Origin: Pyrodictiaceae archaeon
GTDB taxonomy: Archaea; Thermoproteota; Thermoprotei_A; Sulfolobales; WANQ01
Direction of reading: 5' to 3'
Assembly: GCA_015521735.1 (NCBI GenBank)
Contig: WANQ01000041.1
Coordinates: forward strand, 17,347 to 81,346
Length of the DNA stretch: 64,000 bases
Part shown: positions 1-64,000 of the stretch, piece by piece
How the letters are laid out: the number at the start of each line of letters is the position of its first letter
Numbering within the stretch: the first letter of the stretch is position 1
The notes under the pieces: generated by a model
Told to the model about the DNA's origin: nothing
What the model saw: only the letters and a program-made list of their open reading frames with translations
Databases searched by the model: none
Position numbers and translations under genes: made by a program

Positions 1-23
1 TTGCTGGTTCAACTCTATCCTTT

Positions 24-536
24 GTGGGCTTAATATTATTGTTTATTGCTCCTGGAATTGGTGTTGCAGTAATATTTGTTTCGAGAATAATTGTCTTACT
101 TGCATCTAGGGGTGTTGCTCTTGTTCGTCAACTACCCTTGGTTTACCGTAATGTCTTCGCATCGATTGTTCTAGGTGTTTTAGCGTTAATTGTCTTTGTT
201 GTATCAGCTTATACTACGTACTTCTTTGTAGGACCTGAGGGTATGCCGGAGTCGTTGGAGGATATTCTTAGTGGGGGTGCTATGAATATATTGTTGGCTG
301 GTATTCTTGCTTCATGGGTTATACTCATAGTATCCTTACTGTACCTTGAGAAAGCTTATGGTGTGTTAGCTAGGGTTTTCAATATAGGTTTCTTTAAGTG
401 GTCTCCAATAGTATACATTATCGGATTACTCGTAGTTGTAACTGGGCTTGGAGTAATAGTGTTGATGGTTGGAGCATTATTGGAGCTAGCTGCTTGGATG
501 AATACTCCGTGGGAGGAAGTCGAGGCCGTAAAATAG
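24..536 (+). CDS. Polytopic membrane protein of unknown function; possibly 5'-truncated by the window edge
   Basis: 170-aa ORF with several hydrophobic helices (LILLFIAPGIGVAVIFV, IVLGVLALIVFVVSAY, ILIVSLLYL, IIGLLVVVTGLGVIVLMV). The frame has no stop between nt 3 and 24, so the gene may start left of the window. Confidence 0.5.
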   Translation: MGLILLFIAPGIGVAVIFVSRIIVLLASRGVALVRQLPLVYRNVFASIVLGVLALIVFVVSAYTTYFFVGPEGMPESLEDILSGGAMNILLAGILASWVILIVSLLYLEKAYGVLARVFNIGFFKWSPIVYIIGLLVVVTGLGVIVLMVGALLELAAWMNTPWEEVEAVK

Positions 537-538
537 TC

Positions 539-1120
539 TTATATAATTAGTGTTTTCTTGGACTCGCTTGTCATGGCCTTAGCTGTTAGGTATCCTGCAA
601 TTGCTCCTACTATGTGTGCTATATTGTTTATTTGGCCAGGGTATGCTAGGTTACTTAATAGTAGGACTATTATTAGGAAGGCTAGTACTGTTGCAGCTGT
701 ACCAGTAATCTTTTTCTCAACTACTATTAGTGCTCCAAATAATCCGAATACTGCTCCACTTGCACCAGCACTAAATACTGGGAGTATTAGGCTAGCTATA
801 TTACCTGCTATTCCTGAGGTGAAGTATATTGTTAGTGTTCTTGTGGGGCCATAGTATGCTTCTATTATTCTACCAGCAATGTATAATGCGTACATGTTAA
901 AGAATAAGTGCAGTGGGTCCATGTGGAGGAATAGTGATGTTATTAGCCTCCACCACTCGCCCATGTATAGTATGAAGTATGGGTGTAGTGCTAGGTCTCG
1001 TATTGCTTGTGGGTTTGGGCCGAAGTCTGGTCCTAGTCCATAGTATGCTATAACGCTTATGTATGTAGCTGTGTTCAACACAACTAGTAGTAGTGTAGTC
1101 TTCTGGTACACATAGTACAC
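539..1120 (-). CDS. Rhomboid-family intramembrane serine protease
   Basis: WRLITSLFLHMDPLHLFFNMYALY (WR/H motif region), GASGAVFGLFGA (GxSG catalytic serine) and NIAHIVGAIAG (catalytic His helix). About 6 TM segments. Confidence 0.85.
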   Translation of the reverse strand: MYYVYQKTTLLLVVLNTATYISVIAYYGLGPDFGPNPQAIRDLALHPYFILYMGEWWRLITSLFLHMDPLHLFFNMYALYIAGRIIEAYYGPTRTLTIYFTSGIAGNIASLILPVFSAGASGAVFGLFGALIVVEKKITGTAATVLAFLIIVLLLSNLAYPGQINNIAHIVGAIAGYLTAKAMTSESKKTLII

Positions 1121-1211
1121 CTTAACAGCTATATCATAGTGTACTACAGTTACCGTGTACTGCAGGTACTTATGGTCTAAACTCCTGCTACGCTAGTATC
1201 TAATACTCTGG

Positions 1212-1964
1212 ATGGAAATTAAGTATTATGGAGTTGAACGAGTATTGGGTAAGCTTACGCTATCACTGGTAATAGTCATAGCATTCTCTATAGTAGCAGT
1301 GGTATTGAATACAGGTATTCCAAGCATACTAGGAGGAAATAGGGCTTCTTGGACTAAAGCTATAACTTTAACCGACGATAACGTGTTAATAGATATACTG
1401 TATGCTGAGCCAAGTAAGCCTAGGCAAGTAGTAGTAATGGTTCATGACATACCCTATACGTTTAACAAGGATATGTGGAGGAATCTTGACGTTGCTTCTA
1501 GGCTATTAAACTATGATAGCATAGTAGTATTATTTGATCTTAGATTCCACGGTAATAGTACACCCGTCTTAGCTAGTGGCTCAGTAGCGGTACCATATGA
1601 GCAGGGCTATGAGGGCTATGTTAGGGATATTAGCTCGGTTGTATCATGGGCTAAGAAGAACTTTAACGACCTGCCAATAATACTTGTAGGTTATGGTGAG
1701 TCGGGTAAATATGTTCTTGAGTATGCTGTAGGTGATCCAAGTGTACGTGGTGTAGCCTTATTGTTTACGAAGTATGTTGAAGTAGAGGATCTTGTTAAAG
1801 AGTATGGTGGTCCACTACTAGTATTATCTGATGACTTTATGTGGAAGAGTGTAAGGAACATATTGTTTATTGAGGTTCTTAGGGATGCAGTGGGTAATCC
1901 TATGTGGAGTGACTATGACTTAGACATATTCTTTAACTGGATTAAGAACCTAGGAGCATCCTAG
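1212..1964 (+). CDS. Membrane-anchored alpha/beta-hydrolase-fold-like protein (paralog 1)
   Basis: N-terminal TM helix, then VVVMVHD...FDLRFHGNS (HG oxyanion-type motif) and LVGYGESGKY at the nucleophile-elbow position. Paralogous to the next ORF. Confidence 0.45.
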   Translation: MEIKYYGVERVLGKLTLSLVIVIAFSIVAVVLNTGIPSILGGNRASWTKAITLTDDNVLIDILYAEPSKPRQVVVMVHDIPYTFNKDMWRNLDVASRLLNYDSIVVLFDLRFHGNSTPVLASGSVAVPYEQGYEGYVRDISSVVSWAKKNFNDLPIILVGYGESGKYVLEYAVGDPSVRGVALLFTKYVEVEDLVKEYGGPLLVLSDDFMWKSVRNILFIEVLRDAVGNPMWSDYDLDIFFNWIKNLGAS

Positions 1965-2096
1965 CATAAACGTCTTAGGCTAGTCTTTGATGCTCTCTAG
2001 GGGTTATTTTTCTTTGAGGGAGAAGTAATTTATACTACTAGGAATGGTAAGGAAAGAGTAGAGGTCGTGTTAGCCTAGCTGGGGGAATGTGTAGTT

Positions 2097-2927
2097 ATGA
2101 GGACTCTTACTTATGCTGTAGTACTAGGTGTAATAGTCTTAGCACTACTTATTGTTAGTCTTCTACCATATATTACTGGTGCCCATGTTGTAGCTGAGAA
2201 GAAGCCTCCCGTTACATGGGGTTATATTAAGATCACTATGCCTGACATAGTATTGTCAGCCTACTATGCTAAGCCTACTAGTGCTCCTCCTAAGGCTTTA
2301 GTCGTCATTGTACCTGGGTCTAGAGAGGTTAGTAATGCTTGGAATGCTACTGGTTTACCAAGGCAACTAGCTCTTAGAGGATACGGTGTAGTATTATTTG
2401 ATCTTAGAGGTCATGGTGGAAGCAATATGAGGCCTAATGGTAGTATTGTTAATGCTGCATCACTAACTGAAACCGATTATGAGAGAATGGTTCTTGACCT
2501 TGAAGCAGTTGTAAAGACTTTCAAGAACTATTTCAGAGTAGATAAGGTGTTCATAGTCGGCTCTGATATTGGTGCTTCAATAACAGTACTCTACGCCTAT
2601 AAGAGTAATTGGAGTGTTAATGGAGTAGTTGTTGTATCGCCTACATTTGATGCTAAGATACCTTTCCCGCTAAAACTGTTCATAGAGTACTTGAAGCATG
2701 GTGGTAGAGCAGCAATAATATATAGTCAGGGAGATGCTTATGCAGTAAAGGTGGTTAAGGAGATAAATGCTGTAAACTTTACTGAGTTAAACATAACTAA
2801 GCCTACATTCTATGCCTCAGGTAAACTAGGTCATGGTGTCTCGTTGTTGTTCAATGATAAAACGATTCCATCTAGAATAGCGGCTATAATAGACTCGTTC
2901 TATGCTTTAAGCTTGAAGAAGAAGTAG
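2097..2927 (+). CDS. Membrane-anchored alpha/beta-hydrolase-fold-like protein (paralog 2)
   Basis: N-terminal TM helix, LVVIVPGSRE...FDLRGHGGS, and an elbow-like IVGSDIGAS (Asp at the nucleophile position). Collinear with ORF 1212-1964. Confidence 0.45.
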   Translation: MRTLTYAVVLGVIVLALLIVSLLPYITGAHVVAEKKPPVTWGYIKITMPDIVLSAYYAKPTSAPPKALVVIVPGSREVSNAWNATGLPRQLALRGYGVVLFDLRGHGGSNMRPNGSIVNAASLTETDYERMVLDLEAVVKTFKNYFRVDKVFIVGSDIGASITVLYAYKSNWSVNGVVVVSPTFDAKIPFPLKLFIEYLKHGGRAAIIYSQGDAYAVKVVKEINAVNFTELNITKPTFYASGKLGHGVSLLFNDKTIPSRIAAIIDSFYALSLKKK

Positions 2928-2956
2928 TGGGGGAAGGGGTGCTTTTCTTCATAGGG

Positions 2957-4591
2957 CTAGGCTGGTTTTACCTTAAGTTCCTCTAAGTCTACTAGTAGTC
3001 TTAGTGGTCCTCTACTACTATGTATTAATGCTTCAGCGTACCTAGCGTTTCGGTTCTTTATTCCAAGTATATTGTAGTTTCTTATGCCATTGTATTTTAG
3101 CGTGTATTCTACTAGGTTCTCTATTATCCTTTGATCATAGCTGTATCCTGTAACTCTAATTGACCCGTCTATTAGTGCGTGTATGTCTATGGTTACTGCT
3201 CCTATAATCCATGTTAGTATTAGTCCACCGTTATCGTCTTCTTCTATTGTTTTTAGCCTTGGCTTACTGAATCCTAGTTTTGCTAGTAGTTTAAGGGATT
3301 TTTCTAGAGCGTATCTTCTAGATAGTTCTATTCTTCTAAGCTGTACTATGAGTGGGTGGTCTACTAGGTAGACGTAGTTTCTTACACCATCTGTTGCTGC
3401 TGCTATGTAGCTTGACCCTGCTTTACGTATGCTCGTGACCTTTAAGCCATGGTCTTCTAGTATTTTCTTTACAGCTTCTTCTCCTACGTCTATGTCTAGT
3501 GATAGTACTTTGTTGTCTTCGACGCCTACCAGTGCTTTGACCTTTACTCCTATTCCTTCTAGTTCTACTAGTAGGTGTAGTGGTTTCTCTGATTCAATAC
3601 TCCATTTAGCTAGCTTTAACTCTACTCCTTTAAGTCCCTTCTTTTCTGCTTCCTCCTTAACCTTTTCTACTACCTCGTTTAATCCCCTGTACTTCTCGAT
3701 GGATATGACTCCTTCAGCTCCAACTATTACTTTGTATAGCTTAGTTGTAGTAGAAGCTACTATGTGTAGTGTTTCGCCCTTATTTTCTTCTCTTAGTATT
3801 ATGAGTGATTCTATTGGTGAGCCTAGGGTGTTTGATAGTAGTTCTTCTAGGCTACTAGTCTTTATTCTACGTCTTATGATGTCGGTCTTGCCTGTGTACT
3901 TGTTTATTTTTAGGGCTATGTCGTAGTACTTTGACTCTACTATTACGTGGTAGTGTTTCTCTTTGCCTATGATGTGTATTTTGTATTCTTCTTTACTAGT
4001 GTCTTCTCCTCCTATGAGTTCGTCTATTACTTGGTCTACTGTTCTTTCTACTACTTTTCTGCCACCTAGTTTTTCCTCAAACCATTGGTCTAGTTTTCTA
4101 GCAGTATTTACTGCTATTTCTTCTACTTCCTCTTTGCTTAGTGGCTCTATTTTCTTGGTTATAGTGTCTTCCCATTCATCTATTTCTACTAGTCCATTCC
4201 TATCGTTTAGTGTTAATGCTATACGCCATCTAAGTACTACTAGTACTGCTAGTTTTGATTCACTGTATTCTTTGGTTGGGTTTAAGAATATGTTTATGCT
4301 ACCTAGTTTTAGGGATATACTTGACTGTTCTCCAGGCATTATGAGTTTGCCTTGGTGTTTGCTTAGCCATTCCTCTCCAAACCATTTCATTAAGGCTATT
4401 TTAGCCTTGTATTCTGGTTTTCTTGTACCCGTCTTCTCTACTTCAACTGGTTCTACTAGTACTTCTATACCCTTAACCATTACCTCTTCTCTAGGTATAC
4501 CTAGTTTTTCGACTACCTTGTATGCTTCTTCTACTGCTTCAATAGGTGTTCTCTTGGAGTATAGGGGTTTAGTGTAAGGGAATGTGATCAA
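2957..4591 (-). CDS. Cytoplasmic 544-aa protein made of ~6-7 tandem helix+beta (PepSY-like) repeats; function unknown
   Basis: No signal peptide or TM. Units of ~55-65 aa recur, each an amphipathic helix ending in x-G-(I/L/F) (EKLGIP, EEKLGG, SNTLGSP, AEKKGLKG, LEDHGLK, LAKLGFSK, LKYNGIRN) followed by short strand-like segments. Starts 6 nt after the upstream ATPase gene. Confidence 0.6.
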   Translation of the reverse strand: MITFPYTKPLYSKRTPIEAVEEAYKVVEKLGIPREEVMVKGIEVLVEPVEVEKTGTRKPEYKAKIALMKWFGEEWLSKHQGKLIMPGEQSSISLKLGSINIFLNPTKEYSESKLAVLVVLRWRIALTLNDRNGLVEIDEWEDTITKKIEPLSKEEVEEIAVNTARKLDQWFEEKLGGRKVVERTVDQVIDELIGGEDTSKEEYKIHIIGKEKHYHVIVESKYYDIALKINKYTGKTDIIRRRIKTSSLEELLSNTLGSPIESLIILREENKGETLHIVASTTTKLYKVIVGAEGVISIEKYRGLNEVVEKVKEEAEKKGLKGVELKLAKWSIESEKPLHLLVELEGIGVKVKALVGVEDNKVLSLDIDVGEEAVKKILEDHGLKVTSIRKAGSSYIAAATDGVRNYVYLVDHPLIVQLRRIELSRRYALEKSLKLLAKLGFSKPRLKTIEEDDNGGLILTWIIGAVTIDIHALIDGSIRVTGYSYDQRIIENLVEYTLKYNGIRNYNILGIKNRNARYAEALIHSSRGPLRLLVDLEELKVKPA

Positions 4592-4597
4592 GGCTTG

Positions 4598-6037
4598 CTA
4601 TCCCCATCTAATCTTGTATTCAAGGATAGGAGTAGGGTATTCTGATGGGAGGAGTGTGTGGAGTAGGTGTTTGGTGTAGGAGCGTGTTTTTACTGCTAGG
4701 TCTACTATTTCTTTGAATAGGTGTTTGTCTAGTTCACCGTGAGGTGCTATTATCTTGATCATTCCGGATACTATGCGTGCTATTGCTTTTTCATCTCTAA
4801 TCGTGAACCCTTTACCTAGTTCTACGTAGTCTAATACCATTCTCCTATAATCTATTCTACGTAGCTGGTGTAGTACTTCAGCGTAGAAGTCTATTACTAG
4901 TCCAGGCTTGTTTGATAAGTGTATGTTGCTGACCATGATTTTTGGTAGACTCCATCCTGGTATGAATCCGTGGATACGGTCAAGGAATGCTGAATCCTTC
5001 ATGAAGCTTGGCAGTGACTTGAGGAGTACTTCTACTTGGTCTACCTTATTGTCTGAGTCAATGTTGCCTATGAATACTAGACTGCAATCGCTATGTGCTT
5101 GCTTAGGCCCTCTCTCAAAGAATCCACTCTCCATGTAGTCTTTGAGTTTTCCTACTACTTCTTCTCCTCCAGTAAACTTTATTCTAGCTACTTCATCAAA
5201 TACTACTACGTCTTTAACTGCTATAAGGCCTGGTTGCTTGGTTATTATGTTGTAGAATAATTGTGCTGGTGTAATTCTACCACCACTTATAATCCTTGAG
5301 TAATAGCTTATGTTTCGGTAAAGGAATGTCTTACCTGTTGCACGTGGACCAAATTCTGCTAAATTAACATTTGGTTCAGCGAAGGGTACAAGTCTTAGGA
5401 GAAGTACTAGTTTTTGCTTCCAACTATATGCTTCTGGGTTTAAGCCTATAGTACTAACTACTACGTCAACCCATTCCCTAGGAGTAAACTTACGGGTAGC
5501 GTCGATGAACCAGTCAAGGTCTACTCTTGATACTTGGAAGGGGGTAAAGCCTACCACTACTACCTTCTCATCTGTCTCAGGCTTGTATGCTAGTTCTACT
5601 ACACCCCACATACCAGTTCTAAGTAGGTTTTCATGCTCTGATACTATTTCATCGAGTATACCAGCACTAGTTAAGCCCAAGCTAGGAATAGAAGCTTTAA
5701 GTAAGCCTCTCTTTACATCAACTGTTACCTTCAACTCATCTATGATCTTGATACTACCTTTAACCATTAACTCGTGTAAGTACTTATCACGTGATGATGG
5801 ATCAGGATAATACTTTCTAACAAACTCTACTAGGCGACGGCAATCATTTCTTCTACAAAGCTTTGATACAAGGTACTCAGAAACAAATCTAGGCAATCTA
5901 GAAACATACTGGTTATGTACAAGGCTTTTATCAACAACTAACCCCTTAAACACACTGGAAAGTCTATTCCACAAGCTACTACTACCTACTCTCTCCCCAA
6001 CCATGCTAGTAGCAGCAGTAGTTGATAGTATAGACAT
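4598..6037 (-). CDS. BrxL-like AAA+ ATPase (BrxL N-terminal + ATPase domains, no Lon-protease domain; TIGR02688-type)
   Basis: N-terminal pattern FKGLVVDKSL...LPRFVSEYLVSKL...GSIKIIDEL. Atypical P-loop FGPRATGKT (GP[RK][GS]TGK[ST] type) and Walker B VVVFDEV. At 479 aa it is about 200 aa shorter than BREX BrxL. Confidence 0.7.
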   Translation of the reverse strand: MSILSTTAATSMVGERVGSSSLWNRLSSVFKGLVVDKSLVHNQYVSRLPRFVSEYLVSKLCRRNDCRRLVEFVRKYYPDPSSRDKYLHELMVKGSIKIIDELKVTVDVKRGLLKASIPSLGLTSAGILDEIVSEHENLLRTGMWGVVELAYKPETDEKVVVVGFTPFQVSRVDLDWFIDATRKFTPREWVDVVVSTIGLNPEAYSWKQKLVLLLRLVPFAEPNVNLAEFGPRATGKTFLYRNISYYSRIISGGRITPAQLFYNIITKQPGLIAVKDVVVFDEVARIKFTGGEEVVGKLKDYMESGFFERGPKQAHSDCSLVFIGNIDSDNKVDQVEVLLKSLPSFMKDSAFLDRIHGFIPGWSLPKIMVSNIHLSNKPGLVIDFYAEVLHQLRRIDYRRMVLDYVELGKGFTIRDEKAIARIVSGMIKIIAPHGELDKHLFKEIVDLAVKTRSYTKHLLHTLLPSEYPTPILEYKIRWG

Positions 6038-6256
6038 AACCAGCCTAGCCCTCAGCTAGGAACAAAGCTATGAGCCTTGAAGAGTATAAAAGAAGACCTC
6101 CACATATACTAGTAAAAGCCTACAACAAAGTTAAGAGAGAATAATACCAGGATAACACCATGCAGAAACCACAAGAGGATTTCCAGCAATACTGTTATTA
6201 TTCATTAAGGGAAATTCTTATGAAGCTCGATAACCTAGAGTAAACTCTGAGGAAGA

Positions 6257-6320
6257 GGCCGCGGAGTGGCCCCCACGGTGAAGGAGGGATGAGCCGTGGG
6301 TTATTTGCCGTGACGCGGCC
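6257..6320 (+). repeat. GC-rich two-tier hairpin element, family copy A (possible structured ncRNA)
   Basis: Outer stem GGCCGCG 6257-6263 / CGCGGCC 6314-6320. Inner stem CCCACGG 6272-6278 / CCGTGGG 6294-6300 closes the loop TGAAGGAGGGATGAG. Shares GGAG-N-GCCCCAC and GGATGAG with copy D, and 7-8-mers with copy B. Confidence 0.4.
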
Positions 6321-6795
6321 TTTTCTCTGCTTCCTTCTCTATAGCTTCTAGTTCAACTACTAGTTTCCTTGGATTATTCTTCTTAATTATTCTCACGTAG
6401 TTTGCTAGGTTATCTGCTAGTAGTACTAGGTATTCCATGTACTTCGGCTTTCCTGAACCCTCACGTATTTTATTATGATGTACTATTTTATCGTATAACT
6501 TGTCGTCTACTATGATTAGTGCTGGGTTCAAGGAGTTTAAGTAGTCTAATAACTCGTCTACGTTATCGAATACTTTTACTACCTCTACTAGGCTTTTTAT
6601 TCTATTCTGGTATCGTTTAATGAATGTCCTCATGTACTGCTTCTTTCTATCAGAACCTATTCTGCGGAAATGTTTAAGCATACTACATGTCCTAGTGAAC
6701 CTTCTACTCTTTAATACATCTTCCCTAGCTCCTACGAGTACTATAATGTATGCTCCATTAACGCTAACATCTACTGCTACAATGAGGTCTCCCAA
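6301..6795 (-). CDS. Hypothetical protein (164 aa)
   Basis: Intact ORF 10 nt downstream of the molybdopterin oxidoreductase gene. Strand-like LIVAVDVS and ALIIVDD segments, but no family recognised. The last codons (RPRHGK*) are encoded inside GC-rich element A. Confidence 0.45.
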   Translation of the reverse strand: MGDLIVAVDVSVNGAYIIVLVGAREDVLKSRRFTRTCSMLKHFRRIGSDRKKQYMRTFIKRYQNRIKSLVEVVKVFDNVDELLDYLNSLNPALIIVDDKLYDKIVHHNKIREGSGKPKYMEYLVLLADNLANYVRIIKKNNPRKLVVELEAIEKEAEKRPRHGK

Positions 6796-6805
6796 TAAAC
6801 CACCA

Positions 6806-7753
6806 TTACTTATCCTTGAATCTCTCCTCTAACCATACATTACCTCTAGGATGATATCCTAGTTTCTCCCAGAATCCATCAACGTACTTATCGGTGAAGA
6901 CTATCTCGCTTACCCATTTAACACCCTTCCACCCATACAGGTGTGGTATTATTATTCTTGCAGGAAAACCCTGCTCTATGCTAAGGGGCCTACCGTTTAA
7001 TCTAAGAGCTAGTAGTGAGTCCTCATGTAGGAAGTCTTCTAATGGTATACTTGTCGTGTAGCCGTCCAGTCCCTTTACTAAAACCCACTTAGCATTATCC
7101 TTTACTCCTGCTAATCCTGCTAAATGCTTTAATGGTACTCCACTCCACTTAACACCCTTAACACTCCAACCAGTAACACAGTGGAAATCCACTACTATCT
7201 CCTTACAAGGCATTAACTGTAGTTCCTCATAGGATAACTCTGCCTCCTCTTCCACTAGACCTGTAATTCTTAAACGCCACTTCCTAACATCTACTTCTGG
7301 CTGACCAAGTATGCGGTATATTGTGAAGAATTGAACATATTTTTGACCTGGCGGTAGCATACCTACAACATTACGTTTAGGAGCACTTTCTAGCTTAGGC
7401 TCATTATAGGATTCAACGCTACGTTCACCCTGCTTCAACGGTACAGTACATACGACTAGTTTTACAGTGTTGCCATGTGCTATTAGTCTACAGCTAATAT
7501 AGCCTTCTCTAAGATACAATCTATACTTAAATAACATGTAGTTTAATCCTATAGGCTCATTCTCAGTAAACTCTATTCGGTTAATGCTAACACCTAGTAC
7601 ATGCTCTACACGTTTAGCTAGTTCTCTTACAAGACTATAGAGGTCATCTAGACTACTATAACTCCACGAAGCCTTGCATTCAATAACTGATCCTACACCT
7701 TTAAGCGATAGTGTCCCGGAATCGTTAATACGACACTCTCCTAGACCACTCAT
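6806..7753 (-). CDS. Sulfite-oxidase-fold molybdopterin oxidoreductase domain protein with an extra ~130-aa N-terminal domain
   Basis: C-terminal two thirds match the oxidoreductase molybdopterin-binding domain: LPPGQKYV...WRLRITGLV, FHCVTGWSVKGVKWSGVPL, LNGRPLSIEQGFPARIIIPHLYGWKGVKWV. Confidence 0.8.
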   Translation of the reverse strand: MSGLGECRINDSGTLSLKGVGSVIECKASWSYSSLDDLYSLVRELAKRVEHVLGVSINRIEFTENEPIGLNYMLFKYRLYLREGYISCRLIAHGNTVKLVVCTVPLKQGERSVESYNEPKLESAPKRNVVGMLPPGQKYVQFFTIYRILGQPEVDVRKWRLRITGLVEEEAELSYEELQLMPCKEIVVDFHCVTGWSVKGVKWSGVPLKHLAGLAGVKDNAKWVLVKGLDGYTTSIPLEDFLHEDSLLALRLNGRPLSIEQGFPARIIIPHLYGWKGVKWVSEIVFTDKYVDGFWEKLGYHPRGNVWLEERFKDK

Positions 7754-7833
7754 AGCCTCTCAACACTTTTAGCCTAGGTGTAAACCTTATTATATCCTAC
7801 TAGTATAATCCTCTTCGCGGTGGACTACGTATT

Positions 7834-9270
7834 GTGTTGAAAGTATATAATACTTTAACTAGAAGCCTAGAAGAATTCAAGCCCCTAAAACCAGGAATTG
7901 TAAGAATATATACTTGTGGGCCAACAGTCTACGATTACACACACCTCGGTCATGCTAGAACCTATGTAGCCTTCGACGTTATAAAGAGGTATCTAAGACT
8001 AAAGGGATACGACGTAGTACATGTCCAGAACATAACCGATATAGATGACAAGATAATAAACCGTGCTAGAGAAGAAGGAGTATCATGGAAGGACATAGCA
8101 GACTACTATACAAAAGACTATCTCGAAGCACTTGAGAAACTAAATATACAAGTACATATTCATCCAAGAGTATCAGAACACATACAGGACATAATAGAGT
8201 TTATCCAAGCACTAATAGATAAAGGCTATGCATATGTAGCACCTAGTGGTAGCGTATACTTCGAGGTAGACAAGTACCCCTACTATGGTGAGCTAAGCCG
8301 TAGATTCGAAAAAGAACAGTGGAGACAGGAAACAGATGTACTAGCAGAAAAGAAGAAACCATACGACTTCGCATTATGGAAAGCAGCTAAACCAGGAGAA
8401 CCATGGTGGCCTAGTCCTTGGGGTAAGGGTAGGCCTGGATGGCACATAGAATGCAGTACTATGAGCTCAAAATATCTTGGAGAACAATTCGATATACATG
8501 GTGGAGGCCAAGACCTGATATTCCCACATCACGAGAATGAGAGAGCTCAAAGTGAAGCAAGATTCAGTAAGAGGCCGTGGGTAAAGTATTGGCTACATAC
8601 AGGCTACCTAATGATACGTGGAGAGAAAATGAGTAAGAGTCTAGGAAATATAATAATACTTAGAGACTTATTCAAAGAATATGATCCAAGAATTGTACGT
8701 TTATGGCTAGCAACAATACATTACCGTAAACCAGTTGACTTTACAGAAGAAGCCATGGAGCAAGCAAAGAAGAATCTTGAAAGACTCATAGCAACAGTAG
8801 AGTTATTGAAGAGGAAGATAAAGGAAACCCCAGTAGCACATAGACTGAGCGAAAAAGAATTGAAAACTCTATACGAGTTGGAGGAAGTAAGAAGAGGATT
8901 CTACAATGCAATGGACAACGACTTTAATGCTAGTGAAGCATTTAGTTATGTATACAAGCTAACGACTATAGTATTCAAAGACATTCAGTATAGTGAAGTA
9001 AATGCTCTTGCACTAAGAGCATACCAGATACTATACGAGTTTAACCAAGTACTAGGAGTTCTAGACAAAGAATTTACTGAAGCAACCATAGCTGAGGTAG
9101 AGCTTACCGAAAAACTAGTAGACCTAATAGTAAGAGTTAGAAGCGAACTACGTAAAAGAAAGATGTATGACCTAGCAGATAGCATTAGAAGCGAGTTATC
9201 AAGCCTAGGAATACAGTTAATGGACAAAGGAGAAAAGACTACATGGATAATAAAGAAAACCTTAAGTTAG
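7834..9270 (+). CDS. cysS: Cysteinyl-tRNA synthetase
   Basis: Class I signature [18 protein letters not shown] (HIGH), KMSKSLGN (KMSKS), and WHIECS / [14 protein letters not shown], which is typical of CysRS. Confidence 0.95.
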
Positions 9271-9563
9271 GACTCCTTCAACTCTTTTCCTTGCTCACTC
9301 TCACTTTTAAGTAGTGTTAAAGCTCTAGCAATACTCCAAGCAACCATCCATGTTGTAAGCGTAGCCATAAACAGTGTCAGCATTATCATGAACGCTAACT
9401 GGAATACTAGTTGAGCTAATGGGTTAGCTGTTCTAACAATAATTGGTAGTAGAAATGTTGCTATAAGCAATAATGCCTCTGCAACAACAAGCCATGCAGG
9501 GAATACTCTAACCTTTTTCCAGAAATCAATAGTTCTAGTAGACAAAGCTAAGGACACCCCCAC
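9267..9563 (-). CDS. Small membrane protein (98 aa)
   Basis: Three hydrophobic segments ([51 protein letters not shown]). Its 3' end overlaps the cysS stop by 4 nt (convergent). Confidence 0.45.
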
Positions 9564-9689
9564 AGCATAGCCTATACTCTACGCTAACAAAACGAGTTCA
9601 AGACATGGTAAAAAAGTATATATGCAGGTATAAGAAAGAAACCCTTATCTTAGAGAACTCTCTATGACTTCACTAACCTCTAAAAACCG

Positions 9690-10148
9690 TTACTGCTTCT
9701 TCCTTCTCCTCCTCTTACCCTCTGTTTCCTCCTGTGTTAATAGTCTCTCAGCTTCACGGTATACTTGCTCCTTTATCCCAGCTCTCTCAAGTAGTCTCTC
9801 TATACGGTATAATTGCTCGTGTGCTATCTTGAACTGTTTTGCTACTCTTGATATAGGTATACCCTTAGCTCTAGCGTATAATAGTATTGTTATTGTCCTA
9901 GCTGTAGCTGGATGTCTAAGCTTACTTGCTATTGGTGAATCGAATAATATGTAGTCTATTAGCTCTATCTCCTTCTTGGCAAAGTCTACTAGTTCTTCTG
10001 GAATAGGTATTTCGTGTACTGTCTTCCTCTTCTTCAATACTATCTTAGCATCCTCTATCCAAGCCTTCCTCTTCCTTCTCCTCCTCTTTTGTGCAAGTAG
10101 GCTCTGTTCACTTATCATAGACTTACACCTCACTATACTCATATACAA
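9690..10148 (-). CDS. Putative HTH DNA-binding protein with Lys/Arg-rich tails
   Basis: HTH-like GIPISRVAKQFKIAHEQLYRIERLL, preceded by TITILLYARAK (cyclin/TFB-repeat-like by eye). Basic runs KRRRRKRK and KRRRRKKQ at the two ends. The true start is possibly the internal MISEQ. Confidence 0.4.
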   Translation of the reverse strand: MYMSIVRCKSMISEQSLLAQKRRRRKRKAWIEDAKIVLKKRKTVHEIPIPEELVDFAKKEIELIDYILFDSPIASKLRHPATARTITILLYARAKGIPISRVAKQFKIAHEQLYRIERLLERAGIKEQVYREAERLLTQEETEGKRRRRKKQ

Positions 10149-10233
10149 ACTAGTGGATAAAGCTTTCTCTCTTAGAATTCATCACGGTTTAAATAAACGT
10201 GTAGTTAAACTAGAATGGACTAATAAGCTACAC

Positions 10234-11151
10234 TTACTTATTTGAAACAGCTTCTAATATAGGCTCCAATATCCTTAATGCTTTAAACGCATCATCTATT
10301 GTAGGTGAACTACTCTTACCATATACTAGGAGTTTCACCCACTCCCTAATCTCTTTCTTAAGAGGTTCTTCTCCACTAAGCTCTACTACCTCTTCTCCAC
10401 TACTAGTCTTAACAAGTACTTGATTCTTATCAGTATTCCCACGCATAAACAAGTTATCAGCTATAACATCAACCTCTCTTATCTTAACAGGACATATACC
10501 GTCAACATGTATCATTACTGGTACACCATCATACTCTAATACTATTTTAACTAGTTCATCACCGCTAACCCTCCTATAATACCATTTAACTAGTTTTCCA
10601 CTAGAATCCTTGAATAAGTAATTAGCTATATCCACGTCATGTATTGCTAAATCCAATAAAATACTATTCCTACGAGCATGTAGTGGTCGTCTACTAAGTC
10701 TCCTAAGCTCTACTACATTAACGTCTAAGCTTCTAGACTTCTCAGCAATGTATTCTATTACAGGGTTAAACCTCATAATAAAGCCTGGTACAACAATAAC
10801 ACTATTTTCTTCAGCAGTCTTCTTAAGCTCAAGTAGCTCTCTAGTACTCGTTGCTACAGGTTTCTCAACGAATAAGTCTAAACCCATTCTTGCAAGCTTC
10901 ATAGCGGTTCTAGCAAGATAGGGTATTGGTACAGCAACAACAACAGCATCAACACTATTCTTCAATGAGTCCATGCTAGAGGAATACATTTCAACATTAT
11001 ATTTTGAGGCAACAAGCCTAGCTTTCTCTAAGTCTAAGTCAACAACTACGCTAAACTCTACGAGTCCCTCACGCTCAAGCTCCCATAAAACCCTAGCTAT
11101 ATTGCTACCCCACCTACCAACTCCTACAATACCAATTCTCGGTTTATCCAA
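10234..11151 (-). CDS. Gfo/Idh/MocA-family NAD(P)-dependent oxidoreductase
   Basis: N-terminal Rossmann motif RIGIVGVGRWGSNIARVL, EKPVATS motif, 305 aa. Confidence 0.8.
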   Translation of the reverse strand: MDKPRIGIVGVGRWGSNIARVLWELEREGLVEFSVVVDLDLEKARLVASKYNVEMYSSSMDSLKNSVDAVVVAVPIPYLARTAMKLARMGLDLFVEKPVATSTRELLELKKTAEENSVIVVPGFIMRFNPVIEYIAEKSRSLDVNVVELRRLSRRPLHARRNSILLDLAIHDVDIANYLFKDSSGKLVKWYYRRVSGDELVKIVLEYDGVPVMIHVDGICPVKIREVDVIADNLFMRGNTDKNQVLVKTSSGEEVVELSGEEPLKKEIREWVKLLVYGKSSSPTIDDAFKALRILEPILEAVSNK

Positions 11152-11327
11152 GGCCTATCTAACTCCCAGTTACCTATGCATAGTATAACTATAATTACTT
11201 ATCTGGTTTTAGAAGCCATGGTAAGCCTTCATAGAGAACTCATCCTCTACAAAGCCTATGGTCTAGTGGTAAAGTATTAGAGTGAATACCCTAGCAATAT
11301 ATAATAGGTTGTTTAGGGGCTCAATGT

Positions 11328-12851
11328 ATGTCTAGGGTAATAGTACTTGAGAATGCCAGGGTTATGGGATCCTACGAGAATACTTGTATAGTAGTTGAGG
11401 ACAAGTACATAGTTGATGTTGGTGGACCAAGTATCTGCGAGAAATATGATAGTGTTGATAGAATAGATGTTGGTGGTAGAGTAGTTATCCCAGGACTAAT
11501 TGATGCACACCTACATTTAGGGTCACTAGCTTTAATGCATGATTGGGTTGATTTAAGAGGTGTTAAGAGTATAGAGGAGTTAAAGAATGCTATTTCATCA
11601 AAGGCTAAGACTACTAGTGGCTGGGTTCTAGGACGTGGCTGGGACCACGAACTATTTGTTGAGAAACGTTTACCTACGCGATGGGATCTAGATGAAGCTG
11701 TTAGCGATAAGCCAGTTGTTATTGTAAGGATTTGTGGCCACGTAGCAGTAGCTAATACTATGGCTTTGAAACTAGCTGGAATATTAGACAAGATACCTAG
11801 AGGCTACGAACACCTAGTAGGACGTGAAGGCAATAGAATTAATGGAGTATTATTTGAAGACGCAGTAAAACTAGTACTTGACAAGGCACCTAAGCCTAGT
11901 CTAGGAGAACTAGCAGATAAAATACACACGGTTCTACGTAGACTAGCATCCTATGGTATAACAACAGTTCACTCAATGGATGCAACAATGAATGAGTATA
12001 GGGCTTTAGAAATCCTTAGAAAAGAAGGAAGACTACCAATACGTGTAAGAGTATTCCTATCCCTTAGAGACTACAAGGAAAAACCTAATACGTTAACGCT
12101 AGGTGATGAATGGCTAAGCATACGTGGAGTAAAAGTATTTGCTGATGGAAGCTTTGGTGGAAGAACAGCAGCACTATTAGAGCCCTACAGCGATGACCCA
12201 GGTAACTACGGTAAACTATTGTTAAGCAAGGATAGTATAGGTGAACTAGCAAGAAGCTTAGCAGGTAAGGGGCTTAGCCTAGCAGTACACGCTATAGGTG
12301 ATAGAGCAGTGCTAGAAGTATCAAAGGCTATTAAAGAGTATGGGCTAGGGAATGTTAGAATAGAGCATGCATCACTAACACCACCAGAAGTACTAGACGA
12401 GCTAGTAAGCCATAAGCCATACTCAATAGTAGTTCAACCACACTTCACGGTAAGTGATTGGTGGTTAAAGTCAAGGCTAGGTGAGAGAGCAAAATACGCC
12501 TACATGTACAAGACAATGATCTCACGTGGACTAGTAGTAGCTGCTGGAAGTGATGCACCCGTAGAACCAGTTAACCCATGGCTAAGTTTAAGTGCTGCTA
12601 TAACACGTGGTAGGCTAAGAGACATTAACCCCTATGAAAAATTATCTATTAGTGAAGCACTAGCAATGTATACACGTAATGCATCAATAGCAGGACTAGA
12701 CAAGTATTTAGGAAATATAAGGAAAGGTTTTTATGCAGACCTAGTAGTAGTCGATGAAAACCCCTGGGGATTATATGATGAAGATGTAGCTGGAATAAAA
12801 CCTGTACTAGTAATAGTTGGAGGTAGAATAGTATATGACATCCTACACTAA
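11328..12851 (+). CDS. Amidohydrolase-3 (YtcJ-like) metal-dependent hydrolase
   Basis: VIPGLIDAHLHL (HxH), HAIGDRAV, IEHASL, GSDAPVEP. 507 aa, typical of the family. Confidence 0.85.
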   Translation: MSRVIVLENARVMGSYENTCIVVEDKYIVDVGGPSICEKYDSVDRIDVGGRVVIPGLIDAHLHLGSLALMHDWVDLRGVKSIEELKNAISSKAKTTSGWVLGRGWDHELFVEKRLPTRWDLDEAVSDKPVVIVRICGHVAVANTMALKLAGILDKIPRGYEHLVGREGNRINGVLFEDAVKLVLDKAPKPSLGELADKIHTVLRRLASYGITTVHSMDATMNEYRALEILRKEGRLPIRVRVFLSLRDYKEKPNTLTLGDEWLSIRGVKVFADGSFGGRTAALLEPYSDDPGNYGKLLLSKDSIGELARSLAGKGLSLAVHAIGDRAVLEVSKAIKEYGLGNVRIEHASLTPPEVLDELVSHKPYSIVVQPHFTVSDWWLKSRLGERAKYAYMYKTMISRGLVVAAGSDAPVEPVNPWLSLSAAITRGRLRDINPYEKLSISEALAMYTRNASIAGLDKYLGNIRKGFYADLVVVDENPWGLYDEDVAGIKPVLVIVGGRIVYDILH

Positions 12852-13962
12852 TCTTACAGTAACAATAGCATTAATGGTAATAGTACTAGCTGGTGTAGTA
12901 GCTCAGTCGCAGTCATGTTCAATAATAGACGCTGTTAAAGTACTTGTAAACAATCTTGCTGGTTCAAGTGTAGGTGGAGGTAATAGAGTTGATCAAGGAG
13001 ACATAGTCTACTCAATAGATGACACGCTAGTAATCCTGTGGAAGAGATACTATGGTGGTGGTAGGGTAAACGTAACACGTAATGGAGTAATAGTAGAGTC
13101 TTGGTTTGATAAGGGAAATAATGGGTATGCTGGAGTAACTTTAAAGTATGATAAGCTTCTAAGAGGAGTAGAAGTTAACTTAAGCCTTGAAATAATAGAG
13201 GCTAATGGAAGCATAATACTATTACTCCACAATGGATGGAATACTGGTAAGGGAGGAGACTACCCCATAGACCCAGCACTAGTAGTAGTGATTAAACCTA
13301 CCACTAAGAAAATCATAGTTAATGGCGTAATGTATAGTTATGAAGGCTTAGGAAAAGACTACAATATAGCATTGAAAACAAGTAATGGTAAGGCTACATT
13401 AAAGCTTAACGACGTAGTTATTTCCACGAAGACTACTGGAAACTATAGCTACATTACAGTAGGAGCACTTTCAGTAATGCCTGGAGAACACGTTAAGTTT
13501 AAGCTAACTAAGCTAAGAATATGTGCTATAGAAACCAATGTTAATGCAAAACCATATGTAGAATTCAATCCACCAAGCATGGTGGTAAATAACTCTGCTA
13601 CTATAACCATAATATTACCTGGAGGTGTAACAAAAACATCAGTTGTACCTATAACAACTAAGCCTATAACAAAACCCCAGGCCACAGCAAAAGAGTATAC
13701 AAGCACTGTTGAAGCATTAACAAATGGTACAGTAAGTAAAACTAGTAGAGAAAAAGCTATTGAGCAAGAACAAACTTCTACTCCTACAAAATCATTGGAG
13801 CCTACAGTTAAGGCTATTACTGAGCCTAATACTAGTACTGAGTCCACGTTTACTAAAGGTGTAGCTGAGTCAACAGTACATACAATGGTTTTCTACATAG
13901 CGGTGATCATAGCATTACTGGTAATTGTATCAGCAATAGTATTTGTTTATAGGAAGAGGTGA
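12835..13962 (+). CDS. Surface-anchored protein: signal/TM, jelly-roll-like domain, Thr/Ser/Pro-rich stalk, C-terminal TM anchor
   Basis: N-terminal hydrophobic TVTIALMVIVLAGVVAQS, T/S/P-rich region (ITTKPITKPQATAKEYTSTV...EQTSTPTK), C-terminal FYIAVIIALLVIVSAIVFVYRKR, several N-x-S/T sequons. Confidence 0.6.
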   Translation: MTSYTNLTVTIALMVIVLAGVVAQSQSCSIIDAVKVLVNNLAGSSVGGGNRVDQGDIVYSIDDTLVILWKRYYGGGRVNVTRNGVIVESWFDKGNNGYAGVTLKYDKLLRGVEVNLSLEIIEANGSIILLLHNGWNTGKGGDYPIDPALVVVIKPTTKKIIVNGVMYSYEGLGKDYNIALKTSNGKATLKLNDVVISTKTTGNYSYITVGALSVMPGEHVKFKLTKLRICAIETNVNAKPYVEFNPPSMVVNNSATITIILPGGVTKTSVVPITTKPITKPQATAKEYTSTVEALTNGTVSKTSREKAIEQEQTSTPTKSLEPTVKAITEPNTSTESTFTKGVAESTVHTMVFYIAVIIALLVIVSAIVFVYRKR

Positions 13963-13968
13963 GAATAA

Positions 13969-15117
13969 CTACCCCTGTATTTTATCACAGAGGCTACCGT
14001 AGACACATTTACCCTTAAAGAATACTGCTAAAACATGTTCACCTCCACCTCTCTTAACTATGCCAGCTATCTTGTTATGAGCATATACTATATTTGATGA
14101 ATACCCATCAATTAGTATGAATGAGGCCTCACCACCATCAACTAGGTATTTTGCTTCGACTTTAAAGATTCTTAAAGGATTGATAGTGGCCATAGCAAGT
14201 ATTTTTCTAGGATCAATATCACGTAATCCTTTCAGCCTAATAAGATTCCACGTATACTCGAGTTCACGCCATAGATCTGGTTTAACCCATCCAGCATTAT
14301 CTGTACCTAAGGCTGCTAACACGTCTAGCTTAACTACTAGGTCTACCCTAGGAACACCTACACCAAACCACGAGTTAGCCCGTGGACACAGGATTAAGCC
14401 TATGCCACGTTCAGCTAATTGCTCTAGCTCACGTAGCCCTAAATGTGTTCCATGTACAATGTAGTCAGCTTTAAGCTCCTCTAATGCAAGCATGAACTCT
14501 TTCAATGCGTTATCTGGAACCTCAGCTACATGAGCACCCTTAACCTTATCAGAGAATAGAGACGCCATTAACCTTAGCTCATTAACTTTGTAGCGAATAG
14601 GAGTGGAAAGCCCTAAACCATAAGCTTTCTCCTTAAGAGTAAGAAGCTCCTCCCTAGAAATACTAGTAGGCCTAGCTAACGGGAAATAGTTTAAGGGCTT
14701 ATTCTTTGAGGCCTCTAAGCCTATGAGTAAGCCGTCAACTCCTCCCTCACGGAAATCAGCTACCCCTAACACACCTATTGATACTAAGTAGTCGAAGAGC
14801 CTCCTAATAGACTCTACAAGTCTATCTCTAGGAGTACTCTTAAGCATCCTATGCTTAAGTCCATGGGGCTCAGCTACTAGTTCAGGTAAGCTTAACTCAA
14901 TACCTATTTCAGGAAAGGCATAGTCACCTACATGGATGTGAGCATTAAATAATGGTGGTAAAGCAATAACATTCTCCAGCTTGACTCCACTCGTACTCCA
15001 ACCACTAGAAATAATAGTGAAGCCACCAGGATCTACAGTAATAGTAGACTTCTCATGTAGGTTTAAGTCTACTCCATCAACCATAAAGCCTACATTAAGA
15101 ACAAGCTCTCTACTCAC
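13969..15117 (-). CDS. Amidohydrolase superfamily protein (chlorohydrolase/deaminase-like)
   Basis: LFNAHIHVGD (HxH metal motif), IVHGTHL, ALGTDNAGW. 382 aa. Confidence 0.7.
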   Translation of the reverse strand: MSRELVLNVGFMVDGVDLNLHEKSTITVDPGGFTIISSGWSTSGVKLENVIALPPLFNAHIHVGDYAFPEIGIELSLPELVAEPHGLKHRMLKSTPRDRLVESIRRLFDYLVSIGVLGVADFREGGVDGLLIGLEASKNKPLNYFPLARPTSISREELLTLKEKAYGLGLSTPIRYKVNELRLMASLFSDKVKGAHVAEVPDNALKEFMLALEELKADYIVHGTHLGLRELEQLAERGIGLILCPRANSWFGVGVPRVDLVVKLDVLAALGTDNAGWVKPDLWRELEYTWNLIRLKGLRDIDPRKILAMATINPLRIFKVEAKYLVDGGEASFILIDGYSSNIVYAHNKIAGIVKRGGGEHVLAVFFKGKCVYGSLCDKIQG

Positions 15118-15192
15118 ACCTATCTAGCCTCTACCCAGAAAGTGTTATGCTAAAACCTAATAACCTTAGGCTAAGAAATATTCCATCAAAGA

Positions 15193-15885
15193 TTATTTAG
15201 CATTACCATAGTCTCTCCATGTAGCATTACGGTAGTTTTCGCCTAGGTACTTTCTTAGGATTCGCATAGCAGTACTAGGATGTATACCGAATTCCCTTGC
15301 AATCTTATTAACACTTCTATCCTCTATAGGAGTGTTCAACCACTTCTCAACTAGTATTCTATCACGCTCCTCCCTAGACGTAGGTTGCACGTTCTTCTTC
15401 TTAATGGAGTCTACTAATGCTCTAATCTCTTTCAACGTATTCTCTAGTTCACTTATCTTCTTCTCAACTTCATCCATTCTACGTGTACGAGCTGATATAC
15501 CAGTATAGGCTATTTCTAGTTTATCAACTCTTGAGTCTACAGAGCTTATAAGCCTCTTTAACTCTTCTTCAATTCTATTCAACTCTTTCTTAACATGCTC
15601 TAAAATCTCTTCAACTTTCTTGTCGTTTAAGTGAACTTTGTCTTCTAGGTAGCGTGTCTTAGATGAAACATCCTCGATATTCTCCATTAGTATTGTTAGT
15701 CTCTCATTTACTCCATGGCGAAACCTGCTTACAGTAGTCTTAACCTCAACTATGCTATTTGTTAACTTAGCAACCTGTTTTCTGAGTTCTTTAACTTGTT
15801 TCCTAGTATTATGGTAGTTGTAGTACATGTAAGCAGTTGTACCCAGGGCTCCAAGTGCTAGAACTGTAGCTATAACCTCACTCAA
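15193..15885 (-). CDS. N-terminal TM anchor + long coiled coil + C-terminal HTH protein
   Basis: VIATVLALGALGTTAYMYY (TM), about 140 aa of heptad-like E/K/L-rich sequence, then a C-terminal HTH VNKIAREFGIHPSTAMRILRKYL. Confidence 0.55.
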   Translation of the reverse strand: MSEVIATVLALGALGTTAYMYYNYHNTRKQVKELRKQVAKLTNSIVEVKTTVSRFRHGVNERLTILMENIEDVSSKTRYLEDKVHLNDKKVEEILEHVKKELNRIEEELKRLISSVDSRVDKLEIAYTGISARTRRMDEVEKKISELENTLKEIRALVDSIKKKNVQPTSREERDRILVEKWLNTPIEDRSVNKIAREFGIHPSTAMRILRKYLGENYRNATWRDYGNAK

Positions 15886-15940
15886 CTACAGCACCAATAG
15901 GTTATCCTAGCGTACTTGGGGTATATTAAAAACCTATGAC

Positions 15941-16693
15941 TCATGGGATTCTAGCATTTCTTAGAATATACTCTAGTAGACCATAGTATCTGTCTTCTAT
16001 TCTGAGAGACTTGTATTTCCTTAATACTACTTCAACATCATATTTAACTCTATGTAGCTCTATAGAGTTTTTGTCAAGGTCTATGATGGCATATGATGCT
16101 CTAGGATCACTATCTCTGGGTTGACCAACACTTCCAGGGTTAAGTATTCTTAGACTATTTATGTTAGTAGACCATTGTATATGGGTATGACCTACTATAA
16201 CGTAATCTGCTTTAACTATTCTAGGCTTAATGTATAGAGGTGAAGGTGTTAAATGGAATAGTATTTCATTAAAGCTTAAGCTAGGTTTAAGGTAGCCGTA
16301 TAAAGGGTTTCTTGGAGACCCGTGAACTATGTAGAATCTTTTATCTTCAAGCTTAACTGTTACCTTAAGTGGTAGTGTTTTAAGCCATTCTATTTGCTCT
16401 CTAGACAGTAGTTTAAATGAGATATTGTTTCTAGTATAAACACTTAGATCATGTAGCTCTTTAGCGCATAGACAGTCAGTGTTAAATGCTACTGCGTGGT
16501 CGTGGTTTCCACGGACAACTACGTCTGGCTTAAGATCACGTACTAGGTCTACGACTACATGTGGTTCTGGGCCATAGTCTACTAGATCGCCTAAAACCCA
16601 TAAATAATCCCACTTCTCTACATGGTCTAGTATACTTTTAAGTGCAACTGCATTGCCGTGGATATCCGATATTACGAGTATTCTCAAACCCAA
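15941..16693 (-). CDS. Metallophosphoesterase (YfcE/MJ0936-type calcineurin-like phosphoesterase)
   Basis: ISDIHGN, VLGDLVDYGP, RGNHD, VGHTH, PGSVGQPRD motifs in canonical order. Confidence 0.85.
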   Translation of the reverse strand: MGLRILVISDIHGNAVALKSILDHVEKWDYLWVLGDLVDYGPEPHVVVDLVRDLKPDVVVRGNHDHAVAFNTDCLCAKELHDLSVYTRNNISFKLLSREQIEWLKTLPLKVTVKLEDKRFYIVHGSPRNPLYGYLKPSLSFNEILFHLTPSPLYIKPRIVKADYVIVGHTHIQWSTNINSLRILNPGSVGQPRDSDPRASYAIIDLDKNSIELHRVKYDVEVVLRKYKSLRIEDRYYGLLEYILRNARIP

Positions 16694-16899
16694 TTACACC
16701 CTATAGACTACTATGCACTATAGAGTAGAAATACAGTCGACCAGTTTTCACAATAACTATGCCAGGGCTAATAAACTAATATTGTAATGTAAGTGGAGGC
16801 TATGTGTAAGGAAGAGAGTAAAAGTATAAACCCTAAGCGTAGATACTTAGGATAACACATTAATGCTAGCTTCCTCAGCTCTTTAAAGGATGGTGTGGT

Positions 16900-19146
16900 A
16901 TGGATTCAAGAACTCTACTTAAGGTTATTAAGAGGCTTAGGTCTCAGGGAATGGATGTTAGAGTTGAGGCTCGTAGAGGAATAGAGCATAGGCTACTATA
17001 TGAGCATGAAGGCTACTATACGCTTATTACGCGTACACGTAGAATGCTGTTACCCCTATGGCTTAAGAAGCAACTAGATCCACGTAGTCCAGGATACCAG
17101 GAGGGCTTAGATGTACCTGTTGTAATGAATAGAGTTTACCGTGAATGGGCTCTAATTGGTGCACGTAGCTATAAAGCTGAGGTTATAGCTTCACCAGATG
17201 CTGTATTCATGCGTAGTCCTTGGGGTCCTGGTATATGGTTTTACGCGTTAAGATCATCCAAGATCATACATCCTAGTGGTAGTGGTAAACTAGTTTATAG
17301 GTATGATGACTTGATTGCACCGGTATACGTTGTCGAATACAGTGAGGATAAGACTAAGCTAAAGATTACGAGTTGGCCTTCACATGAACTGGGTGGTGTA
17401 ATAGTAGATTTTAAGGCATCTAACATCGACTTAGCTGTTATAGCGATTAGGCCTTTAAACCCTCTTGGAGTATCAGTTGTAAATAAAGTAGAAGCAACTA
17501 GTACGAGTATAACAGCATACTATGAAGGTAGTGAGAAAATAACAATTCACGTTAGCAGGGTAGCTGATAATGTTGGAGCATACTCTATAGAAGAAAACGG
17601 TGACATAACAGAATATGTTGAGCCAAACGGTATGAATGAATCCTCGTCTGAGACAGGATGGGCTAGTGGAGGACTATACTTCTACCCGGAAAACGGTAGA
17701 ACAGTATCCCTAAGAGTATTCATACCATTGGAAAGAGATATAGCGCCAATAAGTGAATGGTATAAGGAGGATGTAAGCTCGGCTAAGGATCACTGGCTTA
17801 AGATACTTGGTAGAGGTTATGAATTCAAGGTATCTGACAACAATATCTATACAAGGTATTGGAGAAATATTGCAGTACTCCAAATACTATTTGATTCTGG
17901 TAGAATAACTCCTGGGCCAACAATATACCATAGATTCTGGATTAGAGATGCAGCTTACATGGCTAAAGCATTATTAGAAGCAGGGTATCACTTAGAAGCT
18001 AGGAGCATAGTGAATAAAATGATAGAGTGTATACGTGATGACGGATATGTTGGAGCAATAGATTGCAAGCCAGAACCATTTGAAGCAGATAGTCCTGGTC
18101 AACTACTATGGATTATGAAGGAGTATTTAGCGTTAACTAAAGATTCAACACTAGTATCTAAAGTATATAAGCGGTTACTTAGGGTTGCAGAGTATATAGT
18201 AAAAATGTTTGATGAGGGAGCTTCTACTGGATGGCTTCACCCGCCAAGTACTAGTGCTGAAGACCTTGGGCCAAGAAACCATTACTACTGGGATGTTTAC
18301 TGGAGTATTGCTGGCTTATGGTCTATAGCAGGAATAGCTGAGCAATTAGGAGATAAGAAGACAAGTGAAGAATACATAGGACTAGCATCTGAGTACGAAG
18401 AACTATTGTTTAGGGATTTATCTGAGAAAACTAATAGGTCAAAAACATTTCACCCAACATCTCCTAATAGACTATTCCTTGACTCAGGTATTGGTAGAAG
18501 TCTTGTAGCAATATGGCCTCTAAGAATACTACCAGAAGACACCACCCTGGCACGTGAACTAGTAGATAATGCCTGGAAGTTCGTATACAATGGAGGCTTC
18601 ATACACGACATAATATGGCGTGCATACGGGTCATACATAACAATGCACTTAGCTGAAGCAAGTATACTCGTAGGCTATAGAGATAAGGCAAGTATACTCC
18701 ACAAGTGGCTAGTTAAAGCTTCTCAACCACTAAATCACTGGTGTGAAGCACATAGCGTTAAAACCCTTAAAGGTACTGTAGGAGACTACCCTCATGGATG
18801 GGCTAGTGCAGACTACATTCTCCTTGCAAGACTAATGGTGCTACACGAGGACTACAATGGCTCAAAGCTAAGCTTATTCAAAGGTTTAGGAATAGAAGCA
18901 TTAAGAAACCTTGAAGTAGAAGCACGTACCAGTAAAGGTAAGGTTAAGGTTAAAGCACGCATTGAGGATAATAGACTTGTTACTGAAGCCTCTACTCCAA
19001 AGTATAGTGAACTATTAGTATATCCTCCAATAGGCTATAAGGTTAAGTCGGTTGAACCCAGAGACCAAGTAATTGATTTCAGTGAAGACGTAGTTGTAGT
19101 TAGTAGTGGTAGATTTAAGCTAAACTTAGTGTTAGAGAAAGAGTAG
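16900..19146 (+). CDS. (alpha/alpha)6-barrel glycoside hydrolase, GH15/glucoamylase-like
   Basis: HRFWIRDAAYMAKALLEAGY (WxRDaa motif of six-hairpin glycosidases), PGQLLW, YYWDVYW, HGWASADYILL. The N-terminal beta-rich region is typical of archaeal GH15-type enzymes. Confidence 0.55.
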   Translation: MDSRTLLKVIKRLRSQGMDVRVEARRGIEHRLLYEHEGYYTLITRTRRMLLPLWLKKQLDPRSPGYQEGLDVPVVMNRVYREWALIGARSYKAEVIASPDAVFMRSPWGPGIWFYALRSSKIIHPSGSGKLVYRYDDLIAPVYVVEYSEDKTKLKITSWPSHELGGVIVDFKASNIDLAVIAIRPLNPLGVSVVNKVEATSTSITAYYEGSEKITIHVSRVADNVGAYSIEENGDITEYVEPNGMNESSSETGWASGGLYFYPENGRTVSLRVFIPLERDIAPISEWYKEDVSSAKDHWLKILGRGYEFKVSDNNIYTRYWRNIAVLQILFDSGRITPGPTIYHRFWIRDAAYMAKALLEAGYHLEARSIVNKMIECIRDDGYVGAIDCKPEPFEADSPGQLLWIMKEYLALTKDSTLVSKVYKRLLRVAEYIVKMFDEGASTGWLHPPSTSAEDLGPRNHYYWDVYWSIAGLWSIAGIAEQLGDKKTSEEYIGLASEYEELLFRDLSEKTNRSKTFHPTSPNRLFLDSGIGRSLVAIWPLRILPEDTTLARELVDNAWKFVYNGGFIHDIIWRAYGSYITMHLAEASILVGYRDKASILHKWLVKASQPLNHWCEAHSVKTLKGTVGDYPHGWASADYILLARLMVLHEDYNGSKLSLFKGLGIEALRNLEVEARTSKGKVKVKARIEDNRLVTEASTPKYSELLVYPPIGYKVKSVEPRDQVIDFSEDVVVVSSGRFKLNLVLEKE

Positions 19147-19935
19147 TGGTATTGAAGCTAAAGCCATGATCAAGCCCACGGTTATAGCGAAGTAGTAGAA
19201 TGGTATTTTTCTAGCAAGAATATTCATAAACCATATCCCAAGCAACCCGAAGATAAATGCTGAGATAAGTCCTAGAAACATTGCAGGGATAAACACGTAG
19301 CCTGAAGTATACCCAACGTATAGTGTAGCAAGTGCTATTACTGGTATTGATGCGAGAAAGCTTATTCGAATAGACTCACTAGCCTTAAACCCTAAGAGTA
19401 AGAGTACTGCTATAGTTGAACCACTCCTAGAAATACCTGGAATAATGCTTAAGCCTTGAGCTAATCCAAGTAGAAAGTAGTCTCTTAAAACCATGTCCCT
19501 TAGACTCCTAAAACCCTGTTTAGAGCCAGTAATAGCTAGTGCTATACCCGTAACAACAAGTAATAACCCTATTACACCAGTAACAACATCAAGTGTAATA
19601 CCTTCTAAAAACATACTATACACTATATATAATGGATAGCCTAAAGCAATACTAATAGGAGTAGCGATAACCCATAAACGTAGAACACCGTTCTCCCAGA
19701 AGCCAGTTCTAGTGAAAAGAGCTCTAGGAATACCAGCAAGATCTCTACGGTAAAACACTATAGCCGACAATAATGTGCCTAAGTGAAGATATATTGATAG
19801 CCCATACGCCCTAACTACTTCAAGACCAAATAACCCTGATAGAAGTAGCATAACCTGACCACTACTGCTAATAGGAAACCATTCTAGTATGCCTTGAAGT
19901 ACTCCAGCCAATATGATATCATGTAGATCTACCAA
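19132..19935 (-). CDS. uppP: Undecaprenyl/polyprenyl-diphosphate phosphatase (BacA/UppP family)
   Basis: EWFPISSSGQ and PGISRSGSTI signature motifs, about 8 TM segments, 267 aa. Confidence 0.85.
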   Translation of the reverse strand: MVDLHDIILAGVLQGILEWFPISSSGQVMLLLSGLFGLEVVRAYGLSIYLHLGTLLSAIVFYRRDLAGIPRALFTRTGFWENGVLRLWVIATPISIALGYPLYIVYSMFLEGITLDVVTGVIGLLLVVTGIALAITGSKQGFRSLRDMVLRDYFLLGLAQGLSIIPGISRSGSTIAVLLLLGFKASESIRISFLASIPVIALATLYVGYTSGYVFIPAMFLGLISAFIFGLLGIWFMNILARKIPFYYFAITVGLIMALASIPLLFL

Positions 19936-20067
19936 TACATTACTCCCTTAACTATTAATACTCTATTCCAGCCACGTAGTTATAGTGTTAGGCTAAAATA
20001 ATCTTACCTAACCTGATAATAGGATATGAGAACTTGTTATATAATGTAGAGGGGACTTAATCTTAGC

Positions 20068-20475
20068 TTATGGAAGAACTCTTACCCCACGTTTAACAGC
20101 TCTTCTCCTTAAGGCTTTATCAAATGTAGCTAAAGTTAACCCATAGTTCATAGCAGTAGCAAGTATTATGTAGTCATTTATTTCCTTAGAACCCGCCTTA
20201 TCTTCTACGAGCATTTTGAATGCACGTCTAAGTATGGTTATGGTTTCAGCTAGGTAAGTAGTCCTCGGGTCCCCTAAGTATTCTTCAACTTTAGATAACG
20301 TGAATAATGGGTCTAGGTTTAGGTAGCGTAGCATTATCCATATGTACTCATGTATTACTATTGATGGTATATAGAGTTCTAGTGCATCATCTATAATCCT
20401 AGAGGCTTCGCTATGGTATTCAGAGTCTTCTACAGTATCATAGACTAGTACATTCGTGTCAACGAGTAGCTTCAT
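20068..20475 (-). CDS. vapC: PIN-domain toxin VapC
   Basis: MKLLVDTNVLVY (first acidic residue), 135 aa, overlaps the upstream AbrB-type gene by 17 nt. Confidence 0.85.
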   Translation of the reverse strand: MKLLVDTNVLVYDTVEDSEYHSEASRIIDDALELYIPSIVIHEYIWIMLRYLNLDPLFTLSKVEEYLGDPRTTYLAETITILRRAFKMLVEDKAGSKEINDYIILATAMNYGLTLATFDKALRRRAVKRGVRVLP

Positions 20476-20701
20476 CTAGGTACTCCTCTACAGCTTCCTC
20501 TAACTCCTCAACACTTATTCTCCTACCAAGCCTTATCGTAGTACGTTTTCTCCGTAAAGGTATTATCTTGATAACGTTCTCACTACTATCATATACTACT
20601 CTAACCCTATCACCTTCACGTAATCCTATAAGTCTACGTATACTTGATGGAATGGTTACCTGGTAGTTTCTTGTAACTTTCACAATTTCCTCAATACTCA
20701 T
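20459..20701 (-). CDS. vapB: AbrB/SpoVT-type antitoxin VapB
   Basis: YQVTIPSSIRRLIGLREGDRVRVVYD swapped-hairpin motif, 80 aa, immediately upstream of the PIN gene. Confidence 0.8.
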   Translation of the reverse strand: MSIEEIVKVTRNYQVTIPSSIRRLIGLREGDRVRVVYDSSENVIKIIPLRRKRTTIRLGRRISVEELEEAVEEYLDEATR

Positions 20702-20832
20702 TTAAACCATCTAGGAGACATAATGTATTACTAGTATATAAGCATTTCTAGTAGCCATTAATTATTGGTACAATGAGATGTTAGCGTTACTAATAAAAAT
20801 AGCTTGTAGCTCAACTAGTGGGATGGGTATAA

Positions 20833-22134
20833 TTGGTGTCTACCAGGAATACTATTTATGAAGAATCAGTTAGGCTTCACAGAATATATAAGGGTAAAAT
20901 AGAAGTAGTACCTAAGATCCCGTTGAAGAGTATGAGGGATTTCTCAATATGGTATACACCTGGTGTTGCTGGCCCTGCTAAGAAGATAGCCGAGAGCGTT
21001 GATGAGGTCTTTGAGCTTACATCTAGGTGGAATATGGTTGCTGTTATTAGTGATGGTACACGTGTACTAGGGCTCGGAGACATAGGTCCTGAAGCAGCAT
21101 ATCCTGTTATGGAGGGTAAAGCACTATTATTTAAATACCTTGGAGGAGTTGACGCTGTCCCCATAGTTATTGCTACAAGAAATGCTGATGAGCTTATAAG
21201 GACTATTAAGCTTATTGAACCAAGTTTTGGAGGAGTAAACCTTGAGGATATTGAAAGCCCTAAGTGCTTCTACATACTAAATAAGCTTAGAGAGATAATG
21301 GATATACCAGTATGGCATGATGATCAACAAGGTACAGCACTAGTAGTATTAGCGGCCCTGATAAACGCGTTTAAAATAGTTGGCAAAGACTTAAGGAAGG
21401 CAAGGATAGTATTAGTGGGTCTAGGTGCAGCTAACTACTCAGTACTAAGGTATCTTGAAGCATATGGTGTAGACCTGGGCAACATAATAGTTGTTGAGAA
21501 ACCAGGCATAGGAATACTTCACAGAAGCCATCCAATGCTAGAATCATTTAAGAATACACACCCACACTGGTATGAGGCTTCTCTTAAAACCAATAGAGAC
21601 GAGGTTACTGGTGGAATAAGAGAGGCGTTGAAGGGGGCAGATGCAGTTATAGCTGCCTCGAGACCAGGACCAGGCATAATCAAGTCTGAATGGATTAAGG
21701 AAATGAACAATGACCCCATAGTCTTTGCACTAGCTAATCCCGTACCAGAAATACTTCCAGAGGAAGCATTAAGGGCTGGTGCGAGAATAGTAGCTACTGG
21801 TCGAAGTGATTACCCTAACCAAGTAAACAATAGCCTAGGCTTCCCAGCTGTTTTCCGTGGAGCATTACAGGTTAGAGCTAGGAAGATAACAGATGAAATG
21901 TGTATAGCAGGAGCTGAAGCACTTGCAAAGTATACTGAGGAAACAGGGTTAAGTGAGAACAGAATACTACCTTCAATGATGGAGGAAGAAGCCTATATAC
22001 GTGAAGCAGTAGCAGTAGCAAGGAAAGCCTTAGAGCAAGGAGTAGCTAGGAGGAAGGAGTCAATTAAAGTAGTTGAAGAAGAGATAAGAGAGATAATACG
22101 TAGAGCACGTAGGCTAGGAAAACCAGTTCATTAA
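20833..22134 (+). CDS. NAD(P)-dependent malic enzyme (short prokaryotic type)
   Basis: YTPGVA, VAVISDGTRVLGLGDIGP, FGGVNLEDI, HDDQQGTA, VGLGAAN, FALANPVPEI. Confidence 0.9.
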   Translation: MVSTRNTIYEESVRLHRIYKGKIEVVPKIPLKSMRDFSIWYTPGVAGPAKKIAESVDEVFELTSRWNMVAVISDGTRVLGLGDIGPEAAYPVMEGKALLFKYLGGVDAVPIVIATRNADELIRTIKLIEPSFGGVNLEDIESPKCFYILNKLREIMDIPVWHDDQQGTALVVLAALINAFKIVGKDLRKARIVLVGLGAANYSVLRYLEAYGVDLGNIIVVEKPGIGILHRSHPMLESFKNTHPHWYEASLKTNRDEVTGGIREALKGADAVIAASRPGPGIIKSEWIKEMNNDPIVFALANPVPEILPEEALRAGARIVATGRSDYPNQVNNSLGFPAVFRGALQVRARKITDEMCIAGAEALAKYTEETGLSENRILPSMMEEEAYIREAVAVARKALEQGVARRKESIKVVEEEIREIIRRARRLGKPVH

Positions 22135-22181
22135 GGTTATTAGGGTTTAGATACATTGTACTAGCTATTAGGAGAAACACT

Positions 22182-22943
22182 ATGCCAGCAATGATAGTAG
22201 TAGTAATGGGTCCTGCTGGCTCAGGTAAAACAACGCTTACAGCAAGCCTAGGTAAATGGATTGAGGAGAACCAAGGATATAGTGTAGGCTACATAAACCT
22301 TGATCCTGGTGCAGAAACCCTACCCTACAAACCCGACTTCGACGTAAGAGACTGGTTTACAGTAGAAGACATAATGGTTAAGGAAGGTTTAGGACCTAAT
22401 GGAGCAATGATACGTGCTTCAGAACTACTAGCTGAACGTAGAAGTGAGTTAAGGAGAATTGTGAGAAACATAAGAAAGGAAGTAGTAATAGTAGATACTC
22501 CTGGTCAAAGCGAAATATTCATATTCAGGCCAGCTGGACCAGCAATAACTAGTACTCTCCGATGGATAGCACCAACTATAGGAGTATACCTAGTAGACCC
22601 AACAATAACCCCCATCATAAGCGAAGCAACTACTAGCCTCTTAATGGGGCTAATAATACAGCTTAGACTAGACATACCAGTAGTACCAGCAGTAACTAAG
22701 GCTGATATAGTTAGAGTAGAGTTTGGCGAAACACTAGCAATAGGCTTAGAAAAAGTAAGAGACCTAGCATTAAAGGAGCTTGGAGGAGCCCTAAAAGAAA
22801 TCATACCAAGGCTAATAGACTTAATGATAGAGTATCTGCCATCAGTTAGACTTGTCACTATTTCAGCTAAAACAGGTGAAGGCTTAGAAGAACTATACCA
22901 GCTAATATATGAGACATACTGCTCATGTGGAGACCTAACATAA
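22182..22943 (+). CDS. GPN-loop GTPase
   Basis: P-loop VVMGPAGSGKTT, the eponymous GLGPNGAM motif, DTPGQSE (G3), TKADI (G4). Confidence 0.85.
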   Translation: MPAMIVVVMGPAGSGKTTLTASLGKWIEENQGYSVGYINLDPGAETLPYKPDFDVRDWFTVEDIMVKEGLGPNGAMIRASELLAERRSELRRIVRNIRKEVVIVDTPGQSEIFIFRPAGPAITSTLRWIAPTIGVYLVDPTITPIISEATTSLLMGLIIQLRLDIPVVPAVTKADIVRVEFGETLAIGLEKVRDLALKELGGALKEIIPRLIDLMIEYLPSVRLVTISAKTGEGLEELYQLIYETYCSCGDLT

Positions 22944-22981
22944 ACTTAAAACTAGCGCTAAGAAAAACTAATTGGTGGAGA

Positions 22982-23034
22982 GCCCCACAACACCGGGTTC
23001 AATTCCCGGGGGAATCTAACTGGATGAGTGGGGC
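22982..23034 (+). repeat. GC-rich element, family copy D, containing a tRNA T-arm look-alike (not a complete tRNA gene)
   Basis: CCGGG-TTCAATT-CCCGG at 22993-23009 is enclosed by GCCCCAC 22982-22988 / GTGGGGC 23028-23034, with GGATGAG at 23022-23028. No acceptor, D or anticodon arms are found in the flanks. Aligns with the reverse complement of 47843-47915. Confidence 0.45.
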
Positions 23035-23828
23035 TGGGACGTATTCACCGCTCTCATCTTCTTAGACGTAATCCTAATTGTCTCCCAGTAGTCAAGCAAT
23101 ATCACGTACTTTCTACTCAAATCAACTAGTACTCTATCTACATCACCGTAAACTACTACTCCTTCATCAATAATTGTCTTCAGTAATCCCGGTGTAGCCT
23201 CATCTACGTCCACCAAGTCTATCTTATCTTCATCTATGCCAATACTGCTAGCTAGCTCAACAACAAGTCTACCAAGCTCAAGAGCACTACTAGGCTTCTC
23301 TGCAAACTTTACTGCTAAGTCAACATCTCTACCACAACCATTACGTGCAAGTGAGCCAAACACTATAGCATACTCAACATTAAACTTCCTCAGCACAGCT
23401 CTCAACCTATCTATTATATCGCTTAGGCAAGGATCCCTACCTACATGTTCATCAAGTAATTCCAGTACATGTGGTAGCTTATCCATTATTTCCTTGAAGG
23501 CTTTAACCTCTAATTCTCTATCAATTCTAGCATAGCCGTGAACTAGTAGGTTCCTAAAACCTGCAAGGCCTTCAAGGAAAACCTTATAGTCATTACCTAG
23601 TCCTAGCCTACTAGCAAGATACCCCATTAATTCGCGGTAACTTGAAGGCTTGCTTCCTCTCTCACGAGAAGCCATCATGGCAGCTAGGTCTATGAGTGAC
23701 TGTGCAACTAGTTCACATAAGCGTTCAACAGCATATATGCTTTCCCTACCACTAGTAAAGTCTTTGTATATCCTAGTGAACTCGTTGAAAAACCACTTAG
23801 TACGCTCTAGTTGTTCTCTCAACATCAA
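23016..23828 (-). CDS. Single-chain HEPN (DUF86) - MNT nucleotidyltransferase fusion protein
   Basis: N-terminal half has the HEPN Rx4H motif (FRNLLVHGY). The C-terminal half has the minimal nucleotidyltransferase motif FGSLARNGCGRDVDLAV (GS...DxD). The last 8 codons lie in GC-rich element D. Confidence 0.8.
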   Translation of the reverse strand: MMLREQLERTKWFFNEFTRIYKDFTSGRESIYAVERLCELVAQSLIDLAAMMASRERGSKPSSYRELMGYLASRLGLGNDYKVFLEGLAGFRNLLVHGYARIDRELEVKAFKEIMDKLPHVLELLDEHVGRDPCLSDIIDRLRAVLRKFNVEYAIVFGSLARNGCGRDVDLAVKFAEKPSSALELGRLVVELASSIGIDEDKIDLVDVDEATPGLLKTIIDEGVVVYGDVDRVLVDLSRKYVILLDYWETIRITSKKMRAVNTSQPHSSS

Positions 23829-23886
23829 GGTAGGTCAACCTAGTTCTGGTCAACAATTCTTCTCGTAGCTATGGGCTAAAAGATTA

Positions 23887-24549
23887 TCATTCCTTCTTAG
23901 TTTTTCTCGTCTCAATTAGTGATTCAAGGATTTCGTGGAAGAAGAACCATGCAGCAAATACTCCTATAGCTAAGCCTATACCAATACTTATACCCCATGC
24001 AAGAGCTGTTTTTACTTCATGTGATAATGCTGTTATGTCTAGTATTGGTACTAGGGAGAGGAATAGTATTAGCAGTAGTATAAAGCCCCTCATCTTTGCC
24101 TCCATGCGTATTCTTTCAACAACTGCTTCAAGAGCTATGAATACGAAGAGTACTAGAAATACAACACTTGCTACACGTGCAGCATATGATACTATGAGTG
24201 TTGTTGTATGGACTTGCTCTGGAAATAGTGTTAGAACTATAGAGTATAGTGCAAGAATACCTAAGCCTATGTCTACTAGTACTACTACTAGATTCGTTAA
24301 GCTAAAAGGTACTTGCCTAATTAAGGGTTTTACTAGCTCATCTACTTTGAAGAGCTTGAAAACCCTTCTTATAATACGGTTTAATAGGATAGCTATGCCC
24401 ATGTATATTGCTATAATAGCTAGTGCTAAGAGTATACTTGGAATAATTGATACTAGGTCTCGTAGAGCCATCTTAAACGCATTCCATAAGATACCTATAC
24501 TTGTCTCATTTACTACTCTAGTCATATTAGATGCGTTTACCGTAGTCAA
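23887..24549 (-). CDS. Membrane protein (220 aa), MscS-N-terminal-like TM helix repeats
   Basis: Four or more TM helices. The segment ...IAILLNRIIRRVFKLFKVDELV... resembles the conserved TM-helix module found at the N-termini of MscS-type channels (by eye). Confidence 0.35.
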   Translation of the reverse strand: MTTVNASNMTRVVNETSIGILWNAFKMALRDLVSIIPSILLALAIIAIYMGIAILLNRIIRRVFKLFKVDELVKPLIRQVPFSLTNLVVVLVDIGLGILALYSIVLTLFPEQVHTTTLIVSYAARVASVVFLVLFVFIALEAVVERIRMEAKMRGFILLLILFLSLVPILDITALSHEVKTALAWGISIGIGLAIGVFAAWFFFHEILESLIETRKTKKE

Positions 24550-24551
24550 TG

Positions 24552-25961
24552 CTAACTACCTGGTATACCACCTGTGAGTACTACGACATAGTATAGTGTA
24601 CGGTATATAATGTACAAGATGATTATACCTACTACTAGTCCGGTAAACCTTAGCACGGTCTTAGCTGTTTCACTAACAGTAAACATTATGAAGTTATAGC
24701 TAGTGATACTAGATGTGTATAGCATACGTGCATATAGTCTAGTGTAGTTTGGTGGAACAATTGCTAGTTCTGGTAGAGTTACAAGTGCTATTACTAGACC
24801 TGTTAAACTAAATATGCTTGAAGCCAAGAATACTAGTACTGGTGAGTAGGCAAGTACATAGCCTACAATACCTCCTAGAGTAAGAGCTAACGCGTTAGCT
24901 GATGATAATAGAATGCTAGCACGTGTAACACCTAGTTGTTTTACGAGGTTAGCAAACCCTATACTTGCATAAAAGTTTGCTCCAATCATTGAGAAGCTAT
25001 ACATAACAGCTATGCCTAAATGCATGTATGGTATTGGCGTCATGTATACTAGTATTGGTATAGAACTTAACACTAAGATAGCATAGCGGTAGCTACGAGC
25101 ACTACGATGTGCCCAGAAGAGGCTAGCAAATATATTTGATATGGTTTGAACAAAACCTATAGATGCTGCAAGATAGTCAGGTGCGCCTAAGTCGTGCATA
25201 AGTCTTGGAATCCATGATATACCTAGTAGATTAGTGGATGCGAGGAGCAGTACTAGTAGTAGGAATATATTGCTAGCCTGTATCTCAGCTTCCTCTGGAC
25301 CCTTCCTCTTAGCTTCAAGTAGTACTCTATGTATTGGTGCTAACGCTACTAGTAGAGGTGATATAAGTCCTACAGAAAATGCTATAGTGTATAAGACCAT
25401 GTATTTACCTAAACCAGTACCTACAGCTAGTGTTGAGACAACAACTATTTGGGCTAGTATACTTGCAATAGCTCCAGCCATGGTGCGGTACGCTATTAGC
25501 CTCCTATACCCTTTCTCGTCAAAGCATGTGAAGAGAACAGTATACATGAAGACATTTGAAGGTATAGTTGAGGCAATAGCTAAGCCATACACAGTTACAG
25601 TTAACTCTAATCTACCCATACTCCATGGTATAATGAACCAGAAAATCCTTTCAACAAGTAATGCTAGTATTAACCTAGACTTAACACGTCTTGGCTTACC
25701 ATAATGGTATAGTGCTAAAGCTATGCCAAGAGATAGAAGACCAGCGTAAGAGTTCAATAATAGGAGATCACGTAGTGAGAAACCTGAAGCAACTAGGAAT
25801 ATAGGAGTAATACTACGTGAAACAGTAACGTAGAAACCACCGAATACGGCTTCTAAGACTAGTAGTAGAGAGATAACTCTACCATTACCTTCACCAAGCC
25901 TTCCAAGTATTCCATGCATGCTATTAGTTAACCCACCAATACCCTTCATAGCCTTATACAC
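24552..25961 (-). CDS. Polytopic transporter-like membrane protein (MFS-like)
   Basis: 469 aa, about 12 hydrophobic segments, GKPRRVKSR loop after the second TM pair. 2 nt upstream of ORF 23887-24549. Confidence 0.45.
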   Translation of the reverse strand: MYKAMKGIGGLTNSMHGILGRLGEGNGRVISLLLVLEAVFGGFYVTVSRSITPIFLVASGFSLRDLLLLNSYAGLLSLGIALALYHYGKPRRVKSRLILALLVERIFWFIIPWSMGRLELTVTVYGLAIASTIPSNVFMYTVLFTCFDEKGYRRLIAYRTMAGAIASILAQIVVVSTLAVGTGLGKYMVLYTIAFSVGLISPLLVALAPIHRVLLEAKRKGPEEAEIQASNIFLLLVLLLASTNLLGISWIPRLMHDLGAPDYLAASIGFVQTISNIFASLFWAHRSARSYRYAILVLSSIPILVYMTPIPYMHLGIAVMYSFSMIGANFYASIGFANLVKQLGVTRASILLSSANALALTLGGIVGYVLAYSPVLVFLASSIFSLTGLVIALVTLPELAIVPPNYTRLYARMLYTSSITSYNFIMFTVSETAKTVLRFTGLVVGIIILYIIYRTLYYVVVLTGGIPGS

Positions 25962-26061
25962 TCAAACTACTCCTTCTCTCCAATACATTCTTAGCAACCC
26001 CCAGGTACTAGTAGGGTTTAAGAATCTTACCCCCATACACTATTCTTGTAGGTAGAAGCAA

Positions 26062-26817
26062 TTGACTAAACTAATAATGCTAAGAGTATACCTTGACACA
26101 AACCCTACCTACGGAGGCTACTACTCACCAATACACAGCAATGAATGCATAACACTATTACCCATAAGAGAACTACATAGACTAAAACATGTACCCTGGT
26201 TCTTGGAGGCAAGGAAGATAACTGACAAGTGCCTAGGTATAAGCCTAATAGAGTACTATCCCTTAGAATGGGGTGATAACGTAATAGTACATAATGATCC
26301 TAGACCAGATCTAGGATTCTATACAGGGCATTTAGCACCTAGAGGAAGAATTCCAAGTAAGCTAGGTGTAGGAGACTACATAGTATTCATGGCTGGACTA
26401 GCAGAATACCCCGAAGACACATGGTATAGGCGTAGAACTAGAGCTGAGATAACCAGAGCTTTTAGGCATTCATTGAAGAACGGTAAGGCGGGAATATACT
26501 TGGTAGCATATATTAGGGTTAAAGAGGTGCTAAGGATTAAATCATGGCATGCAGTACTAGAGAAGTATCCTCAGCTAAGATTTAGTCCACATTACTACTG
26601 GTTAGAAGGGAACAATGAAACAGTAGCAGTAGTAGGTGAGTCAGCTTACATAGTCCCTCCAGTAAAACTCTATGATTTCGGTAAACGTGAGCTAAATAGT
26701 AGGGTAGTAGAGGTTATTGGAAGAGATGTAGCGGTTAGTATTGTTAGAAGTAATTTTAGGAAATCAAGGCTTATAGAAGTAGATGAGTATAGTGTAGAAA
26801 AAATGCTTAGACTTTAA
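26062..26817 (+). CDS. Hypothetical protein (251 aa)
   Basis: Non-repetitive ORF of normal amino-acid composition. No family recognised by eye. Confidence 0.5.
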   Translation: MTKLIMLRVYLDTNPTYGGYYSPIHSNECITLLPIRELHRLKHVPWFLEARKITDKCLGISLIEYYPLEWGDNVIVHNDPRPDLGFYTGHLAPRGRIPSKLGVGDYIVFMAGLAEYPEDTWYRRRTRAEITRAFRHSLKNGKAGIYLVAYIRVKEVLRIKSWHAVLEKYPQLRFSPHYYWLEGNNETVAVVGESAYIVPPVKLYDFGKRELNSRVVEVIGRDVAVSIVRSNFRKSRLIEVDEYSVEKMLRL

Positions 26818-27520
26818 CATTAAAGTACTCTCTTATACACTTGTACATTTCCTCGCCTACAAGATCATAGTAAGTGTTGGGCTTCAACGTTAACTCTATA
26901 ACTCTACGATACTTAGCCATAAGCTCTCTATCCCCTAACATAGCATTAGCTTTATCGACAACATTACTGTATTTTTCATAGTCTACTAAGGCTTCTACTG
27001 GTTGTCTAGGTTGAAGCCCTGGTCTTCTCGCTGGCTTACCTATAGTTAATGCTACAACTGGTAAAACGTACTTAGGTAAACCTAATATCTTAGCTATTCT
27101 ACATGGATTAGAGTATAATGCTATAAAGGTTATACCATAACCTAGTTCTTCAGCTACTATTGATGCCCAAGCACTTGCAATACCTACATCAACTAGCCCT
27201 ATGATTAAGTGTCCTAGCCCTGGATCAGAGACACTAACTCCTATCTTCTTAGCAAGCTCTACAAGCTTAGCATAGTCTATAGCGTATACCAGTAGTAGTG
27301 GAGCCTTAGCAACATGTTCTTGGCCACCTACTGCTTCTGCAATATCCTTCTTCAACCTAGGATCTCTTACTATAATTATAGTGTATGGTTGAAGGCCCCA
27401 AGCGCTGGGGGCTCTCCTAGAAGCTTCAATTATTTTCTTAACATGCTCCTCTGGTATACTTTCACTAGTATATTCACGTATACTTACATGCCTAGATATA
27501 GTACTTAAACAACACTCCAC
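26807..27520 (-). CDS. Nitroreductase-family flavoprotein
   Basis: RHVSIREYTSESIPEEHVKKIIEASRRAPSAWGLQPYTIIIVRD matches the nitroreductase N-terminal signature. Confidence 0.8.
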   Translation of the reverse strand: MECCLSTISRHVSIREYTSESIPEEHVKKIIEASRRAPSAWGLQPYTIIIVRDPRLKKDIAEAVGGQEHVAKAPLLLVYAIDYAKLVELAKKIGVSVSDPGLGHLIIGLVDVGIASAWASIVAEELGYGITFIALYSNPCRIAKILGLPKYVLPVVALTIGKPARRPGLQPRQPVEALVDYEKYSNVVDKANAMLGDRELMAKYRRVIELTLKPNTYYDLVGEEMYKCIREYFNVKV

Positions 27521-27612
27521 TATACATCACCATTTATGTAGGACTAAGTGGAGTAGGATGAGGGAGAAAAAGATTACTTTAATCAGGGAAAAGAAGTATC
27601 TTAACTCTTATT

Positions 27613-27999
27613 CTACTTCTTCAGTATGCCTAGCATTAACCCTATGAAGAAGCCTAGTGTTACTGGTCCAACCATTAATAAGCCTAGAGTGTTTATGAAT
27701 CCTAGTACTATGTCTTTTAGTTTACTAGCACTAGTTCCAAGTTTCGATAGGAAGTCTTCTACGCTACCACCAAGACTCCACACGTTTAGTACTGCTCCAA
27801 TAACAAGTAATGCTATGAATGCGAAAATGTACTTAGCCATCTTAGCCATAATATAGCCTAAAGCAGCACCCAGTGCTACTTCAACGACAATAGCTACAGC
27901 AACTCTTGGATTAGATAGGGCTGTGAATAGGAAGTCTCCAACACTTACTGTTTCATTAGTAGCGTTTACAGCTGATATAATCCATGATAAGTCTATCAA
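27613..27999 (-). CDS. Small membrane protein (128 aa)
   Basis: Three to four TM helices (VAVAIVVEVALGAALGYIM, IFAFIALLVIGAVLNVW, LLMVGPVTLGFFIGLMLGIL). Confidence 0.5.
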   Translation of the reverse strand: MIDLSWIISAVNATNETVSVGDFLFTALSNPRVAVAIVVEVALGAALGYIMAKMAKYIFAFIALLVIGAVLNVWSLGGSVEDFLSKLGTSASKLKDIVLGFINTLGLLMVGPVTLGFFIGLMLGILKK

Positions 28000-28190
28000 C
28001 TTCCACCCCTCTTACCTAGATAACTGTTTCCTCAACCTTAAATTATTATCCGTGAACACTGATATCCTAGCTAGAAGTATTTCCAGATTAATAGTAGAGT
28101 CTAGTTAGAAGACTAAATTACTGTGATGTACGGATTTGAGTACTTCTAGTCAAACCCAGTACTTATTTAATACGATAACTATCCCCTTGT

Positions 28191-28406
28191 TTGGAGGTAA
28201 CTGTGAGTAAAACGTGTTGTACGTCTACGTTAAGCATTACAGTGCCATTAGTTACTTATCCTATTTCACTAACATTTACCCAAGTATATAGTGGGGTTAA
28301 TTCGTGGATCATAGCGTATAAGCCCTTATTCTATGCTATAATAGGATTACTCCTTATAACAGTAATCTACTTGTTGAATAGGAGGAGAAGAAATTTTGAG
28401 AGATAA
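28191..28406 (+). CDS. Possible small tail-anchored membrane protein (71 aa, TTG/GTG start)
   Basis: C-terminal TM plus basic stop-transfer LFYAIIGLLLITVIYLLNRRRR. Sits in a 530-nt gap with no competing ORF, but has a weak start context. Confidence 0.3.
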   Translation: MEVTVSKTCCTSTLSITVPLVTYPISLTFTQVYSGVNSWIIAYKPLFYAIIGLLLITVIYLLNRRRRNFER

Positions 28407-28529
28407 AGAGGATATAATTGAAGATGAGGAAGCTATTAGTGTACCTGAACCCATAGTAAGGTATATTCACGAGAAGACGGGTTATCCTATTGATGTTATT
28501 AGGCGTATACTATGGTTTGAGAGACTATA

Positions 28530-30974
28530 TTATGGTGTAAGAGTTGTTGAGGAATGATATTTCTCAATTATAGACTTAATTTCTACTCCAAGACTATTTA
28601 ATCCATTGTCTTCAAGTAACTTAACTATCCTATTAACTATGCATTCATCATAGCTTTTCACTGTTTCTACGATGTCGTTAACAGCCTCTAATACTTTCTT
28701 TGAAGCTTCCTCTCCTTCAAGTACTTGTATGGTATGATAGGTTAGTAGGGCTTGTTTTGCGTCAGGGTGTTTAATGTTTTTGCATACGTTGTGGACTTCT
28801 TTTGATAGTTCTACTACTTTACTTCTCTGGCCCAGTATTCTAAGTGATAGAAGGTAATATGGATAAGTCTCACATAGCATACCCCACTTATGCGCAGACT
28901 TTAAGATTTCTATTGCTTCCTCAGCATATCTTAGAGCTTCACTGTATCTGTCTTCACAGAATAATAGTCTAGCTATCATTGCCGCTGCTTTAGCTGTAAA
29001 ATCCTTTGATCCGGATACTCTGAATAGCGAGTAGCTTTCCAGTAAATCTTCTAGAACGCTTTCATTTAACCCGCTTATCTGTTTAACTATTGCTAAATGG
29101 AATCTTGCTATAGCGTTGAGGAATGGGTCTTGGCATCTCTTGGAGGCTTCTACTTCACTAGTAACAGCTTTAAAGGCTTTATCCATGTCACCTATCCATG
29201 CATATAGTCTTGTAAGATTGGAGTACACGTCGTACTCTATTTCGGCTTTAACTGAGTCATTGAATTTTTCGGCTATCTCTAAAGCTTCTTGTGCTTGTTT
29301 CAAGGCTTCATCTAGTGATATGAGGTTTTCTTCAACTAGTATTGGTTGTTTAGCTTTTATAGCAGCTACTAGTTCATAGTCACCTATATTGCTCATTACT
29401 TTTAATGCATTGTCTAGAAACTTCTTTGCTTTGCCGAGTAGGCTTTTATTGAGGTATACTAGCCCTAATTCATAGTCAATGTATCCTAGAGCAGTGTAGT
29501 CTTTAATATTGTTTCGTGCTTCGTGTAGTAGCATTTCATATATTCTAATGTAGTCGAGTATACGGTAGGCTACATGCTTAATTCTATGCTTTATAGCCTT
29601 AACTATTCCCTTAGGGTGGTTTGCGAGGATGTAGTATTTGAATGCTTTAAAGAATTCTTCAATATTCCTCTGTGATAGATAGTAGTCTCCTATGAGACGA
29701 TAGTAGTGTTTACATAAGCTACCATCACGTATAGGTGAAGCAAGGTTTCTAATTAAGTCTACTGCTATGTATGATCCCTCAATTTCTCTTATGAGTCCTT
29801 TATCTAGTAACATGTATAGGTTTCTACTAGTATTCCTATCACTATGAATTTCTTCTAGTGCATTTCTACTTATTGGCTCGTTAAAGCATAGTAGTGTTTT
29901 TAGGAGGTCTTTTTCTCCAATGCTTAGATACGAGTATATAGTATCCCATAGTCTTCTAGATATATTGCCTTGTAATAGCAAGTTCATGGTCTTATCTATT
30001 CCTTCACTAAAAGCTATTTTTGCTACAAGTGTTAGTAGTCCTGGATGTCCTTGAGTAGCAATGTATATTTCAGTAAATGTTTCATGATCTACTTCTACTC
30101 CTAAGGTCTTTAACAATTTATACGCACTTGTATAGTCTAGTCCCCTTAGATGTACTCTAACTAAGTTCTTCAATGACGCTAGTTCTAAGGGAACTGTTCT
30201 AGATATTACTACTAGTTTACCGTTAACTATATTTGATGCTACGTTAGCTATTAGTTCTCTTAACATATTATCCTTGCATTTCTGGTAGTCATCTATTACT
30301 AGGAGTAGACTTAGCTTATCTATACCTTCTACTATATAACGGACTGCTTCTTTAGCTTCAATTCTACTAGTAGCTATATAGTCTACTAGCTTACGATATC
30401 CCTGTGAGCTAAAATATAATGCTAGTTTCTTTACAAAGAAGTTAAGGTAATCTAATTCACTCATAGAATACCAGTATTTTGGTGAACTACTATGCTTTTC
30501 ATAGTATTTGAGTGCAAGGCTTGTTTTACCAACACCTGGTAAACCAGTTATCAGTACTACGTGGTTTTCGTTTCTAGATAGTAGTTCTAGTTCTTTTTCC
30601 CTGCCAATAAACATTTTAGATCTAGGAGGCTTTGGTGAAAAATCTATTTTATGCTCAATAACTCCTCTTTCAGAGTCGTCTAGAGAGTAGTCTAGTCCCT
30701 TAGAACTAAACCTTATGATAAGTCTATGGGACTTTAACCTGTATAGCTTAACATTCCTATTACCAATACGTGTCCATTTGGCTTCAACAAGTCCTATCTT
30801 CTTCATACGGTTTAATCTTCTAGAAATATCTCCTTCATCTCTTCCTAGTATACGTGCTATTTCGCGAGTATTGTATTCGCCTGTAGATAGTAGTGCTAGT
30901 ATGTCATTGTTAACGCTATTCATTAATACAGCTAGTATATCCCTAACCCTACTACTATTGTACTCCTTGCCCAC
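28530..30974 (-). CDS. STAND-class NTPase with N-terminal wHTH and C-terminal TPR-like repeats
   Basis: wHTH LALLSTGEYNTREIARILGRDEGDISRRLNRMKKIGLVEAKW. FIGREKELELL followed by Walker A ITGLPGVGKTSLA and Walker B LLLVIDDYQ. The C-terminal ~330 aa are helical-repeat (e.g. DRYSEALRYAEEAIEIL). GTG start. Confidence 0.75.
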   Translation of the reverse strand: MGKEYNSSRVRDILAVLMNSVNNDILALLSTGEYNTREIARILGRDEGDISRRLNRMKKIGLVEAKWTRIGNRNVKLYRLKSHRLIIRFSSKGLDYSLDDSERGVIEHKIDFSPKPPRSKMFIGREKELELLSRNENHVVLITGLPGVGKTSLALKYYEKHSSSPKYWYSMSELDYLNFFVKKLALYFSSQGYRKLVDYIATSRIEAKEAVRYIVEGIDKLSLLLVIDDYQKCKDNMLRELIANVASNIVNGKLVVISRTVPLELASLKNLVRVHLRGLDYTSAYKLLKTLGVEVDHETFTEIYIATQGHPGLLTLVAKIAFSEGIDKTMNLLLQGNISRRLWDTIYSYLSIGEKDLLKTLLCFNEPISRNALEEIHSDRNTSRNLYMLLDKGLIREIEGSYIAVDLIRNLASPIRDGSLCKHYYRLIGDYYLSQRNIEEFFKAFKYYILANHPKGIVKAIKHRIKHVAYRILDYIRIYEMLLHEARNNIKDYTALGYIDYELGLVYLNKSLLGKAKKFLDNALKVMSNIGDYELVAAIKAKQPILVEENLISLDEALKQAQEALEIAEKFNDSVKAEIEYDVYSNLTRLYAWIGDMDKAFKAVTSEVEASKRCQDPFLNAIARFHLAIVKQISGLNESVLEDLLESYSLFRVSGSKDFTAKAAAMIARLLFCEDRYSEALRYAEEAIEILKSAHKWGMLCETYPYYLLSLRILGQRSKVVELSKEVHNVCKNIKHPDAKQALLTYHTIQVLEGEEASKKVLEAVNDIVETVKSYDECIVNRIVKLLEDNGLNSLGVEIKSIIEKYHSSTTLTP

Positions 30975-31006
30975 AGTGTACCATCCATTCCTCTCCCTTA
31001 GCCCAG

Positions 31007-31035
31007 CCCATCCTCTACATTGTGTAGGGGATGGG
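31007..31035. promoter_or_regulatory. 13-bp imperfect inverted repeat upstream of the STAND gene (operator or 5'-leader hairpin candidate)
   Basis: CCCATCCTCTACA (31007-31019) - TTG - TGTAGGGGATGGG (31023-31035), with one mismatch in 13. GC-rich, 33-61 nt upstream of the GTG start at 30974. Confidence 0.4.
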
Positions 31036-31161
31036 TTAGGCAGTTAAATTATGTTATACTACGTAGAGCAAGTATCTAAATCTTACCTATCTATGTTATT
31101 AATCTAACTAGTAGAATGGGCTTAGTGTAATGATTATTAATTAGTTTATGGGCTAGATAGA

Positions 31162-32007
31162 ATGGGATGGGTAGTGGTTGGTCTTGAAAAGGTTTTAGAG
31201 CTTGTCTATGAAGTGTTTCCTTGGCATGAAGATCTAAGTCTAACTGAAGGATATGAGAGGTTTAAGGAGGCTTTAGATGATTTTAGGAAAGTCTTGGACC
31301 ACGGGCTTGTTAGAAGTGTTATTGATAGGGGTTTTGTTAGGGTAGTTGATATTTGTGGTGGCGGTGGTATAGGTGGTATAGCTTTAGCTAAGGTTTTATC
31401 TGAGAAAGGTGTTAAGGTAGACTTAGTAGTTAATGATCTACGTAGTAGTGCATTGGATCTAGCTATTCGTAACTCTATGAAGGTATTAGGGTTTAAGCCT
31501 AAGATCGTGAAAGCTAATGCTCTTGAACTATATAGGTATGGTGTGAAAGCTGATATTGCTTTACTTTATGGTCTTAGTACTCCACATTTTAATCCCTATG
31601 AAATGGTGAGATTAGTTGCTTCTACTGCGAAAATACTTGAACCTAATGGTGTATTCTTGGTGGAGGAAGCTGATAGAATCTACAATATATTTTATCTAGT
31701 GGGGTATAAGGATGTGGTAGCAGAGTATGCTGGTGAAGATAGAGTAGCCTTGTCTATTCACTCGGGTTACGATGTAAGACGTGGTGTATTCTATAGATTG
31801 TTCTTGGACATACCGTCTATGAAGAGGGTTAGAGCTCCGGTAAGGTTTTGGGATATAGCTGGTACAGCGAGTACTCTCTGGTTTTTCTTCAGAGAAGTTG
31901 ACTTCGTTGAGACAAGGTCTAGGAGGAGAGGTTTCATAGTTGCAGGTAAGCCTAGGGGTATTAATCCAGATGATTACCTAGAGTATCCAAGGATAGCTAG
32001 GAGTTAA
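31162..32007 (+). CDS. Class I SAM-dependent methyltransferase
   Basis: Motif I VVDICGGGGIGGIALA, acidic end of beta-2 LVVNDL, motif IV region ADIALLYGLSTPHF. 281 aa. Confidence 0.6.
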   Translation: MGWVVVGLEKVLELVYEVFPWHEDLSLTEGYERFKEALDDFRKVLDHGLVRSVIDRGFVRVVDICGGGGIGGIALAKVLSEKGVKVDLVVNDLRSSALDLAIRNSMKVLGFKPKIVKANALELYRYGVKADIALLYGLSTPHFNPYEMVRLVASTAKILEPNGVFLVEEADRIYNIFYLVGYKDVVAEYAGEDRVALSIHSGYDVRRGVFYRLFLDIPSMKRVRAPVRFWDIAGTASTLWFFFREVDFVETRSRRRGFIVAGKPRGINPDDYLEYPRIARS

Positions 32008-33068
32008 GGAGAAGAATGTGCTCTAAACCTATACCCTGTCATGTTTTTAGCTAGGCTCCGTAGTTTGTCTTCGGCTAGGTTTTCGGTAAGTAGTTTAACG
32101 GGCTTCTTCTCCAAGCTCTCCATTAGGGCGTAGCACTCGTATTTCTCCCATGTAACGTGTAGTGTTTTGAGCCCGTATAGTTTTGCAGCATATTTTAACA
32201 CTAGTCCTACGTCTGCCTCACCTATAGCTATGCTTCTAGCAACGTCTATGTGTGTTAAGTATTCTTTATCATAGCCTAGTACCTTGGGCTTAGTTATTCC
32301 TAATTCCATAGCCTTACTATTAATTAGGTAGTCAAGGTATACTCTAGTACCAGATCCAGTATTCCTATTGGCTAGTCTAAGCTTACCCTTGATGAGTAGT
32401 TCTAGTATTTCTTCAATGCTATTAATGTTTAGTCCAGGTTTAACTGCAAATACTAGTTCTCTCTCATAACCGCCTACTAGTTTAACTCTATTGCTGAGCC
32501 AGTATTTTTCAATGTATGGCTTATTGTATTCTCCTGTACTTGGATCGTAGAGATGTATGCATGCTACGTCAACTTCTTCGAGAGAAAGTACTGCTAGTGA
32601 TTTCCCGGAGCCTAAGCATAGTCCTTCAACTTCGTATCCCTTGTTTTTGATTAATCCTAGTACGAGTTCTAGTAGTGGGTCATGGCTATATGCTATGATT
32701 AGGTCTGGTTTCTTGAGTGGAATATACTTTATTTTATGGGTAGGCCCTATTGTAGAATACAGTTTTCTTTCTCCTCTACTATAAATTTCAAGTAGCTTGT
32801 GTGCTGTAGGTGTAAGTTTTGCTCCTCCACCACCTTTACCACCTCTACGGGCTACAACTAGTTGTTTACCTAGTATTCTCTCAGCTCTAGCTATCATTTC
32901 CCATGCACGAGAATAGGGTATCCCCATAAGTCTTGCAGCTGATAGGATGGATCCTTCTCTATCTATGAGTCTTAGTAATTGAGCTAGTTGTGAGTCCATT
33001 ACTGGTACTCCATTGTATTCAACTACTACGTTATACGTTATCATTACCTTGTTCTCGTCTATGTCCAA
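32004..33068 (-). CDS. ModE-N-terminal-type HTH regulator fused to a periplasmic-binding-protein-like (PBP) sensor domain
   Basis: GSILSAARLMGIPYSRAWEMIARAERILGKQLVVARRGGKGGGGAKLTPTA matches the ModE/LysR-type N-terminal domain. The C-terminal ~230 aa are PBP-like. Divergent from the tup operon. Confidence 0.75.
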   Translation of the reverse strand: MDIDENKVMITYNVVVEYNGVPVMDSQLAQLLRLIDREGSILSAARLMGIPYSRAWEMIARAERILGKQLVVARRGGKGGGGAKLTPTAHKLLEIYSRGERKLYSTIGPTHKIKYIPLKKPDLIIAYSHDPLLELVLGLIKNKGYEVEGLCLGSGKSLAVLSLEEVDVACIHLYDPSTGEYNKPYIEKYWLSNRVKLVGGYERELVFAVKPGLNINSIEEILELLIKGKLRLANRNTGSGTRVYLDYLINSKAMELGITKPKVLGYDKEYLTHIDVARSIAIGEADVGLVLKYAAKLYGLKTLHVTWEKYECYALMESLEKKPVKLLTENLAEDKLRSLAKNMTGYRFRAHSSP

Positions 33069-33124
33069 GGGTTATCTAGCCCTAAGAATACTATTAGTGT
33101 AATGATGGTTTTAATGGTTTATTC

Positions 33125-33144
33125 GTTATCCGTTATCCGATAAC
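33125..33144. promoter_or_regulatory. Candidate operator: GTTATCC direct repeat followed by the inverted GATAAC
   Basis: GTTATC(33125-33130)-C-GTTATC(33132-33137)-C-GATAAC(33139-33144). The last two hexamers form a perfect 6-bp inverted repeat with a 1-nt spacer. Lies 20-39 nt upstream of the first ATG of the binding-protein gene, in the divergent intergenic region. Confidence 0.45.
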
Positions 33145-33163
33145 TAGATATACTTCTAATCCT

Positions 33164-34078
33164 ATGGCTGTACCTGGGGTATATATGAATAAGATTATCG
33201 TAGCAGTATTGACTGTTATAATAGCTGTTGTGTTGGCTTCAGTATTGTATGTGGGCTATTATTCTAGGGAAATACATGTAAGGGTGGCGACAACTACTAG
33301 CCTCTACGCTACTGGATTGCTTGACTACTTAGCCGAAGCTTTTGAGGAAAAACGTTCAGGAGTAGTATTTGATTTTATACCAGTAGGTAGTGGTGAAGCT
33401 CTTCGTAGAGCAGCTAATGGTGATGCGTGCATGGTTTTTGTTCATGCTCCAAGTCTTGAGAAAAAGTATATTGAGCAAGGTGTTCTAGATGAGGGGCATA
33501 TATTTGCGTATAATTATTTCGTCATAGTAGGGCCTAGTAGTGATCCAGCTAATGTTAGTAGGGCCTCATCAGTTATAGATGCTTTCAAGAGAATATATCG
33601 TGTAGGAGAAGAGGGTAAAGCCCTATTCATTAGCCGTGGAGATAACTCTGGAACACATGTTAGAGAACTATCTATTTGGGCTAGGGCTGGCTTGAATCCA
33701 CGTGGTAGATCTTGGTATCTTGAAACTGGTAGTGGGATGGGTGAAACACTACTTGTAGCAAATGAGAAGAAAGCGTATACCTTAAGTGATATAGGTACTT
33801 ATTTGAAGTATAAGAAGGATGGCAGGATACCCTACTTAACAATACTTTACACTAATGATAGTGAGCTTATCAACATCTATAGTGTTTACATTGTTAAGAG
33901 TTGTAGTGGTAGTGAGAGGAAGATGGCTGAAGAGTTTATGAAATTTGTTATAGGTGAGGTGGGACAGAAGCTTATTTCTGAGTATAAGGTTAAGGAGTAT
34001 GGGGTAAGACTCTTTAACCCAGTTAATGGTAGGTTAGAGTTGCTTAGAAGTTTATGGGTAAAGCTTTCTGAGGGATAA
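33164..34078 (+). CDS. tupA: Tungstate/molybdate ABC transporter substrate-binding protein (TupA type)
   Basis: RVATTTSLYATGLLDYL...PVGSGEALRRAANGDACMVFVHAP...YNYFVIVGPSSDPANV matches the TupA/COG2998 pattern. N-terminal TM/signal present. Start may be M8 (33185). Confidence 0.85.
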   Translation: MAVPGVYMNKIIVAVLTVIIAVVLASVLYVGYYSREIHVRVATTTSLYATGLLDYLAEAFEEKRSGVVFDFIPVGSGEALRRAANGDACMVFVHAPSLEKKYIEQGVLDEGHIFAYNYFVIVGPSSDPANVSRASSVIDAFKRIYRVGEEGKALFISRGDNSGTHVRELSIWARAGLNPRGRSWYLETGSGMGETLLVANEKKAYTLSDIGTYLKYKKDGRIPYLTILYTNDSELINIYSVYIVKSCSGSERKMAEEFMKFVIGEVGQKLISEYKVKEYGVRLFNPVNGRLELLRSLWVKLSEG

Positions 34079-34725
34079 TGTTCCTTATGGAGACTATTCC
34101 ATTGATAATACTTAGGACTTTATGGATATCTGGTACAGCTGTAGTATTATCGTTACTGTGGAGTTTGCCTTTAGCTTATCTTCTATCTAGGAAGCATGGT
34201 TTAGCTAAGATAATGGTTCCTGTATTTGATGCATTGATTGGGGTTCCAACAGTTCTTATAGGGCTAGTACTGTATATGCTTTTTAGTTCTCGTGGTCCAT
34301 TAGGTTTCTTAGGCTTACTTTATACGCCTTATGCTATAATTATAGGTGAGGCGATATTAGTAACACCATTGATTACGTCGACTACTTATCACGTATTGAA
34401 TAATGTGATTAGTACTTATGGTGAGTTAGCCTTAACTTTAGGGGCAACGGATAAGCAGGCTATGATGGTGGCTTTAAGGGAGGGTTTACCTGGAGTATTG
34501 GCGTCAATTGCTATGGCTTTTTCTAGGGCTAGTGGTGAGCTAGGTATAGCGTTAATGGTTGGTGGGAACATTAAAGGGTATACGAGGGTTATGACTACTG
34601 CTATAGCATTAGAGGTTTCTCGTGGGGAATTTGAGTCAGCAATAATGTTAGGAGTAGTACTGGTTGTTATTGTTGTATCTACGTCAATTGCAATCAGATT
34701 CTTGCAGAGGAAGGTGTATGGGTAA
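34078..34725 (+). CDS. tupB: Tungstate/molybdate ABC transporter permease
   Basis: 215 aa, 5-6 TM, EAA-like loop LTLGATDKQAMMVALREGLPG. Start overlaps the tupA stop (TAATG). Confidence 0.8.
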   Translation: MFLMETIPLIILRTLWISGTAVVLSLLWSLPLAYLLSRKHGLAKIMVPVFDALIGVPTVLIGLVLYMLFSSRGPLGFLGLLYTPYAIIIGEAILVTPLITSTTYHVLNNVISTYGELALTLGATDKQAMMVALREGLPGVLASIAMAFSRASGELGIALMVGGNIKGYTRVMTTAIALEVSRGEFESAIMLGVVLVVIVVSTSIAIRFLQRKVYG

Positions 34726-35387
34726 TGGCTATTGAGTTCTCGAATGTGTGGTATCGTTACCCTGGTTCTAGGAAGTGGGTGCTAAGTAGTGTAGATGTAG
34801 GATTCGATGAGTCTAGGATATACGTGGTGTTTGGGCCTAATGGTAGTGGTAAGACTACTCTACTGAAAATAGCTTCCCTAATTTATAGGCCTGTTAAGGG
34901 GAAGGTATTTGCTTGGGGTTATGATTATTGGAGTTTGCCTAATAGTAAAAGGATTGAGTTGAGGAGAAGAATAGTTTATGTTCATGAAAAGCCAGTATTG
35001 TTTAAGGGTACTGTGGAATACAATATAGCTTATGGTTTAATGATAAGAGGGTTAGATAGGCATGAAGCATTAGTGAAGGCTAGGGTATTGTTGGAGAAGT
35101 TAGGGCTCTCCTACTTAGCAGATAAGAAAACTAATGGCTTATCTGCTGGTGAAGCACAGTTAGTAGCAATACTAAGAGCTATTGTGTTGGAGCCTCGGAT
35201 ACTAGTATTAGATGAACCGTTTGCTCATCTTGATAGTTCTAAGAGAGATAAGATTATGGAGCTAGTATTAGAGTTGAGGGAAAATGGTACTGGAGTAGTA
35301 ATAGCTAGTCATGACGTGTTTTTAGCTAAAGCTATTGCTGAGAGAGTAATAGTTGTTGAAAACGGCAAAGTATTAAAACCTGATTAG
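34725..35387 (+). CDS. tupC: Tungstate/molybdate ABC transporter ATPase
   Basis: Walker A GPNGSGKTT, signature LSAGEAQ, Walker B LVLDEPFAHLD. Start overlaps the permease stop. Confidence 0.85.
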   Translation: MAIEFSNVWYRYPGSRKWVLSSVDVGFDESRIYVVFGPNGSGKTTLLKIASLIYRPVKGKVFAWGYDYWSLPNSKRIELRRRIVYVHEKPVLFKGTVEYNIAYGLMIRGLDRHEALVKARVLLEKLGLSYLADKKTNGLSAGEAQLVAILRAIVLEPRILVLDEPFAHLDSSKRDKIMELVLELRENGTGVVIASHDVFLAKAIAERVIVVENGKVLKPD

Positions 35388-35397
35388 CCTACTCTAA

Positions 35398-35470
35398 CTG
35401 AGCCGTATCTTTGAGTCGGCTGGCTGCGGCCTTCCCCATAACCCTTTATTGTCGGTGGCCGTGAGTTTTC
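35398..35470 (+). repeat. GC-rich intergenic element, family copy B (weaker structure)
   Basis: Lies between convergent gene ends. Shares TGAGCCGT (35399-35406), GCGGCCTT (35426-35433) and GCCGTGA (35458-35464) with copy A. Short stems AGCCG/CGGCT and CGGCC/GGCCG. Confidence 0.3.
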
Positions 35471-35490
35471 CTCATACCCTATTCTTTACA

Positions 35491-36228
35491 TTATTGTTTC
35501 TCGTATTTTCTCTTTTTCTCCTCATATTCTTCTCTAGTCATTACTGGTTTTGCTGGTGAACCCATTACTACGGTTCTAGGTGGTACATTTCTTGTTACTA
35601 TTGATCCAGCAGCTACTACTGCTTCTTCTCCAACTTCTACTCCTGCTATTAGTACGGTGTTTGCTCCTATTACTGCTCCCTTCCTTATAACTACTCCTAC
35701 TAGTCGTTTACTAACTGGATACTTATCATTGGTTACTACTACTCTTGGCCCTAGGAATACGTTGTCTTCTATAATGGTTTTTGGTGGTATGTATACGCCA
35801 CTCTCAATTCTAACATTGTTTCCTATTACTGTGTATCCATCTATTATCGTACCAGTACCTACTATGGTGTTTGACCCAATTCTTGTCTCCTCTCTTATCA
35901 ACACGTTATGCCCTGTCTCTACATTATCACCTATTACAGAGTTCTCGTATATTGTTGTAAATGGTCTTATTATTGTGTTCTTCCCAATAAGTGCTCCCTT
36001 GCTCTCATTATCAAGTAGTGATAGTACGGGGTGTTTGGGGGGATTGAGTAGTAGTTTACGTAGTGTTCTCCTCTTAGGAAATCCTATTACAACATAGTCT
36101 CCTATGAATGTGTTTTCACCTATAACTGTTTCCCCAAGGATTACTGTGTTTGGTGAAACTAGGCTGTTATCAGCAATTCTTGCACGTGGTGAAATGTATG
36201 TCAAGTCTAATACACCGTGTAAGTGCAT
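35491..36228 (-). CDS. Left-handed beta-helix (hexapeptide-repeat) acyltransferase
   Basis: Long run of hexapeptide repeats (IGDNVETGHNVLIREETRIGSNTIVGTGTIIDGYTVIGNNVRIESGVYI...). Confidence 0.8.
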   Translation of the reverse strand: MHLHGVLDLTYISPRARIADNSLVSPNTVILGETVIGENTFIGDYVVIGFPKRRTLRKLLLNPPKHPVLSLLDNESKGALIGKNTIIRPFTTIYENSVIGDNVETGHNVLIREETRIGSNTIVGTGTIIDGYTVIGNNVRIESGVYIPPKTIIEDNVFLGPRVVVTNDKYPVSKRLVGVVIRKGAVIGANTVLIAGVEVGEEAVVAAGSIVTRNVPPRTVVMGSPAKPVMTREEYEEKKRKYEKQ

Positions 36229-36308
36229 GCTACTACTAGATTATATTTCTACCCTTTTAAGCACATAGAGTATATATACTCTGGAGTAGGCTACTCTAGA
36301 GTAGGCTG

Positions 36309-37763
36309 ATGCAGAGTATGCACTTATTCGTTAACCGTGAACTAGAGCTAAGACTACTAGAAGAACTTTGGAGGAGAAATAACGCGGTAATGGTTATCGT
36401 GTATGGTAGGAGGAGAATCGGTAAAACACTATTACTTAAAAAATTTATTGAAGGTAAGAGAGGGGTCTACTTACTAGCTGAGGAAGTTGAAGAAAGGGAG
36501 CTTATGAGGGAGTTTAGTGAAAGAATAGCTGAATCACTAAACATACCAGTACTTAAAATGAACCCTATAGATTCATGGCGTAAACTGTTAAGACTACTCT
36601 CAAGTATTTCTAGGGATGAGAGAACTATTGTAGTAATAGACGAGTTCCAGTATGCGGCTCGTAGTATACGTGGACTATTATCAACACTACAAGCTATATG
36701 GGATGAAGAACTCTCTAAGACAAAGATAATGCTAGTACTATGTGGGTCAATAGTATCGTTTGTAGAGGATAAAGTATTATCGGAAAAAGCACCGCTCTAC
36801 GGAAGGGTAACAAGCATACTAAGAATAGAGGAGTTGTCGCCACTATACATACCAGCATTTGCACCACAATGGAGTAGTGAAGACCATGTAAGACTATACA
36901 CTGTTTTCGGAGGAGTACCAGGATACCTATCATCAATAAACTACGAGGAAAACCTATGGGATAACATTAAAAGCCTAGTACTAAGGAAAAATGCACCATA
37001 CTTTGATGAAGCAAAGAAAATCCTGAGAGAAGAGGTAAGAGAAGTATCAAGATACTACTCTATACTAGAAGCAGTAGCAAATGGTGCAACAAGTTTTAGC
37101 GAAATAATAAACGCTACAGGTATACCTAGGGAATCACTATACAAGTACATTCAAGTACTAGTGGAAATGAATGTACTAGAAAAACAGTTACCAGTACTAG
37201 GGAAAGCAAAACCAGTATATAGGATAAGAGATAAATTCCTCCAATTCTGGTTTCGCTACAATGCAAGATATCGTACAGCACTAGAGCTAGAATTAGAAGA
37301 TAAAGTGCTCCAACACGTAAGAATAGACCTTGACAAATCACTTGTACCCATAGTATGGGAGGAAATTGTAAGACACATAGTATCCTACATGGCAAAACTA
37401 AACATAATAGACATAACACCAACAAAAATAGGTAAATGGTGGCATAAAGGAGAAGAAATAGACATACTAGTAGTAGACGAGATAACACGTAAACTAATTG
37501 TAGGTGAAGCTAAGTGGAGTAAGCTCTCACTAAGCGAAGCTAGGAAAATAGCCTATAAACTAGAAGAACTAGTAGACAAAATACCCTTCAAATCAAAAGA
37601 AGTAACAATACTAGTAGCAGCCAGAGAAATAGAGTTACAAGATAAACTCAAAGACGAAAACATACTAGTAATAACACTTAACACCTATAGAGAACTATCA
37701 ACAAGAATACTACGTGAAAGCAGTCTTAGAAAACACCAAGGAGAAATGCAAGCAATCCAGTAA
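36309..37763 (+). CDS. Archaeal ATPase (COG1672, Arch_ATPase + DUF234) with C-terminal PD-(D/E)xK-like module
   Basis: FVNRELELRLLEEL, Walker A YGRRRIGKT, Walker B VVIDEFQY, wHTH region, and C-terminal GKWWHKGEEIDILVVDE...LIVGEAKWSK (D...ExK nuclease-like motif). Confidence 0.8.
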   Translation: MQSMHLFVNRELELRLLEELWRRNNAVMVIVYGRRRIGKTLLLKKFIEGKRGVYLLAEEVEERELMREFSERIAESLNIPVLKMNPIDSWRKLLRLLSSISRDERTIVVIDEFQYAARSIRGLLSTLQAIWDEELSKTKIMLVLCGSIVSFVEDKVLSEKAPLYGRVTSILRIEELSPLYIPAFAPQWSSEDHVRLYTVFGGVPGYLSSINYEENLWDNIKSLVLRKNAPYFDEAKKILREEVREVSRYYSILEAVANGATSFSEIINATGIPRESLYKYIQVLVEMNVLEKQLPVLGKAKPVYRIRDKFLQFWFRYNARYRTALELELEDKVLQHVRIDLDKSLVPIVWEEIVRHIVSYMAKLNIIDITPTKIGKWWHKGEEIDILVVDEITRKLIVGEAKWSKLSLSEARKIAYKLEELVDKIPFKSKEVTILVAAREIELQDKLKDENILVITLNTYRELSTRILRESSLRKHQGEMQAIQ

Positions 37764-38568
37764 GCAATGGTACTTTAAGAATCCTCGTAGCCTTAAACGC
37801 ATTACCGTAATCTCTACCAACAATAAGTATAGAGTATAGTACTGGTACATCAACTCCAAGCACTGCTAACACAATATAGAACTCATTATACCCGTATAGA
37901 AGATACGGTATAGGGCTAATACCTATAACCAGCAATAACAATATAGTACCTATGATATAGGCGGTTTTTACACCAAGAACAACTGCAATAGTATTAACAC
38001 CATACCTTCTATCACCCTCAACATCCTCAATACCCTTATAGACCTCCCTACCAAGGATTAAGAGGAAAGCATAAAGACTAGGAATAATGCTTGGCCACGG
38101 GTTAGGAGAAGCTAGCCCACCATAAAGAATATTCAATCCCGATAAACCAGCTATAACCAGGTTACCTAGTACACCAGTCTTCTTAATCCACCTAGAATAC
38201 TCATACAAGAGTACACTAGCAATAAATGCTACAATAGGGCAAGGCCATGGCAATAGTATGCTAAGTAGGACACCAGTAACCATAAACCCTATTGAAGCAC
38301 GGTGAGCAGTAGCAGGAGATACAATACCACTAGGAATAGGTCTCCAAGGCTTATTTACAGCATCAATAAACCTATCAAAATAGTCGTTAACAACATTTCC
38401 ACCAGCACCAATAAGAAAAGCTGTTAACGCAGCTATAGCTAGAGTAGAAAGATCCCTACCACCACCACTAACATAACCTACAACAACAGCTAATGCGATC
38501 ATAGAAGCATTACCAATACGCACAAGCGAAAGCCAAGCCCTTAAACTCCTCCCCAACACCCCACCCAA
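37726..38568 (-). CDS. UbiA-family prenyltransferase, DGGGP-synthase-like
   Basis: NVVNDYFDRFIDAVNKPWRPIPSG (NxxxDxxxD motif), second Asp-rich region YKGIEDVEGDR, 8-9 TM segments. Confidence 0.85.
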   Translation of the reverse strand: MGGVLGRSLRAWLSLVRIGNASMIALAVVVGYVSGGGRDLSTLAIAALTAFLIGAGGNVVNDYFDRFIDAVNKPWRPIPSGIVSPATAHRASIGFMVTGVLLSILLPWPCPIVAFIASVLLYEYSRWIKKTGVLGNLVIAGLSGLNILYGGLASPNPWPSIIPSLYAFLLILGREVYKGIEDVEGDRRYGVNTIAVVLGVKTAYIIGTILLLLVIGISPIPYLLYGYNEFYIVLAVLGVDVPVLYSILIVGRDYGNAFKATRILKVPLLTGLLAFLLGVF

Positions 38569-38652
38569 CCCCGCTATATGAATAAGACATAAACTAATAA
38601 ATACTCTCCCATAACCTCTAGCCCCCAGGCATGTATGTAGGGCAACTAAGCC

Positions 38653-41289
38653 ATGGACAAAGACAAAGGATACATAGTACTAATACCCCATACACACTGG
38701 GATCTCCAATGGTATTTATCTAGAAGCGAACTACAAGAATACCTCAGTAGACAGGTAAAATACTTAGTAAGCATACTAGAAGAGAAGAAAATACCCGTAT
38801 TCGTATTTGACGGACAAGTAGCACCAATACTAGAATTCCTGGAAACACACCCAGAATACCATAAGGTAATATCAAGTCTCATAGCTAAAGGAGCGCTAGA
38901 AGTAGGCCCATGGTATACACAACCAGATACATTCCTAGTAAACGGTGAATCCCTAATACGCAACCTAGTACTAGGCATAATACTATCAGAGAACCTTGGC
39001 TCAAAACCACCAATGATAGCATACCTACCCGACAGCTTTGGACTAACACCACAACTACCAGAAATACTATCCAAGGCAAACATAAACATAATAGTATTCG
39101 AGAGAGGTATGTGCCATGAACTAGAAAAAGGATTAGACTTCAAATGGACTAGCCCCAGTGGTAGAACAATACTAGCATACTATTTACTAAAAGGCTACTG
39201 TGGAGCAAGCTTCATAGGCTGTACTGAGGAAGCAAAAGTATACTCAACATGGACTACAAGCATCATTGAAGAAAAACCAGTCTACACACTAAGCTTCTTT
39301 AACCAAGACAAAATAGGATTCAATGAAGAAAAAGCAGTCACAGATACAGAGAAATTCCTAAGCGAACTAGAAGAATACTACAAACTCAAAGTAATAGTAA
39401 TGCCTATGGGCTGTGACCAATATATACCTAGAATGGACGTAGTAGAAGGACTAAAAACAATAATAGAAGCAATAGGAAAACTAGGGTACAAACCCATAAT
39501 TGGAGGATTAAGAGTACTTAAAGAACAATTAGAGAAAACCGATTGGAGTAAACTATACGAATATGTAGGAGAACTTAGATGCGCAAAATACCGTAACGTT
39601 CTATGGGGTACAGCTTCAACTAGAATAACGATAAAGCAGCTTAGCTTTAAACTAGAACAACTATTACAGAAAATACTAGAACCATTACTAGTTATAGGGC
39701 TAATTCTAGGAGTAAGCTATGAACATAACCTACACCGTAATGTATGGCTAAAACTACTTAGATCACAATTCCACGATGCAATATGTGGTACTGTAACAGA
39801 TCATGTAGCACGTAGAATAGAAAACGAGTTAGAAGAAGGATTAGAAACAACAAGATACATAGCATACCATACACTTGCAAACATAGTCAGGAAAGCAGAT
39901 ATAGTAGAAGACACCATAATAGTATACAACCCCCTACCCTATAGTACGTGGAATACAGTAAAACTACTACTACCAGCAAACACTGAGTGGAAAAGCATAG
40001 TAGTAGAAGGCAGTATTAGGCCCCTGGAAAAAACCAAAACACTTGAAACAATAAGCATGGCCGAATACACCTACACATACAATCACAAACCATTATCCAT
40101 AACAACAGCTAAGCCATTACCAAAAGAGTACAAGTTAGATACAGGTGTAGGTGCGAGAAACAACAGTATATGGAACCAGTACATTGAAGTAGTAGTAGAC
40201 AAGGAAAACTCAGCCATAATAGTACGTGATAAACGTACAGGTTTCGAAGTACCCATAGACATAGTAGACTATGGAGACTATGGTGACGTCTACGACTACA
40301 ATGAACCAGAAAACAACGACACAATTGAATGGAGCAAAGAACACATAGACACAGTTACAACCTCACATGGTAGTGTAGTAGCTAAAGCCATAGTTAAAGG
40401 CAAACTACTATTACCTAAAACAAGTAATGCTAAATCCAGATCCAAAGAACTAGTAGAAAACCCATATACCCTTGAACTACTATTATACGATCAAGTACCA
40501 AGACTAGAACTAGTACTTAGAATTAAGAACAACTCTGCAAACCATGTGCTAAGACTAAGAATACCACGTAGCAAAGACGTAGAAGTATACGGTAATAAAG
40601 CGTTCATGGTGGAAAAACTAGACGTTAAACCCATTGAAAAAATAGGCCCCGAAGTAGAGCCTTTAAACCATGTAGTAGAGTCTTGGATAGCACTTAAAAG
40701 TCCTAAAGGAGGAATAGCAATAGCATTAAACGGCCTACACGAAGTCTTCGTAAAAGAAGACTATATCGAGATAACACTCTACCGTAGCACTGGATGGCTC
40801 TCAAGAAGTGATCTAAAGACTAGGAAAGGCCATGCAGGACCACCAATACCAACACCAGAAGCACAATACCTAGGCAAGGAACTAGTATTCAATATAGCGT
40901 TAACGCCCTTCACACCTAGTGAATGGATAAATAAAGAGTTCTCAGCATACATAGAAGCATTCTATAGAAAACCAGTTACATTATACAATAACTTCCACAA
41001 AGGCAGTAGACATAGCTTAACCATAGAACTACTAGAACTACCACCCCAAATAATGCTATCAGCACTAAAACCCCGTGAACCTGAAAGAGGCAACGGTGTA
41101 GTGCTTAGAGTAGCTAACCCATGGAATAAGCCTATTAGCATTGACTTAAGCAAAAACGCTGTCACAAATAAGTATGGGTTACCTAGAAAAGCCTCAATAG
41201 ACGAGAACACTGTTAACGAAGAAGTAGGTGTACTAGAACTTAAACCCTATAGTATTGAGACACTAGTTTATAGTGGAATGAGGAAATGA
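38653..41289 (+). CDS. GH38 alpha-mannosidase
   Basis: N-terminal VLIPHTHWDLQWY, GPWYTQPD, AYLPDSFG, central QFHDAICGT. The 878-aa length is typical of prokaryotic GH38 enzymes. Confidence 0.85.
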   Translation: MDKDKGYIVLIPHTHWDLQWYLSRSELQEYLSRQVKYLVSILEEKKIPVFVFDGQVAPILEFLETHPEYHKVISSLIAKGALEVGPWYTQPDTFLVNGESLIRNLVLGIILSENLGSKPPMIAYLPDSFGLTPQLPEILSKANINIIVFERGMCHELEKGLDFKWTSPSGRTILAYYLLKGYCGASFIGCTEEAKVYSTWTTSIIEEKPVYTLSFFNQDKIGFNEEKAVTDTEKFLSELEEYYKLKVIVMPMGCDQYIPRMDVVEGLKTIIEAIGKLGYKPIIGGLRVLKEQLEKTDWSKLYEYVGELRCAKYRNVLWGTASTRITIKQLSFKLEQLLQKILEPLLVIGLILGVSYEHNLHRNVWLKLLRSQFHDAICGTVTDHVARRIENELEEGLETTRYIAYHTLANIVRKADIVEDTIIVYNPLPYSTWNTVKLLLPANTEWKSIVVEGSIRPLEKTKTLETISMAEYTYTYNHKPLSITTAKPLPKEYKLDTGVGARNNSIWNQYIEVVVDKENSAIIVRDKRTGFEVPIDIVDYGDYGDVYDYNEPENNDTIEWSKEHIDTVTTSHGSVVAKAIVKGKLLLPKTSNAKSRSKELVENPYTLELLLYDQVPRLELVLRIKNNSANHVLRLRIPRSKDVEVYGNKAFMVEKLDVKPIEKIGPEVEPLNHVVESWIALKSPKGGIAIALNGLHEVFVKEDYIEITLYRSTGWLSRSDLKTRKGHAGPPIPTPEAQYLGKELVFNIALTPFTPSEWINKEFSAYIEAFYRKPVTLYNNFHKGSRHSLTIELLELPPQIMLSALKPREPERGNGVVLRVANPWNKPISIDLSKNAVTNKYGLPRKASIDENTVNEEVGVLELKPYSIETLVYSGMRK

Positions 41290-42641
41290 CTAGAATAGTA
41301 TTCAAGTGCACTGGTTGCGGAAGAGAATACACTATACCAATGCTAAGATGCAGTAAATGCAATAGCCTACTAGAAGTAGTCGCAGATAAGAAGTGGAGTC
41401 CAAGAAGAAACACCTATAACATCTGGCGCTACGAGACAATGCTACCAAAACTAAATTACAAGTTTAGTTTAGGCGAGGGATGGACGCCAGTAATAGAGAG
41501 TAAATGGTATTCACGTCTACTTGGACTAAGAATACTATTCAAGGATGAATCAAGGAATCCTACTGGTAGCGTATTTGATAGATCCTCGGCTATTATCTCA
41601 AGCTACATATTAAGCACCAAGACTAGGCATAGAACAGTAGTTGTAGCAAGTGATGGAAATATGGGTGCTAGCCTACTAGCATATCTAGCGAATACAGGGA
41701 TAGAAGTTAAAGTAATTGTACCTAGAACAGTTGATGAAGGAAAGAAAGCCCAAATGAAACTCTACGGAGGCCATATAATAGAGTATGGAGACGTATTAGA
41801 TGAAGCAGTAGACTATGCAGTAAAACTTAGCCTAGAAAAGCACTACTATAATGCAACAGTAGAATACAACCCCCTAGCCAGAATAGCTCTAAGAACCATA
41901 GCATACGAGTTATACGAGCAAGCTGGTAAGCCTAACACAATAGTACTACCAGCAGCATCAGGTACAACAGCGTATGCTGTCTACAAGGGCTTCCAAGACC
42001 TAGTAGAACTAGGATTAATAGACAACACCCCAAGAATAATAGTAGTCCAAACACCACCATACCCAAGCATAGCATCACTAATAGAAAGCGTAAGCCTACC
42101 CTACACATCTACTCAGAGCATACCAGGTCTAACATATAGGCAACCACCACTAGGAAGCGAAGTAGCAAGAATAGTTAAGAAGACAAGTGGTGAAGCAATA
42201 GTAGTATCAGTTGAAGAAGTATATGAATCAGCTATACAACTTGCTAGAAAAGAAGGCTTACTAGTAGAACCAGCAAGTGCAGCAGTAATCGCAGGTCTAC
42301 ATAAAGCAAAGAAGCTAGAAGAACCAGTAGTAGCATTGCTAACAGGTTCAGGGCTTAAAATGCTAGCATCATACATTGAGCGTCGAAGAGGTAAGAGCAT
42401 ATACCATGTACCAACAAAGACAATGATATTGAGGATTATAGGAGAGGAAGAAGAAATACATGGATACGCTATATGGAGAAAGCTTTCAGGAAGAATAACT
42501 CCTCAAACAGTATACCAGCACCTATCAGAACTAAAGGAAATGGGCCTTGTAGAAGTAGAAGTAAAGAATAGAAGAAAGGTTTACAGGCTAACAAGTAAAG
42601 GTAAACAATTATTAGAAGTACTAAGTAGTCTTGAAACATAG
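41286..42641 (+). CDS. Threonine-synthase-fold (PLP fold type II) protein lacking the Schiff-base lysine, fused to a C-terminal PadR/MarR-like wHTH
   Basis: N-terminal Zn ribbon CTGCG...CSKCN and FSLGEGWTPVIE. NPTGSVFDRS replaces the canonical NPTGSFKDRG, ASDGNMGAS is retained, and the Gly-rich phosphate loop is replaced by AASGTT. C-terminal HGYAIWRKLSGRITPQTVYQHLSELKEMGLVEVEVKNRRKVYRLTSKG. ATGA overlap with the GH38 stop. Confidence 0.7.
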   Translation: MTRIVFKCTGCGREYTIPMLRCSKCNSLLEVVADKKWSPRRNTYNIWRYETMLPKLNYKFSLGEGWTPVIESKWYSRLLGLRILFKDESRNPTGSVFDRSSAIISSYILSTKTRHRTVVVASDGNMGASLLAYLANTGIEVKVIVPRTVDEGKKAQMKLYGGHIIEYGDVLDEAVDYAVKLSLEKHYYNATVEYNPLARIALRTIAYELYEQAGKPNTIVLPAASGTTAYAVYKGFQDLVELGLIDNTPRIIVVQTPPYPSIASLIESVSLPYTSTQSIPGLTYRQPPLGSEVARIVKKTSGEAIVVSVEEVYESAIQLARKEGLLVEPASAAVIAGLHKAKKLEEPVVALLTGSGLKMLASYIERRRGKSIYHVPTKTMILRIIGEEEEIHGYAIWRKLSGRITPQTVYQHLSELKEMGLVEVEVKNRRKVYRLTSKGKQLLEVLSSLET

Positions 42642-42680
42642 TACTAGAACGAGAAGACCTAACAACTCACCTCCAATACA

Positions 42681-43295
42681 ATGAGGGGCTATGTATTGGG
42701 GGATAGGATTAGCCAAGTATTATTTGAGGTTAAACGTAAGAGCATACACGTTATACCAGGATTTGCTGCAATACCTATAGTTGTATGGCTTGGTAAACAT
42801 GTAGCAATACCAATAGCAGTATTCTTTCTAGCACTATACACGTTAAATGAACTATATCTTAAAGGAATAGTAAAGTTCAAGGCACCAATAGCTTATCAAA
42901 CCTATCGTATAATGGCGCGTAGAGAAGAAGTAGAGAAGAGGTATTTTACTGGAACAATATATTTCTGGACAATGACGGTAGCAGTAATAGTACTATTAGA
43001 GCCAGTTAAAGCAGCAGCAACTGTAATGGTTTCAAGTCTAGGTGATGCTGCAGCCGCTATAACAGGTAAGGCTTTCCCTAATCCACGTAACCCATTGAAT
43101 AGAGGTAAGAGTATAGCTGGCTCTATAGCAATGTTCGCAGTATCACTACTATCATGTATTGTAGCAGGAATAAGTGTTAAGACATCACTCATAGTAGCAC
43201 TATTAGCTACTGTAACTGAAGCATTAACCACCATATCTGTTCTCGACGAGTTAACTGTACCAGTAGTTACAGCAACTACTCTATGGCTTCTCTAA
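42681..43295 (+). CDS. Dolichol/polyprenol kinase-like membrane protein (COG0170, CTP-dependent kinase family)
   Basis: EVKRKSIHV near the N-terminus, SSLGDAAAAITGKAF...RGKSIAGSIAMF, and the C-terminal LDELTVP pattern of the family. About 6 TM segments. Confidence 0.55.
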   Translation: MRGYVLGDRISQVLFEVKRKSIHVIPGFAAIPIVVWLGKHVAIPIAVFFLALYTLNELYLKGIVKFKAPIAYQTYRIMARREEVEKRYFTGTIYFWTMTVAVIVLLEPVKAAATVMVSSLGDAAAAITGKAFPNPRNPLNRGKSIAGSIAMFAVSLLSCIVAGISVKTSLIVALLATVTEALTTISVLDELTVPVVTATTLWLL

Positions 43296-44287
43296 GTTCT
43301 CGGCCTAAAACTCACTACCTGCTTAGTAAACTCGAATACCATGGAACCATACACTGTCTGCTTAGACATCCTTATACTAGTCTCATATACTGTTACTGGA
43401 ACACCATTACTACTCACAATATAGGTTATAGACCCTATACTAGTACTATTCGATAGTATCTTGTACCTTATCAAATAGAATTTCCTACCATTGAATTCCT
43501 CCTCATCTATTGAATCCACTTTAAGGTTTATAGAATACTCTCCAAAATCCATAGTCGTAGTCATACCAGCTATAGTTACATTAGCTTTCCTTAACTCATA
43601 GTTTAAGGATAACATAACAGACGGTGTACTAGAATTATTTATGAAAACCACTACCTTAACAGGTCTATACTCTTTATCGAAGAACACTATTGTCTTAAAG
43701 TACTCTAAGTAGCTAGAATTACCTACACTACCATTAAATACGCCATTAAACATCATTTCTAGGTAATCTTCTCTAACAGCTACATCACCCTTAACTACTA
43801 GTTTAGCAGTACTAGACCTATTACCACTAACTCTAGCCATATCAACGTAGTAGTCTAGTTCATAGTCATAGTATTTAGAGCCATTAATCTCCTTAACTCC
43901 TGTAAACTCCAATACACCCTTACCACTACTATTACTCTTTGCAGTAAATGTTGTATTCCCTAATGGTGCAGTATAAATTGTGTACGAGGACATTTTCTCG
44001 CTTAGCGAGTCCAAAAGCATTATCCCAGGAGTCGGAATACTTAGTACAGGCATAAGTGATGGAACAACGTATGTTGAGGGCACTCTAGTGCTAACAGCTT
44101 CCAAGCTCATGAAGTAAAGGAATCCTCTAATAGTATCAGCAAGCTTCCTAGCATATTCTTCGTTTACTTCAACTTCTCCACCTGTATTAAAGCTAGGTAA
44201 TTGAATATACCTTATAGCTAAACCAGCTAAAACACCTGCAACTAGTATAAACACATACAATACTATCCTAATCTTACCCCTAGCCAA
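43292..44287 (-). CDS. Membrane-anchored extracellular protein (331 aa), sequon-rich
   Basis: N-terminal anchor IRIVLYVFILVAGVLAGLAI, then a beta-rich ectodomain with multiple N-x-S/T sequons (NTT, NSS, NGS, NRS, NGS, NSS, NSS, NVT, NST). Confidence 0.55.
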   Translation of the reverse strand: MARGKIRIVLYVFILVAGVLAGLAIRYIQLPSFNTGGEVEVNEEYARKLADTIRGFLYFMSLEAVSTRVPSTYVVPSLMPVLSIPTPGIMLLDSLSEKMSSYTIYTAPLGNTTFTAKSNSSGKGVLEFTGVKEINGSKYYDYELDYYVDMARVSGNRSSTAKLVVKGDVAVREDYLEMMFNGVFNGSVGNSSYLEYFKTIVFFDKEYRPVKVVVFINNSSTPSVMLSLNYELRKANVTIAGMTTTMDFGEYSINLKVDSIDEEEFNGRKFYLIRYKILSNSTSIGSITYIVSSNGVPVTVYETSIRMSKQTVYGSMVFEFTKQVVSFRPRT

Positions 44288-44508
44288 GACCTCTTAACAC
44301 CACATTGCATAAAGTAATCAAGTCACCATATATGATGAATTCACGGTGGTATTAAAGTACTTCCCTAACCACAAGTTAACCATAAAGGCACCTGATAGTC
44401 TACTTGATTACTCTAATAGAATTGCTGTAGAACTTTTATACACTTACCTTATATTGTAGCTGTTCAGCATAATAGAATAACTGGCTAATATGTAGGTGTA
44501 CTAAACTA

Positions 44509-45186
44509 TTGCTTAAACCTAGTATGCAGTCATCACTATTACCCCTAGTAATCCTGGGTTTAGGAGTAATAGTTGCACTCTTGGGCTACGCCTATGCTTT
44601 ATGGTCTGAAACACTTCAAGTAAATGTGAGGGTTAGCACAGGTGATGGTAGTGTAAAAGTTAGTGATAACCCACAAATAGTGCTAGTATGCATAACTCAT
44701 GAATGTTGTAGCAATAGTAGTAGCAATGTAGATGACGAATATTGTTGTAGTGAAGAAAACCTTACAGATAATGAGTGCTGTAAGTGTAAGTGTATGCCTA
44801 TACCTATGTATATTGATAGTAATACTTCAGTAAGCTTTATGGTGCCTAAAACTAAGCATTCACTTGAACTATGGGTTATATTTAAAATTGAAAATAATGG
44901 TTCAATACCATTAAAGTATACTGAAACCACTATTAACTCACCCTACCAGTTAATAATTGTAGATGAATACTATTACCATGTAAGTGAGAGCTCCACATGG
45001 AGCTTAGAGGATTATTTAGACCTAAATGATTGTCCTAGACTACGTATTGTTGGAGAAGATCTTCCAATAGTATTTGAGCCTAATGAGGGAGTTGTAGCGG
45101 TACTTCACTTGAAGCCTTTGAGGGGTATTGGGCGAAGTTATTGGGTTACAATTAATGCTGAAGTAGTTCAATGGAATGAAGGCTAG
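44509..45186 (+). CDS. Secreted protein with a TasA/camelysin-like signal region and a Cys-rich insert
   Basis: Signal/anchor LLPLVILGLGVIVALLGYAYALWSETLQV (resembles the GxxAYFSDTE class by eye). 9 Cys in residues 61-95 (CITHECCSNSSSNVDDEYCCSEENLTDNECCKCKC). Confidence 0.55.
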   Translation: MLKPSMQSSLLPLVILGLGVIVALLGYAYALWSETLQVNVRVSTGDGSVKVSDNPQIVLVCITHECCSNSSSNVDDEYCCSEENLTDNECCKCKCMPIPMYIDSNTSVSFMVPKTKHSLELWVIFKIENNGSIPLKYTETTINSPYQLIIVDEYYYHVSESSTWSLEDYLDLNDCPRLRIVGEDLPIVFEPNEGVVAVLHLKPLRGIGRSYWVTINAEVVQWNEG

Positions 45187-46307
45187 GATTGCAAGGTCTT
45201 CTTAGCTATAATATAAGATGCTATTGTTAAGGCTAAACCAACTAATACGTAGGTTATTAGAGTAGTCTTCAAGAATTCTTGAGTTGTAGCAAGCTTCATT
45301 ACTAGTGACCCGGTTAGTGTTCCTAGATTGGCTATAAACCCTGTAGCAAAGATTTTACCTGAATTATTTGAGTAGAGTTGTCCTACTAGAGTCCAAAATG
45401 GGACTCCTGCTGCTTGTGTAGAAGCTATTAATACTAGTCCTATGTCGCTTGTAGGCTGTGCTGTGAATAATACGAGTATGAGTCCAGTTAGAGTTAACAA
45501 GTATATGGTTATCATGGAATTAATGCTTGTACGTACAACTCCACTCCTATACCTTGACACCATTACGTAGCCGTAGAGTCCTGCTATAATAGTCCATGCT
45601 ATAGCTGATAATGAGTAAGCTTCAACTCCTAAGCTAACATTAATAAAGCCTTGTTGTCTAAGATAGTCTACTAAGCCTAAGAAACCGTAGAGTACTCCCA
45701 ATAGTACGTGAAAGCTAGTACCCCATGTCCACTCAAATGGGTCAAACCATATACCTCTAAGCCCTATTCTTTCCTGCTTGGTGAACTCCCTATTATATGC
45801 ACGATACCAGTAGAGTATTAGTATAGTTATTAGTATTGCTAGTAGCCTATAGGCAACATCTATAGTCATCATAGACGTGGTGATTGCTCCAAGATAGCTA
45901 CCAGTAAATATACCTGCAAGAACTATTGATGAAGCAATAAACCCTGTCCTACCCTGATAAAGCCTATTTACATGCATGGTTAGTACTGGAATAGAGGTTA
46001 TACTAGCTCCCTGAATAAACCTTAAAAACAATACCACGTTGGCATCACGTATCATAGGTAGGACTAAACAAGTTGATGCAAGTAGAAGGTATGAAGCAAC
46101 TAGTATTTCTGATGGCTTAAAGGGCAATATGCTGGCAAGTATAAATGCAATCGATAAACCAGCCATGAAGGCTACCATACCCCAGCCTAGAACTTCTTGA
46201 CCTAGCCTATACGCTTCGACATAGTGTGGGAATAGTGTAAGTGTAATGAAGCCTAAAGCCATTACCACGTGATCAAATATTAATGTAGTAATCCTCCCCA
46301 TACACAT
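45183..46307 (-). CDS. Polytopic transporter-like membrane protein (MFS-like)
   Basis: 374 aa, 10-12 hydrophobic segments. 3' end overlaps ORF 44509-45186 by 4 nt (convergent). Confidence 0.4.
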   Translation of the reverse strand: MCMGRITTLIFDHVVMALGFITLTLFPHYVEAYRLGQEVLGWGMVAFMAGLSIAFILASILPFKPSEILVASYLLLASTCLVLPMIRDANVVLFLRFIQGASITSIPVLTMHVNRLYQGRTGFIASSIVLAGIFTGSYLGAITTSMMTIDVAYRLLAILITILILYWYRAYNREFTKQERIGLRGIWFDPFEWTWGTSFHVLLGVLYGFLGLVDYLRQQGFINVSLGVEAYSLSAIAWTIIAGLYGYVMVSRYRSGVVRTSINSMITIYLLTLTGLILVLFTAQPTSDIGLVLIASTQAAGVPFWTLVGQLYSNNSGKIFATGFIANLGTLTGSLVMKLATTQEFLKTTLITYVLVGLALTIASYIIAKKTLQS

Positions 46308-46499
46308 ACGCCCTCCTCAAGCTTCAATGAAAGCTATTATAGCCTATGGTATTCCTACTAGTAGCCTCATCTAGTAGACATGAAGCCTAGATATAAGGTT
46401 TAATCAGAATACACAAGTGTTCGACCAACTAGTATTTAGTAGGAGCTTAAACGTATGCTAGACTTGGATCCAGATATACCTGGATGCGTCTAAAAGGGG

Positions 46500-47015
46500 T
46501 TGGTGGTGGATAAGAATAGATTACTAGTAATAACTATTATTGTACTAGTAGGACTAAACGTAGTGTTATCCATATTATACATTGATGCTAGACTTAAACT
46601 AATTGAATACGAGAACACGTATATTAGAGTAATTGAGTCATACAATAATTATCGTAGAATGAATACACTACTACAAGGCTTAATGGCATTAGAGCTTGCC
46701 CGTACAAGTCTCTTCCTATACATATCTTCATCATACTCGTACCTGCTTTCATCAAACAATACCGTTCTACATAAACTATCTGAAAAGCTAATGAACAATA
46801 CTAGGGTAAGCATAGAGCAGTCGCTAAGTGAAGTAAATAGGGCATTGGAAAATCTACGTAGCATTAATAACAGTAATGTCACGGGCTTACGGGAACTAAT
46901 ATCGAATCTAGAGTACATGAAGAAGTGCTTAGAATACGTGAAGAATAGTTTAAGAGATGGTCTAGGAGACATAAATGAGGTTACAAATGTATTAGATGAA
47001 TGCTTATCCAAGTAG
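46500..47015 (+). CDS. N-terminally anchored coiled-coil protein (171 aa)
   Basis: TM LLVITIIVLVGLNVVLSILYI followed by helical, Asn/Leu/Glu-rich sequence. TTG start. Confidence 0.45.
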   Translation: MVVDKNRLLVITIIVLVGLNVVLSILYIDARLKLIEYENTYIRVIESYNNYRRMNTLLQGLMALELARTSLFLYISSSYSYLLSSNNTVLHKLSEKLMNNTRVSIEQSLSEVNRALENLRSINNSNVTGLRELISNLEYMKKCLEYVKNSLRDGLGDINEVTNVLDECLSK

Positions 47016-47096
47016 AGTAAGTGAAACCATTTATATTCTACCCCAACTATAGTGGAGGCTAAGAAGTCCTAGAGAAAGTGTGAGGGGTATGATTTC

Positions 47097-47768
47097 TTGA
47101 AATGGGAGGTAGAGTTTAAGCCAAGTTATAGTATCCTTAAAGTATACTTGGAGCCAGGTGAAAGTGTTACAGCTGAACCCGGAGCAATGGTCTTATACAA
47201 GGGTAATATAGACATTAAGACTCATACTGGTGGAGGATTACTTAAAGGACTCACTAGGGCACTTCTTGGAGGAGAAAGCGTCTTCCTAAACACGTTTACA
47301 GCGAGGAGTGGTGGAGGAGGAGAAGTATGGTTTGCACCAAGTCTTCCAGGAGATATAGCATACTATGAGCTTAAAGGAGAAGAACTAATAGTACAGGATA
47401 CAAGCTACTTAGCCCATCACGGAGATGTAGATATAGGTGTAGCTTGGAGAGGTTTCCGTGGACTACTAGCTGAAGGAGAACTATTCTGGCTTAAGGTTAA
47501 AGGATATGGTGGTGTATGGCTTAGTAGCTATGGAGGTATAAGCCGAGTAGACCTGGGCCCCGGTGAATCAATGATACTAGACAACTTCCACTTCGTAGCA
47601 ATGACTAGTGGAATGAGCTGGCGTGTTAGAAAATTTGGAGGAATAAAGAGCTTCCTATTTGGCGGAGAAGGCATAGTAATAGAGGTAACAGGTCCTGGAA
47701 CAGTATACGTACAGTCTAGATCGCTACCACCATTCGTTGAATTCATAAGGAAATTCCTTAGAAAATAG
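47097..47768 (+). CDS. AIM24/DUF124 (TIGR00266) family protein
   Basis: KPSYSILKVYLEPGESVTAEPGAMV, LLGGESVFLNTF, GELFWLKVKG, GEGIVIEVTGPGTVYVQS follow the family pattern. Confidence 0.8.
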   Translation: MKWEVEFKPSYSILKVYLEPGESVTAEPGAMVLYKGNIDIKTHTGGGLLKGLTRALLGGESVFLNTFTARSGGGGEVWFAPSLPGDIAYYELKGEELIVQDTSYLAHHGDVDIGVAWRGFRGLLAEGELFWLKVKGYGGVWLSSYGGISRVDLGPGESMILDNFHFVAMTSGMSWRVRKFGGIKSFLFGGEGIVIEVTGPGTVYVQSRSLPPFVEFIRKFLRK

Positions 47769-47842
47769 CCGGAATAATCAACTAATAAGAAGCTTCCCCA
47801 GTAATTCTTTTTCCATCAAAACTAACTGAAGAATAGATTGTA

Positions 47843-47915
47843 GGGGGTGTATCCCCACCCCAGCTCATCCTTCCCCCCTTTAAGGGGTGTTGCTGGGGCT
47901 GACCCCCGGCTCATG
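47843..47915 (-). repeat. GC-rich structured element, family copy C (inverted relative to copy D)
   Basis: CCCCAGC 47858-47864 / GCTGGGG 47892-47898 encloses CCCCTT-T-AAGGGG. An alternative hairpin is GGGGTG 47844-47849 / CACCCC 47856-47861. The reverse complement reads AGCCCCAGCAACACC...GGGGGGAAGGATGAGCTGGGGTGGGG, collinear with copy D. Confidence 0.45.
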
Positions 47916-48045
47916 GAATCTATGTATCCTATGAGTTTATTAGTGTTCTAGTACTTGTCTTCAACTTGGATTTAATGTTAGTGTTATTTTGGTGTAGGTT
48001 TATTTATGCCCGTGTTTTAGATTAGTTGATAGGTGTCTTAGTCGT

Positions 48046-48669
48046 TTGACATATAGTATAGTTGCTGTTGATGTTGAGAGTAAGCTTATTGGTATAGGTG
48101 TTGTGAGTGGAAGCATAGCTGTTGGTTCGAGGGTTCCCTGGGCTAGAGCTAGTGTTGGAGGAGTTGTTACTCAGGCTTATACAAATCCTCTACTAGGTAA
48201 GTGGATACTAGAGTACTTGAGTAAGGGTTTGTCTCCTAGGCAAGCCTTAGATAAAGCACTTAGTAGAGATGAAGCACCTTCTATGAGGCAGGTTGGTGTT
48301 GTATCTATTAGTGGTGAGGTAGCAGTGTTTACTGGGAACAATGTTCCTAGACACTATGGAGAATACGTGGGCCATGGATATGTATGTGTAGGTAACATGC
48401 TTGTATCTAGGAAGGTTGTATTAGAAGTATGTAGGCATTTTGAGGATTCTACTGGTAGCTTATCTGAGAGGATAATTAATGCACTAGAAGCTGGCCACGA
48501 AGTTGGAGGTGATGTTAGAGGTGATAGAAGTGCATCACTACTTGTTGTGGGCGAACACCCTGTATACGGGTATAGCTATGATAGGATAATTGATCTTAGA
48601 GTAGACTACTCGAGTAACCCTATTAGGGATTTAAGAAACCTCTATGAAATGTGGATGAGGATTAGGTAG
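48046..48669 (+). CDS. DUF1028-family (Ntn-hydrolase-fold) protein
   Basis: (M)TYSIVAVD N-terminus with Thr2, and GVVSGSIAVGSRVPWARASVGGVVTQAYTNP matching the DUF1028 pattern. TTG start. Confidence 0.75.
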   Translation: MTYSIVAVDVESKLIGIGVVSGSIAVGSRVPWARASVGGVVTQAYTNPLLGKWILEYLSKGLSPRQALDKALSRDEAPSMRQVGVVSISGEVAVFTGNNVPRHYGEYVGHGYVCVGNMLVSRKVVLEVCRHFEDSTGSLSERIINALEAGHEVGGDVRGDRSASLLVVGEHPVYGYSYDRIIDLRVDYSSNPIRDLRNLYEMWMRIR

Positions 48670-48681
48670 ACTGTACCTACT

Positions 48682-50541
48682 CTATGCTTCTACTCTTCTT
48701 TTCTTTTCAACCTTCTTGGCTAGCTCTATTCTAAGCCTAGCTGTCCTAGCTAGTTCTCTAAGTATATCGTTCTTACAAACTATTCCCAGTAGTTTACCAT
48801 CTTTGTCTACTACTGGTATACCGTCAACATTGTGTTTCTCCATAAGTTCTACTGCTTTAACTACATCCTCGCTTCCAAGTATAGTCTCCTTTAATGGCAC
48901 CATTACGTCTACTGCTACTAGTGGTAGAACCTTAACATACCTACCATATCTTGCGGCACCTTTTACTAGTTTTCTAACCCATATAAGCCTTCTAGTCTTT
49001 ATCCCTGTAGCAGCATCTTCATATGCCATGAATGGTAGGCGGTTAGCTGATACTACACCTCTAATCTCTCCATCATATACTGCTAATGCATCAAGCATGA
49101 ATGTTTGCATACGTGTTATTACGTGGTGTAGGCTGTGGTGTGGGTGTACTACTCCTACTCTTCCAGGAGTCATTATGTTTTCTACTAGTGCTCTACCAGC
49201 TTGTCCTTCAGCATATGCTTTAACGATTACATCCTTGGTTACATAGCCTATTATTTCTCCTTCATCGTCTACTACGAATGCTATTTCTGATCCACGATTA
49301 AGCATTTCATATGCTACTTGCTCTATTGGTGTATTAGGTTTAACTTTTGGTACATCCCTTACCAGGATGTAGTCTATGAAGAACCTATCGTATACTCTTC
49401 TACGCCAAATAGGTCCCTTAGTTGCTATTGCTTTAAGCATGCTCCACTTTGATACATAGCCTACTATTTCTCCTGCTTCATCTAGTACTATTAGGTAGTT
49501 TGTCTTTCTTCTAAGCATTTCTTTACGGGCATGCTCTATTGTATCCGTTATCCTTATTGCAGGCATTTCCTCTAATGCTATATCCTCTGCTCTTAAACCA
49601 ATATATGCTTCTACTACTGGTTTTACTACAGCTACTTGTTCTAATGCTCTATCACTTGTAATATATGTTACACGCTCTGATGCTTCCACAGGTTTTGGTA
49701 GGCGTATAACTGGTACTGGTACTCTTCCAGGCTTTGCTCCTTCTAGGTATGCTCTTGCTATATCTGCTTGTGTTACAATACCTATCACATGTCCTTTCTC
49801 GTCTACTACTGGTAGTAGTGTGAAGTCGTGTTCTATCATTATATCAGCTACTACGTCAACTGGTGTATCCTTTGTTGCTACTATTACACCTCTAGTCATA
49901 ACTCTACGTATCTTAGCAGGACTAACTATGTGGGACTCGCTTTCACGGTGGAAGAACCATCTACCAGTATCTACGAAGTCCTTGGGTGTAGCTATGCCTA
50001 CGGGTATTGGTTCTTCTCTACTACGTACAACTATTACTGCTGGTAATGCCTTGTAGACGAACTTACTCCAAACCCTATTAACTCTCTCATCGGGTGTAAC
50101 AAGCATTTCATCTAGGTTATCTGTTGTCATAACCTCTGCTACGCTTTCAGCTTTAGGAGCTATTCCTTGATCCCTTAAAGCCTTAATGATATCTCTCATT
50201 GATAGGACTCCGAAGAGTCTTTCATCTACTAGATCCTCTACTACCGGGGCACCCCATACCTTCTCTTCAACTAGTTTATCATATGCTTCACGTATATCCA
50301 TGTCCTTTACTAGTATTGGCTTATCTCTAGCAACTTCGCCTACAATCATATTGCTTTTCTGGCTAGTAACCATTATAGCTTCAATCCATGTAACAAAGCC
50401 TTCAAGTCTCTTAGACCTAGTATCCCTTACTACGGGAATTACTCTTTCACCGCTTTCACGGAACAAGCTTCTAATGTACGTTAGTAGGGCTTTCTTTGTA
50501 ACAATGTATCTAGGTTTACGGGCTACCTCCCATACCCTCAT
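48682..50541 (-). CDS. Stand-alone multi-CBS-domain protein (about eight CBS motifs = four Bateman modules)
   Basis: Repeated ~60-aa units ending in h-G-h-h-(S/T)-x-x-D-h-h (e.g. FGVLSMRDIIKAL, VGIATPKDFV, IGIVTQADIARA, VGYVSKWSMLKAI, IGYVTKDVIVKAY, RGVVSANRL, LGIVCKNDILREL). No other domain seen. Confidence 0.8.
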   Translation of the reverse strand: MRVWEVARKPRYIVTKKALLTYIRSLFRESGERVIPVVRDTRSKRLEGFVTWIEAIMVTSQKSNMIVGEVARDKPILVKDMDIREAYDKLVEEKVWGAPVVEDLVDERLFGVLSMRDIIKALRDQGIAPKAESVAEVMTTDNLDEMLVTPDERVNRVWSKFVYKALPAVIVVRSREEPIPVGIATPKDFVDTGRWFFHRESESHIVSPAKIRRVMTRGVIVATKDTPVDVVADIMIEHDFTLLPVVDEKGHVIGIVTQADIARAYLEGAKPGRVPVPVIRLPKPVEASERVTYITSDRALEQVAVVKPVVEAYIGLRAEDIALEEMPAIRITDTIEHARKEMLRRKTNYLIVLDEAGEIVGYVSKWSMLKAIATKGPIWRRRVYDRFFIDYILVRDVPKVKPNTPIEQVAYEMLNRGSEIAFVVDDEGEIIGYVTKDVIVKAYAEGQAGRALVENIMTPGRVGVVHPHHSLHHVITRMQTFMLDALAVYDGEIRGVVSANRLPFMAYEDAATGIKTRRLIWVRKLVKGAARYGRYVKVLPLVAVDVMVPLKETILGSEDVVKAVELMEKHNVDGIPVVDKDGKLLGIVCKNDILRELARTARLRIELAKKVEKKRRVEA

Positions 50542-50632
50542 TCAATACCACCATACATGAGAAAAACGAGTGCTAGGAATAAAAATATTTGGAATAAGGA
50601 GTAGTAGTGGAGTAGTCCTAAATGTACTGATG

Positions 50633-51109
50633 CTACTTGCCAGCTACTATTCTTACAGCGTTTTCTATGGAGTCTACGTGTCCCCTATATCTAGCATACC
50701 ATATTCCTGCTAGAAGAGCAGCCCAAGGCCATCCTAATAGTACTAGTATAGCTAGTATTGCTAGGAATCCTTGTGTTAGGTATACATTGTATGTTATTGT
50801 TAGTCTTCCTCTAGCAACTCTTATCCACAGGTCTATCTCTTCGAAGAAATCACTATAGGTTAGGCCTATGCTTTCCCCTGTTCTAGGTCCTTGCATTAAC
50901 CTTATTCCTCGCCAAGATAGCTCTGTGACTAGTTTCTCTGATAGCTCATCTATGTTGAAATCTTCTTTTGGACCCAATACTATGTCCTTAGACTTCACCT
51001 TTACCTTACCGAGCATTGCTATTGCTAGGATAATCACTATTATTAGCGCTATTATCCCTAGAATTGATAAACCTATTGTAGCTAAGCCTATGTATAATGG
51101 ATACTCCAT
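50633..51109 (-). CDS. Membrane protein (158 aa)
   Basis: N-terminal TM IGLATIGLSILGIIALIIVIILAIAML and C-terminal TM pair FLAILAILVLLGWPWAALLAGIWY flank a ~70-aa soluble segment. Confidence 0.5.
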   Translation of the reverse strand: MEYPLYIGLATIGLSILGIIALIIVIILAIAMLGKVKVKSKDIVLGPKEDFNIDELSEKLVTELSWRGIRLMQGPRTGESIGLTYSDFFEEIDLWIRVARGRLTITYNVYLTQGFLAILAILVLLGWPWAALLAGIWYARYRGHVDSIENAVRIVAGK

Positions 51110-51132
51110 GGCCTACGCCCCTAGTTCTTGCT

Positions 51133-53346
51133 TCATATCCTATTTTTTCTAGCTAGGTATTCTTTAGCGTTTCTAACTATTTCCTCTGCAATCTTAGGTC
51201 CAAAGCCTCTTAGTATTGATAGTCTTTTGGCACCAATTCTTACTATGTCTTCTACTCGACGTACTCCTATATCTGCTAGTACTCTTGCACGTACTCTACC
51301 AATACCTTTTACTTCTACTAGTTCAAGTAGCTCTGGTTTTACTCCATGTTCTATCCTCTTAGATAACTCTAGGTATGCTCTACTATGTGTTGTCATTCCT
51401 GCAACTTCTAGTATTCTTGATAGTGCACTTGTAATCCACGCCATAGTCTCCTTCATGTTGTATAGGTCTCCACTACCAATACCATACTTTAACGATATGT
51501 AGTCCTCAGTCTTCTCCTCTATCCAGTCGTAGAGTATCCTCATAGCCTTGTATGCTTGAAGCCATGCCTCTTCTTCTGCTTCACTATCCGGAGGCTTAGG
51601 TATTACCCCTTTACCTATATCTTCGTAGGCTTCATCTATAAGCCATTCATCGCTACGAGTAATGTATGGTCTATTACGTGCAAAGTCTGGTGTCATTGCA
51701 GCTAGGTGTAGGTAGTATTTCTCGTCTAGTTTATCGTAGCCTCTAGTTTTTAGGTCAACTAATACTATTCTAGCTGTTAAGGGGTCAACATATGTTGTAC
51801 TAACAATTCTGCCTAGTTTTGTAGCTTGTAGGAGGTCTCCAATAATACTTAGCATTCCCCACTCGTTTAACTCATATACTATTTCCTCGATTTCTCCTTT
51901 AATGCCATGGAGTTTTCTCTGCTTAGCGTAGAGTGTTTCGTTGAAGACTTCTAGTAGCTCATCTATGGTGGAGACTTCTCCACTAGCAATTAGTGCTAGA
52001 GTGTATATTCTAAGGCTACGTTCATTATTTAGTGCTGAATATATTGGTTCAGGACTTCTCTTGATATAGTGTCTATAGGCATCATTTATGCTTCGCTCAT
52101 CTACTACTATTGCTTCACCTACTTCATCATATTGTGGTCTTCCAGCTCTTCCAGCCATTTGCTTATACTCTAATACTTTTATCCTAGCCATACGGTGTAG
52201 TCTTGGCTCATATCTTTTTACTGATACTAGTACTCTACGTGCTGGTAGGTTTACTCCAGCTGAAAGCGTTGGTGTAGCATATATTATTTTCAATAGTCTA
52301 TGCCTAAATGCTTCCTCAATAATACTTCTAGTCTTAGAGGATAAGCCTGCATGATGATATGCTACTCCACCCTCAACTATAGATGCTACTTTCTCTGCTT
52401 CACTCCTAATAGTTACTTCGTCGAGGATCTTTTCTGCTAGTACTCTAAGCTTTCTTTCATCATCTAGTGATAGTCTTCTCTTAAGGTACTCTGATGTTCG
52501 TTTAGCGTAGTCTTCTACTAGTCTACGATTGTGTATGAATGCTAGGACTTGGTATCCTTTCTCAGCACTAGTTAAAGCTATGTCTATGAAAGGATTACCC
52601 ATAAATAATTTCACGTCCTCTACACGTCCATCGCTAAAGTAGATCTTGTACTCCTTTCTATCGAAGCCTCCTTCAACTAGTTTTACTGGTCTCCAAGTAG
52701 ATACAACTAGTCTAGCTTTAAGCCAAGAGGCGAGTTCTCCTGGATTACCTATGGTAGCGGATAGGCCTACGAGCTGGTAACCTCTACGTAGGCTACGTGC
52801 AGCAATCATTTCTATTATTGGTCCTCTCTCAGCATCACCTATGTAGTGTAGTTCGTCTATGACGATAACGCCAACGTCTTCAAGCCATGATGGTTTTTGT
52901 CTAAGAAGACTATCCATTCTCTCATAGGTGGTTACAATTACATCGTATTTGCCTAGCTCTTCTCCTGTTGACTCATAGTCTCCTGTACTAATACCGACTT
53001 TTAGGCCTATTCTATTCCATCTACGTAGTTCTAGGTATTTTTCAGATGCAAGGGCTTTAAGGGGTAAGGTGTATACTCCCTTTAATCCACGTAGAAATGT
53101 GTTAACTAGTGCTAGTTCTGCTATGAGTGTTTTACCGCTAGCTGTAGGAGCTACTACTACAATGTTCTCGCCTTCAAGTAGTCCAGAAGCTATGGCTTGT
53201 GCTTGTGGAGGTGTTAGAGTTACTATGCCCTCATCTAGTAGTACCTTCCTAACACTGCTAGGGAGGGGTAGTTCTTCTACGCTAATGGTCTTAACCATGT
53301 AGTCGGTAAGCTTCAATAACTCCACTCCCATACACGTAGCTAGCAT
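51133..53346 (-). CDS. hel308: Hel308/Ski2-like DNA helicase
   Basis: Q-motif region LTPPQAQA, motif I APTASGKT, motif II VIDELH, motif III SAT, motif VI QMAGRAGR, and a C-terminal HhH-like VKGIGRVRARVL. Probable true start is M17 (MVKTISVEEL, nt 53298). Confidence 0.9.
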   Translation of the reverse strand: MLATCMGVELLKLTDYMVKTISVEELPLPSSVRKVLLDEGIVTLTPPQAQAIASGLLEGENIVVVAPTASGKTLIAELALVNTFLRGLKGVYTLPLKALASEKYLELRRWNRIGLKVGISTGDYESTGEELGKYDVIVTTYERMDSLLRQKPSWLEDVGVIVIDELHYIGDAERGPIIEMIAARSLRRGYQLVGLSATIGNPGELASWLKARLVVSTWRPVKLVEGGFDRKEYKIYFSDGRVEDVKLFMGNPFIDIALTSAEKGYQVLAFIHNRRLVEDYAKRTSEYLKRRLSLDDERKLRVLAEKILDEVTIRSEAEKVASIVEGGVAYHHAGLSSKTRSIIEEAFRHRLLKIIYATPTLSAGVNLPARRVLVSVKRYEPRLHRMARIKVLEYKQMAGRAGRPQYDEVGEAIVVDERSINDAYRHYIKRSPEPIYSALNNERSLRIYTLALIASGEVSTIDELLEVFNETLYAKQRKLHGIKGEIEEIVYELNEWGMLSIIGDLLQATKLGRIVSTTYVDPLTARIVLVDLKTRGYDKLDEKYYLHLAAMTPDFARNRPYITRSDEWLIDEAYEDIGKGVIPKPPDSEAEEEAWLQAYKAMRILYDWIEEKTEDYISLKYGIGSGDLYNMKETMAWITSALSRILEVAGMTTHSRAYLELSKRIEHGVKPELLELVEVKGIGRVRARVLADIGVRRVEDIVRIGAKRLSILRGFGPKIAEEIVRNAKEYLARKNRI

Positions 53347-53440
53347 GTAATGGTTGCTGGTTTTAATCTACCTATAATGAGTATTCCATGGAGTTGGTTA
53401 AAAAGGAGAGAGACGAGTGAAACTATTACTATAGCAGGTC

Positions 53441-54136
53441 TCATAATATGAAGCATGTTGCTAGGATAACTAGGCTCATAGCAATTAATGTCATTGTGTA
53501 GTTAAGCTTGTAGCTATAGGGTACTGGTTTAAGTAGTTCACAGCTTAGCTTGAAGTAACTGTACTCTAATAGGAATCTCTTGTGTTCTAGTATAGCAGCT
53601 GTTGATATGGCTATAGACTTCCATATTTTTTCGCCCTTAACTCTTTGAACACTATAGGCGTCGGCAACGTCCCTCAACATTACTGGTGTTAACCTCCATA
53701 GGAGTAGTGGTGCAATACTATACTTCTTTAAGCCAGTGAACCACATTATACGTGCTAGTTCATAGGGGCTGAGGCTAGTGAGAAAGAATAGTATAGCGAA
53801 ACTAAATGTGAGGCTCCTAACATATATTAATAGTAATGCAAGGGGGCTTATACTGTGAACTGTAACGTAGGCCGTAAGCCAACCACTAATGGATAACCAT
53901 AGAGCTGGAATAGATGATACAATTAGCATAGGCTTAATAGAACTCTTTAAACCACCAAAGTATGCTAGTATGAGCAATACGGTTAATGCAATAATGCTTG
54001 TGGCTAGTCCTTTGGATACACTATAAACTACTAGTACTACTGCCATGGCCTTAGCTATTATGTGGGCTCTACGAACACCAGTATCAGTGGCTAAGAATAA
54101 TGACTCGTAGACCTTGTTTACAAGCCATCCAAGCAT
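53441..54136 (-). CDS. ecfT: ECF transporter transmembrane (T) component
   Basis: 231 aa, 5-6 TM, CbiQ/EcfT-like. Start overlaps the stop of the ATPase gene by 1 nt. Confidence 0.7.
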   Translation of the reverse strand: MLGWLVNKVYESLFLATDTGVRRAHIIAKAMAVVLVVYSVSKGLATSIIALTVLLILAYFGGLKSSIKPMLIVSSIPALWLSISGWLTAYVTVHSISPLALLLIYVRSLTFSFAILFFLTSLSPYELARIMWFTGLKKYSIAPLLLWRLTPVMLRDVADAYSVQRVKGEKIWKSIAISTAAILEHKRFLLEYSYFKLSCELLKPVPYSYKLNYTMTLIAMSLVILATCFIL

Positions 54137-55434
54137 TATTTACCACCAAGTTCTAGGACATGGTCAGCTATAAAGTGTAGGTCTTCGTCATGACCTGCTA
54201 TTATGAAGCCAACACGTTTACGTAGAGCAGTAGTAGTAATGGCCTTGAATACTAGTGCCTTAGAGTATGGGTCAAGTCCAGCAGTTGGCTCATCTAGGCA
54301 TATTATACTGTATCCACGTGCAATAGCTGAAGCAATAGCTGCTCTTCTTCTCTCACCACTACTAGTATCTACTAGTCTACGAGAACCCATACCATGAAGT
54401 CCTACAAGGCTAAGCAGGCTTTCATCTCTAACTTCTTCAGAGATTGTAGGCTCGCTAAAGTATAGTAGAGGGTTTTCAGGGACATAGACTGTTTTTCCAA
54501 GTCTCTTAACAAACCCTTTAGTGGGTTTTAGCACACCTGATAAGATTTTTAATAGAGTTGTTTTACCTGAACCATTTGGCCCTTTAACCCATAGTACCTC
54601 GCCTTCTCTTAACTCTAAGCTAATGTCTTGGAGTATAAACTTGCTTGTACCGGGGTAGCGGTACCATAGATTACTGGCTACTAGTAGGTTATCGGTGTCC
54701 TCTATTCTAGGTTTGCGTTCAAATGAGATTTTATCTATGTAGGAGTAGTCTGGCTCGCCAAAGTATACTTGTGTGCCTTTATCTATTACTAGTAGCTTAC
54801 TGGCAAGATTCCACCATAAATTAGTATTGTGGTCTACTACTATAATGGTCTTACCTTCACTTAGTAGCTCTTCAGCAAATGATACAAGGCTCGCTCTACT
54901 ATTGTAGTCTATGTAGTTTGAGGGCTCATCTAGTAGGAATAGTGTTGGGTTTCTAACGGTATTTGATGCTATAACTGTTTTCTGGACTTCACCAGCACTA
55001 AGAGTATATGTTAGCTTATTGAGTATGTGGCTTAGACCGTAGGCTTTAACTATTTTCGGGATTAGCTTAAGGTCTTCTTTAACCATAAGCCTATTTACAA
55101 CTAGTTCACCGTAAACTGTTGGAGCGGTAATGGCGTACCAGGGTTCTTGTGGTATATAGGCTATTAGTTCAAGTATTCTCCTAGAGCTAAGATTATATGG
55201 GTTTAATCCAAAGATGCTTATATGGCCTTTAAATCCTCCATCAATGCTTACGCCTAGGACTCCGGCGATTATTCTTAGTAAGGTTGTTTTACCACTACCA
55301 CTTCTACCATAAACTAATAGTAGTTCACCTCTACTTAGCTTAAAAGAAATATTCTTTAAGGCAACCATGTCATTGGTATACCATGCTTTCTCTATGCTTA
55401 CAATGATGTTGTCATTCCTTAACATATCCTGCAC
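54136..55434 (-). CDS. ecfA: ECF transporter duplicated ATPase (fused EcfA-EcfA')
   Basis: Two ABC cassettes: GRSGSGKTT / LSAGEVQ / LFLLDEPSNYID and GPNGSGKTT / SSGERRR / IICLDEPTAGLD. Confidence 0.85.
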   Translation of the reverse strand: MQDMLRNDNIIVSIEKAWYTNDMVALKNISFKLSRGELLLVYGRSGSGKTTLLRIIAGVLGVSIDGGFKGHISIFGLNPYNLSSRRILELIAYIPQEPWYAITAPTVYGELVVNRLMVKEDLKLIPKIVKAYGLSHILNKLTYTLSAGEVQKTVIASNTVRNPTLFLLDEPSNYIDYNSRASLVSFAEELLSEGKTIIVVDHNTNLWWNLASKLLVIDKGTQVYFGEPDYSYIDKISFERKPRIEDTDNLLVASNLWYRYPGTSKFILQDISLELREGEVLWVKGPNGSGKTTLLKILSGVLKPTKGFVKRLGKTVYVPENPLLYFSEPTISEEVRDESLLSLVGLHGMGSRRLVDTSSGERRRAAIASAIARGYSIICLDEPTAGLDPYSKALVFKAITTTALRKRVGFIIAGHDEDLHFIADHVLELGGK

Positions 55435-56146
55435 GCCTAAGGAAGACTACTACGGGCAATGCTATGCTAGCACCTATAACTGCTTGGCCAATATTAACTG
55501 GTACTTCAACTAATGCTGCAATAGGTGGTCTACCAGTTAATGGGTTGGATACGAAGTATTCGTAGAGGAAGTAGCCAGTAACCATGATTAAGCCAGCAAG
55601 CATTAATCCTAGAGCTTCAACGCTACGGTACTGTTTAGCTAGTGCTAGGTATATTATTAGTAGGAATACTAGTCCTGCTACAGCAATCCAGAAGAATAAT
55701 GGCAATGTTATTGTAAAGCTAGCCCACTCCGGACCTACAAGTATTTCGCCAGTAAAGTATTGTGAGCCAATATATCCTAGTATTAAGCCGTAGGCCATTG
55801 CTGCTAGTACTCCAAGGCCTATAGCCGTTGATGGTCTTAGGTTTTTGAGTCTACGTGTAAGTATGCCTGCTATGAGTCCTTCAGTAAACTTTATAACTAG
55901 TGTTGCAGGTGCGAAGATTCCATAACCTGTAACTGCATCAGCAATACTAGCGCCAACACCACCAGCAATACCTGCAACAAGTGGTGAGGAAACCATAGCT
56001 GCAATGTAGATTACGGCTTCACCGAGGTTAAAGTATCCACCAGTAGCAGGCTGATATACTTGAATAACAATGGTAACCGCGAATACTAGCACAGTGAACA
56101 CTATAGCTTCAATGAATAGTGCTACTGAACTTCTACGTCTTGCCAT
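55412..56146 (-). CDS. ECF transporter substrate-capture (S) component-like membrane protein
   Basis: GGYFNLGEAVIYIAAM...GGVGASIADAVTGYGIFAPATLVIKFTEGLIAG follows the S-component pattern. 6 TM. Overlaps the ATPase gene by 23 nt. Confidence 0.65.
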   Translation of the reverse strand: MARRRSSVALFIEAIVFTVLVFAVTIVIQVYQPATGGYFNLGEAVIYIAAMVSSPLVAGIAGGVGASIADAVTGYGIFAPATLVIKFTEGLIAGILTRRLKNLRPSTAIGLGVLAAMAYGLILGYIGSQYFTGEILVGPEWASFTITLPLFFWIAVAGLVFLLIIYLALAKQYRSVEALGLMLAGLIMVTGYFLYEYFVSNPLTGRPPIAALVEVPVNIGQAVIGASIALPVVVFLRRAGYVKE

Positions 56147-56233
56147 TAGCCTAACCCCAAGTAGACAAGAAGAATACTAATAAGAATTTAACATCTAACC
56201 TGAATACTAAGATAATAGGATAACAGTGGGATA

Positions 56234-57610
56234 CTACTTTGATGTCCTGGGAGTCTTCTTAACGATTTCATTAAAGTCTTTTAGATCCCATGTGTATTCT
56301 TCCTTAACTTCTACTTCTCTAGCTATTACTCCATAGTATTTCTCGTAGTCATCTAGTTTCGTGTACTTTGCTGTTTGCTCTAGTTTACTAATTAATCTAT
56401 TAACGTCTCTACTGTCAAGTTTACTCCACTTTACCTCAATGAATAATGCCTTCTTCTCCTTCTCGTTGAACGCTACTATGTCTATTTCCTTATCTCTATA
56501 CCACCACTTACCTATCCTAGTAAACTTAAAGGGGAGTTTACCGAGCTTGTTTAATTCTACTAGGAATTGTCTTGCAACCTTCTCAAATACCCATCCTAGA
56601 TAGTTTGGGTAGTCTTCTCTAATCTCATCTACATTGAATATTCGCTCTTCTATAGCTGAGAGATTTGGATGTATGTATCTAAACCAGAATGTAATGAAGT
56701 TGTCTGTGATATAGTATCTACCCTTCTTGGATCTAGGATCCTCGGTTACGGGTACTTCTCTTATGATGAATCCTGTTTCTATGAGGTTTCTTAGGTACTG
56801 AGTTATATCTGAATGTCTCATTCTAACGTATTCTCGAATCTCCTTGGGGGTGTTTTTGCCGTGGGCTATGGCTTCAAGTATTCTCTTATAGGTTACTATT
56901 TCCGTAAACTCGTATTTCATTAGAAAGTCTAGTTCATCTTTAAGGAACGTATCTGGTTTCTCTAATTCTCTTTTAAGCCATTCCCAGAAGGGTATTCTAA
57001 TCTTTTCCAGATAGTATGGTATTCCATCAGCAAAGCCATAGATTTCTACTAGTTCACTCCAAGTAGCTTTAGGGAAAAATTCTCTTAGGTGGAAGAATTT
57101 TAGTGGGCCTAGTTTTATTGAAGCAGTTCTCCTACCATAGAGTGGGCTTTTATAGCTTAATACTCTACTAGTCATCATCGAAATAGATGAGCCTAAGAGT
57201 ACTAGTTTAGTCCTAGTACCCTTTAAGGTTAAGTCGACTATACGTTGAAGCAATGATACTATTCCTGGATTCTCCTTTATTAGGTTAGGAAATTCATCTA
57301 TGATAATAATCCTGTTTTTCAGGAAGTTAAAGTATGCTTCCCAATCTTCTTGAGCATAGGCTAGTTCTGGTACAATCTTGGATGCTGTACGCTTAAAGTA
57401 TCTTAGATTATCACCTTCTACTGCTAAGTAGTATATGTGTTCTCTATTCCTTACAGCTTCCAGTATAAGCCTAGTCTTACCTATCCTCCTCCTACCATAT
57501 ATTATTATTAACTCAAAGCTATCGCTATCTAGTCTACTCCTTAAAGCCTTAAGCTCTTCCTCTCTGTCCACGAACAAGATAACCGCCATTATGATAATCT
57601 GGGTTATCAA
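56234..57610 (-). CDS. Archaeal ATPase (COG1672, Arch_ATPase + DUF234) with C-terminal PD-(D/E)xK-like module, paralog 2
   Basis: FVDREEELKAL, Walker A YGRRRIGKT, Walker B IIIDEFPN, and C-terminal GKWWYRDKEIDIVAFNE...LFIEVKWSK. Likely real start is M8 (MAVILFVDRE, nt 57589). Confidence 0.8.
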   Translation of the reverse strand: MITQIIIMAVILFVDREEELKALRSRLDSDSFELIIIYGRRRIGKTRLILEAVRNREHIYYLAVEGDNLRYFKRTASKIVPELAYAQEDWEAYFNFLKNRIIIIDEFPNLIKENPGIVSLLQRIVDLTLKGTRTKLVLLGSSISMMTSRVLSYKSPLYGRRTASIKLGPLKFFHLREFFPKATWSELVEIYGFADGIPYYLEKIRIPFWEWLKRELEKPDTFLKDELDFLMKYEFTEIVTYKRILEAIAHGKNTPKEIREYVRMRHSDITQYLRNLIETGFIIREVPVTEDPRSKKGRYYITDNFITFWFRYIHPNLSAIEERIFNVDEIREDYPNYLGWVFEKVARQFLVELNKLGKLPFKFTRIGKWWYRDKEIDIVAFNEKEKKALFIEVKWSKLDSRDVNRLISKLEQTAKYTKLDDYEKYYGVIAREVEVKEEYTWDLKDFNEIVKKTPRTSK

Positions 57611-57722
57611 AAATAAAGTTATCTAGGGAATAAGGTCTAAGAGATTGAGAATGTAGCGAGTATTCACAACTGCTACGTGGTTTACAAGCTTAGAGTGTGC
57701 CCAGGTAATGATAGAATGTTGG

Positions 57723-58370
57723 CTAGCCTACATGTGTTGCTTTTACTGCTTCTAAACTAGTACCCTTATTTATTAACCCTAACATAGCTAAGTGCTTGTA
57801 TAGTTTTGATAATGGTAGTCCTACGATAGAGTAGTAGTCTCCTCTTACTTCTTCAACAAATACTGCTCCCAACCCCTGTATCTTATATGCTCCTGCAGCA
57901 TCAAGTGGTTCTTTCGTTAGTATGTACCATTCTATTTCTCTTGGCGTTAACTGCTTAAACTTCACTAACGCGTCTCCTACATCAACTATCCTCTGTAATC
58001 TACCCTTCACTCTAGCTATTATTGCTAAACCACTACAAACTCTATGCCATCTCCCACTCAACAGGCTTAGAATTCTCCTTGCCTCCTCTATACTCCTAGG
58101 CTTACCTATTATCTTGTCCTCTACCACAACTATTGTATCTGCACCTATAACCACTAGATCTTGTTTCCCACCAACCCTAACCTTAATCTCCCTATAAGCA
58201 TACTCTGCTTTACGCGAAGCATTCATCATAGCTACAAATCTAGGGTCAAGAAAATCCTCACCCACCACCTCTATATCACTCGGCGGCTCCACTACTATGG
58301 GGTTAAACCCTAGTTTCCTAAGCAATTCAATTCTCCTAGGACTACGAGAAGCTAATACTACTAGTACCAT
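57723..58370 (-). CDS. maf: Maf-family nucleoside-triphosphate pyrophosphatase
   Basis: LASRSPRRIELL N-terminal motif, GADTIVVVEDKIIGKP, AGAYKIQG near the C-terminus. Confidence 0.85.
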   Translation of the reverse strand: MVLVVLASRSPRRIELLRKLGFNPIVVEPPSDIEVVGEDFLDPRFVAMMNASRKAEYAYREIKVRVGGKQDLVVIGADTIVVVEDKIIGKPRSIEEARRILSLLSGRWHRVCSGLAIIARVKGRLQRIVDVGDALVKFKQLTPREIEWYILTKEPLDAAGAYKIQGLGAVFVEEVRGDYYSIVGLPLSKLYKHLAMLGLINKGTSLEAVKATHVG

Positions 58371-58529
58371 CCTAGTTTCCTCTCCTTACTCTCTAAGAAC
58401 AACGTATAGTATTACCTACATAATAACACTTACCCTAATACCCCTAACACAGCATTCTCACTTCCACATACAAGGAGACTAGAGAAGAGTTATAAGCATA
58501 TGCACAAAAATATGTAGGGGCAGTAAGCT

Positions 58530-59009
58530 ATGAGTTGGCCTAAGGGATCAGGCTACGGTAGAGGTAGGGGGAGAGGAGGTTATCGTTGGAGAAGAGGTTG
58601 GAGCCAAGGCCTAGGAGAACCACAACCACAACAACCAGTACCAGCACAAACATGGCCTCTACCCCCAGGGTTTAAGAGAATAGCAGCTGTAGTAGACGAG
58701 AATAAAGGATTAGACTCAAGAATCAGCCCTATCTACGGACGAGCCCCCTACATAGCACTAGTAGACCTCGACCCAAACGGGAACATAGCATCCATAAACA
58801 TAGTACCCAACCCAGCACTAAACACACAGCAAGGAGCAGGAATAGCAACAACACAATACATACTAAGTACTGGAGCAACAACCATCATAGCATCAAACAT
58901 AGGACCCAATACCCAAGCATTCCTAAGACAACATGGAATACAAGTAATAACAGTCCCACCAGGAACAACACTAAAACAAGCACTAACACAATTAACACAA
59001 CATCCATAA
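58530..59009 (+). CDS. NifX/NifB-C-terminal-like (COG1433, dinitrogenase FeMo-cofactor-binding fold) protein with an RGG/Pro-Gln-rich N-terminal extension
   Basis: Core RIAAVVDENKGLDSRISPIYGRAPYIALVDL...GAGIATTQYILSTGATTIIASNIGPNTQAFLRQHGIQV matches the NifX-like fold pattern. Residues 1-48 are GSGYGRGRGRGGYRWRRGWSQGLGEPQPQQPVPAQTWPLPP. Confidence 0.7.
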   Translation: MSWPKGSGYGRGRGRGGYRWRRGWSQGLGEPQPQQPVPAQTWPLPPGFKRIAAVVDENKGLDSRISPIYGRAPYIALVDLDPNGNIASINIVPNPALNTQQGAGIATTQYILSTGATTIIASNIGPNTQAFLRQHGIQVITVPPGTTLKQALTQLTQHP

Positions 59010-59073
59010 CTAATTGTACATTGATAGTCTAAAATTAAAATTGAATACTAGAAGAAGGAAAAGTCACGGGGAA

Positions 59074-61392
59074 CTACTTCCTCTTAACCCAGTACACAGC
59101 TACAATAACTATTACAGCTACTATTAGAACCATCAAAGCTTTCAATACATAATCTACTTCACCTCGTGTAAGCATTATTCTCGTAGACGTCTCCGTGTAT
59201 GCGGAATATGTTTTAGTCATTGAGGTGGCTGAGAATGCTGTAAACGTTGTAGTTGAGCTAGATAATCTATAGGGATAACTAGTCTTAACTATTTCTATTT
59301 CTCTTCCTCCAACAATGTACGGTACAGTGCTTATTGTTATGACACCATTTCTTGGAAGAAGCATAGGTGTCCATGAGAATAATAGTAGACTACCATTAAC
59401 CATATGCAACATTTTAGTAGCTACTAGAATAGATCTAAGACTATGTTCGCCATACCCACTGATAATCCTAGTATTATTAGCTAGTAACCTAACATCATCT
59501 TTATCGCCGTAGACAATGATTATTAGTCTTATGGGTCTACCACTACTACTTGTTATGTTTATTAACCCGCCTATACTCTCTATGTTGCATTCACCAATAC
59601 ATGATGCTATTACCTCCATGGTAGCGTTGAGGCGTTCACCACTAATAGTCTTAGGCTTATACGATGCTACAACCGCGCTAATGTCTCTCCATAATCCCTT
59701 CAACATGTTAATCCTTAATGTATAGTTGTAGCTTACGTTATAGCTATATGATACATAGCCTCTAGCTGTAGGTATTGCTGATGTAATAGCTAAGTTGTTA
59801 GCATGGGTTCTAACAAGTAGTGGTAGCATGTAAAATGAATCCACTATAACATTTGAATAATATGTGTCGTCTAGACTCATAGTCATATTGATTACTGGTA
59901 TAGTTAATGTATTATTTAGGATTATGAGTTGAGGTCTAAATGCTATGATTGAGATATTGTATAGGCTTCTCGGAGTAATACCTAGTAATGGAGTATTATA
60001 TGATCCTAGACCTAAAGCTAACGCTAAGTAGGGTTTACGTGATACATAGATACTGGTATAGCTGGATAGTTGATCATAGAATAACGTGGTAGTGTAGAAG
60101 TTTAAGTTAACACCTTTGCTAAGCTCATCCCATATTTCCTCAAGCTCTATTTTACCTAGTATAGCAGGGCTTACTGGGCCAATATACATTAAGCAATTAG
60201 ACTCAACAATATCAAGACATATTGGTGTAGAACTCTTAGGTTCAGGATTATACTTGAAGCTCCTATACAATAACTGTAAATTAACACCTAATACACTATT
60301 ACTATAGCCTGATATGCTTAATGCGAGCTTCGATGCTAAGTTGAACTCTACCTTATCCGTAGCCCCAAATATCTTCGAATATGGGCTTTCAGAGAAATTA
60401 GCACCACCAATAATTACTCCACTAGCATTAGCTACATATTCTACCATATCACCTTGCTCTACTACACCTTTAAGCCAAGGCTCCATGGGTTCTAGGAGTA
60501 TGAATTTATCATCATAGCGCATGTATAGAGGGTAGGGAACGATACATCTGGGAGCACCTAGGATCTTTGTAACATTATAGTAGTCTACCCAAGGAGAAAC
60601 ATCCACTTCACCACCGCCTTTAGTGATTCTTAACCTCACGTCTGGTGTAGGATAACCAATCATGCATGCTACTACATCACCAGATAGGTTTACAGCATAA
60701 GTCCTAATAGTAAATGATGCATGTATACTCCTAGCATAGTATAAGCCATTAAGCCATGCAGTACTAGGAGTAATTACACCCCATAAACCATTATCAGTAG
60801 ACTTCAACTCAACTACTTGGCGTAAAACACTATTACCTTTAACCTCAACCACGCCACTAGCCTTACTAACATCAAGGTTAAGAGGTATGCCAACTACCAG
60901 CACATAACTAGTACCATCTTCAGCAAATTTTAAATCACGTACAAACTCTAGATCACCAACAATACTTAATTCTCTACCAAAACCTTTAGACTTAAATGGG
61001 TAAACACTAACACCAGCAATAATGAACCTACGCTCAATACCACCTAGAACACCCCTAACACATTCAAGGAACTCTGAAACACTATCTAAGGCGACGTCTA
61101 CCTTGACAACACCATTAACGGCAACTAACCATACACCACTACTATTAACATCAACAAAGCCGACACCATTCAAGCTAATACCGGGTATATCTAAGCTACA
61201 ATCACCAATAGATAAGCCGTTAAGAGAAACACTACTAACCCTAAAGTAAACCCTAACAAATTCTTTATCCACTAAGACAAGAAATCCCTGATCTAATTCT
61301 TCACCTATAGTTACAGCAGTAAAGTAGGAGATCAGTAAAGTTAATAACATAAATAACATAATAATTATCGTAGCCCTCAATTCAAGTATCAC
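59074..61392 (-). CDS. Large surface glycoprotein candidate with N- and C-terminal TM anchors (paralog B, 772 aa)
   Basis: N-terminal TM IIMLFMLLTLLISYF, C-terminal LMVLIVAVIVIVAVYWVKRK, and at least 12 N-x-S/T sequons by eye. Collinear similarity to the upstream ORF (e.g. PICLDIVESNCL vs TLCMDLIDSVCL). ATGA start/stop overlap. Confidence 0.65.
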   Translation of the reverse strand: MILELRATIIIMLFMLLTLLISYFTAVTIGEELDQGFLVLVDKEFVRVYFRVSSVSLNGLSIGDCSLDIPGISLNGVGFVDVNSSGVWLVAVNGVVKVDVALDSVSEFLECVRGVLGGIERRFIIAGVSVYPFKSKGFGRELSIVGDLEFVRDLKFAEDGTSYVLVVGIPLNLDVSKASGVVEVKGNSVLRQVVELKSTDNGLWGVITPSTAWLNGLYYARSIHASFTIRTYAVNLSGDVVACMIGYPTPDVRLRITKGGGEVDVSPWVDYYNVTKILGAPRCIVPYPLYMRYDDKFILLEPMEPWLKGVVEQGDMVEYVANASGVIIGGANFSESPYSKIFGATDKVEFNLASKLALSISGYSNSVLGVNLQLLYRSFKYNPEPKSSTPICLDIVESNCLMYIGPVSPAILGKIELEEIWDELSKGVNLNFYTTTLFYDQLSSYTSIYVSRKPYLALALGLGSYNTPLLGITPRSLYNISIIAFRPQLIILNNTLTIPVINMTMSLDDTYYSNVIVDSFYMLPLLVRTHANNLAITSAIPTARGYVSYSYNVSYNYTLRINMLKGLWRDISAVVASYKPKTISGERLNATMEVIASCIGECNIESIGGLINITSSSGRPIRLIIIVYGDKDDVRLLANNTRIISGYGEHSLRSILVATKMLHMVNGSLLLFSWTPMLLPRNGVITISTVPYIVGGREIEIVKTSYPYRLSSSTTTFTAFSATSMTKTYSAYTETSTRIMLTRGEVDYVLKALMVLIVAVIVIVAVYWVKRK

Positions 61393-63668
61393 CTAGGTTT
61401 AAGTAATATGTACAACACTATAGATGCTATTATAACAAATAGAATTAACAATGCCCCAAAGTAATTGTTTTCTTCCGTTTCAGTATCCTCACTAGGTATT
61501 ATAGGCTTTGAGATCTTCTCTACACCGCTAACCTTAACTGTTGTGTTTACCGAGCTAAATACTATCTTAACACTATTATTACGTGGTGGTAGGAGAAGAG
61601 TCCACCCAAATACTATTGAGGTATTGTTCGGCAAAATATAGCTCGACATTATGCCCGGATAATTAAGTCTGTGAACACCATAGTAGTCTATTACTCTAAC
61701 ATGTCTATTAAGCAACTCAACTATTGCCTTTCTCTCACCCTTAATAAAGAACATTATCCTAACCTTGTTAGATTTGATTATAGTTATAGTATTATTGGTT
61801 ACGTTAACACCACATACACCGCTACCGCATGCTACAACTATGAGAGCATCATCAATATCCCTTCTTCCTGGGAACTCTACCCTCACAGAACTAAGATAAG
61901 TATAAGGATACCAACTAGTAGATGTTAATCTCAAACTATATTCATAGTCCTCTATACGATACGTATAAGTCTTATTTAAAGAGGAAAACCCTGTTAGAAC
62001 AGTACTATGGGTATAAATTCTAAGACTTAATGGTATCATAAAATATGGTTCAACAACTATATTCGAAGTCATATTGTTCGGATACTCTACTGTAAAGTTT
62101 ACAGCTGTCCTTACAGGGTAGCCTTCAAGTTCTACTACTTTAATTCTACTAATATTCTCAATCCTTATAGCTGGGTAAATAGGATACAATGTAAACGTAT
62201 TCTTAGGAGTATACCCTACAGCAATAGCCATGTAGGGCAGTACCCCAGGATAGTTTACCGTATAAGTGGAGAGCTGACTGTGGAACAAGCTTGTACGTGC
62301 CAAATACATGACTGTTGTTTTACTACGCATATCAAATATTATCCTAGAAACATTATCTAAGTATAAACACACAGAGTCAATTAAATCCATGCATAAAGTT
62401 TTATCAACTCTAGGACTAGGTACAGTATTCAAATGAAGCATTAATGGTAAAAATACTACACCCACACGTGATCCAACAACATGGTCTACAAAAAGCACTA
62501 CACCTGACTCACCATTAAAACTAATACTCTTACTCCCAAATACCAAGTAATACGGACTATCCTCAAATCCACTAAGCCCAACAATTCTACCACGAGCCTT
62601 AGCAGTAAACGACAACGCCAACCCTGCACCTATAACAAAATTCCTCATAAGGAGTCTAGGATTATTTACATAGAATCTATTAGGGTCAAAGTAGGCAAAT
62701 AAAGGCGACGTATAGGTTTTCACAATTCTCTCTACAAGTGGAGCTAAAACACCATAAGGATCATCTAGGTCAACCCAAGGCTTAATGAAAATAACATCTC
62801 CTTTCCCATCTTCAACCTCCAATATCACCCTAGGCACCCTATACTCAACAAACCCTAGGACAAGGTCAATAGCCGTAGAGTTTAGAAGACCATCAATTCT
62901 CTCTAAGCTTACCTCAAAGCCTTCAATATACCTAATACCTTCATGCCAAGCAAAACTAGGACCCCACAACATCGGTAAATCACTTACCAATCCCTGAAGA
63001 TTAACCGTATACGTAGCTACTGAGTCACCATAAAACCTAATATTAAGGTTATAGTTACCACTAAGATAACCTACATAGGGGTCTACTCTAAACCAAACAA
63101 AGAATACACCATCCACGAACTCATAGAGAGGATACCTTGCCAAGAATTTCAGCATACGAGTAAAATTGTCATGAAAAACAAGCCTAGAGCCACCATGAGT
63201 ATCTAGTGGTGAATATATTCTTAAATCCTTGAGACCTAAAACCATAGTCTTAACATACGAATTGAACAAGCCCTTAAGACAGCTTAGAAAACCCGTAGTA
63301 TTAAGCTGATAGTATTTAAGTTGAGATCCATTAATAGCTGACAGGCTTAGCCCACTACCATTAATTGTAATAACATATACACTACTTAAATTAGACATCA
63401 CCAAGTCAACCCTAATACTACAGCGGAACGAGCCATACCTTACATCTACAGTCCTCAACTTTAATGCAACATCACTATTAGTTCTAACAAATAATTTCAA
63501 ATAGCCATCACTTACTCTAACCAAGAAGTTATCAGATAAATACGCGCGAAGAGATTCAGAAAAAGCAGAAACAGCTGTTAAGAACTCGTACCCTATAATT
63601 AACGTTAAGACTATTGCTACTACAATGAATAATCTCTTACGAACAACGGCTTTTGCAGACACCATCAT
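61389..63668 (-). CDS. Large surface glycoprotein candidate with N- and C-terminal TM anchors (paralog A, 759 aa)
   Basis: N-terminal TM LFIVVAIVLTLIIGY, C-terminal ALLILFVIIASIVLYILLKPR, and at least 12 N-x-S/T sequons by eye. Paralogous to ORF 59074-61392. Confidence 0.65.
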   Translation of the reverse strand: MMVSAKAVVRKRLFIVVAIVLTLIIGYEFLTAVSAFSESLRAYLSDNFLVRVSDGYLKLFVRTNSDVALKLRTVDVRYGSFRCSIRVDLVMSNLSSVYVITINGSGLSLSAINGSQLKYYQLNTTGFLSCLKGLFNSYVKTMVLGLKDLRIYSPLDTHGGSRLVFHDNFTRMLKFLARYPLYEFVDGVFFVWFRVDPYVGYLSGNYNLNIRFYGDSVATYTVNLQGLVSDLPMLWGPSFAWHEGIRYIEGFEVSLERIDGLLNSTAIDLVLGFVEYRVPRVILEVEDGKGDVIFIKPWVDLDDPYGVLAPLVERIVKTYTSPLFAYFDPNRFYVNNPRLLMRNFVIGAGLALSFTAKARGRIVGLSGFEDSPYYLVFGSKSISFNGESGVVLFVDHVVGSRVGVVFLPLMLHLNTVPSPRVDKTLCMDLIDSVCLYLDNVSRIIFDMRSKTTVMYLARTSLFHSQLSTYTVNYPGVLPYMAIAVGYTPKNTFTLYPIYPAIRIENISRIKVVELEGYPVRTAVNFTVEYPNNMTSNIVVEPYFMIPLSLRIYTHSTVLTGFSSLNKTYTYRIEDYEYSLRLTSTSWYPYTYLSSVRVEFPGRRDIDDALIVVACGSGVCGVNVTNNTITIIKSNKVRIMFFIKGERKAIVELLNRHVRVIDYYGVHRLNYPGIMSSYILPNNTSIVFGWTLLLPPRNNSVKIVFSSVNTTVKVSGVEKISKPIIPSEDTETEENNYFGALLILFVIIASIVLYILLKPR

Positions 63669-63807
63669 AATTCTTTACCGTAATTTTTTTTTCCTCAGAT
63701 CTTTATATAGGTAACGGCATAGGAATATTTAGTGCTTCTATACCCACATGACATCTCTCTTACGACTCCCTAAATAATTACTGGGTTATAGTATAATGAC
63801 CTAAGAG

Positions 63808-63999
63808 TTATAGTAAGGTGAGCATATACTCGTATAGTTCACGGAATCCTGGTAGGTCTTTCCACATTTGAATAAACACTACTTGTCCTATGTACTTGTG
63901 TATTTCCTTTAGGTGCATTCTACGGTCATCAACGTATAGGATCTCACTTGACTGTATGTAGCCGTATTTATGCTTGTACCAGTCCATAATCTTTAGCAA
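63808..63999 (-). CDS. Hypothetical protein fragment, probably 5'-truncated by the right window edge
   Basis: The ORF is open to the last in-frame codon of the window (TTG at 63999). 63 aa visible, no family recognised. Confidence 0.3.
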   Translation of the reverse strand: MLKIMDWYKHKYGYIQSSEILYVDDRRMHLKEIHKYIGQVVFIQMWKDLPGFRELYEYMLTLL

Positions 64000-64000
64000 T

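What the first reader, a model, noticed from the sequence alone, without database searches (positions are those of the whole stretch)
6257..6320. GC-rich two-tier hairpin straddling a stop codon, just upstream of the BrxL-like operon (element family copy A)
Seen: against an AT-rich background, nt 6257-6320 is strongly GC-rich and can fold in two tiers. The outer stem is all-GC and 7 bp (GGCCGCG 6257-6263 / CGCGGCC 6314-6320). The inner stem is 7 bp (CCCACGG 6272-6278 / CCGTGGG 6294-6300) and closes the loop TGAAGGAGGGATGAG. An extra GGC 6268-6270 / GCC 6307-6309 pairing is possible in the internal loop. The final codons of ORF 6301-6795 (RPRHGK*) are encoded by the 3' half of the structure. 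The element shares GGAG-N-G(G)CCCC(C)AC and GGATGAG with 22982-23034, GGATGAGC with the reverse strand of 47843-47915, and TGAGCCGT / GCCGTGA / GCGGCCTT with 35398-35470. Established: in AT-rich hyperthermophiles, local GC peaks are good predictors of structured RNAs. Inference: this is a member of a dispersed structured-RNA or miniature-repeat family. The layout (lower stem, internal loop, upper stem, GA-containing apical loop UGA...GAUGA) is H/ACA-like or K-loop-like, but no ACA/ANA box follows the stem on either strand.
Basis: partly seen in the sequence, partly recalled or inferred. Interest (0 to 1): 0.55.

Follow-up and report, generated by a model that had tools for sequence, protein, structure and literature searches.

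The report
Small RNA paired with mini-nuclease gene
The GC-rich hairpin is real and belongs to an undescribed family of structured small RNAs found in heat-loving archaea, each encoded tail-to-tail with the gene for a tiny RNase H-like nuclease; the pair looks like a self-contained RNA-protein module, possibly toxin-antitoxin-like.

Summary
The hairpin at 6257-6320 exists exactly as described. It folds better than shuffled sequence and overlaps the last 20 nt of ORF 6301-6795.

It is not a dispersed repeat. A covariance model built from relatives finds one copy in the 64-kb window.

The element is conserved in more than 40 loci from Desulfurococcales and related MAGs and hydrothermal metagenomes. 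In these loci it sits -20 to +16 nt from the stop codon of one small uncharacterised protein family, on the opposite strand.
- Two of its three stems covary strongly (95% of cells paired; 11 of 19 pairs change on both sides).
- Wobble pairs (59 vs 3) and folding energy (31 of 32 loci) favour the window + strand.
- A BRE/TATA-like motif lies upstream on that strand.

The protein models confidently as a minimal RNase HII-like fold with conserved acidic residues.

The gene is never seen without the RNA. The RNA does persist beside about 10 decayed genes, and three orphan copies lie on two mobile-element-like contigs.

Best reading: an independently transcribed structured sRNA dedicated to this nuclease, probably an antitoxin-like controller. 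The apex is K-loop-like in some subtypes. H/ACA and C/D membership fail. No transcript data exist.

The parts
6257..6320 (+). Core structured RNA element. It has three tiers plus an apical loop: outer stem 6257-6263/6314-6320; tandem G.A 6264-6265/6312-6313; middle helix GUGGC 6266-6270 / GCCGU 6307-6311; inner stem 6272-6278/6294-6300.
   Evidence: Fold. Covariance model R1 scores 80.4 bits, E 1.6e-13, and this is the only hit in the window. Covariation.
6279..6293 (+). Apical loop UGAAGGAGGGAUGAG (type T1). It is K-loop-like: 5' UGA and 3' GAUGA flank the closing helix. GAUG is invariant across the family.
   Evidence: Alignments A2/A3. The loop sequence is identical in L006 and in many other T1 loci (L016, L022, L024, L025, L028, L035, L037) although their stems differ; L014 has UGAGGGAGGGAUGAG.
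6251..6256 (+). 5' extension of the outer stem. GGAAGA pairs with UUUUCU at 6321-6326.
   Evidence: RNAfold scan, 76-nt hairpin 6251-6326, -43.9 kcal/mol.
6321..6328 (+). T-rich tract TTTTCTCT immediately 3' of the hairpin. It is a candidate archaeal termination signal for the sRNA. It also forms the 3' strand of the stem extension and is the antisense of the ORF's codons.
   Evidence: Sequence. Only 11 of 41 related loci have a T4+ run within 40 nt, so this is weak.
6209..6222 (+). Putative BRE/TATA for the sRNA: GGGAAATTCTTATG, aligned with the family consensus GAAAGCTTTATAC. The inferred transcription start is near 6240-6244.
   Evidence: Upstream alignment. A strict BRE/TATA pattern occurs in 14 of 41 loci within 110 nt upstream, against 0.023 expected per 110 nt. 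The window copy is a weak match, so this is inference.
6301..6795 (-). Partner gene: a 164-aa protein of an uncharacterised family with an RNase HII-like fold. Candidate catalytic residues are D9, E25, D97/D98 and D128. Its last 20 nt, including the stop codon, lie inside the hairpin.
   Evidence: ORF. Homologs and alignment. AF2 model pLDDT 90.9. Foldseek best matches are archaeal RNase HII, E about 1e-4, TM about 0.5. No Pfam, NCBIfam or PADLOC family.

Best explanation
Nucleotides 6257-6320 on the + strand are the core of a small structured RNA gene. The predicted transcript runs from about 6242 to about 6328, roughly 85 nt. It is transcribed from its own promoter, convergently with the gene for a minimal RNase H-fold nuclease (6301-6795, - strand), and it overlaps that gene's 3' end.

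RNA and nuclease form a self-contained two-gene module that moves and duplicates as a unit. The most likely mechanism is that the RNA is the nuclease's dedicated controller, like an antitoxin. In this model its conserved features are recognised by the nuclease and hold it inactive. Those features are the tandem G.A with the G.U/U.G helix, and the apical loop with its subtype-specific sequence. The 3' overlap could also allow antisense pairing with the mRNA tail. Mobile elements would carry orphan copies as decoys.

Shown here:
- a conserved, covarying structure;
- the strand on which it folds;
- strict linkage to the gene;
- the RNase H-like fold of the modelled protein;
- the asymmetry in which the gene decays but the RNA persists.

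Inferred, not shown: transcription, protein binding, and any toxicity or inhibition.
For: Structure and covariation
- The hairpin is present next to every family member examined: 31 genome or contig loci and 15 metagenome loci.
- Among the gene-linked copies it lies -20 to +16 nt from the stop codon, on the opposite strand.
- 94.9% of cells are paired and 11 of 19 pairs change on both sides. None of 500 shuffles reaches this, and slid controls give 35-57% pairing. RNAalifold finds the same stems independently.

Strand
- Cells that pair only through wobble number 59 on the window + equivalent strand and 3 on the other strand. Excluding the invariant middle helix the count is 14 against 2.
- The minimum free energy is lower on that strand in 31 of 32 loci.

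Own transcription unit
- A conserved motif (A)GAAAGCTTTATAC lies 33-90 nt upstream on the hairpin strand, followed by a conserved GTTACTGGRG.
- In the orphan locus L186, homology to L022 covers about 50 nt upstream plus the hairpin, and stops exactly at the hairpin's 3' end.

Dedicated partner
- No other neighbouring gene is conserved among 115 ORFs in 27 loci.
- RNA loop types T1-T4 largely follow the protein clades (T1 and T3 cluster cleanly; one T4 locus, L015, groups with the T2 clade).
- The most distant homolog (L012) has a different GC-rich G.A-containing structure in the same place.

Nuclease
- The AF2 model has pLDDT 90.9. The best PDB matches are RNase HII and HIII.
- D97 and D98 are invariant, E25 and D128 nearly so, and D9 is conserved in the sequences that keep the N-terminus (read from alignment A1).

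Antitoxin-like asymmetry
- No intact gene lacks the structure.
- About 10 loci have frameshifted, stop-interrupted or truncated genes beside intact hairpins: L014b, L026, L032, L035=L182, L036, L037, L038, L039, L040, L174.
- Three orphan hairpins that still fold lie on two contigs with mobile-element-like content: L171 and L186, the latter carrying two different subtypes.

Defence context
- Some copies sit in defence contexts. One lies inside a type I-A cas locus (L006). The window copy lies next to a BrxL-like gene.
Against: - There is no transcript evidence of any kind. All sequences come from MAGs or metagenomes.
- The promoter match in the window's own T1 lineage is weak, and only 11 of 41 loci have a T4+ run after the hairpin.
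- No known toxin-antitoxin system uses an RNase H-fold toxin with an RNA antitoxin. PADLOC gives no match.
- Most genomic neighbours are housekeeping genes.
- IMG/VR viral contigs hold neither the gene nor the RNA. The mobile-element nature of L171 and L186 therefore rests on gene content alone.
- No specific complementarity was found between the RNA and the 5' region of its partner mRNA (a weak test with only 7 loci).
- Persistence of the RNA beside dead genes also fits an RNA that has its own function.
Confidence: 0.42

Rival explanations
1. The RNA is a positive cofactor of the nuclease rather than an inhibitor. It could be a scaffold, a guide or a substrate. The module would then be a minimal ribonucleoprotein nuclease, with the variable leader or stem giving specificity, or the nuclease would mature the RNA.
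For: - Linkage between gene and RNA is strict, and they diversify together.
- RNase H-fold nucleases such as PIWI and RuvC of TnpB or Cas12 commonly use RNA partners encoded at the gene's 3' end (established knowledge).
- The fold search lists EndoV, PIWI and Cas12f at low rank.
- The 5' leaders vary between loci.
Against: - The protein is only about 150 aa with no extra domains, far smaller than any known RNA-guided nuclease.
- The RNA lies on the opposite strand, unlike omega/reRNAs.
- Many genes are dead while their RNA is intact, and three orphan RNAs lie on two mobile-element-like contigs. A cofactor alone does not predict this.
Confidence: 0.2
2. The hairpin acts as DNA. It would be a single-strand DNA hairpin recognised by the RNase H-fold protein acting as a transposase, resolvase or homing-like enzyme. 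The gene plus hairpin would then be a small selfish element or an integration site.
For: - The module occupies unrelated genomic contexts and duplicates. L014 has a second copy and L178 has tandem hairpins. Several MAGs hold 2-3 loci.
- Pseudogenes are frequent, as for selfish elements.
- Homology between L186 and L022 breaks exactly at the hairpin edge.
- Integrase cores appear among weak fold matches.
Against: - Each gene has only one hairpin, with none at the other end.
- No partial repeats or att-like duplicates were found in the window, L022, L171 or L186.
- Conserved tandem G.A, G.U/U.G and K-loop-like features are typical of RNA.
- A promoter-like motif points at the hairpin.
- The best fold matches are RNase HII, not DDE transposases.
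Confidence: 0.12
3. The element works on the - strand as the 3' UTR of the nuclease mRNA. It could be a terminator, a stabiliser, or an autoregulatory protein-binding hairpin.
For: - It begins 0-16 nt after the stop codon in nearly all loci.
- The - strand also folds, at -28.3 kcal/mol with z = -2.7.
Against: - Wobble pairs favour the other strand 59 to 3, and that strand is more stable in 31 of 32 loci.
- The conserved GA/GA and UGA...GAUGA motifs become UC/UC on the - strand.
- No T-run follows the hairpin on the sense strand.
- Orphan copies keep the upstream region of the + strand but have no ORF.
Confidence: 0.08
4. It is an L7Ae-dependent guide or scaffold RNA, H/ACA-like or C/D-like, whose position next to the gene is incidental.
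For: - The apex UGA...GAUGA in types T1, T4 and T5 matches the K-loop sequence pattern.
- Type T5 has a K-turn-like base, UUGA / GAUGAGA.
- In Sulfolobus, L7Ae binds antisense RNAs and sRNAs of unknown function (PMC5539422).
- K-turns with A at position 2n still bind L7Ae (PMC3985660).
Against: - No ACA/ANA box and no RUGAUGA box C were found.
- The would-be guide strands pair with each other and covary.
- No Rfam match was found even at E = 10.
- Loop types T2 and T3 lack the standard G.A pairs.
- Strict linkage to one gene family is not expected of rRNA-modification guides.
Confidence: 0.05

Closest known systems
Type III toxin-antitoxin systems (ToxIN, CptIN, TenpIN) and phage-borne pseudo-antitoxin RNAs
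   Same: - A structured RNA is dedicated to one small nuclease gene in a compact, mobile two-part module.
- The RNA gene outlives the protein gene.
- Orphan RNA copies occur on mobile-element-like DNA.
   Different: - The candidate toxin has an RNase HII-like fold, not ToxN/Kid-like.
- The RNA is a single hairpin encoded downstream on the opposite strand, not tandem repeats upstream on the same strand.
- Toxicity and binding are untested.
Type I toxin-antitoxin pairs with convergent 3' overlap (for example txpA/RatA, bsrG/SR4)
   Same: - A convergent sRNA overlaps or abuts the 3' end of the partner mRNA.
- The sRNA has its own promoter and is highly structured.
   Different: - The partner is a 150-aa soluble nuclease, not a small hydrophobic peptide.
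- In most loci the ORF itself is not overlapped.
- Conserved non-Watson-Crick motifs and loop subtypes suggest recognition by a protein rather than simple pairing.
Archaeal K-loop / K-turn RNAs bound by L7Ae (H/ACA and C/D sRNA apices; l7ae 5' UTR)
   Same: - The GC-rich helix is closed by 5'-UGA ... GAUGA-3', giving potential tandem sheared G.A pairs.
- A second G.A tandem lies about 13 bp below.
   Different: - There is no ACA box and no C/D boxes.
- There are no free guide strands.
- Two of the five loop subtypes lack the consensus G.A pairs.
- L7Ae binding is untested.
RNase HII (type 2 RNase H)
   Same: - It is the best structural match for the partner protein.
- The spacing of acidic residues (D9 ... 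D97/98 ... D128) is similar to D7 ... D105 ... D135 of Thermococcus RNase HII. The RNase HII residue numbers are recalled from memory and were not checked here.
   Different: - The protein is about 60 residues shorter.
- There is no sequence similarity, and TM is only about 0.5.
- It lacks the adjacent D-E pair.
- Only 92 clusters exist among 1.84 billion representatives.

Membership tests
H/ACA guide sRNA | An ACA (ANA) box immediately 3' of the lower stem | tested here: not met
   The 3' flanks of about 30 relatives show no conserved ACA/ANA. They carry the reverse complement of the stop codon and the FEK codons.
H/ACA guide sRNA | A pseudouridylation pocket, meaning two unpaired guide strands conserved with the target | tested here: not met
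   The candidate pocket strands GUGGC/GCCGU pair with each other. They co-vary to GUGGG/CCCGU, CG:23 and GC:7.
H/ACA guide sRNA | Match to curated covariance models | tested here: not met
   Rfam gives no match at 6257-6320 even at E <= 10.
Box C/D sRNA | Box C RUGAUGA at the 5' end and box D CUGA at the 3' end, with 12-nt single-stranded guides | tested here: not met
   The 5' side reads GGAGUGG with no RUGAUGA. The 'guides' form a covarying 7-8 bp helix, and the 3' spacer varies by 2-6 nt.
K-loop / K-turn (L7Ae-binding motif) | Tandem sheared G.A pairs next to a helix, with a 3-nt bulge or a closing loop | tested here: inconclusive
   The sequence pattern is met in types T1, T4 and T5 (GG-U-GA ... 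GAU-GA-N-CC). Type T3 has AA/GC and type T2 has AC/GA. Geometry cannot be tested.
K-loop / K-turn (L7Ae-binding motif) | Binding by L7Ae | not testable with these tools
   This needs an EMSA or RIP experiment.
Type III toxin-antitoxin | A ToxN/AbiQ-like endoribonuclease toxin preceded by tandem antitoxin RNA repeats | tested here: not met
   The fold is RNase HII-like. The RNA is a single downstream antisense hairpin, and tandem copies occur only in L178. PADLOC finds no match.
Type I toxin-antitoxin | A small hydrophobic toxin peptide whose mRNA is bound by an antisense RNA | tested here: not met
   The partner is a 150-164 aa soluble alpha/beta protein. Antisense overlap with the ORF occurs only in the window and L002 lineage.
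   There is one copy in 64 kb with filters off. In 309 kb of related loci, copies occur only beside the gene. The whole genome was not available.
IS200/IS605-type hairpin ends | An HUH-Y1 transposase with subterminal hairpins at both ends | tested here: not met
   There is no Y1_Tnp or other transposase domain. Only one end has a hairpin, and no repeats were found.

The most novel reading that the evidence does not exclude
This is a previously unrecognised class of archaeal RNA-protein module. A minimal, roughly 150-aa RNase HII-like nuclease would be held in check, or programmed, by its own K-loop-bearing small RNA encoded tail-to-tail. The module would act as a toxin-antitoxin or abortive-infection-type defence. 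Archaeal viruses or plasmids would counter it by carrying decoy copies of the RNA, and L186 carries two subtypes.
Probability: 0.3. Interest if true: 0.8.

Novelty: new variant of a known kind. Interest (0 to 1): 0.64.

Why it matters
- It adds a well-supported structured RNA family to the sparse catalogue of RNAs from Thermoproteota. Covariation comes from more than 30 diverged sequences, and the family is absent from Rfam 15.
- It ties that RNA to an unannotated RNase H-fold protein family.
- If the RNA controls or programmes the nuclease, this would be a new architecture for RNA-protein toxin-antitoxin or defence modules in archaea. It would also be a compact RNA/nuclease pair of possible use as a tool.
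The unit is gene-linked, not dispersed, and is unrelated to the neighbouring BrxL-like genes.

Tried and rejected
- **Known RNA families.** Rfam at gathering and at permissive thresholds, and ARAGORN, gave nothing at the site.
The covariance model with filters off, a word-count test and an alignment all reject sites 22982, 35398 and 47843 as members.
- **Small ORF starting at the invariant loop AUG.** I rejected this by inspecting the sequences. The 3' spacer length varies out of frame, the peptides are not conserved, and an SD-like GGAGG occurs only in type T1.
- **Pairing of the loop or leader with the 5' region of the partner mRNA.** Cognate duplex energy was -32.7 and non-cognate -32.2 kcal/mol, so there is no signal. 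Only 7 loci were usable.
- **Viral origin.** No relatives of the gene were found in IMG/VR. All loose or loop-pattern hits there fail the covariance model. No viral fold match was found.
- **A conserved neighbouring gene or defence-island rule.** None was found.
- **att-type partial repeats of the hairpin.** None of 11 nt or longer were found.
- **Distant protein relatives with a known domain.** Only 92 clusters were found, none with a Pfam domain. There was no PDB sequence match.

Full report
**Observation.**

It reads GGCCGCG-GA-GUGGC-C-CCCACGG-UGAAGGAGGGAUGAG-CCGUGGG-UUAUUU-GCCGU-GA-CGCGGCC. It forms a local GC peak.
- As RNA, the + strand folds at -35.0 kcal/mol (z = -3.8; 0 of 200 shuffles as good). 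The - strand folds at -28.3 kcal/mol.
- The stem can extend to 6251-6326.
- ORF 6301-6795 (-) ends ...EKRPRHGK* with its last 20 nt inside the hairpin.
- Rfam and ARAGORN find nothing here.

**The element is not a dispersed family in this window.**

I built a covariance model (R1) from 30 relatives. Run over the whole window with filters off, it hits only 6257-6320 (80.4 bits, E 1.6e-13).
- The shared heptamer GGATGAG is not enriched: 8 occurrences against 4.2 +/- 2.2 expected.
- Sites 22975-23045(+) and 47839-47901(-) share a different architecture with each other: GCCCCAS-AACA-hairpin-GGAUGAG-SUGGGGC.
- The second of these gives a sub-threshold match to Rfam RF02803, a Pyrobaculum H/ACA-like sRNA (23.3 bits against a gathering score of 35.6).
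- These two sites are therefore probably separate K-turn sRNAs, not copies of the finding.

**What the element is linked to.**

The 164-aa ORF belongs to a small family with no annotation: 21 clusters at 90% identity and 92 representatives among 1.84 billion. It has no Pfam, NCBIfam or PADLOC family.

Its homologs end ...FEK. The 10-residue tail that runs into the hairpin exists only in the window's closest relatives.

I fetched homologous loci. Every one has a GC-rich hairpin directly after the stop codon.
- The model finds one hit per locus, always beside the gene and on the opposite strand.
- The distance from stop codon to hairpin is -20 to +16 nt. Only the window and L002 show the 20-nt overlap; L006 and L178 overlap by 1-2 nt.
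- A metagenome scan with the window's loop sequence gave 32 places. Fifteen are true members, all from samples that also yield the gene-bearing contigs.
- All named records are MAGs of Desulfurococcales, Pyrodictiaceae, Acidilobaceae or Thermoprotei.

**Structure and strand.**

On the model-based alignment of 32 distinct sequences, 94.9% of cells pair, against 80.5% after shuffling.
- Eleven of 19 pairs change on both sides, and none of 500 shuffles reaches the observed values. Slid controls give 35-57% pairing.
- RNAalifold recovers the outer and inner stems on its own.
- The middle helix GUGGC/GCCGU is nearly invariant, with G.U and U.G pairs. It has one covarying pair (CG:23, GC:7).
- It is preceded by a conserved GA/GA tandem.

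Five loop subtypes exist:

| Type | Loop or distinguishing feature |
|---|---|
| T1 | UGAAGGAGGGAUGAG |
| T2 | UACCRGUUGGGGGAUGAC |
| T3 | UAAGUACCGGAUGCU |
| T4 | UGAGNGRAGAUGAU |
| T5 | T1-like loop with a K-turn-like base, UUGA/GAUGAGA |

GAUG is invariant across them.

The strand evidence favours the strand equivalent to the window + strand.
- Cells that pair only through wobble number 59 on this strand and 3 on the complement. Outside the invariant helix the count is 14 against 2.
- This strand is the more stable in 31 of 32 loci.
- The functional strand is therefore antisense to the ORF.

**An independent transcription unit (inferred).**

Most loci carry (A)GAAAGCTTTATAC 33-90 nt upstream of the hairpin on that strand. 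About 25 nt further on lies a conserved GTTACTGGRG.
- A strict BRE/TATA pattern is present in 14 of 41 loci, against 0.023 expected per 110 nt.
- The motif is a near-palindrome whose better TATA half points towards the hairpin.
- The window has the weaker GGGAAATTCTTATG at 6209-6222. This predicts a start near 6242 and, with the TTTTCTCT at 6321-6328, an RNA of about 85 nt.
- Only 11 of 41 loci have a T4+ run downstream, so the 3' end is uncertain.

**The protein.**

AlphaFold2 gives a confident model (pLDDT 90.9, pTM 0.87).
- Foldseek against the PDB ranks archaeal RNase HII first (E about 1e-4, TM about 0.5). RNase HIII follows, with EndoV, UvrC and integrase cores much lower, at E above 0.05.
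- D97 and D98 are invariant. E25 and D128 are nearly so, and D9 is conserved in the sequences that keep the N-terminus (read from the alignment).
- This fits an active DEDD-type RNase H-fold nuclease, but activity is untested.

**Genetics of the pair.**

No neighbouring gene is conserved among 115 ORFs around 27 loci, so the gene plus the RNA is a self-contained module.
- Loop subtypes largely follow the protein clades.
- Several MAGs hold two or three modules. L014 has a second hairpin after a truncated paralog. L178 has two hairpins in tandem.

I found no gene without the structure. The reverse is common.
- About 10 loci have frameshifted, stop-interrupted or truncated genes beside high-scoring hairpins.
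- One such frameshift appears in two independent assemblies (L035 and L182), so it is unlikely to be an assembly error.

Two contigs carry orphan hairpins with intact pairing.
- L171 sits among ORFans, a stand-alone Cas4-like nuclease and ACCGCATG iterons.
- L186 sits among ORFans, a DUF5131/phrog_2045 protein and an HTH protein. It carries two different subtypes 170 nt apart.
- Homology between L186 and the Staphylothermus-like locus L022 covers the upstream 50 nt plus the hairpin, and ends at the hairpin's 3' edge.

**Interpretation.**

Taken together, the data point to a structured small RNA gene dedicated to an RNase H-fold nuclease. The supporting observations are:
- an RNA that is never missing when the gene is present;
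- frequent decay of the gene;
- orphan RNAs on mobile-element-like DNA;
- occasional placement in defence loci, inside a type I-A cas locus in L006 and next to a BrxL-like gene here.

These fit an antitoxin-like controller best. I put this at about 0.4. The main rivals are:
- a cofactor or guide role for the RNA;
- a DNA-level hairpin belonging to a selfish element;
- a sense-strand 3' UTR element, which the strand evidence disfavours;
- an L7Ae guide RNA.

H/ACA and C/D membership both fail on defining features. K-loop membership is met at sequence level in three of five subtypes and is otherwise untestable here. L7Ae is known to bind antisense RNAs and sRNAs of unknown function in Sulfolobus (PMC5539422). 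K-turns with A at position 2n still bind it (PMC3985660).

**Limits.**
- There are no expression data.
- All relatives come from MAGs or metagenomes.
- The E-values of the covariance model are rough.
- The window's whole genome could not be scanned.
- The mobile-element status of the orphan contigs is inferred from gene content, and IMG/VR holds no members.

Noticed in passing
window 47839-47901 (-): A GC-rich element between ORFs 47097-47768 and 48046-48669. It gives a sub-threshold match to Rfam RF02803, Pyrobaculum sRNA 205, an H/ACA-like family: 23.3 bits against a gathering score of 35.6, with E 1.2 for the whole window and 0.003 for 171 nt. The match includes a terminal ACA. It is probably an H/ACA-like sRNA and is unrelated to the finding.
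   Followed up: partly
window 22975-23045 (+): This element shares the K-turn-like module of the 47839 element (GCCCCAC-AACA-hairpin-GGAUGAG-GUGGGGC). Its apical hairpin is a perfect tRNA T-arm look-alike, CCGGGTTCAATTCCCGG. It lies between convergent ORFs and overlaps the 3' end of ORF 23016-23828 (-). ARAGORN calls no tRNA, and the only Rfam hit is a weak one to the T-arm of mascRNA.
   Followed up: partly
L171 2760-2950: At least eight copies of ACCGCATG, an iteron-like array, lie just beyond an orphan hairpin. The contig also holds a stand-alone Cas4-like nuclease and ORFans. This looks like the replication-origin region of a plasmid or virus.
   Followed up: no
L186 4364-4427 and 4595-4658 (+): Two orphan hairpins of different subtypes lie 170 nt apart with no nuclease gene nearby. 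One is the window type and one the L006 type. The 7-kb contig has DUF5131/phrog_2045, an HTH protein and ORFans. Two further stretches of the contig are homologous to L022.
   Followed up: partly
L011 about 6520-6545, L018 about 3215-3250, L038 about 346-370 (antisense strand): In T3 and T4 loci an extra perfect hairpin, GUAACAACN-GUAA-NGUUGUUAC, lies between the promoter-like motif and the main element. It has a GNRA-like tetraloop and a compensatory C-G to U-A change. The RNA may therefore be longer in those lineages.
   Followed up: no
L012 5216-5330 (and L013): The most distant homolog (38% identity) has a different and larger GC-rich structure in the same antisense position. It has an 11-bp stem with a G.U pair, GAUGAGG/CCGAGGU, and a GGGA tetraloop hairpin. 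Model R1 does not detect it.
   Followed up: partly
window 2957-6037 (-); L001, L002: A BrxL-like Lon/ATPase of 479 aa (TIGR02688, E 1e-145) is followed by a conserved 544-aa protein with no family. No other BREX genes are seen nearby. The pair is syntenic in the relative with 77% identity. It may be a stand-alone two-gene BrxL system.
   Followed up: no
L014 6287-7645 (+) and two other loci: ATPases of the AAA_21/AAA_15 type (AbiEii/OLD-like) lie next to the module in 3 of 27 loci. This is a weak hint of defence-island context.
   Followed up: no

Follow-up and report, generated by a model that had tools for sequence, protein, structure and literature searches.

The open reading frame (ORF) at 41286..42641 of the analyzed window, a 64,000-nucleotide stretch of DNA from a Pyrodictiaceae archaeon, is best explained as a ligand-sensing one-component regulator of a family acting at the promoter of an ECF importer, with a B6-type compound as the likeliest ligand and the window copy as a derived member; we give this reading as a whole a probability of about 0.6. 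That the product is a non-catalytic, DNA-binding regulator is, by itself, very likely. A threonine synthase (ThrC) fold without the PLP-anchoring lysine, followed by a C-terminal PadR-type winged helix (wHTH), makes a ligand-sensing transcription factor the sensible reading, in agreement with the preliminary description, which had derived such a factor from ThrC.

Domain structure and the Schiff-base position

The regulator gene and its parts are as follows.

41286..42641, + strand: gene of the ThrC-fold pseudoenzyme with PadR wHTH (ORF; Pfam PALP and PadR; AF2 pLDDT 92.9)
41307..41360, + strand: N-terminal Zn ribbon, C8/C11/C22/C25 (four Cys invariant in the 22-sequence alignment A1)
41466..42347, + strand: PLP fold-type-II (ThrC-like) domain, residues 61–354 (Pfam PALP; Foldseek 6NMX/2D1F/1V7C)
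41574..41576, + strand: codon F97 at the Schiff-base lysine position (alignments to 2D1F, 6CGQ, 2ZSJ; profile-aligned column in 263 proteins)
41952..41969, + strand: AASGTT at the PLP-phosphate loop position, residues 223–228 (aligned to VGNAGN of 2D1F)
42387..42413, + strand: flexible linker, residues 368–376 (pLDDT <70; <50 at residues 371–374)
42414..42635, + strand: PadR-type winged helix, residues 377–450 (Pfam PadR; DSSP pattern H-H-H-E-E-H)

The ORF call gives 451 amino acids from an ATG start codon, and the AlphaFold2 model of this protein (mean pLDDT 92.9) has a ThrC fold that a flexible linker joins to a winged helix. The Zn ribbon is also carried by lysine-bearing archaeal relatives. 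Pfam PALP matches residues 61–354 at full length (E 4.7e-63, profile 2–295 of 295). The top Foldseek matches are the threonine synthases 6NMX, 2D1F, and 1V7C, with only ~330 columns covered, and no solved structure among the Foldseek matches spans the full ThrC plus wHTH architecture. Class-II threonine synthases (2D1F, 6CGQ/6NMX, 1V7C, 2ZSJ) have the same fold (Foldseek E ~1e-23; TM 0.78–0.83 on target), 26–30% identity with the window protein, and PLP-site motifs that agree with it except at the lysine; the window protein differs from them in F97, in the positions aligned to NS-x-NP-x-R, and in the additional 85 residues of linker and wHTH.

In three independent phmmer alignments (2D1F, 6CGQ, 2ZSJ), F97 stands opposite the Schiff-base lysine, the window protein having NPTGSVFDRS against NPTGSFKDRG of solved threonine synthases; the lysine replacement, read earlier from the letters alone, is thus borne out by alignment. 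The preliminary description had also noted that AASGTT stands where the Gly-rich loop would be. This replacement is real but not diagnostic of lysine-less proteins, since lysine-bearing archaeal relatives have similar loops, e.g., PVASGSL and PIGSGGL; G226 of AASGTT is invariant across the family. The other PLP-site motifs, NPTGS-x-x-DR, S-x-GN, P-x-G-S-G, EG-x-F-x-EP, and TG-x-GLK, are conserved as strongly as in lysine-bearing relatives. In canonical ThrC, such as that of T. thermophilus, the phosphate of O-phosphohomoserine would be bound by the NS-x-NP-x-R stretch together with the Thr that follows S-T-G-N; the window protein has V-E-Y-N-P-L-A at the former and G-N-M at the latter, and the aligned positions are not conserved within the family. 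The clade of the window protein further shows S-V-F for S-F-R, IALRT for EGQKT, and PAASG for PxGSG, and, given these pocket changes, may bind another ligand or none.

The ThrC-like domain might bind no ligand at all and merely serve as a dimerisation scaffold that places two winged helices. Class-II threonine synthases are dimers, and the aromatic residue at the lysine position of the window clade could fill the pocket; however, four PLP-site motifs have stayed unchanged, or almost so, between lineages as distant as phyla (~32–40% identity), which would be difficult to account for if no ligand were bound, and we consider the ligand-free scaffold quite improbable.

At the C-terminus, Pfam PadR (PF03551) matches residues 381–444 (E 5.6e-11, 42.7 bits vs. 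a cutoff of 27, profile 1–74 of 75). The model has helices at 377–388, 393–399, and 406–418, strands at 422–427 and 430–435, and a helix at 437–450, with pLDDT mostly >90, i.e., the PadR topology of three helices, a beta-hairpin wing, and a C-terminal helix; both the profile and the predicted topology agree with the PadR/MarR-like winged helix proposed earlier. The putative recognition helix comprises residues 406–418 (TPQTVYQHLSELK), of which Y410, Q411, H412, and L416 are nearly invariant in the family. Typical PadR proteins have 110–180 aa, an N-terminal wHTH, and sites of the ATGT-N8-ACAT type. The window protein shares with them the wHTH with a C-terminal helix, and its relatives have palindromic candidate operators; it differs in that the wHTH follows a 370-aa sensor and in that the candidate operators are not the same.

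Lysine loss and the family across archaea

The comparison set comprises 263 relatives, 190 with and 73 without the wHTH tail. In the profile-aligned column, the lysine is absent from 187 of the 190 tail-bearing proteins and kept in 70 of the 73 tail-less ones; this nearly perfect covariation of lysine loss and wHTH presence is more than chance. The residues found there in tail-bearing proteins are mainly R (76), L (41), I (26), V (14), F (9), M (7), Y (5), and T (5), with K in three; S, N, A, and H also occur. One fused protein with K (P0037) has only R-type nearest relatives, and its lysine is most simply seen as a reversion.

The lysine-less ThrC-fold plus wHTH family, a grouping defined in the present analysis, is found in Thermoproteota, Bathyarchaeia, Thermococcales (Pyrococcus horikoshii O50114), and Asgard archaea. 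The window protein fits it by its Zn ribbon, K-less PALP domain, and PadR-like wHTH with the Y-Q-H-L recognition helix. Hence it is not the singular oddity it had seemed, but one of a large archaeal family already catalogued under the label "threonine synthase" (NF004170/PRK05638). The NF004170 model has 442 positions, including the wHTH, and aligns to window residues 6–446. Its named members from Pyrococcus (e.g., P. horikoshii O50114/WP_010885490.1, with the same full-length architecture), Thermococcus, Bathyarchaeia, and Odinarchaeum belong to the family and are lysine-less (R), whereas the window protein lies in a diverged F/Y clade and scores below the cutoff (378.6 bits vs. 421); it is also below the cutoff of TIGR00260 (95.2 vs. 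167.1) and of every other ThrC equivalog.

These database names, the NF004170 match, and the K in three fused relatives could be taken to indicate a genuine enzyme, a threonine synthase or another PLP-dependent activity, with a DNA-binding tail. Against this stand the absence of the Schiff-base lysine (F97), the wide variation of its replacements, unlike that of a catalytic residue, and the score below the NF004170 cutoff; no fold-type-II enzyme is known to carry out transaldimination and proton transfer without the lysine. An enzyme is therefore extremely improbable, and the family name almost certainly describes an activity that these proteins lack.

MocR regulators (GabR, PdxR, TauR) likewise pair a wHTH with a PLP-enzyme fold that serves as effector domain. 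They are bacterial, combine an N-terminal GntR wHTH with a fold-type-I aminotransferase domain, and keep the PLP lysine, whereas the present family is archaeal and lysine-less, with a fold-type-II domain and a C-terminal PadR wHTH. The window protein is not a member of the MocR/GabR/PdxR group by domain order, wHTH type, or fold type, and the family is an independent invention. A literature search found no description of a lysine-less ThrC-fold plus wHTH regulator, in line with the earlier remark that no described fold-type-II regulator with a C-terminal wHTH was known.

The ECF importer and the ligand

The widely conserved neighbour of the family is the S component of an ECF transporter (PF07155, the PdxU/PdxU2 vitamin-B6 family). 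As the top conserved neighbour, it occurs in 34 of ~80 genome loci, in 27 of them at +1 on the same strand, although many Desulfurococcales loci inherited this arrangement from a common ancestor and should not be counted separately. The S gene stands beside the regulator alone, with no other ECF parts, in Bathyarchaeia, one Thermoproteota MAG, and Freyarchaeia; it is divergent from the regulator in two L-type members, and convergent in loci L003 and L041. Reciprocally, when metagenome loci were collected around the S gene, 28 of the 53 with sufficient flanking sequence contained a regulator (R, I, and A types). No ECF gene is found within 10 kb in Thermococcales and in many Bathyarchaeia and Asgard members. 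Overall, a functional tie between the family and the PF07155 importer is probable, and the recurrent S component points to micronutrient uptake, possibly of vitamin B6, rather than to glycans.

PdxU and PdxU2/HmpT belong to PF07155/COG4720 (PMC9997740), and the substrate of PdxU2 (4HZU_S) is pyridoxamine (PMC4860826). In a sequence search of the PDB, the window S protein matches 4HZU_S alone (E 2e-6). The linked S components share the Pfam family of 4HZU chain S, and the COG as given in PMC9997740. Of the pocket residues, E41, Y120, N140, and Q143 are conserved, and position 76 is always aromatic in character. However, the linked proteins have ~240 aa, not 166 aa, and carry K84, E87, and E136 instead of H, Q, and S of PdxU2 in 33–34 of 34 sequences; no NCBIfam equivalog matches them. 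Their substrate is possibly a B6 compound, judging from these sequence features. In bacteria, the B6 importer gene pdxU is part of PdxR regulons, while MocR regulators are restricted to bacteria and absent from Archaea (PMC5320631). A B6 vitamer as the ligand of the regulator is plausible, at somewhat less than even odds; slightly more tentative is the view of the whole family as an archaeal vitamin-B6 sensor-regulator, a counterpart of PdxR with an independent fold-type-II origin.

Alternatively, the domain might report amino-acid status, much as GabR senses GABA through PLP; its ligand would then be a free or phosphorylated amino acid, such as threonine, serine, O-phosphohomoserine, or an intermediate of the cysteine pathway, bound either alone or alongside non-covalent PLP. 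The ancestor is an amino-acid-handling enzyme whose asparagine loop S-x-GN and EG-x-F-x-EP are conserved; Arg at the lysine position of 76 members could pair with a carboxylate; and the Thermogladius gene overlaps an Lrp/AsnC-family gene and adjoins glutamine synthetase. Yet the NS-x-NP-x-R-aligned positions are unconserved, neighbourhood counts revealed no recurring amino-acid biosynthesis gene, and the recurrent partner is a vitamin-type S component, so that amino-acid sensing seems unlikely.

In Desulfurococcales, an 18-bp palindrome, TTAAAG-N6-CTTTAA, is seen on the S-gene promoter. The pattern [AT]TAAAG-N6-CTTTA[AT] has 34 matches in 1.35 Mb vs. 0.85 expected. Of these, 29 precede the start codon of the S gene by 30–58 nt and come from 26 of 35 loci; the 3' half is TATA-box-like, and part of this conservation could reflect promoter sequence.

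From these data we infer, for the family, the ligand, the site bound on DNA, and whether regulation is positive or negative, and, for the window copy, the targets and the ligand. With the lysine lost and the rest of the cofactor pocket kept, the ThrC-derived domain would act as a reversible sensor of a small molecule, most likely a B6 form (PLP, PMP, or pyridoxamine) bound non-covalently. The protein would probably be dimeric via this domain and bind DNA by the PadR-type winged helix on its flexible linker, its family-level target being the promoter of the importer with the PdxU/PdxU2 (PF07155) S component. In Desulfurococcales, where the predicted operator overlaps the TATA-like element, it may be a repressor barring promoter access. 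If the B6 reading is true, lysine loss made a cofactor that had been attached covalently into a signal that binds reversibly; the holo-protein, on the palindrome over the TATA region, shuts PdxU-type ECF uptake; and hundreds of archaeal "threonine synthase" annotations (Pyrococcus, Thermococcus, Asgard) denote regulators, not enzymes.

The window copy: ECF operon and GH38 junction

Two further groups of features concern the window copy.

38653..41289, + strand: GH38 alpha-mannosidase gene, upstream, overlapping, same operon (Pfam Glyco_hydro_38N, Alpha-mann_mid, Glyco_hydro38C2)
41286..41289, + strand: ATGA start/stop overlap of regulator and GH38 (read from sequence)
53441..54136, − strand: ECF T component, same operon as the next two (tblastn, 42% identity to the L003 T component)
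54136..55434, − strand: fused double ABC ATPase EcfA-A' (tblastn; Pfam ABC_tran twice)
55412..56146, − strand: ECF S component, PF07155, PdxU/PdxU2 family (tblastn, 53–58% identity to the L003/L006 S genes; Pfam E 4.9e-25)
56198..56209, − strand: TAGTATTCAGGT, 12-mer upstream of the S gene, weak candidate regulatory element (conserved in the window, L003, and L100)

The window S gene is the orthologue of the one adjoining the regulator in relatives; the T component at 53441..54136 has no Pfam match. In L003, the 58%-identical orthologue locus, the S gene adjoins the regulator, while in the window it is not adjacent, lying 12.8 kb from the regulator stop codon, and the nearest end of the ECF operon (53441–56146) is 10.8 kb away. 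The Desulfurococcales palindrome is not found in the window intergenic regions, including those of the ECF operon, and motif searches defined no significant operator in the window. A rearrangement would have parted this derived F/Y-clade copy, co-transcribed with the GH38 mannosidase, from its ECF operon, now 10.8 kb downstream. This copy may have come to use a different operator and ligand, and continued control of this operon is possible but rather doubtful.

The regulator ATG (41286–41288) overlaps the GH38 TGA (41287–41289), as described earlier, with GAGG 5–8 nt upstream of the ATG. A homologue search for the linkage proposed at the outset did find it, but only within the F/Y clade: the junction is kept in four lineages of 58–88% identity (L001/L002, L003/L004, L089/L090, L091), overlapping also at L003, L089/L090, and L091, and no GH38 linkage occurs outside this clade among 80 genome and 28 metagenome loci. 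This adjacency was the sole basis for the earlier proposal that the regulator controls mannoside or glycan catabolism, whereas the family-wide neighbour is the PF07155 S component. Sensing of a sugar- or glycan-derived ligand, with regulation of the GH38 operon in mannoside or N-glycan turnover, would fit the start/stop overlap, its retention in four lineages, and the clade's own pocket changes; but co-transcription does not demonstrate regulation, a PLP-type pocket is no obvious sugar sensor, and a comparison of the sequences preceding GH38 in the window, L003, L089, and L091 gave no common motif. We regard it as a minor possibility. A further point in its favour is that the S-promoter 12-mer recurs, identical in every base, where the GH38 gene meets the regulator.

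Architecture of the window protein

The regulator is encoded by the ORF 41286..42641 (+) and is 451 aa long. Upstream lies an 878-aa GH38 alpha-mannosidase gene (Pfam domains Glyco_hydro_38N, Alpha-mann_mid, and Glyco_hydro38C2), whose TGA (41287-41289) is overlapped by the ATG of the regulator (41286-41288); GAGG stands 5-8 nt before this ATG. The protein combines a CxxC...CxxC Zn ribbon (C8, C11, C22, C25), a full-length Pfam PALP domain (residues 61-354, E 4.7e-63), and a PadR domain scoring above the Pfam gathering score (residues 381-444, E 5.6e-11). The AlphaFold2 model (91 family sequences as input, mean pLDDT 92.9) has the ThrC fold, a low-confidence linker at ~368-376, and a winged helix at 377-450 (helix-helix-helix-hairpin-helix); its best structural matches are the threonine synthases 6NMX, 2D1F, and 1V7C, where only the first ~330 columns align. 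When the protein is aligned to three solved threonine synthases, F97 falls opposite the Schiff-base lysine (NPTGSVFDRS vs NPTGSFKDRG), and AASGTT opposite the GNAGN phosphate loop.

Since domains, alignments, and model agree, the preliminary description was correct in reading a Zn ribbon, a ThrC-like fold without its Schiff-base lysine and a C-terminal wHTH, and in noting the start/stop overlap with the GH38 gene. Its argument from the replaced glycine-rich loop is a weak point: equally degenerate loops are found in lysine-bearing archaeal relatives.

Other features of the window are as follows; a scan of positions 1-64000 gave no Rfam match at gathering score.

20068-20701, minus strand: VapBC-like pair of overlapping genes, encoding a toxin with a PIN domain (135 aa) and an antitoxin of the MazE/AbrB type (80 aa)
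36309-37763, plus strand: 'archaeal ATPase' gene (ATPase_2 and DUF234, internal wHTH-like segment), near the GH38 operon
37726-38568, minus strand: UbiA-family prenyltransferase (membrane protein), upstream of and divergent from the GH38-regulator pair
38569-38652: promoter region of the GH38 gene
42681-43295, plus strand: 204-aa multi-pass membrane protein, downstream of the regulator; no Pfam match
56147-56233: promoter region of the ECF S gene
56234-57610, minus strand: paralogue of the above 'archaeal ATPase', with the same domains and segment, next to the ECF S gene on its upstream side

Covariation of the catalytic lysine and the wHTH tail

A search of 5.8 billion proteins returned more than 1300 matches. 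The best 120 of these are mostly 430-500 aa long, with PALP and PadR domains, and come from Thermoproteota, Bathyarchaeia, Thermococcales, and Odin-, Thor-, Heimdall-, and Lokiarchaeota; Thermococcales members are P. horikoshii O50114 and proteins of P. abyssi and Thermococcus spp. At 50% identity the family amounts to at least ~110 clusters. A profile search of 1.84 billion cluster representatives contributed its 150 best, and 263 proteins in total were then aligned to the family profile.

In this alignment, the lysine is absent from 187 of the 190 proteins with a wHTH tail and present in 70 of the 73 tail-less ones. The replacements in the 187 tailed proteins are Arg (76), Leu (41), Ile (26), Val (14), Phe (9), Met (7), Tyr (5), Thr (5), and Ser, Asn, Ala, and His (one each); below, the proteins are called R-type, L-type etc. 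after this residue. Two of the three tail-less proteins lacking the lysine look truncated or frame-shifted, and the third is P0221 (Val). The three fused proteins retaining it (P0037, P0125, P0129) have the motif NPT[SN]SFKDR and would be useful natural controls for cofactor-binding work. As the nearest relatives of P0037 are all R-type (55-56% identity), its lysine is most simply seen as a putative R-to-K reversion.

The cofactor-site motifs NPTGS-x-x-DR, S-x-GN, P-x-G-S-G, EG-x-F-x-EP, and TG-x-GLK are conserved equally in lysine-less and lysine-bearing groups. A variable catalytic position in an otherwise intact pocket is the pattern expected of an enzyme-derived sensor; it does not fit an enzyme or a decaying gene. 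We put the probability of a non-catalytic DNA-binding regulator at roughly 85%. Without the lysine, the cofactor would be bound reversibly, as would suit a sensor.

The window protein shares the fold of threonine synthase; however, it lacks the defining lysine, and with 378.6 bits falls below the cutoff (421) of NCBIfam NF004170 (PRK05638, "threonine synthase"), hence it should not be filed under that name. The 442 positions of this model align to regulator residues 6-446, wHTH included. As in MocR/PdxR-type regulators, an enzyme fold forms the effector domain, but the fold, domain order, and wHTH family differ, and the host is an archaeon, not a bacterium. The wHTH is of bona fide PadR type, but its C-terminal position is unusual for PadR regulators. 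We found no description of a ThrC-like plus wHTH regulator in the full-text literature, whose coverage is incomplete, so that an earlier one may exist; we rate the protein as a variant within the enzyme-derived one-component regulators.

Named members carry the annotation "threonine synthase" or "pyridoxal-phosphate dependent enzyme"; thus, the name given to an entire archaeal family is that of an enzyme its members almost certainly are not, and the misnaming can yield false threonine-biosynthesis calls in metabolic reconstructions. The family offers a clean natural case of an enzyme turned sensor, with a single catalytic residue lost and a DNA-binding domain gained near-perfectly in step, and the pocket kept. 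The window gene itself, as a derived member, is of smaller significance.

Genomic linkage and candidate ligands

The top conserved neighbour is the PF07155 S gene of an ECF transporter, seen in 34 of 80 genome loci, a set found using R-type members only and hence biased towards R-type proteins. In 27 of the 34 loci it lies directly downstream of the regulator on the same strand, and in ~26 loci genes for a fused double ATPase and the T component come after it. Other arrangements are S without A/T downstream of the regulator (Bathyarchaeia L053, L065, and L067; Thermoproteota MAG L043), on the opposite strand (Freyarchaeia L084), convergent (L003, L041), and divergent from two L-type regulators (L093 and L094, with 52-nt and 86-nt spacers). 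Reciprocally, a metagenome scan anchored on the window S protein gave 53 loci with 1.5 kb or more of upstream sequence, and in 28 of these the regulator stands beside S. Tandem pairs have R-type (16) or I-type (8) regulators, divergent pairs have I-type ones (3), and one further locus has an A-type regulator. The pairing is retained through several rearrangements and across subfamilies, and therefore the family is probably functionally linked to the PF07155 ECF importer.

No ECF gene was seen near the regulator in Thermococcales, many Bathyarchaeia, and one Heimdallarchaeon. Conserved neighbours in Thermococcales and Bathyarchaeia, read from sequence, encode aCPSF1, proteasome beta, ribose-5-phosphate isomerase, GatD/GatE, MCM, and XPF; as housekeeping genes, they were treated as lineage synteny, not as functional partners. 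In Thermogladius sp. 4427co (L006/L009), where the regulator is R-type (L009 10001-11305), an Lrp/AsnC-family regulator gene (L006 6561-7004) overlaps the start of the ThrC-wHTH gene, and glutamine synthetase is upstream and divergent; these neighbours are a possible sign that the regulator is connected with nitrogen or amino-acid status there. In one heimdallarchaeotal locus, a single case with no ECF gene nearby, an aldo-keto reductase (L092 6510-7367) adjoins an L-type regulator; pyridoxine 4-dehydrogenase (PdxI) belongs to this family (PMC9997740), which is a weak B6 clue.

Vitamin B6 is the leading ligand hypothesis, because two independent lines, the retained PLP-type pocket and the PF07155 S partner, point to it; we propose a B6 vitamer tentatively, at somewhat less than even odds. 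We know of no described archaeal vitamin-B6 regulator. The regulator–S gene pair is a directly testable candidate for an archaeal B6 regulator and importer. PF07155/COG4720 includes PdxU and PdxU2/HmpT; very few B6 transporters of prokaryotes are characterised, and these are two of the three listed (PMC9997740). In Bacteria, PdxR of the MocR family controls pdxST, pdxK, and pdxU; Archaea lack MocR regulators (PMC5320631), a gap that an archaeal PdxR analogue would fill.

The only PDB sequence match of the window S protein (E 2e-6) is 4HZU chain S, i.e., PdxU2, from which pyridoxamine has been extracted (PMC4860826). The regulator-linked S proteins (window 55412-56146 (-) and 34 related) form a distinct PF07155 subgroup. 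The 34 keep PdxU2 pocket residues E41, Y120, N140, Q143, and an aromatic at 76, while H84, Q87, and S136 are replaced by Lys, Glu, and Glu in 33-34 of them; hence, the pocket is related but non-identical to that of PdxU2, and B6 is a candidate substrate. An NCBIfam scan yielded no substrate assignment, its matches (TIGR04002, the RibU-type model, and the FolT family) all being sub-threshold.

The preliminary description raised control of mannoside or glycan catabolism as a possibility. The GH38-regulator junction, overlapping every time, recurs in L001/L002 (~100% identity), L089/L090 (65%), L091 (64%), and L003/L004 (58%); the proteins there are exactly those with Phe or Tyr at the lysine position, and no junction was found outside them among the loci examined. 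This confinement, with the PF07155 S gene as the recurrent neighbour, speaks against the proposal, and control of GH38 or glycan use by the window copy seems unlikely. By-eye comparison of the regions 5' of GH38 in the window, L003, L089/L090, and L091 revealed no common motif.

The window has an orthologous ECF operon at 53441-56146 (-), 10.8 kb from the regulator. In L003, GH38 and the regulator are convergent with T-A-S, and Maf follows further on; the MFS, AIM24, and DUF1028 genes, 5' of GH38 in L003, separate the regulator from the ECF operon in the window, which shows a rearrangement. The F/Y clade has S-(V/M/L)-(F/Y) in place of S-F-R, IALRT or TALKT in place of EGQKT, and PAASG in place of PxGSG; therefore, its ligand, or its capacity to bind one, may differ from the rest of the family. 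That the window copy still controls the ECF operon is possible, though less likely than not.

Candidate operators

The 18-bp palindrome [AT]TAAAG-N6-CTTTA[AT] has 34 matches in 1.35 Mb of loci vs 0.85 expected from shuffles. Twenty-six of the 35 loci with an S gene account for 29 of the matches, each 30-58 nt 5' of the S start codon, and three more matches have the same context in broken contigs.

L009-L043 (e.g., L009 11320-11337; L034 3393-3428): palindrome upstream of ECF S genes
Thermogladius: candidate operator for its protein, cttCTTAAAGtttaaaCTTTAAtaac

The palindrome is tandemly duplicated in L005 and L033-L036, and L043 has a second, imperfect copy. The arms are fixed, the spacer is variable, and the 3' arm shares bases with a TATA-like CTTTATA; bound to the palindrome, a dimeric wHTH protein would block promoter recognition. 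In Desulfurococcales, this predicted operator accompanies the gene pair; cultured Thermogladius, Pyrococcus, and Thermococcus carry the regulator gene. Bathyarchaeal S promoters have a different palindrome in the same place, AGTATAGTT-N2-AACTATACT (L053, L065, L067, L165, L172). The recognition helix A/T-V-Y-Q-H-L is nearly invariant, yet the candidate operators differ between lineages.

The intergenic regions of the window contain no palindrome of the Desulfurococcales type. TAAAG-N6-CTTTA has a single match, in coding sequence (1355-1370), vs ~7 expected (one mismatch allowed); TAGTATTC (26 matches vs 6 expected, mostly coding) and TAGTACTA (17 vs 9.5) are common words in the genome, and all three were rejected as operators. 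A scan of the GH38 and S promoters, also covering the region 3' of the regulator, found no inverted repeats at either promoter. In the window (56198-56209 (-)), L003, and L100, a conserved 12-mer, TAGTATTCARGT, precedes the S gene; the sole other exact copy in the window, 41296-41307 (+), is at the GH38 junction, 10 nt inside the regulator ORF (codons 4-8), and may be a site for self-regulation or arise by chance from the I-V-F-K-C codons. As a candidate regulatory element, the 12-mer is suggestive at best, because with one mismatch there are 6 matches vs 2.1 expected. At 42673-42699, a perfect 8-nt inverted repeat, CCAATACA-N11-TGTATTGG, spans the ATG (42681) of the gene for the 204-aa membrane protein; it may form an RNA hairpin that covers this start codon, or it may bind a protein.
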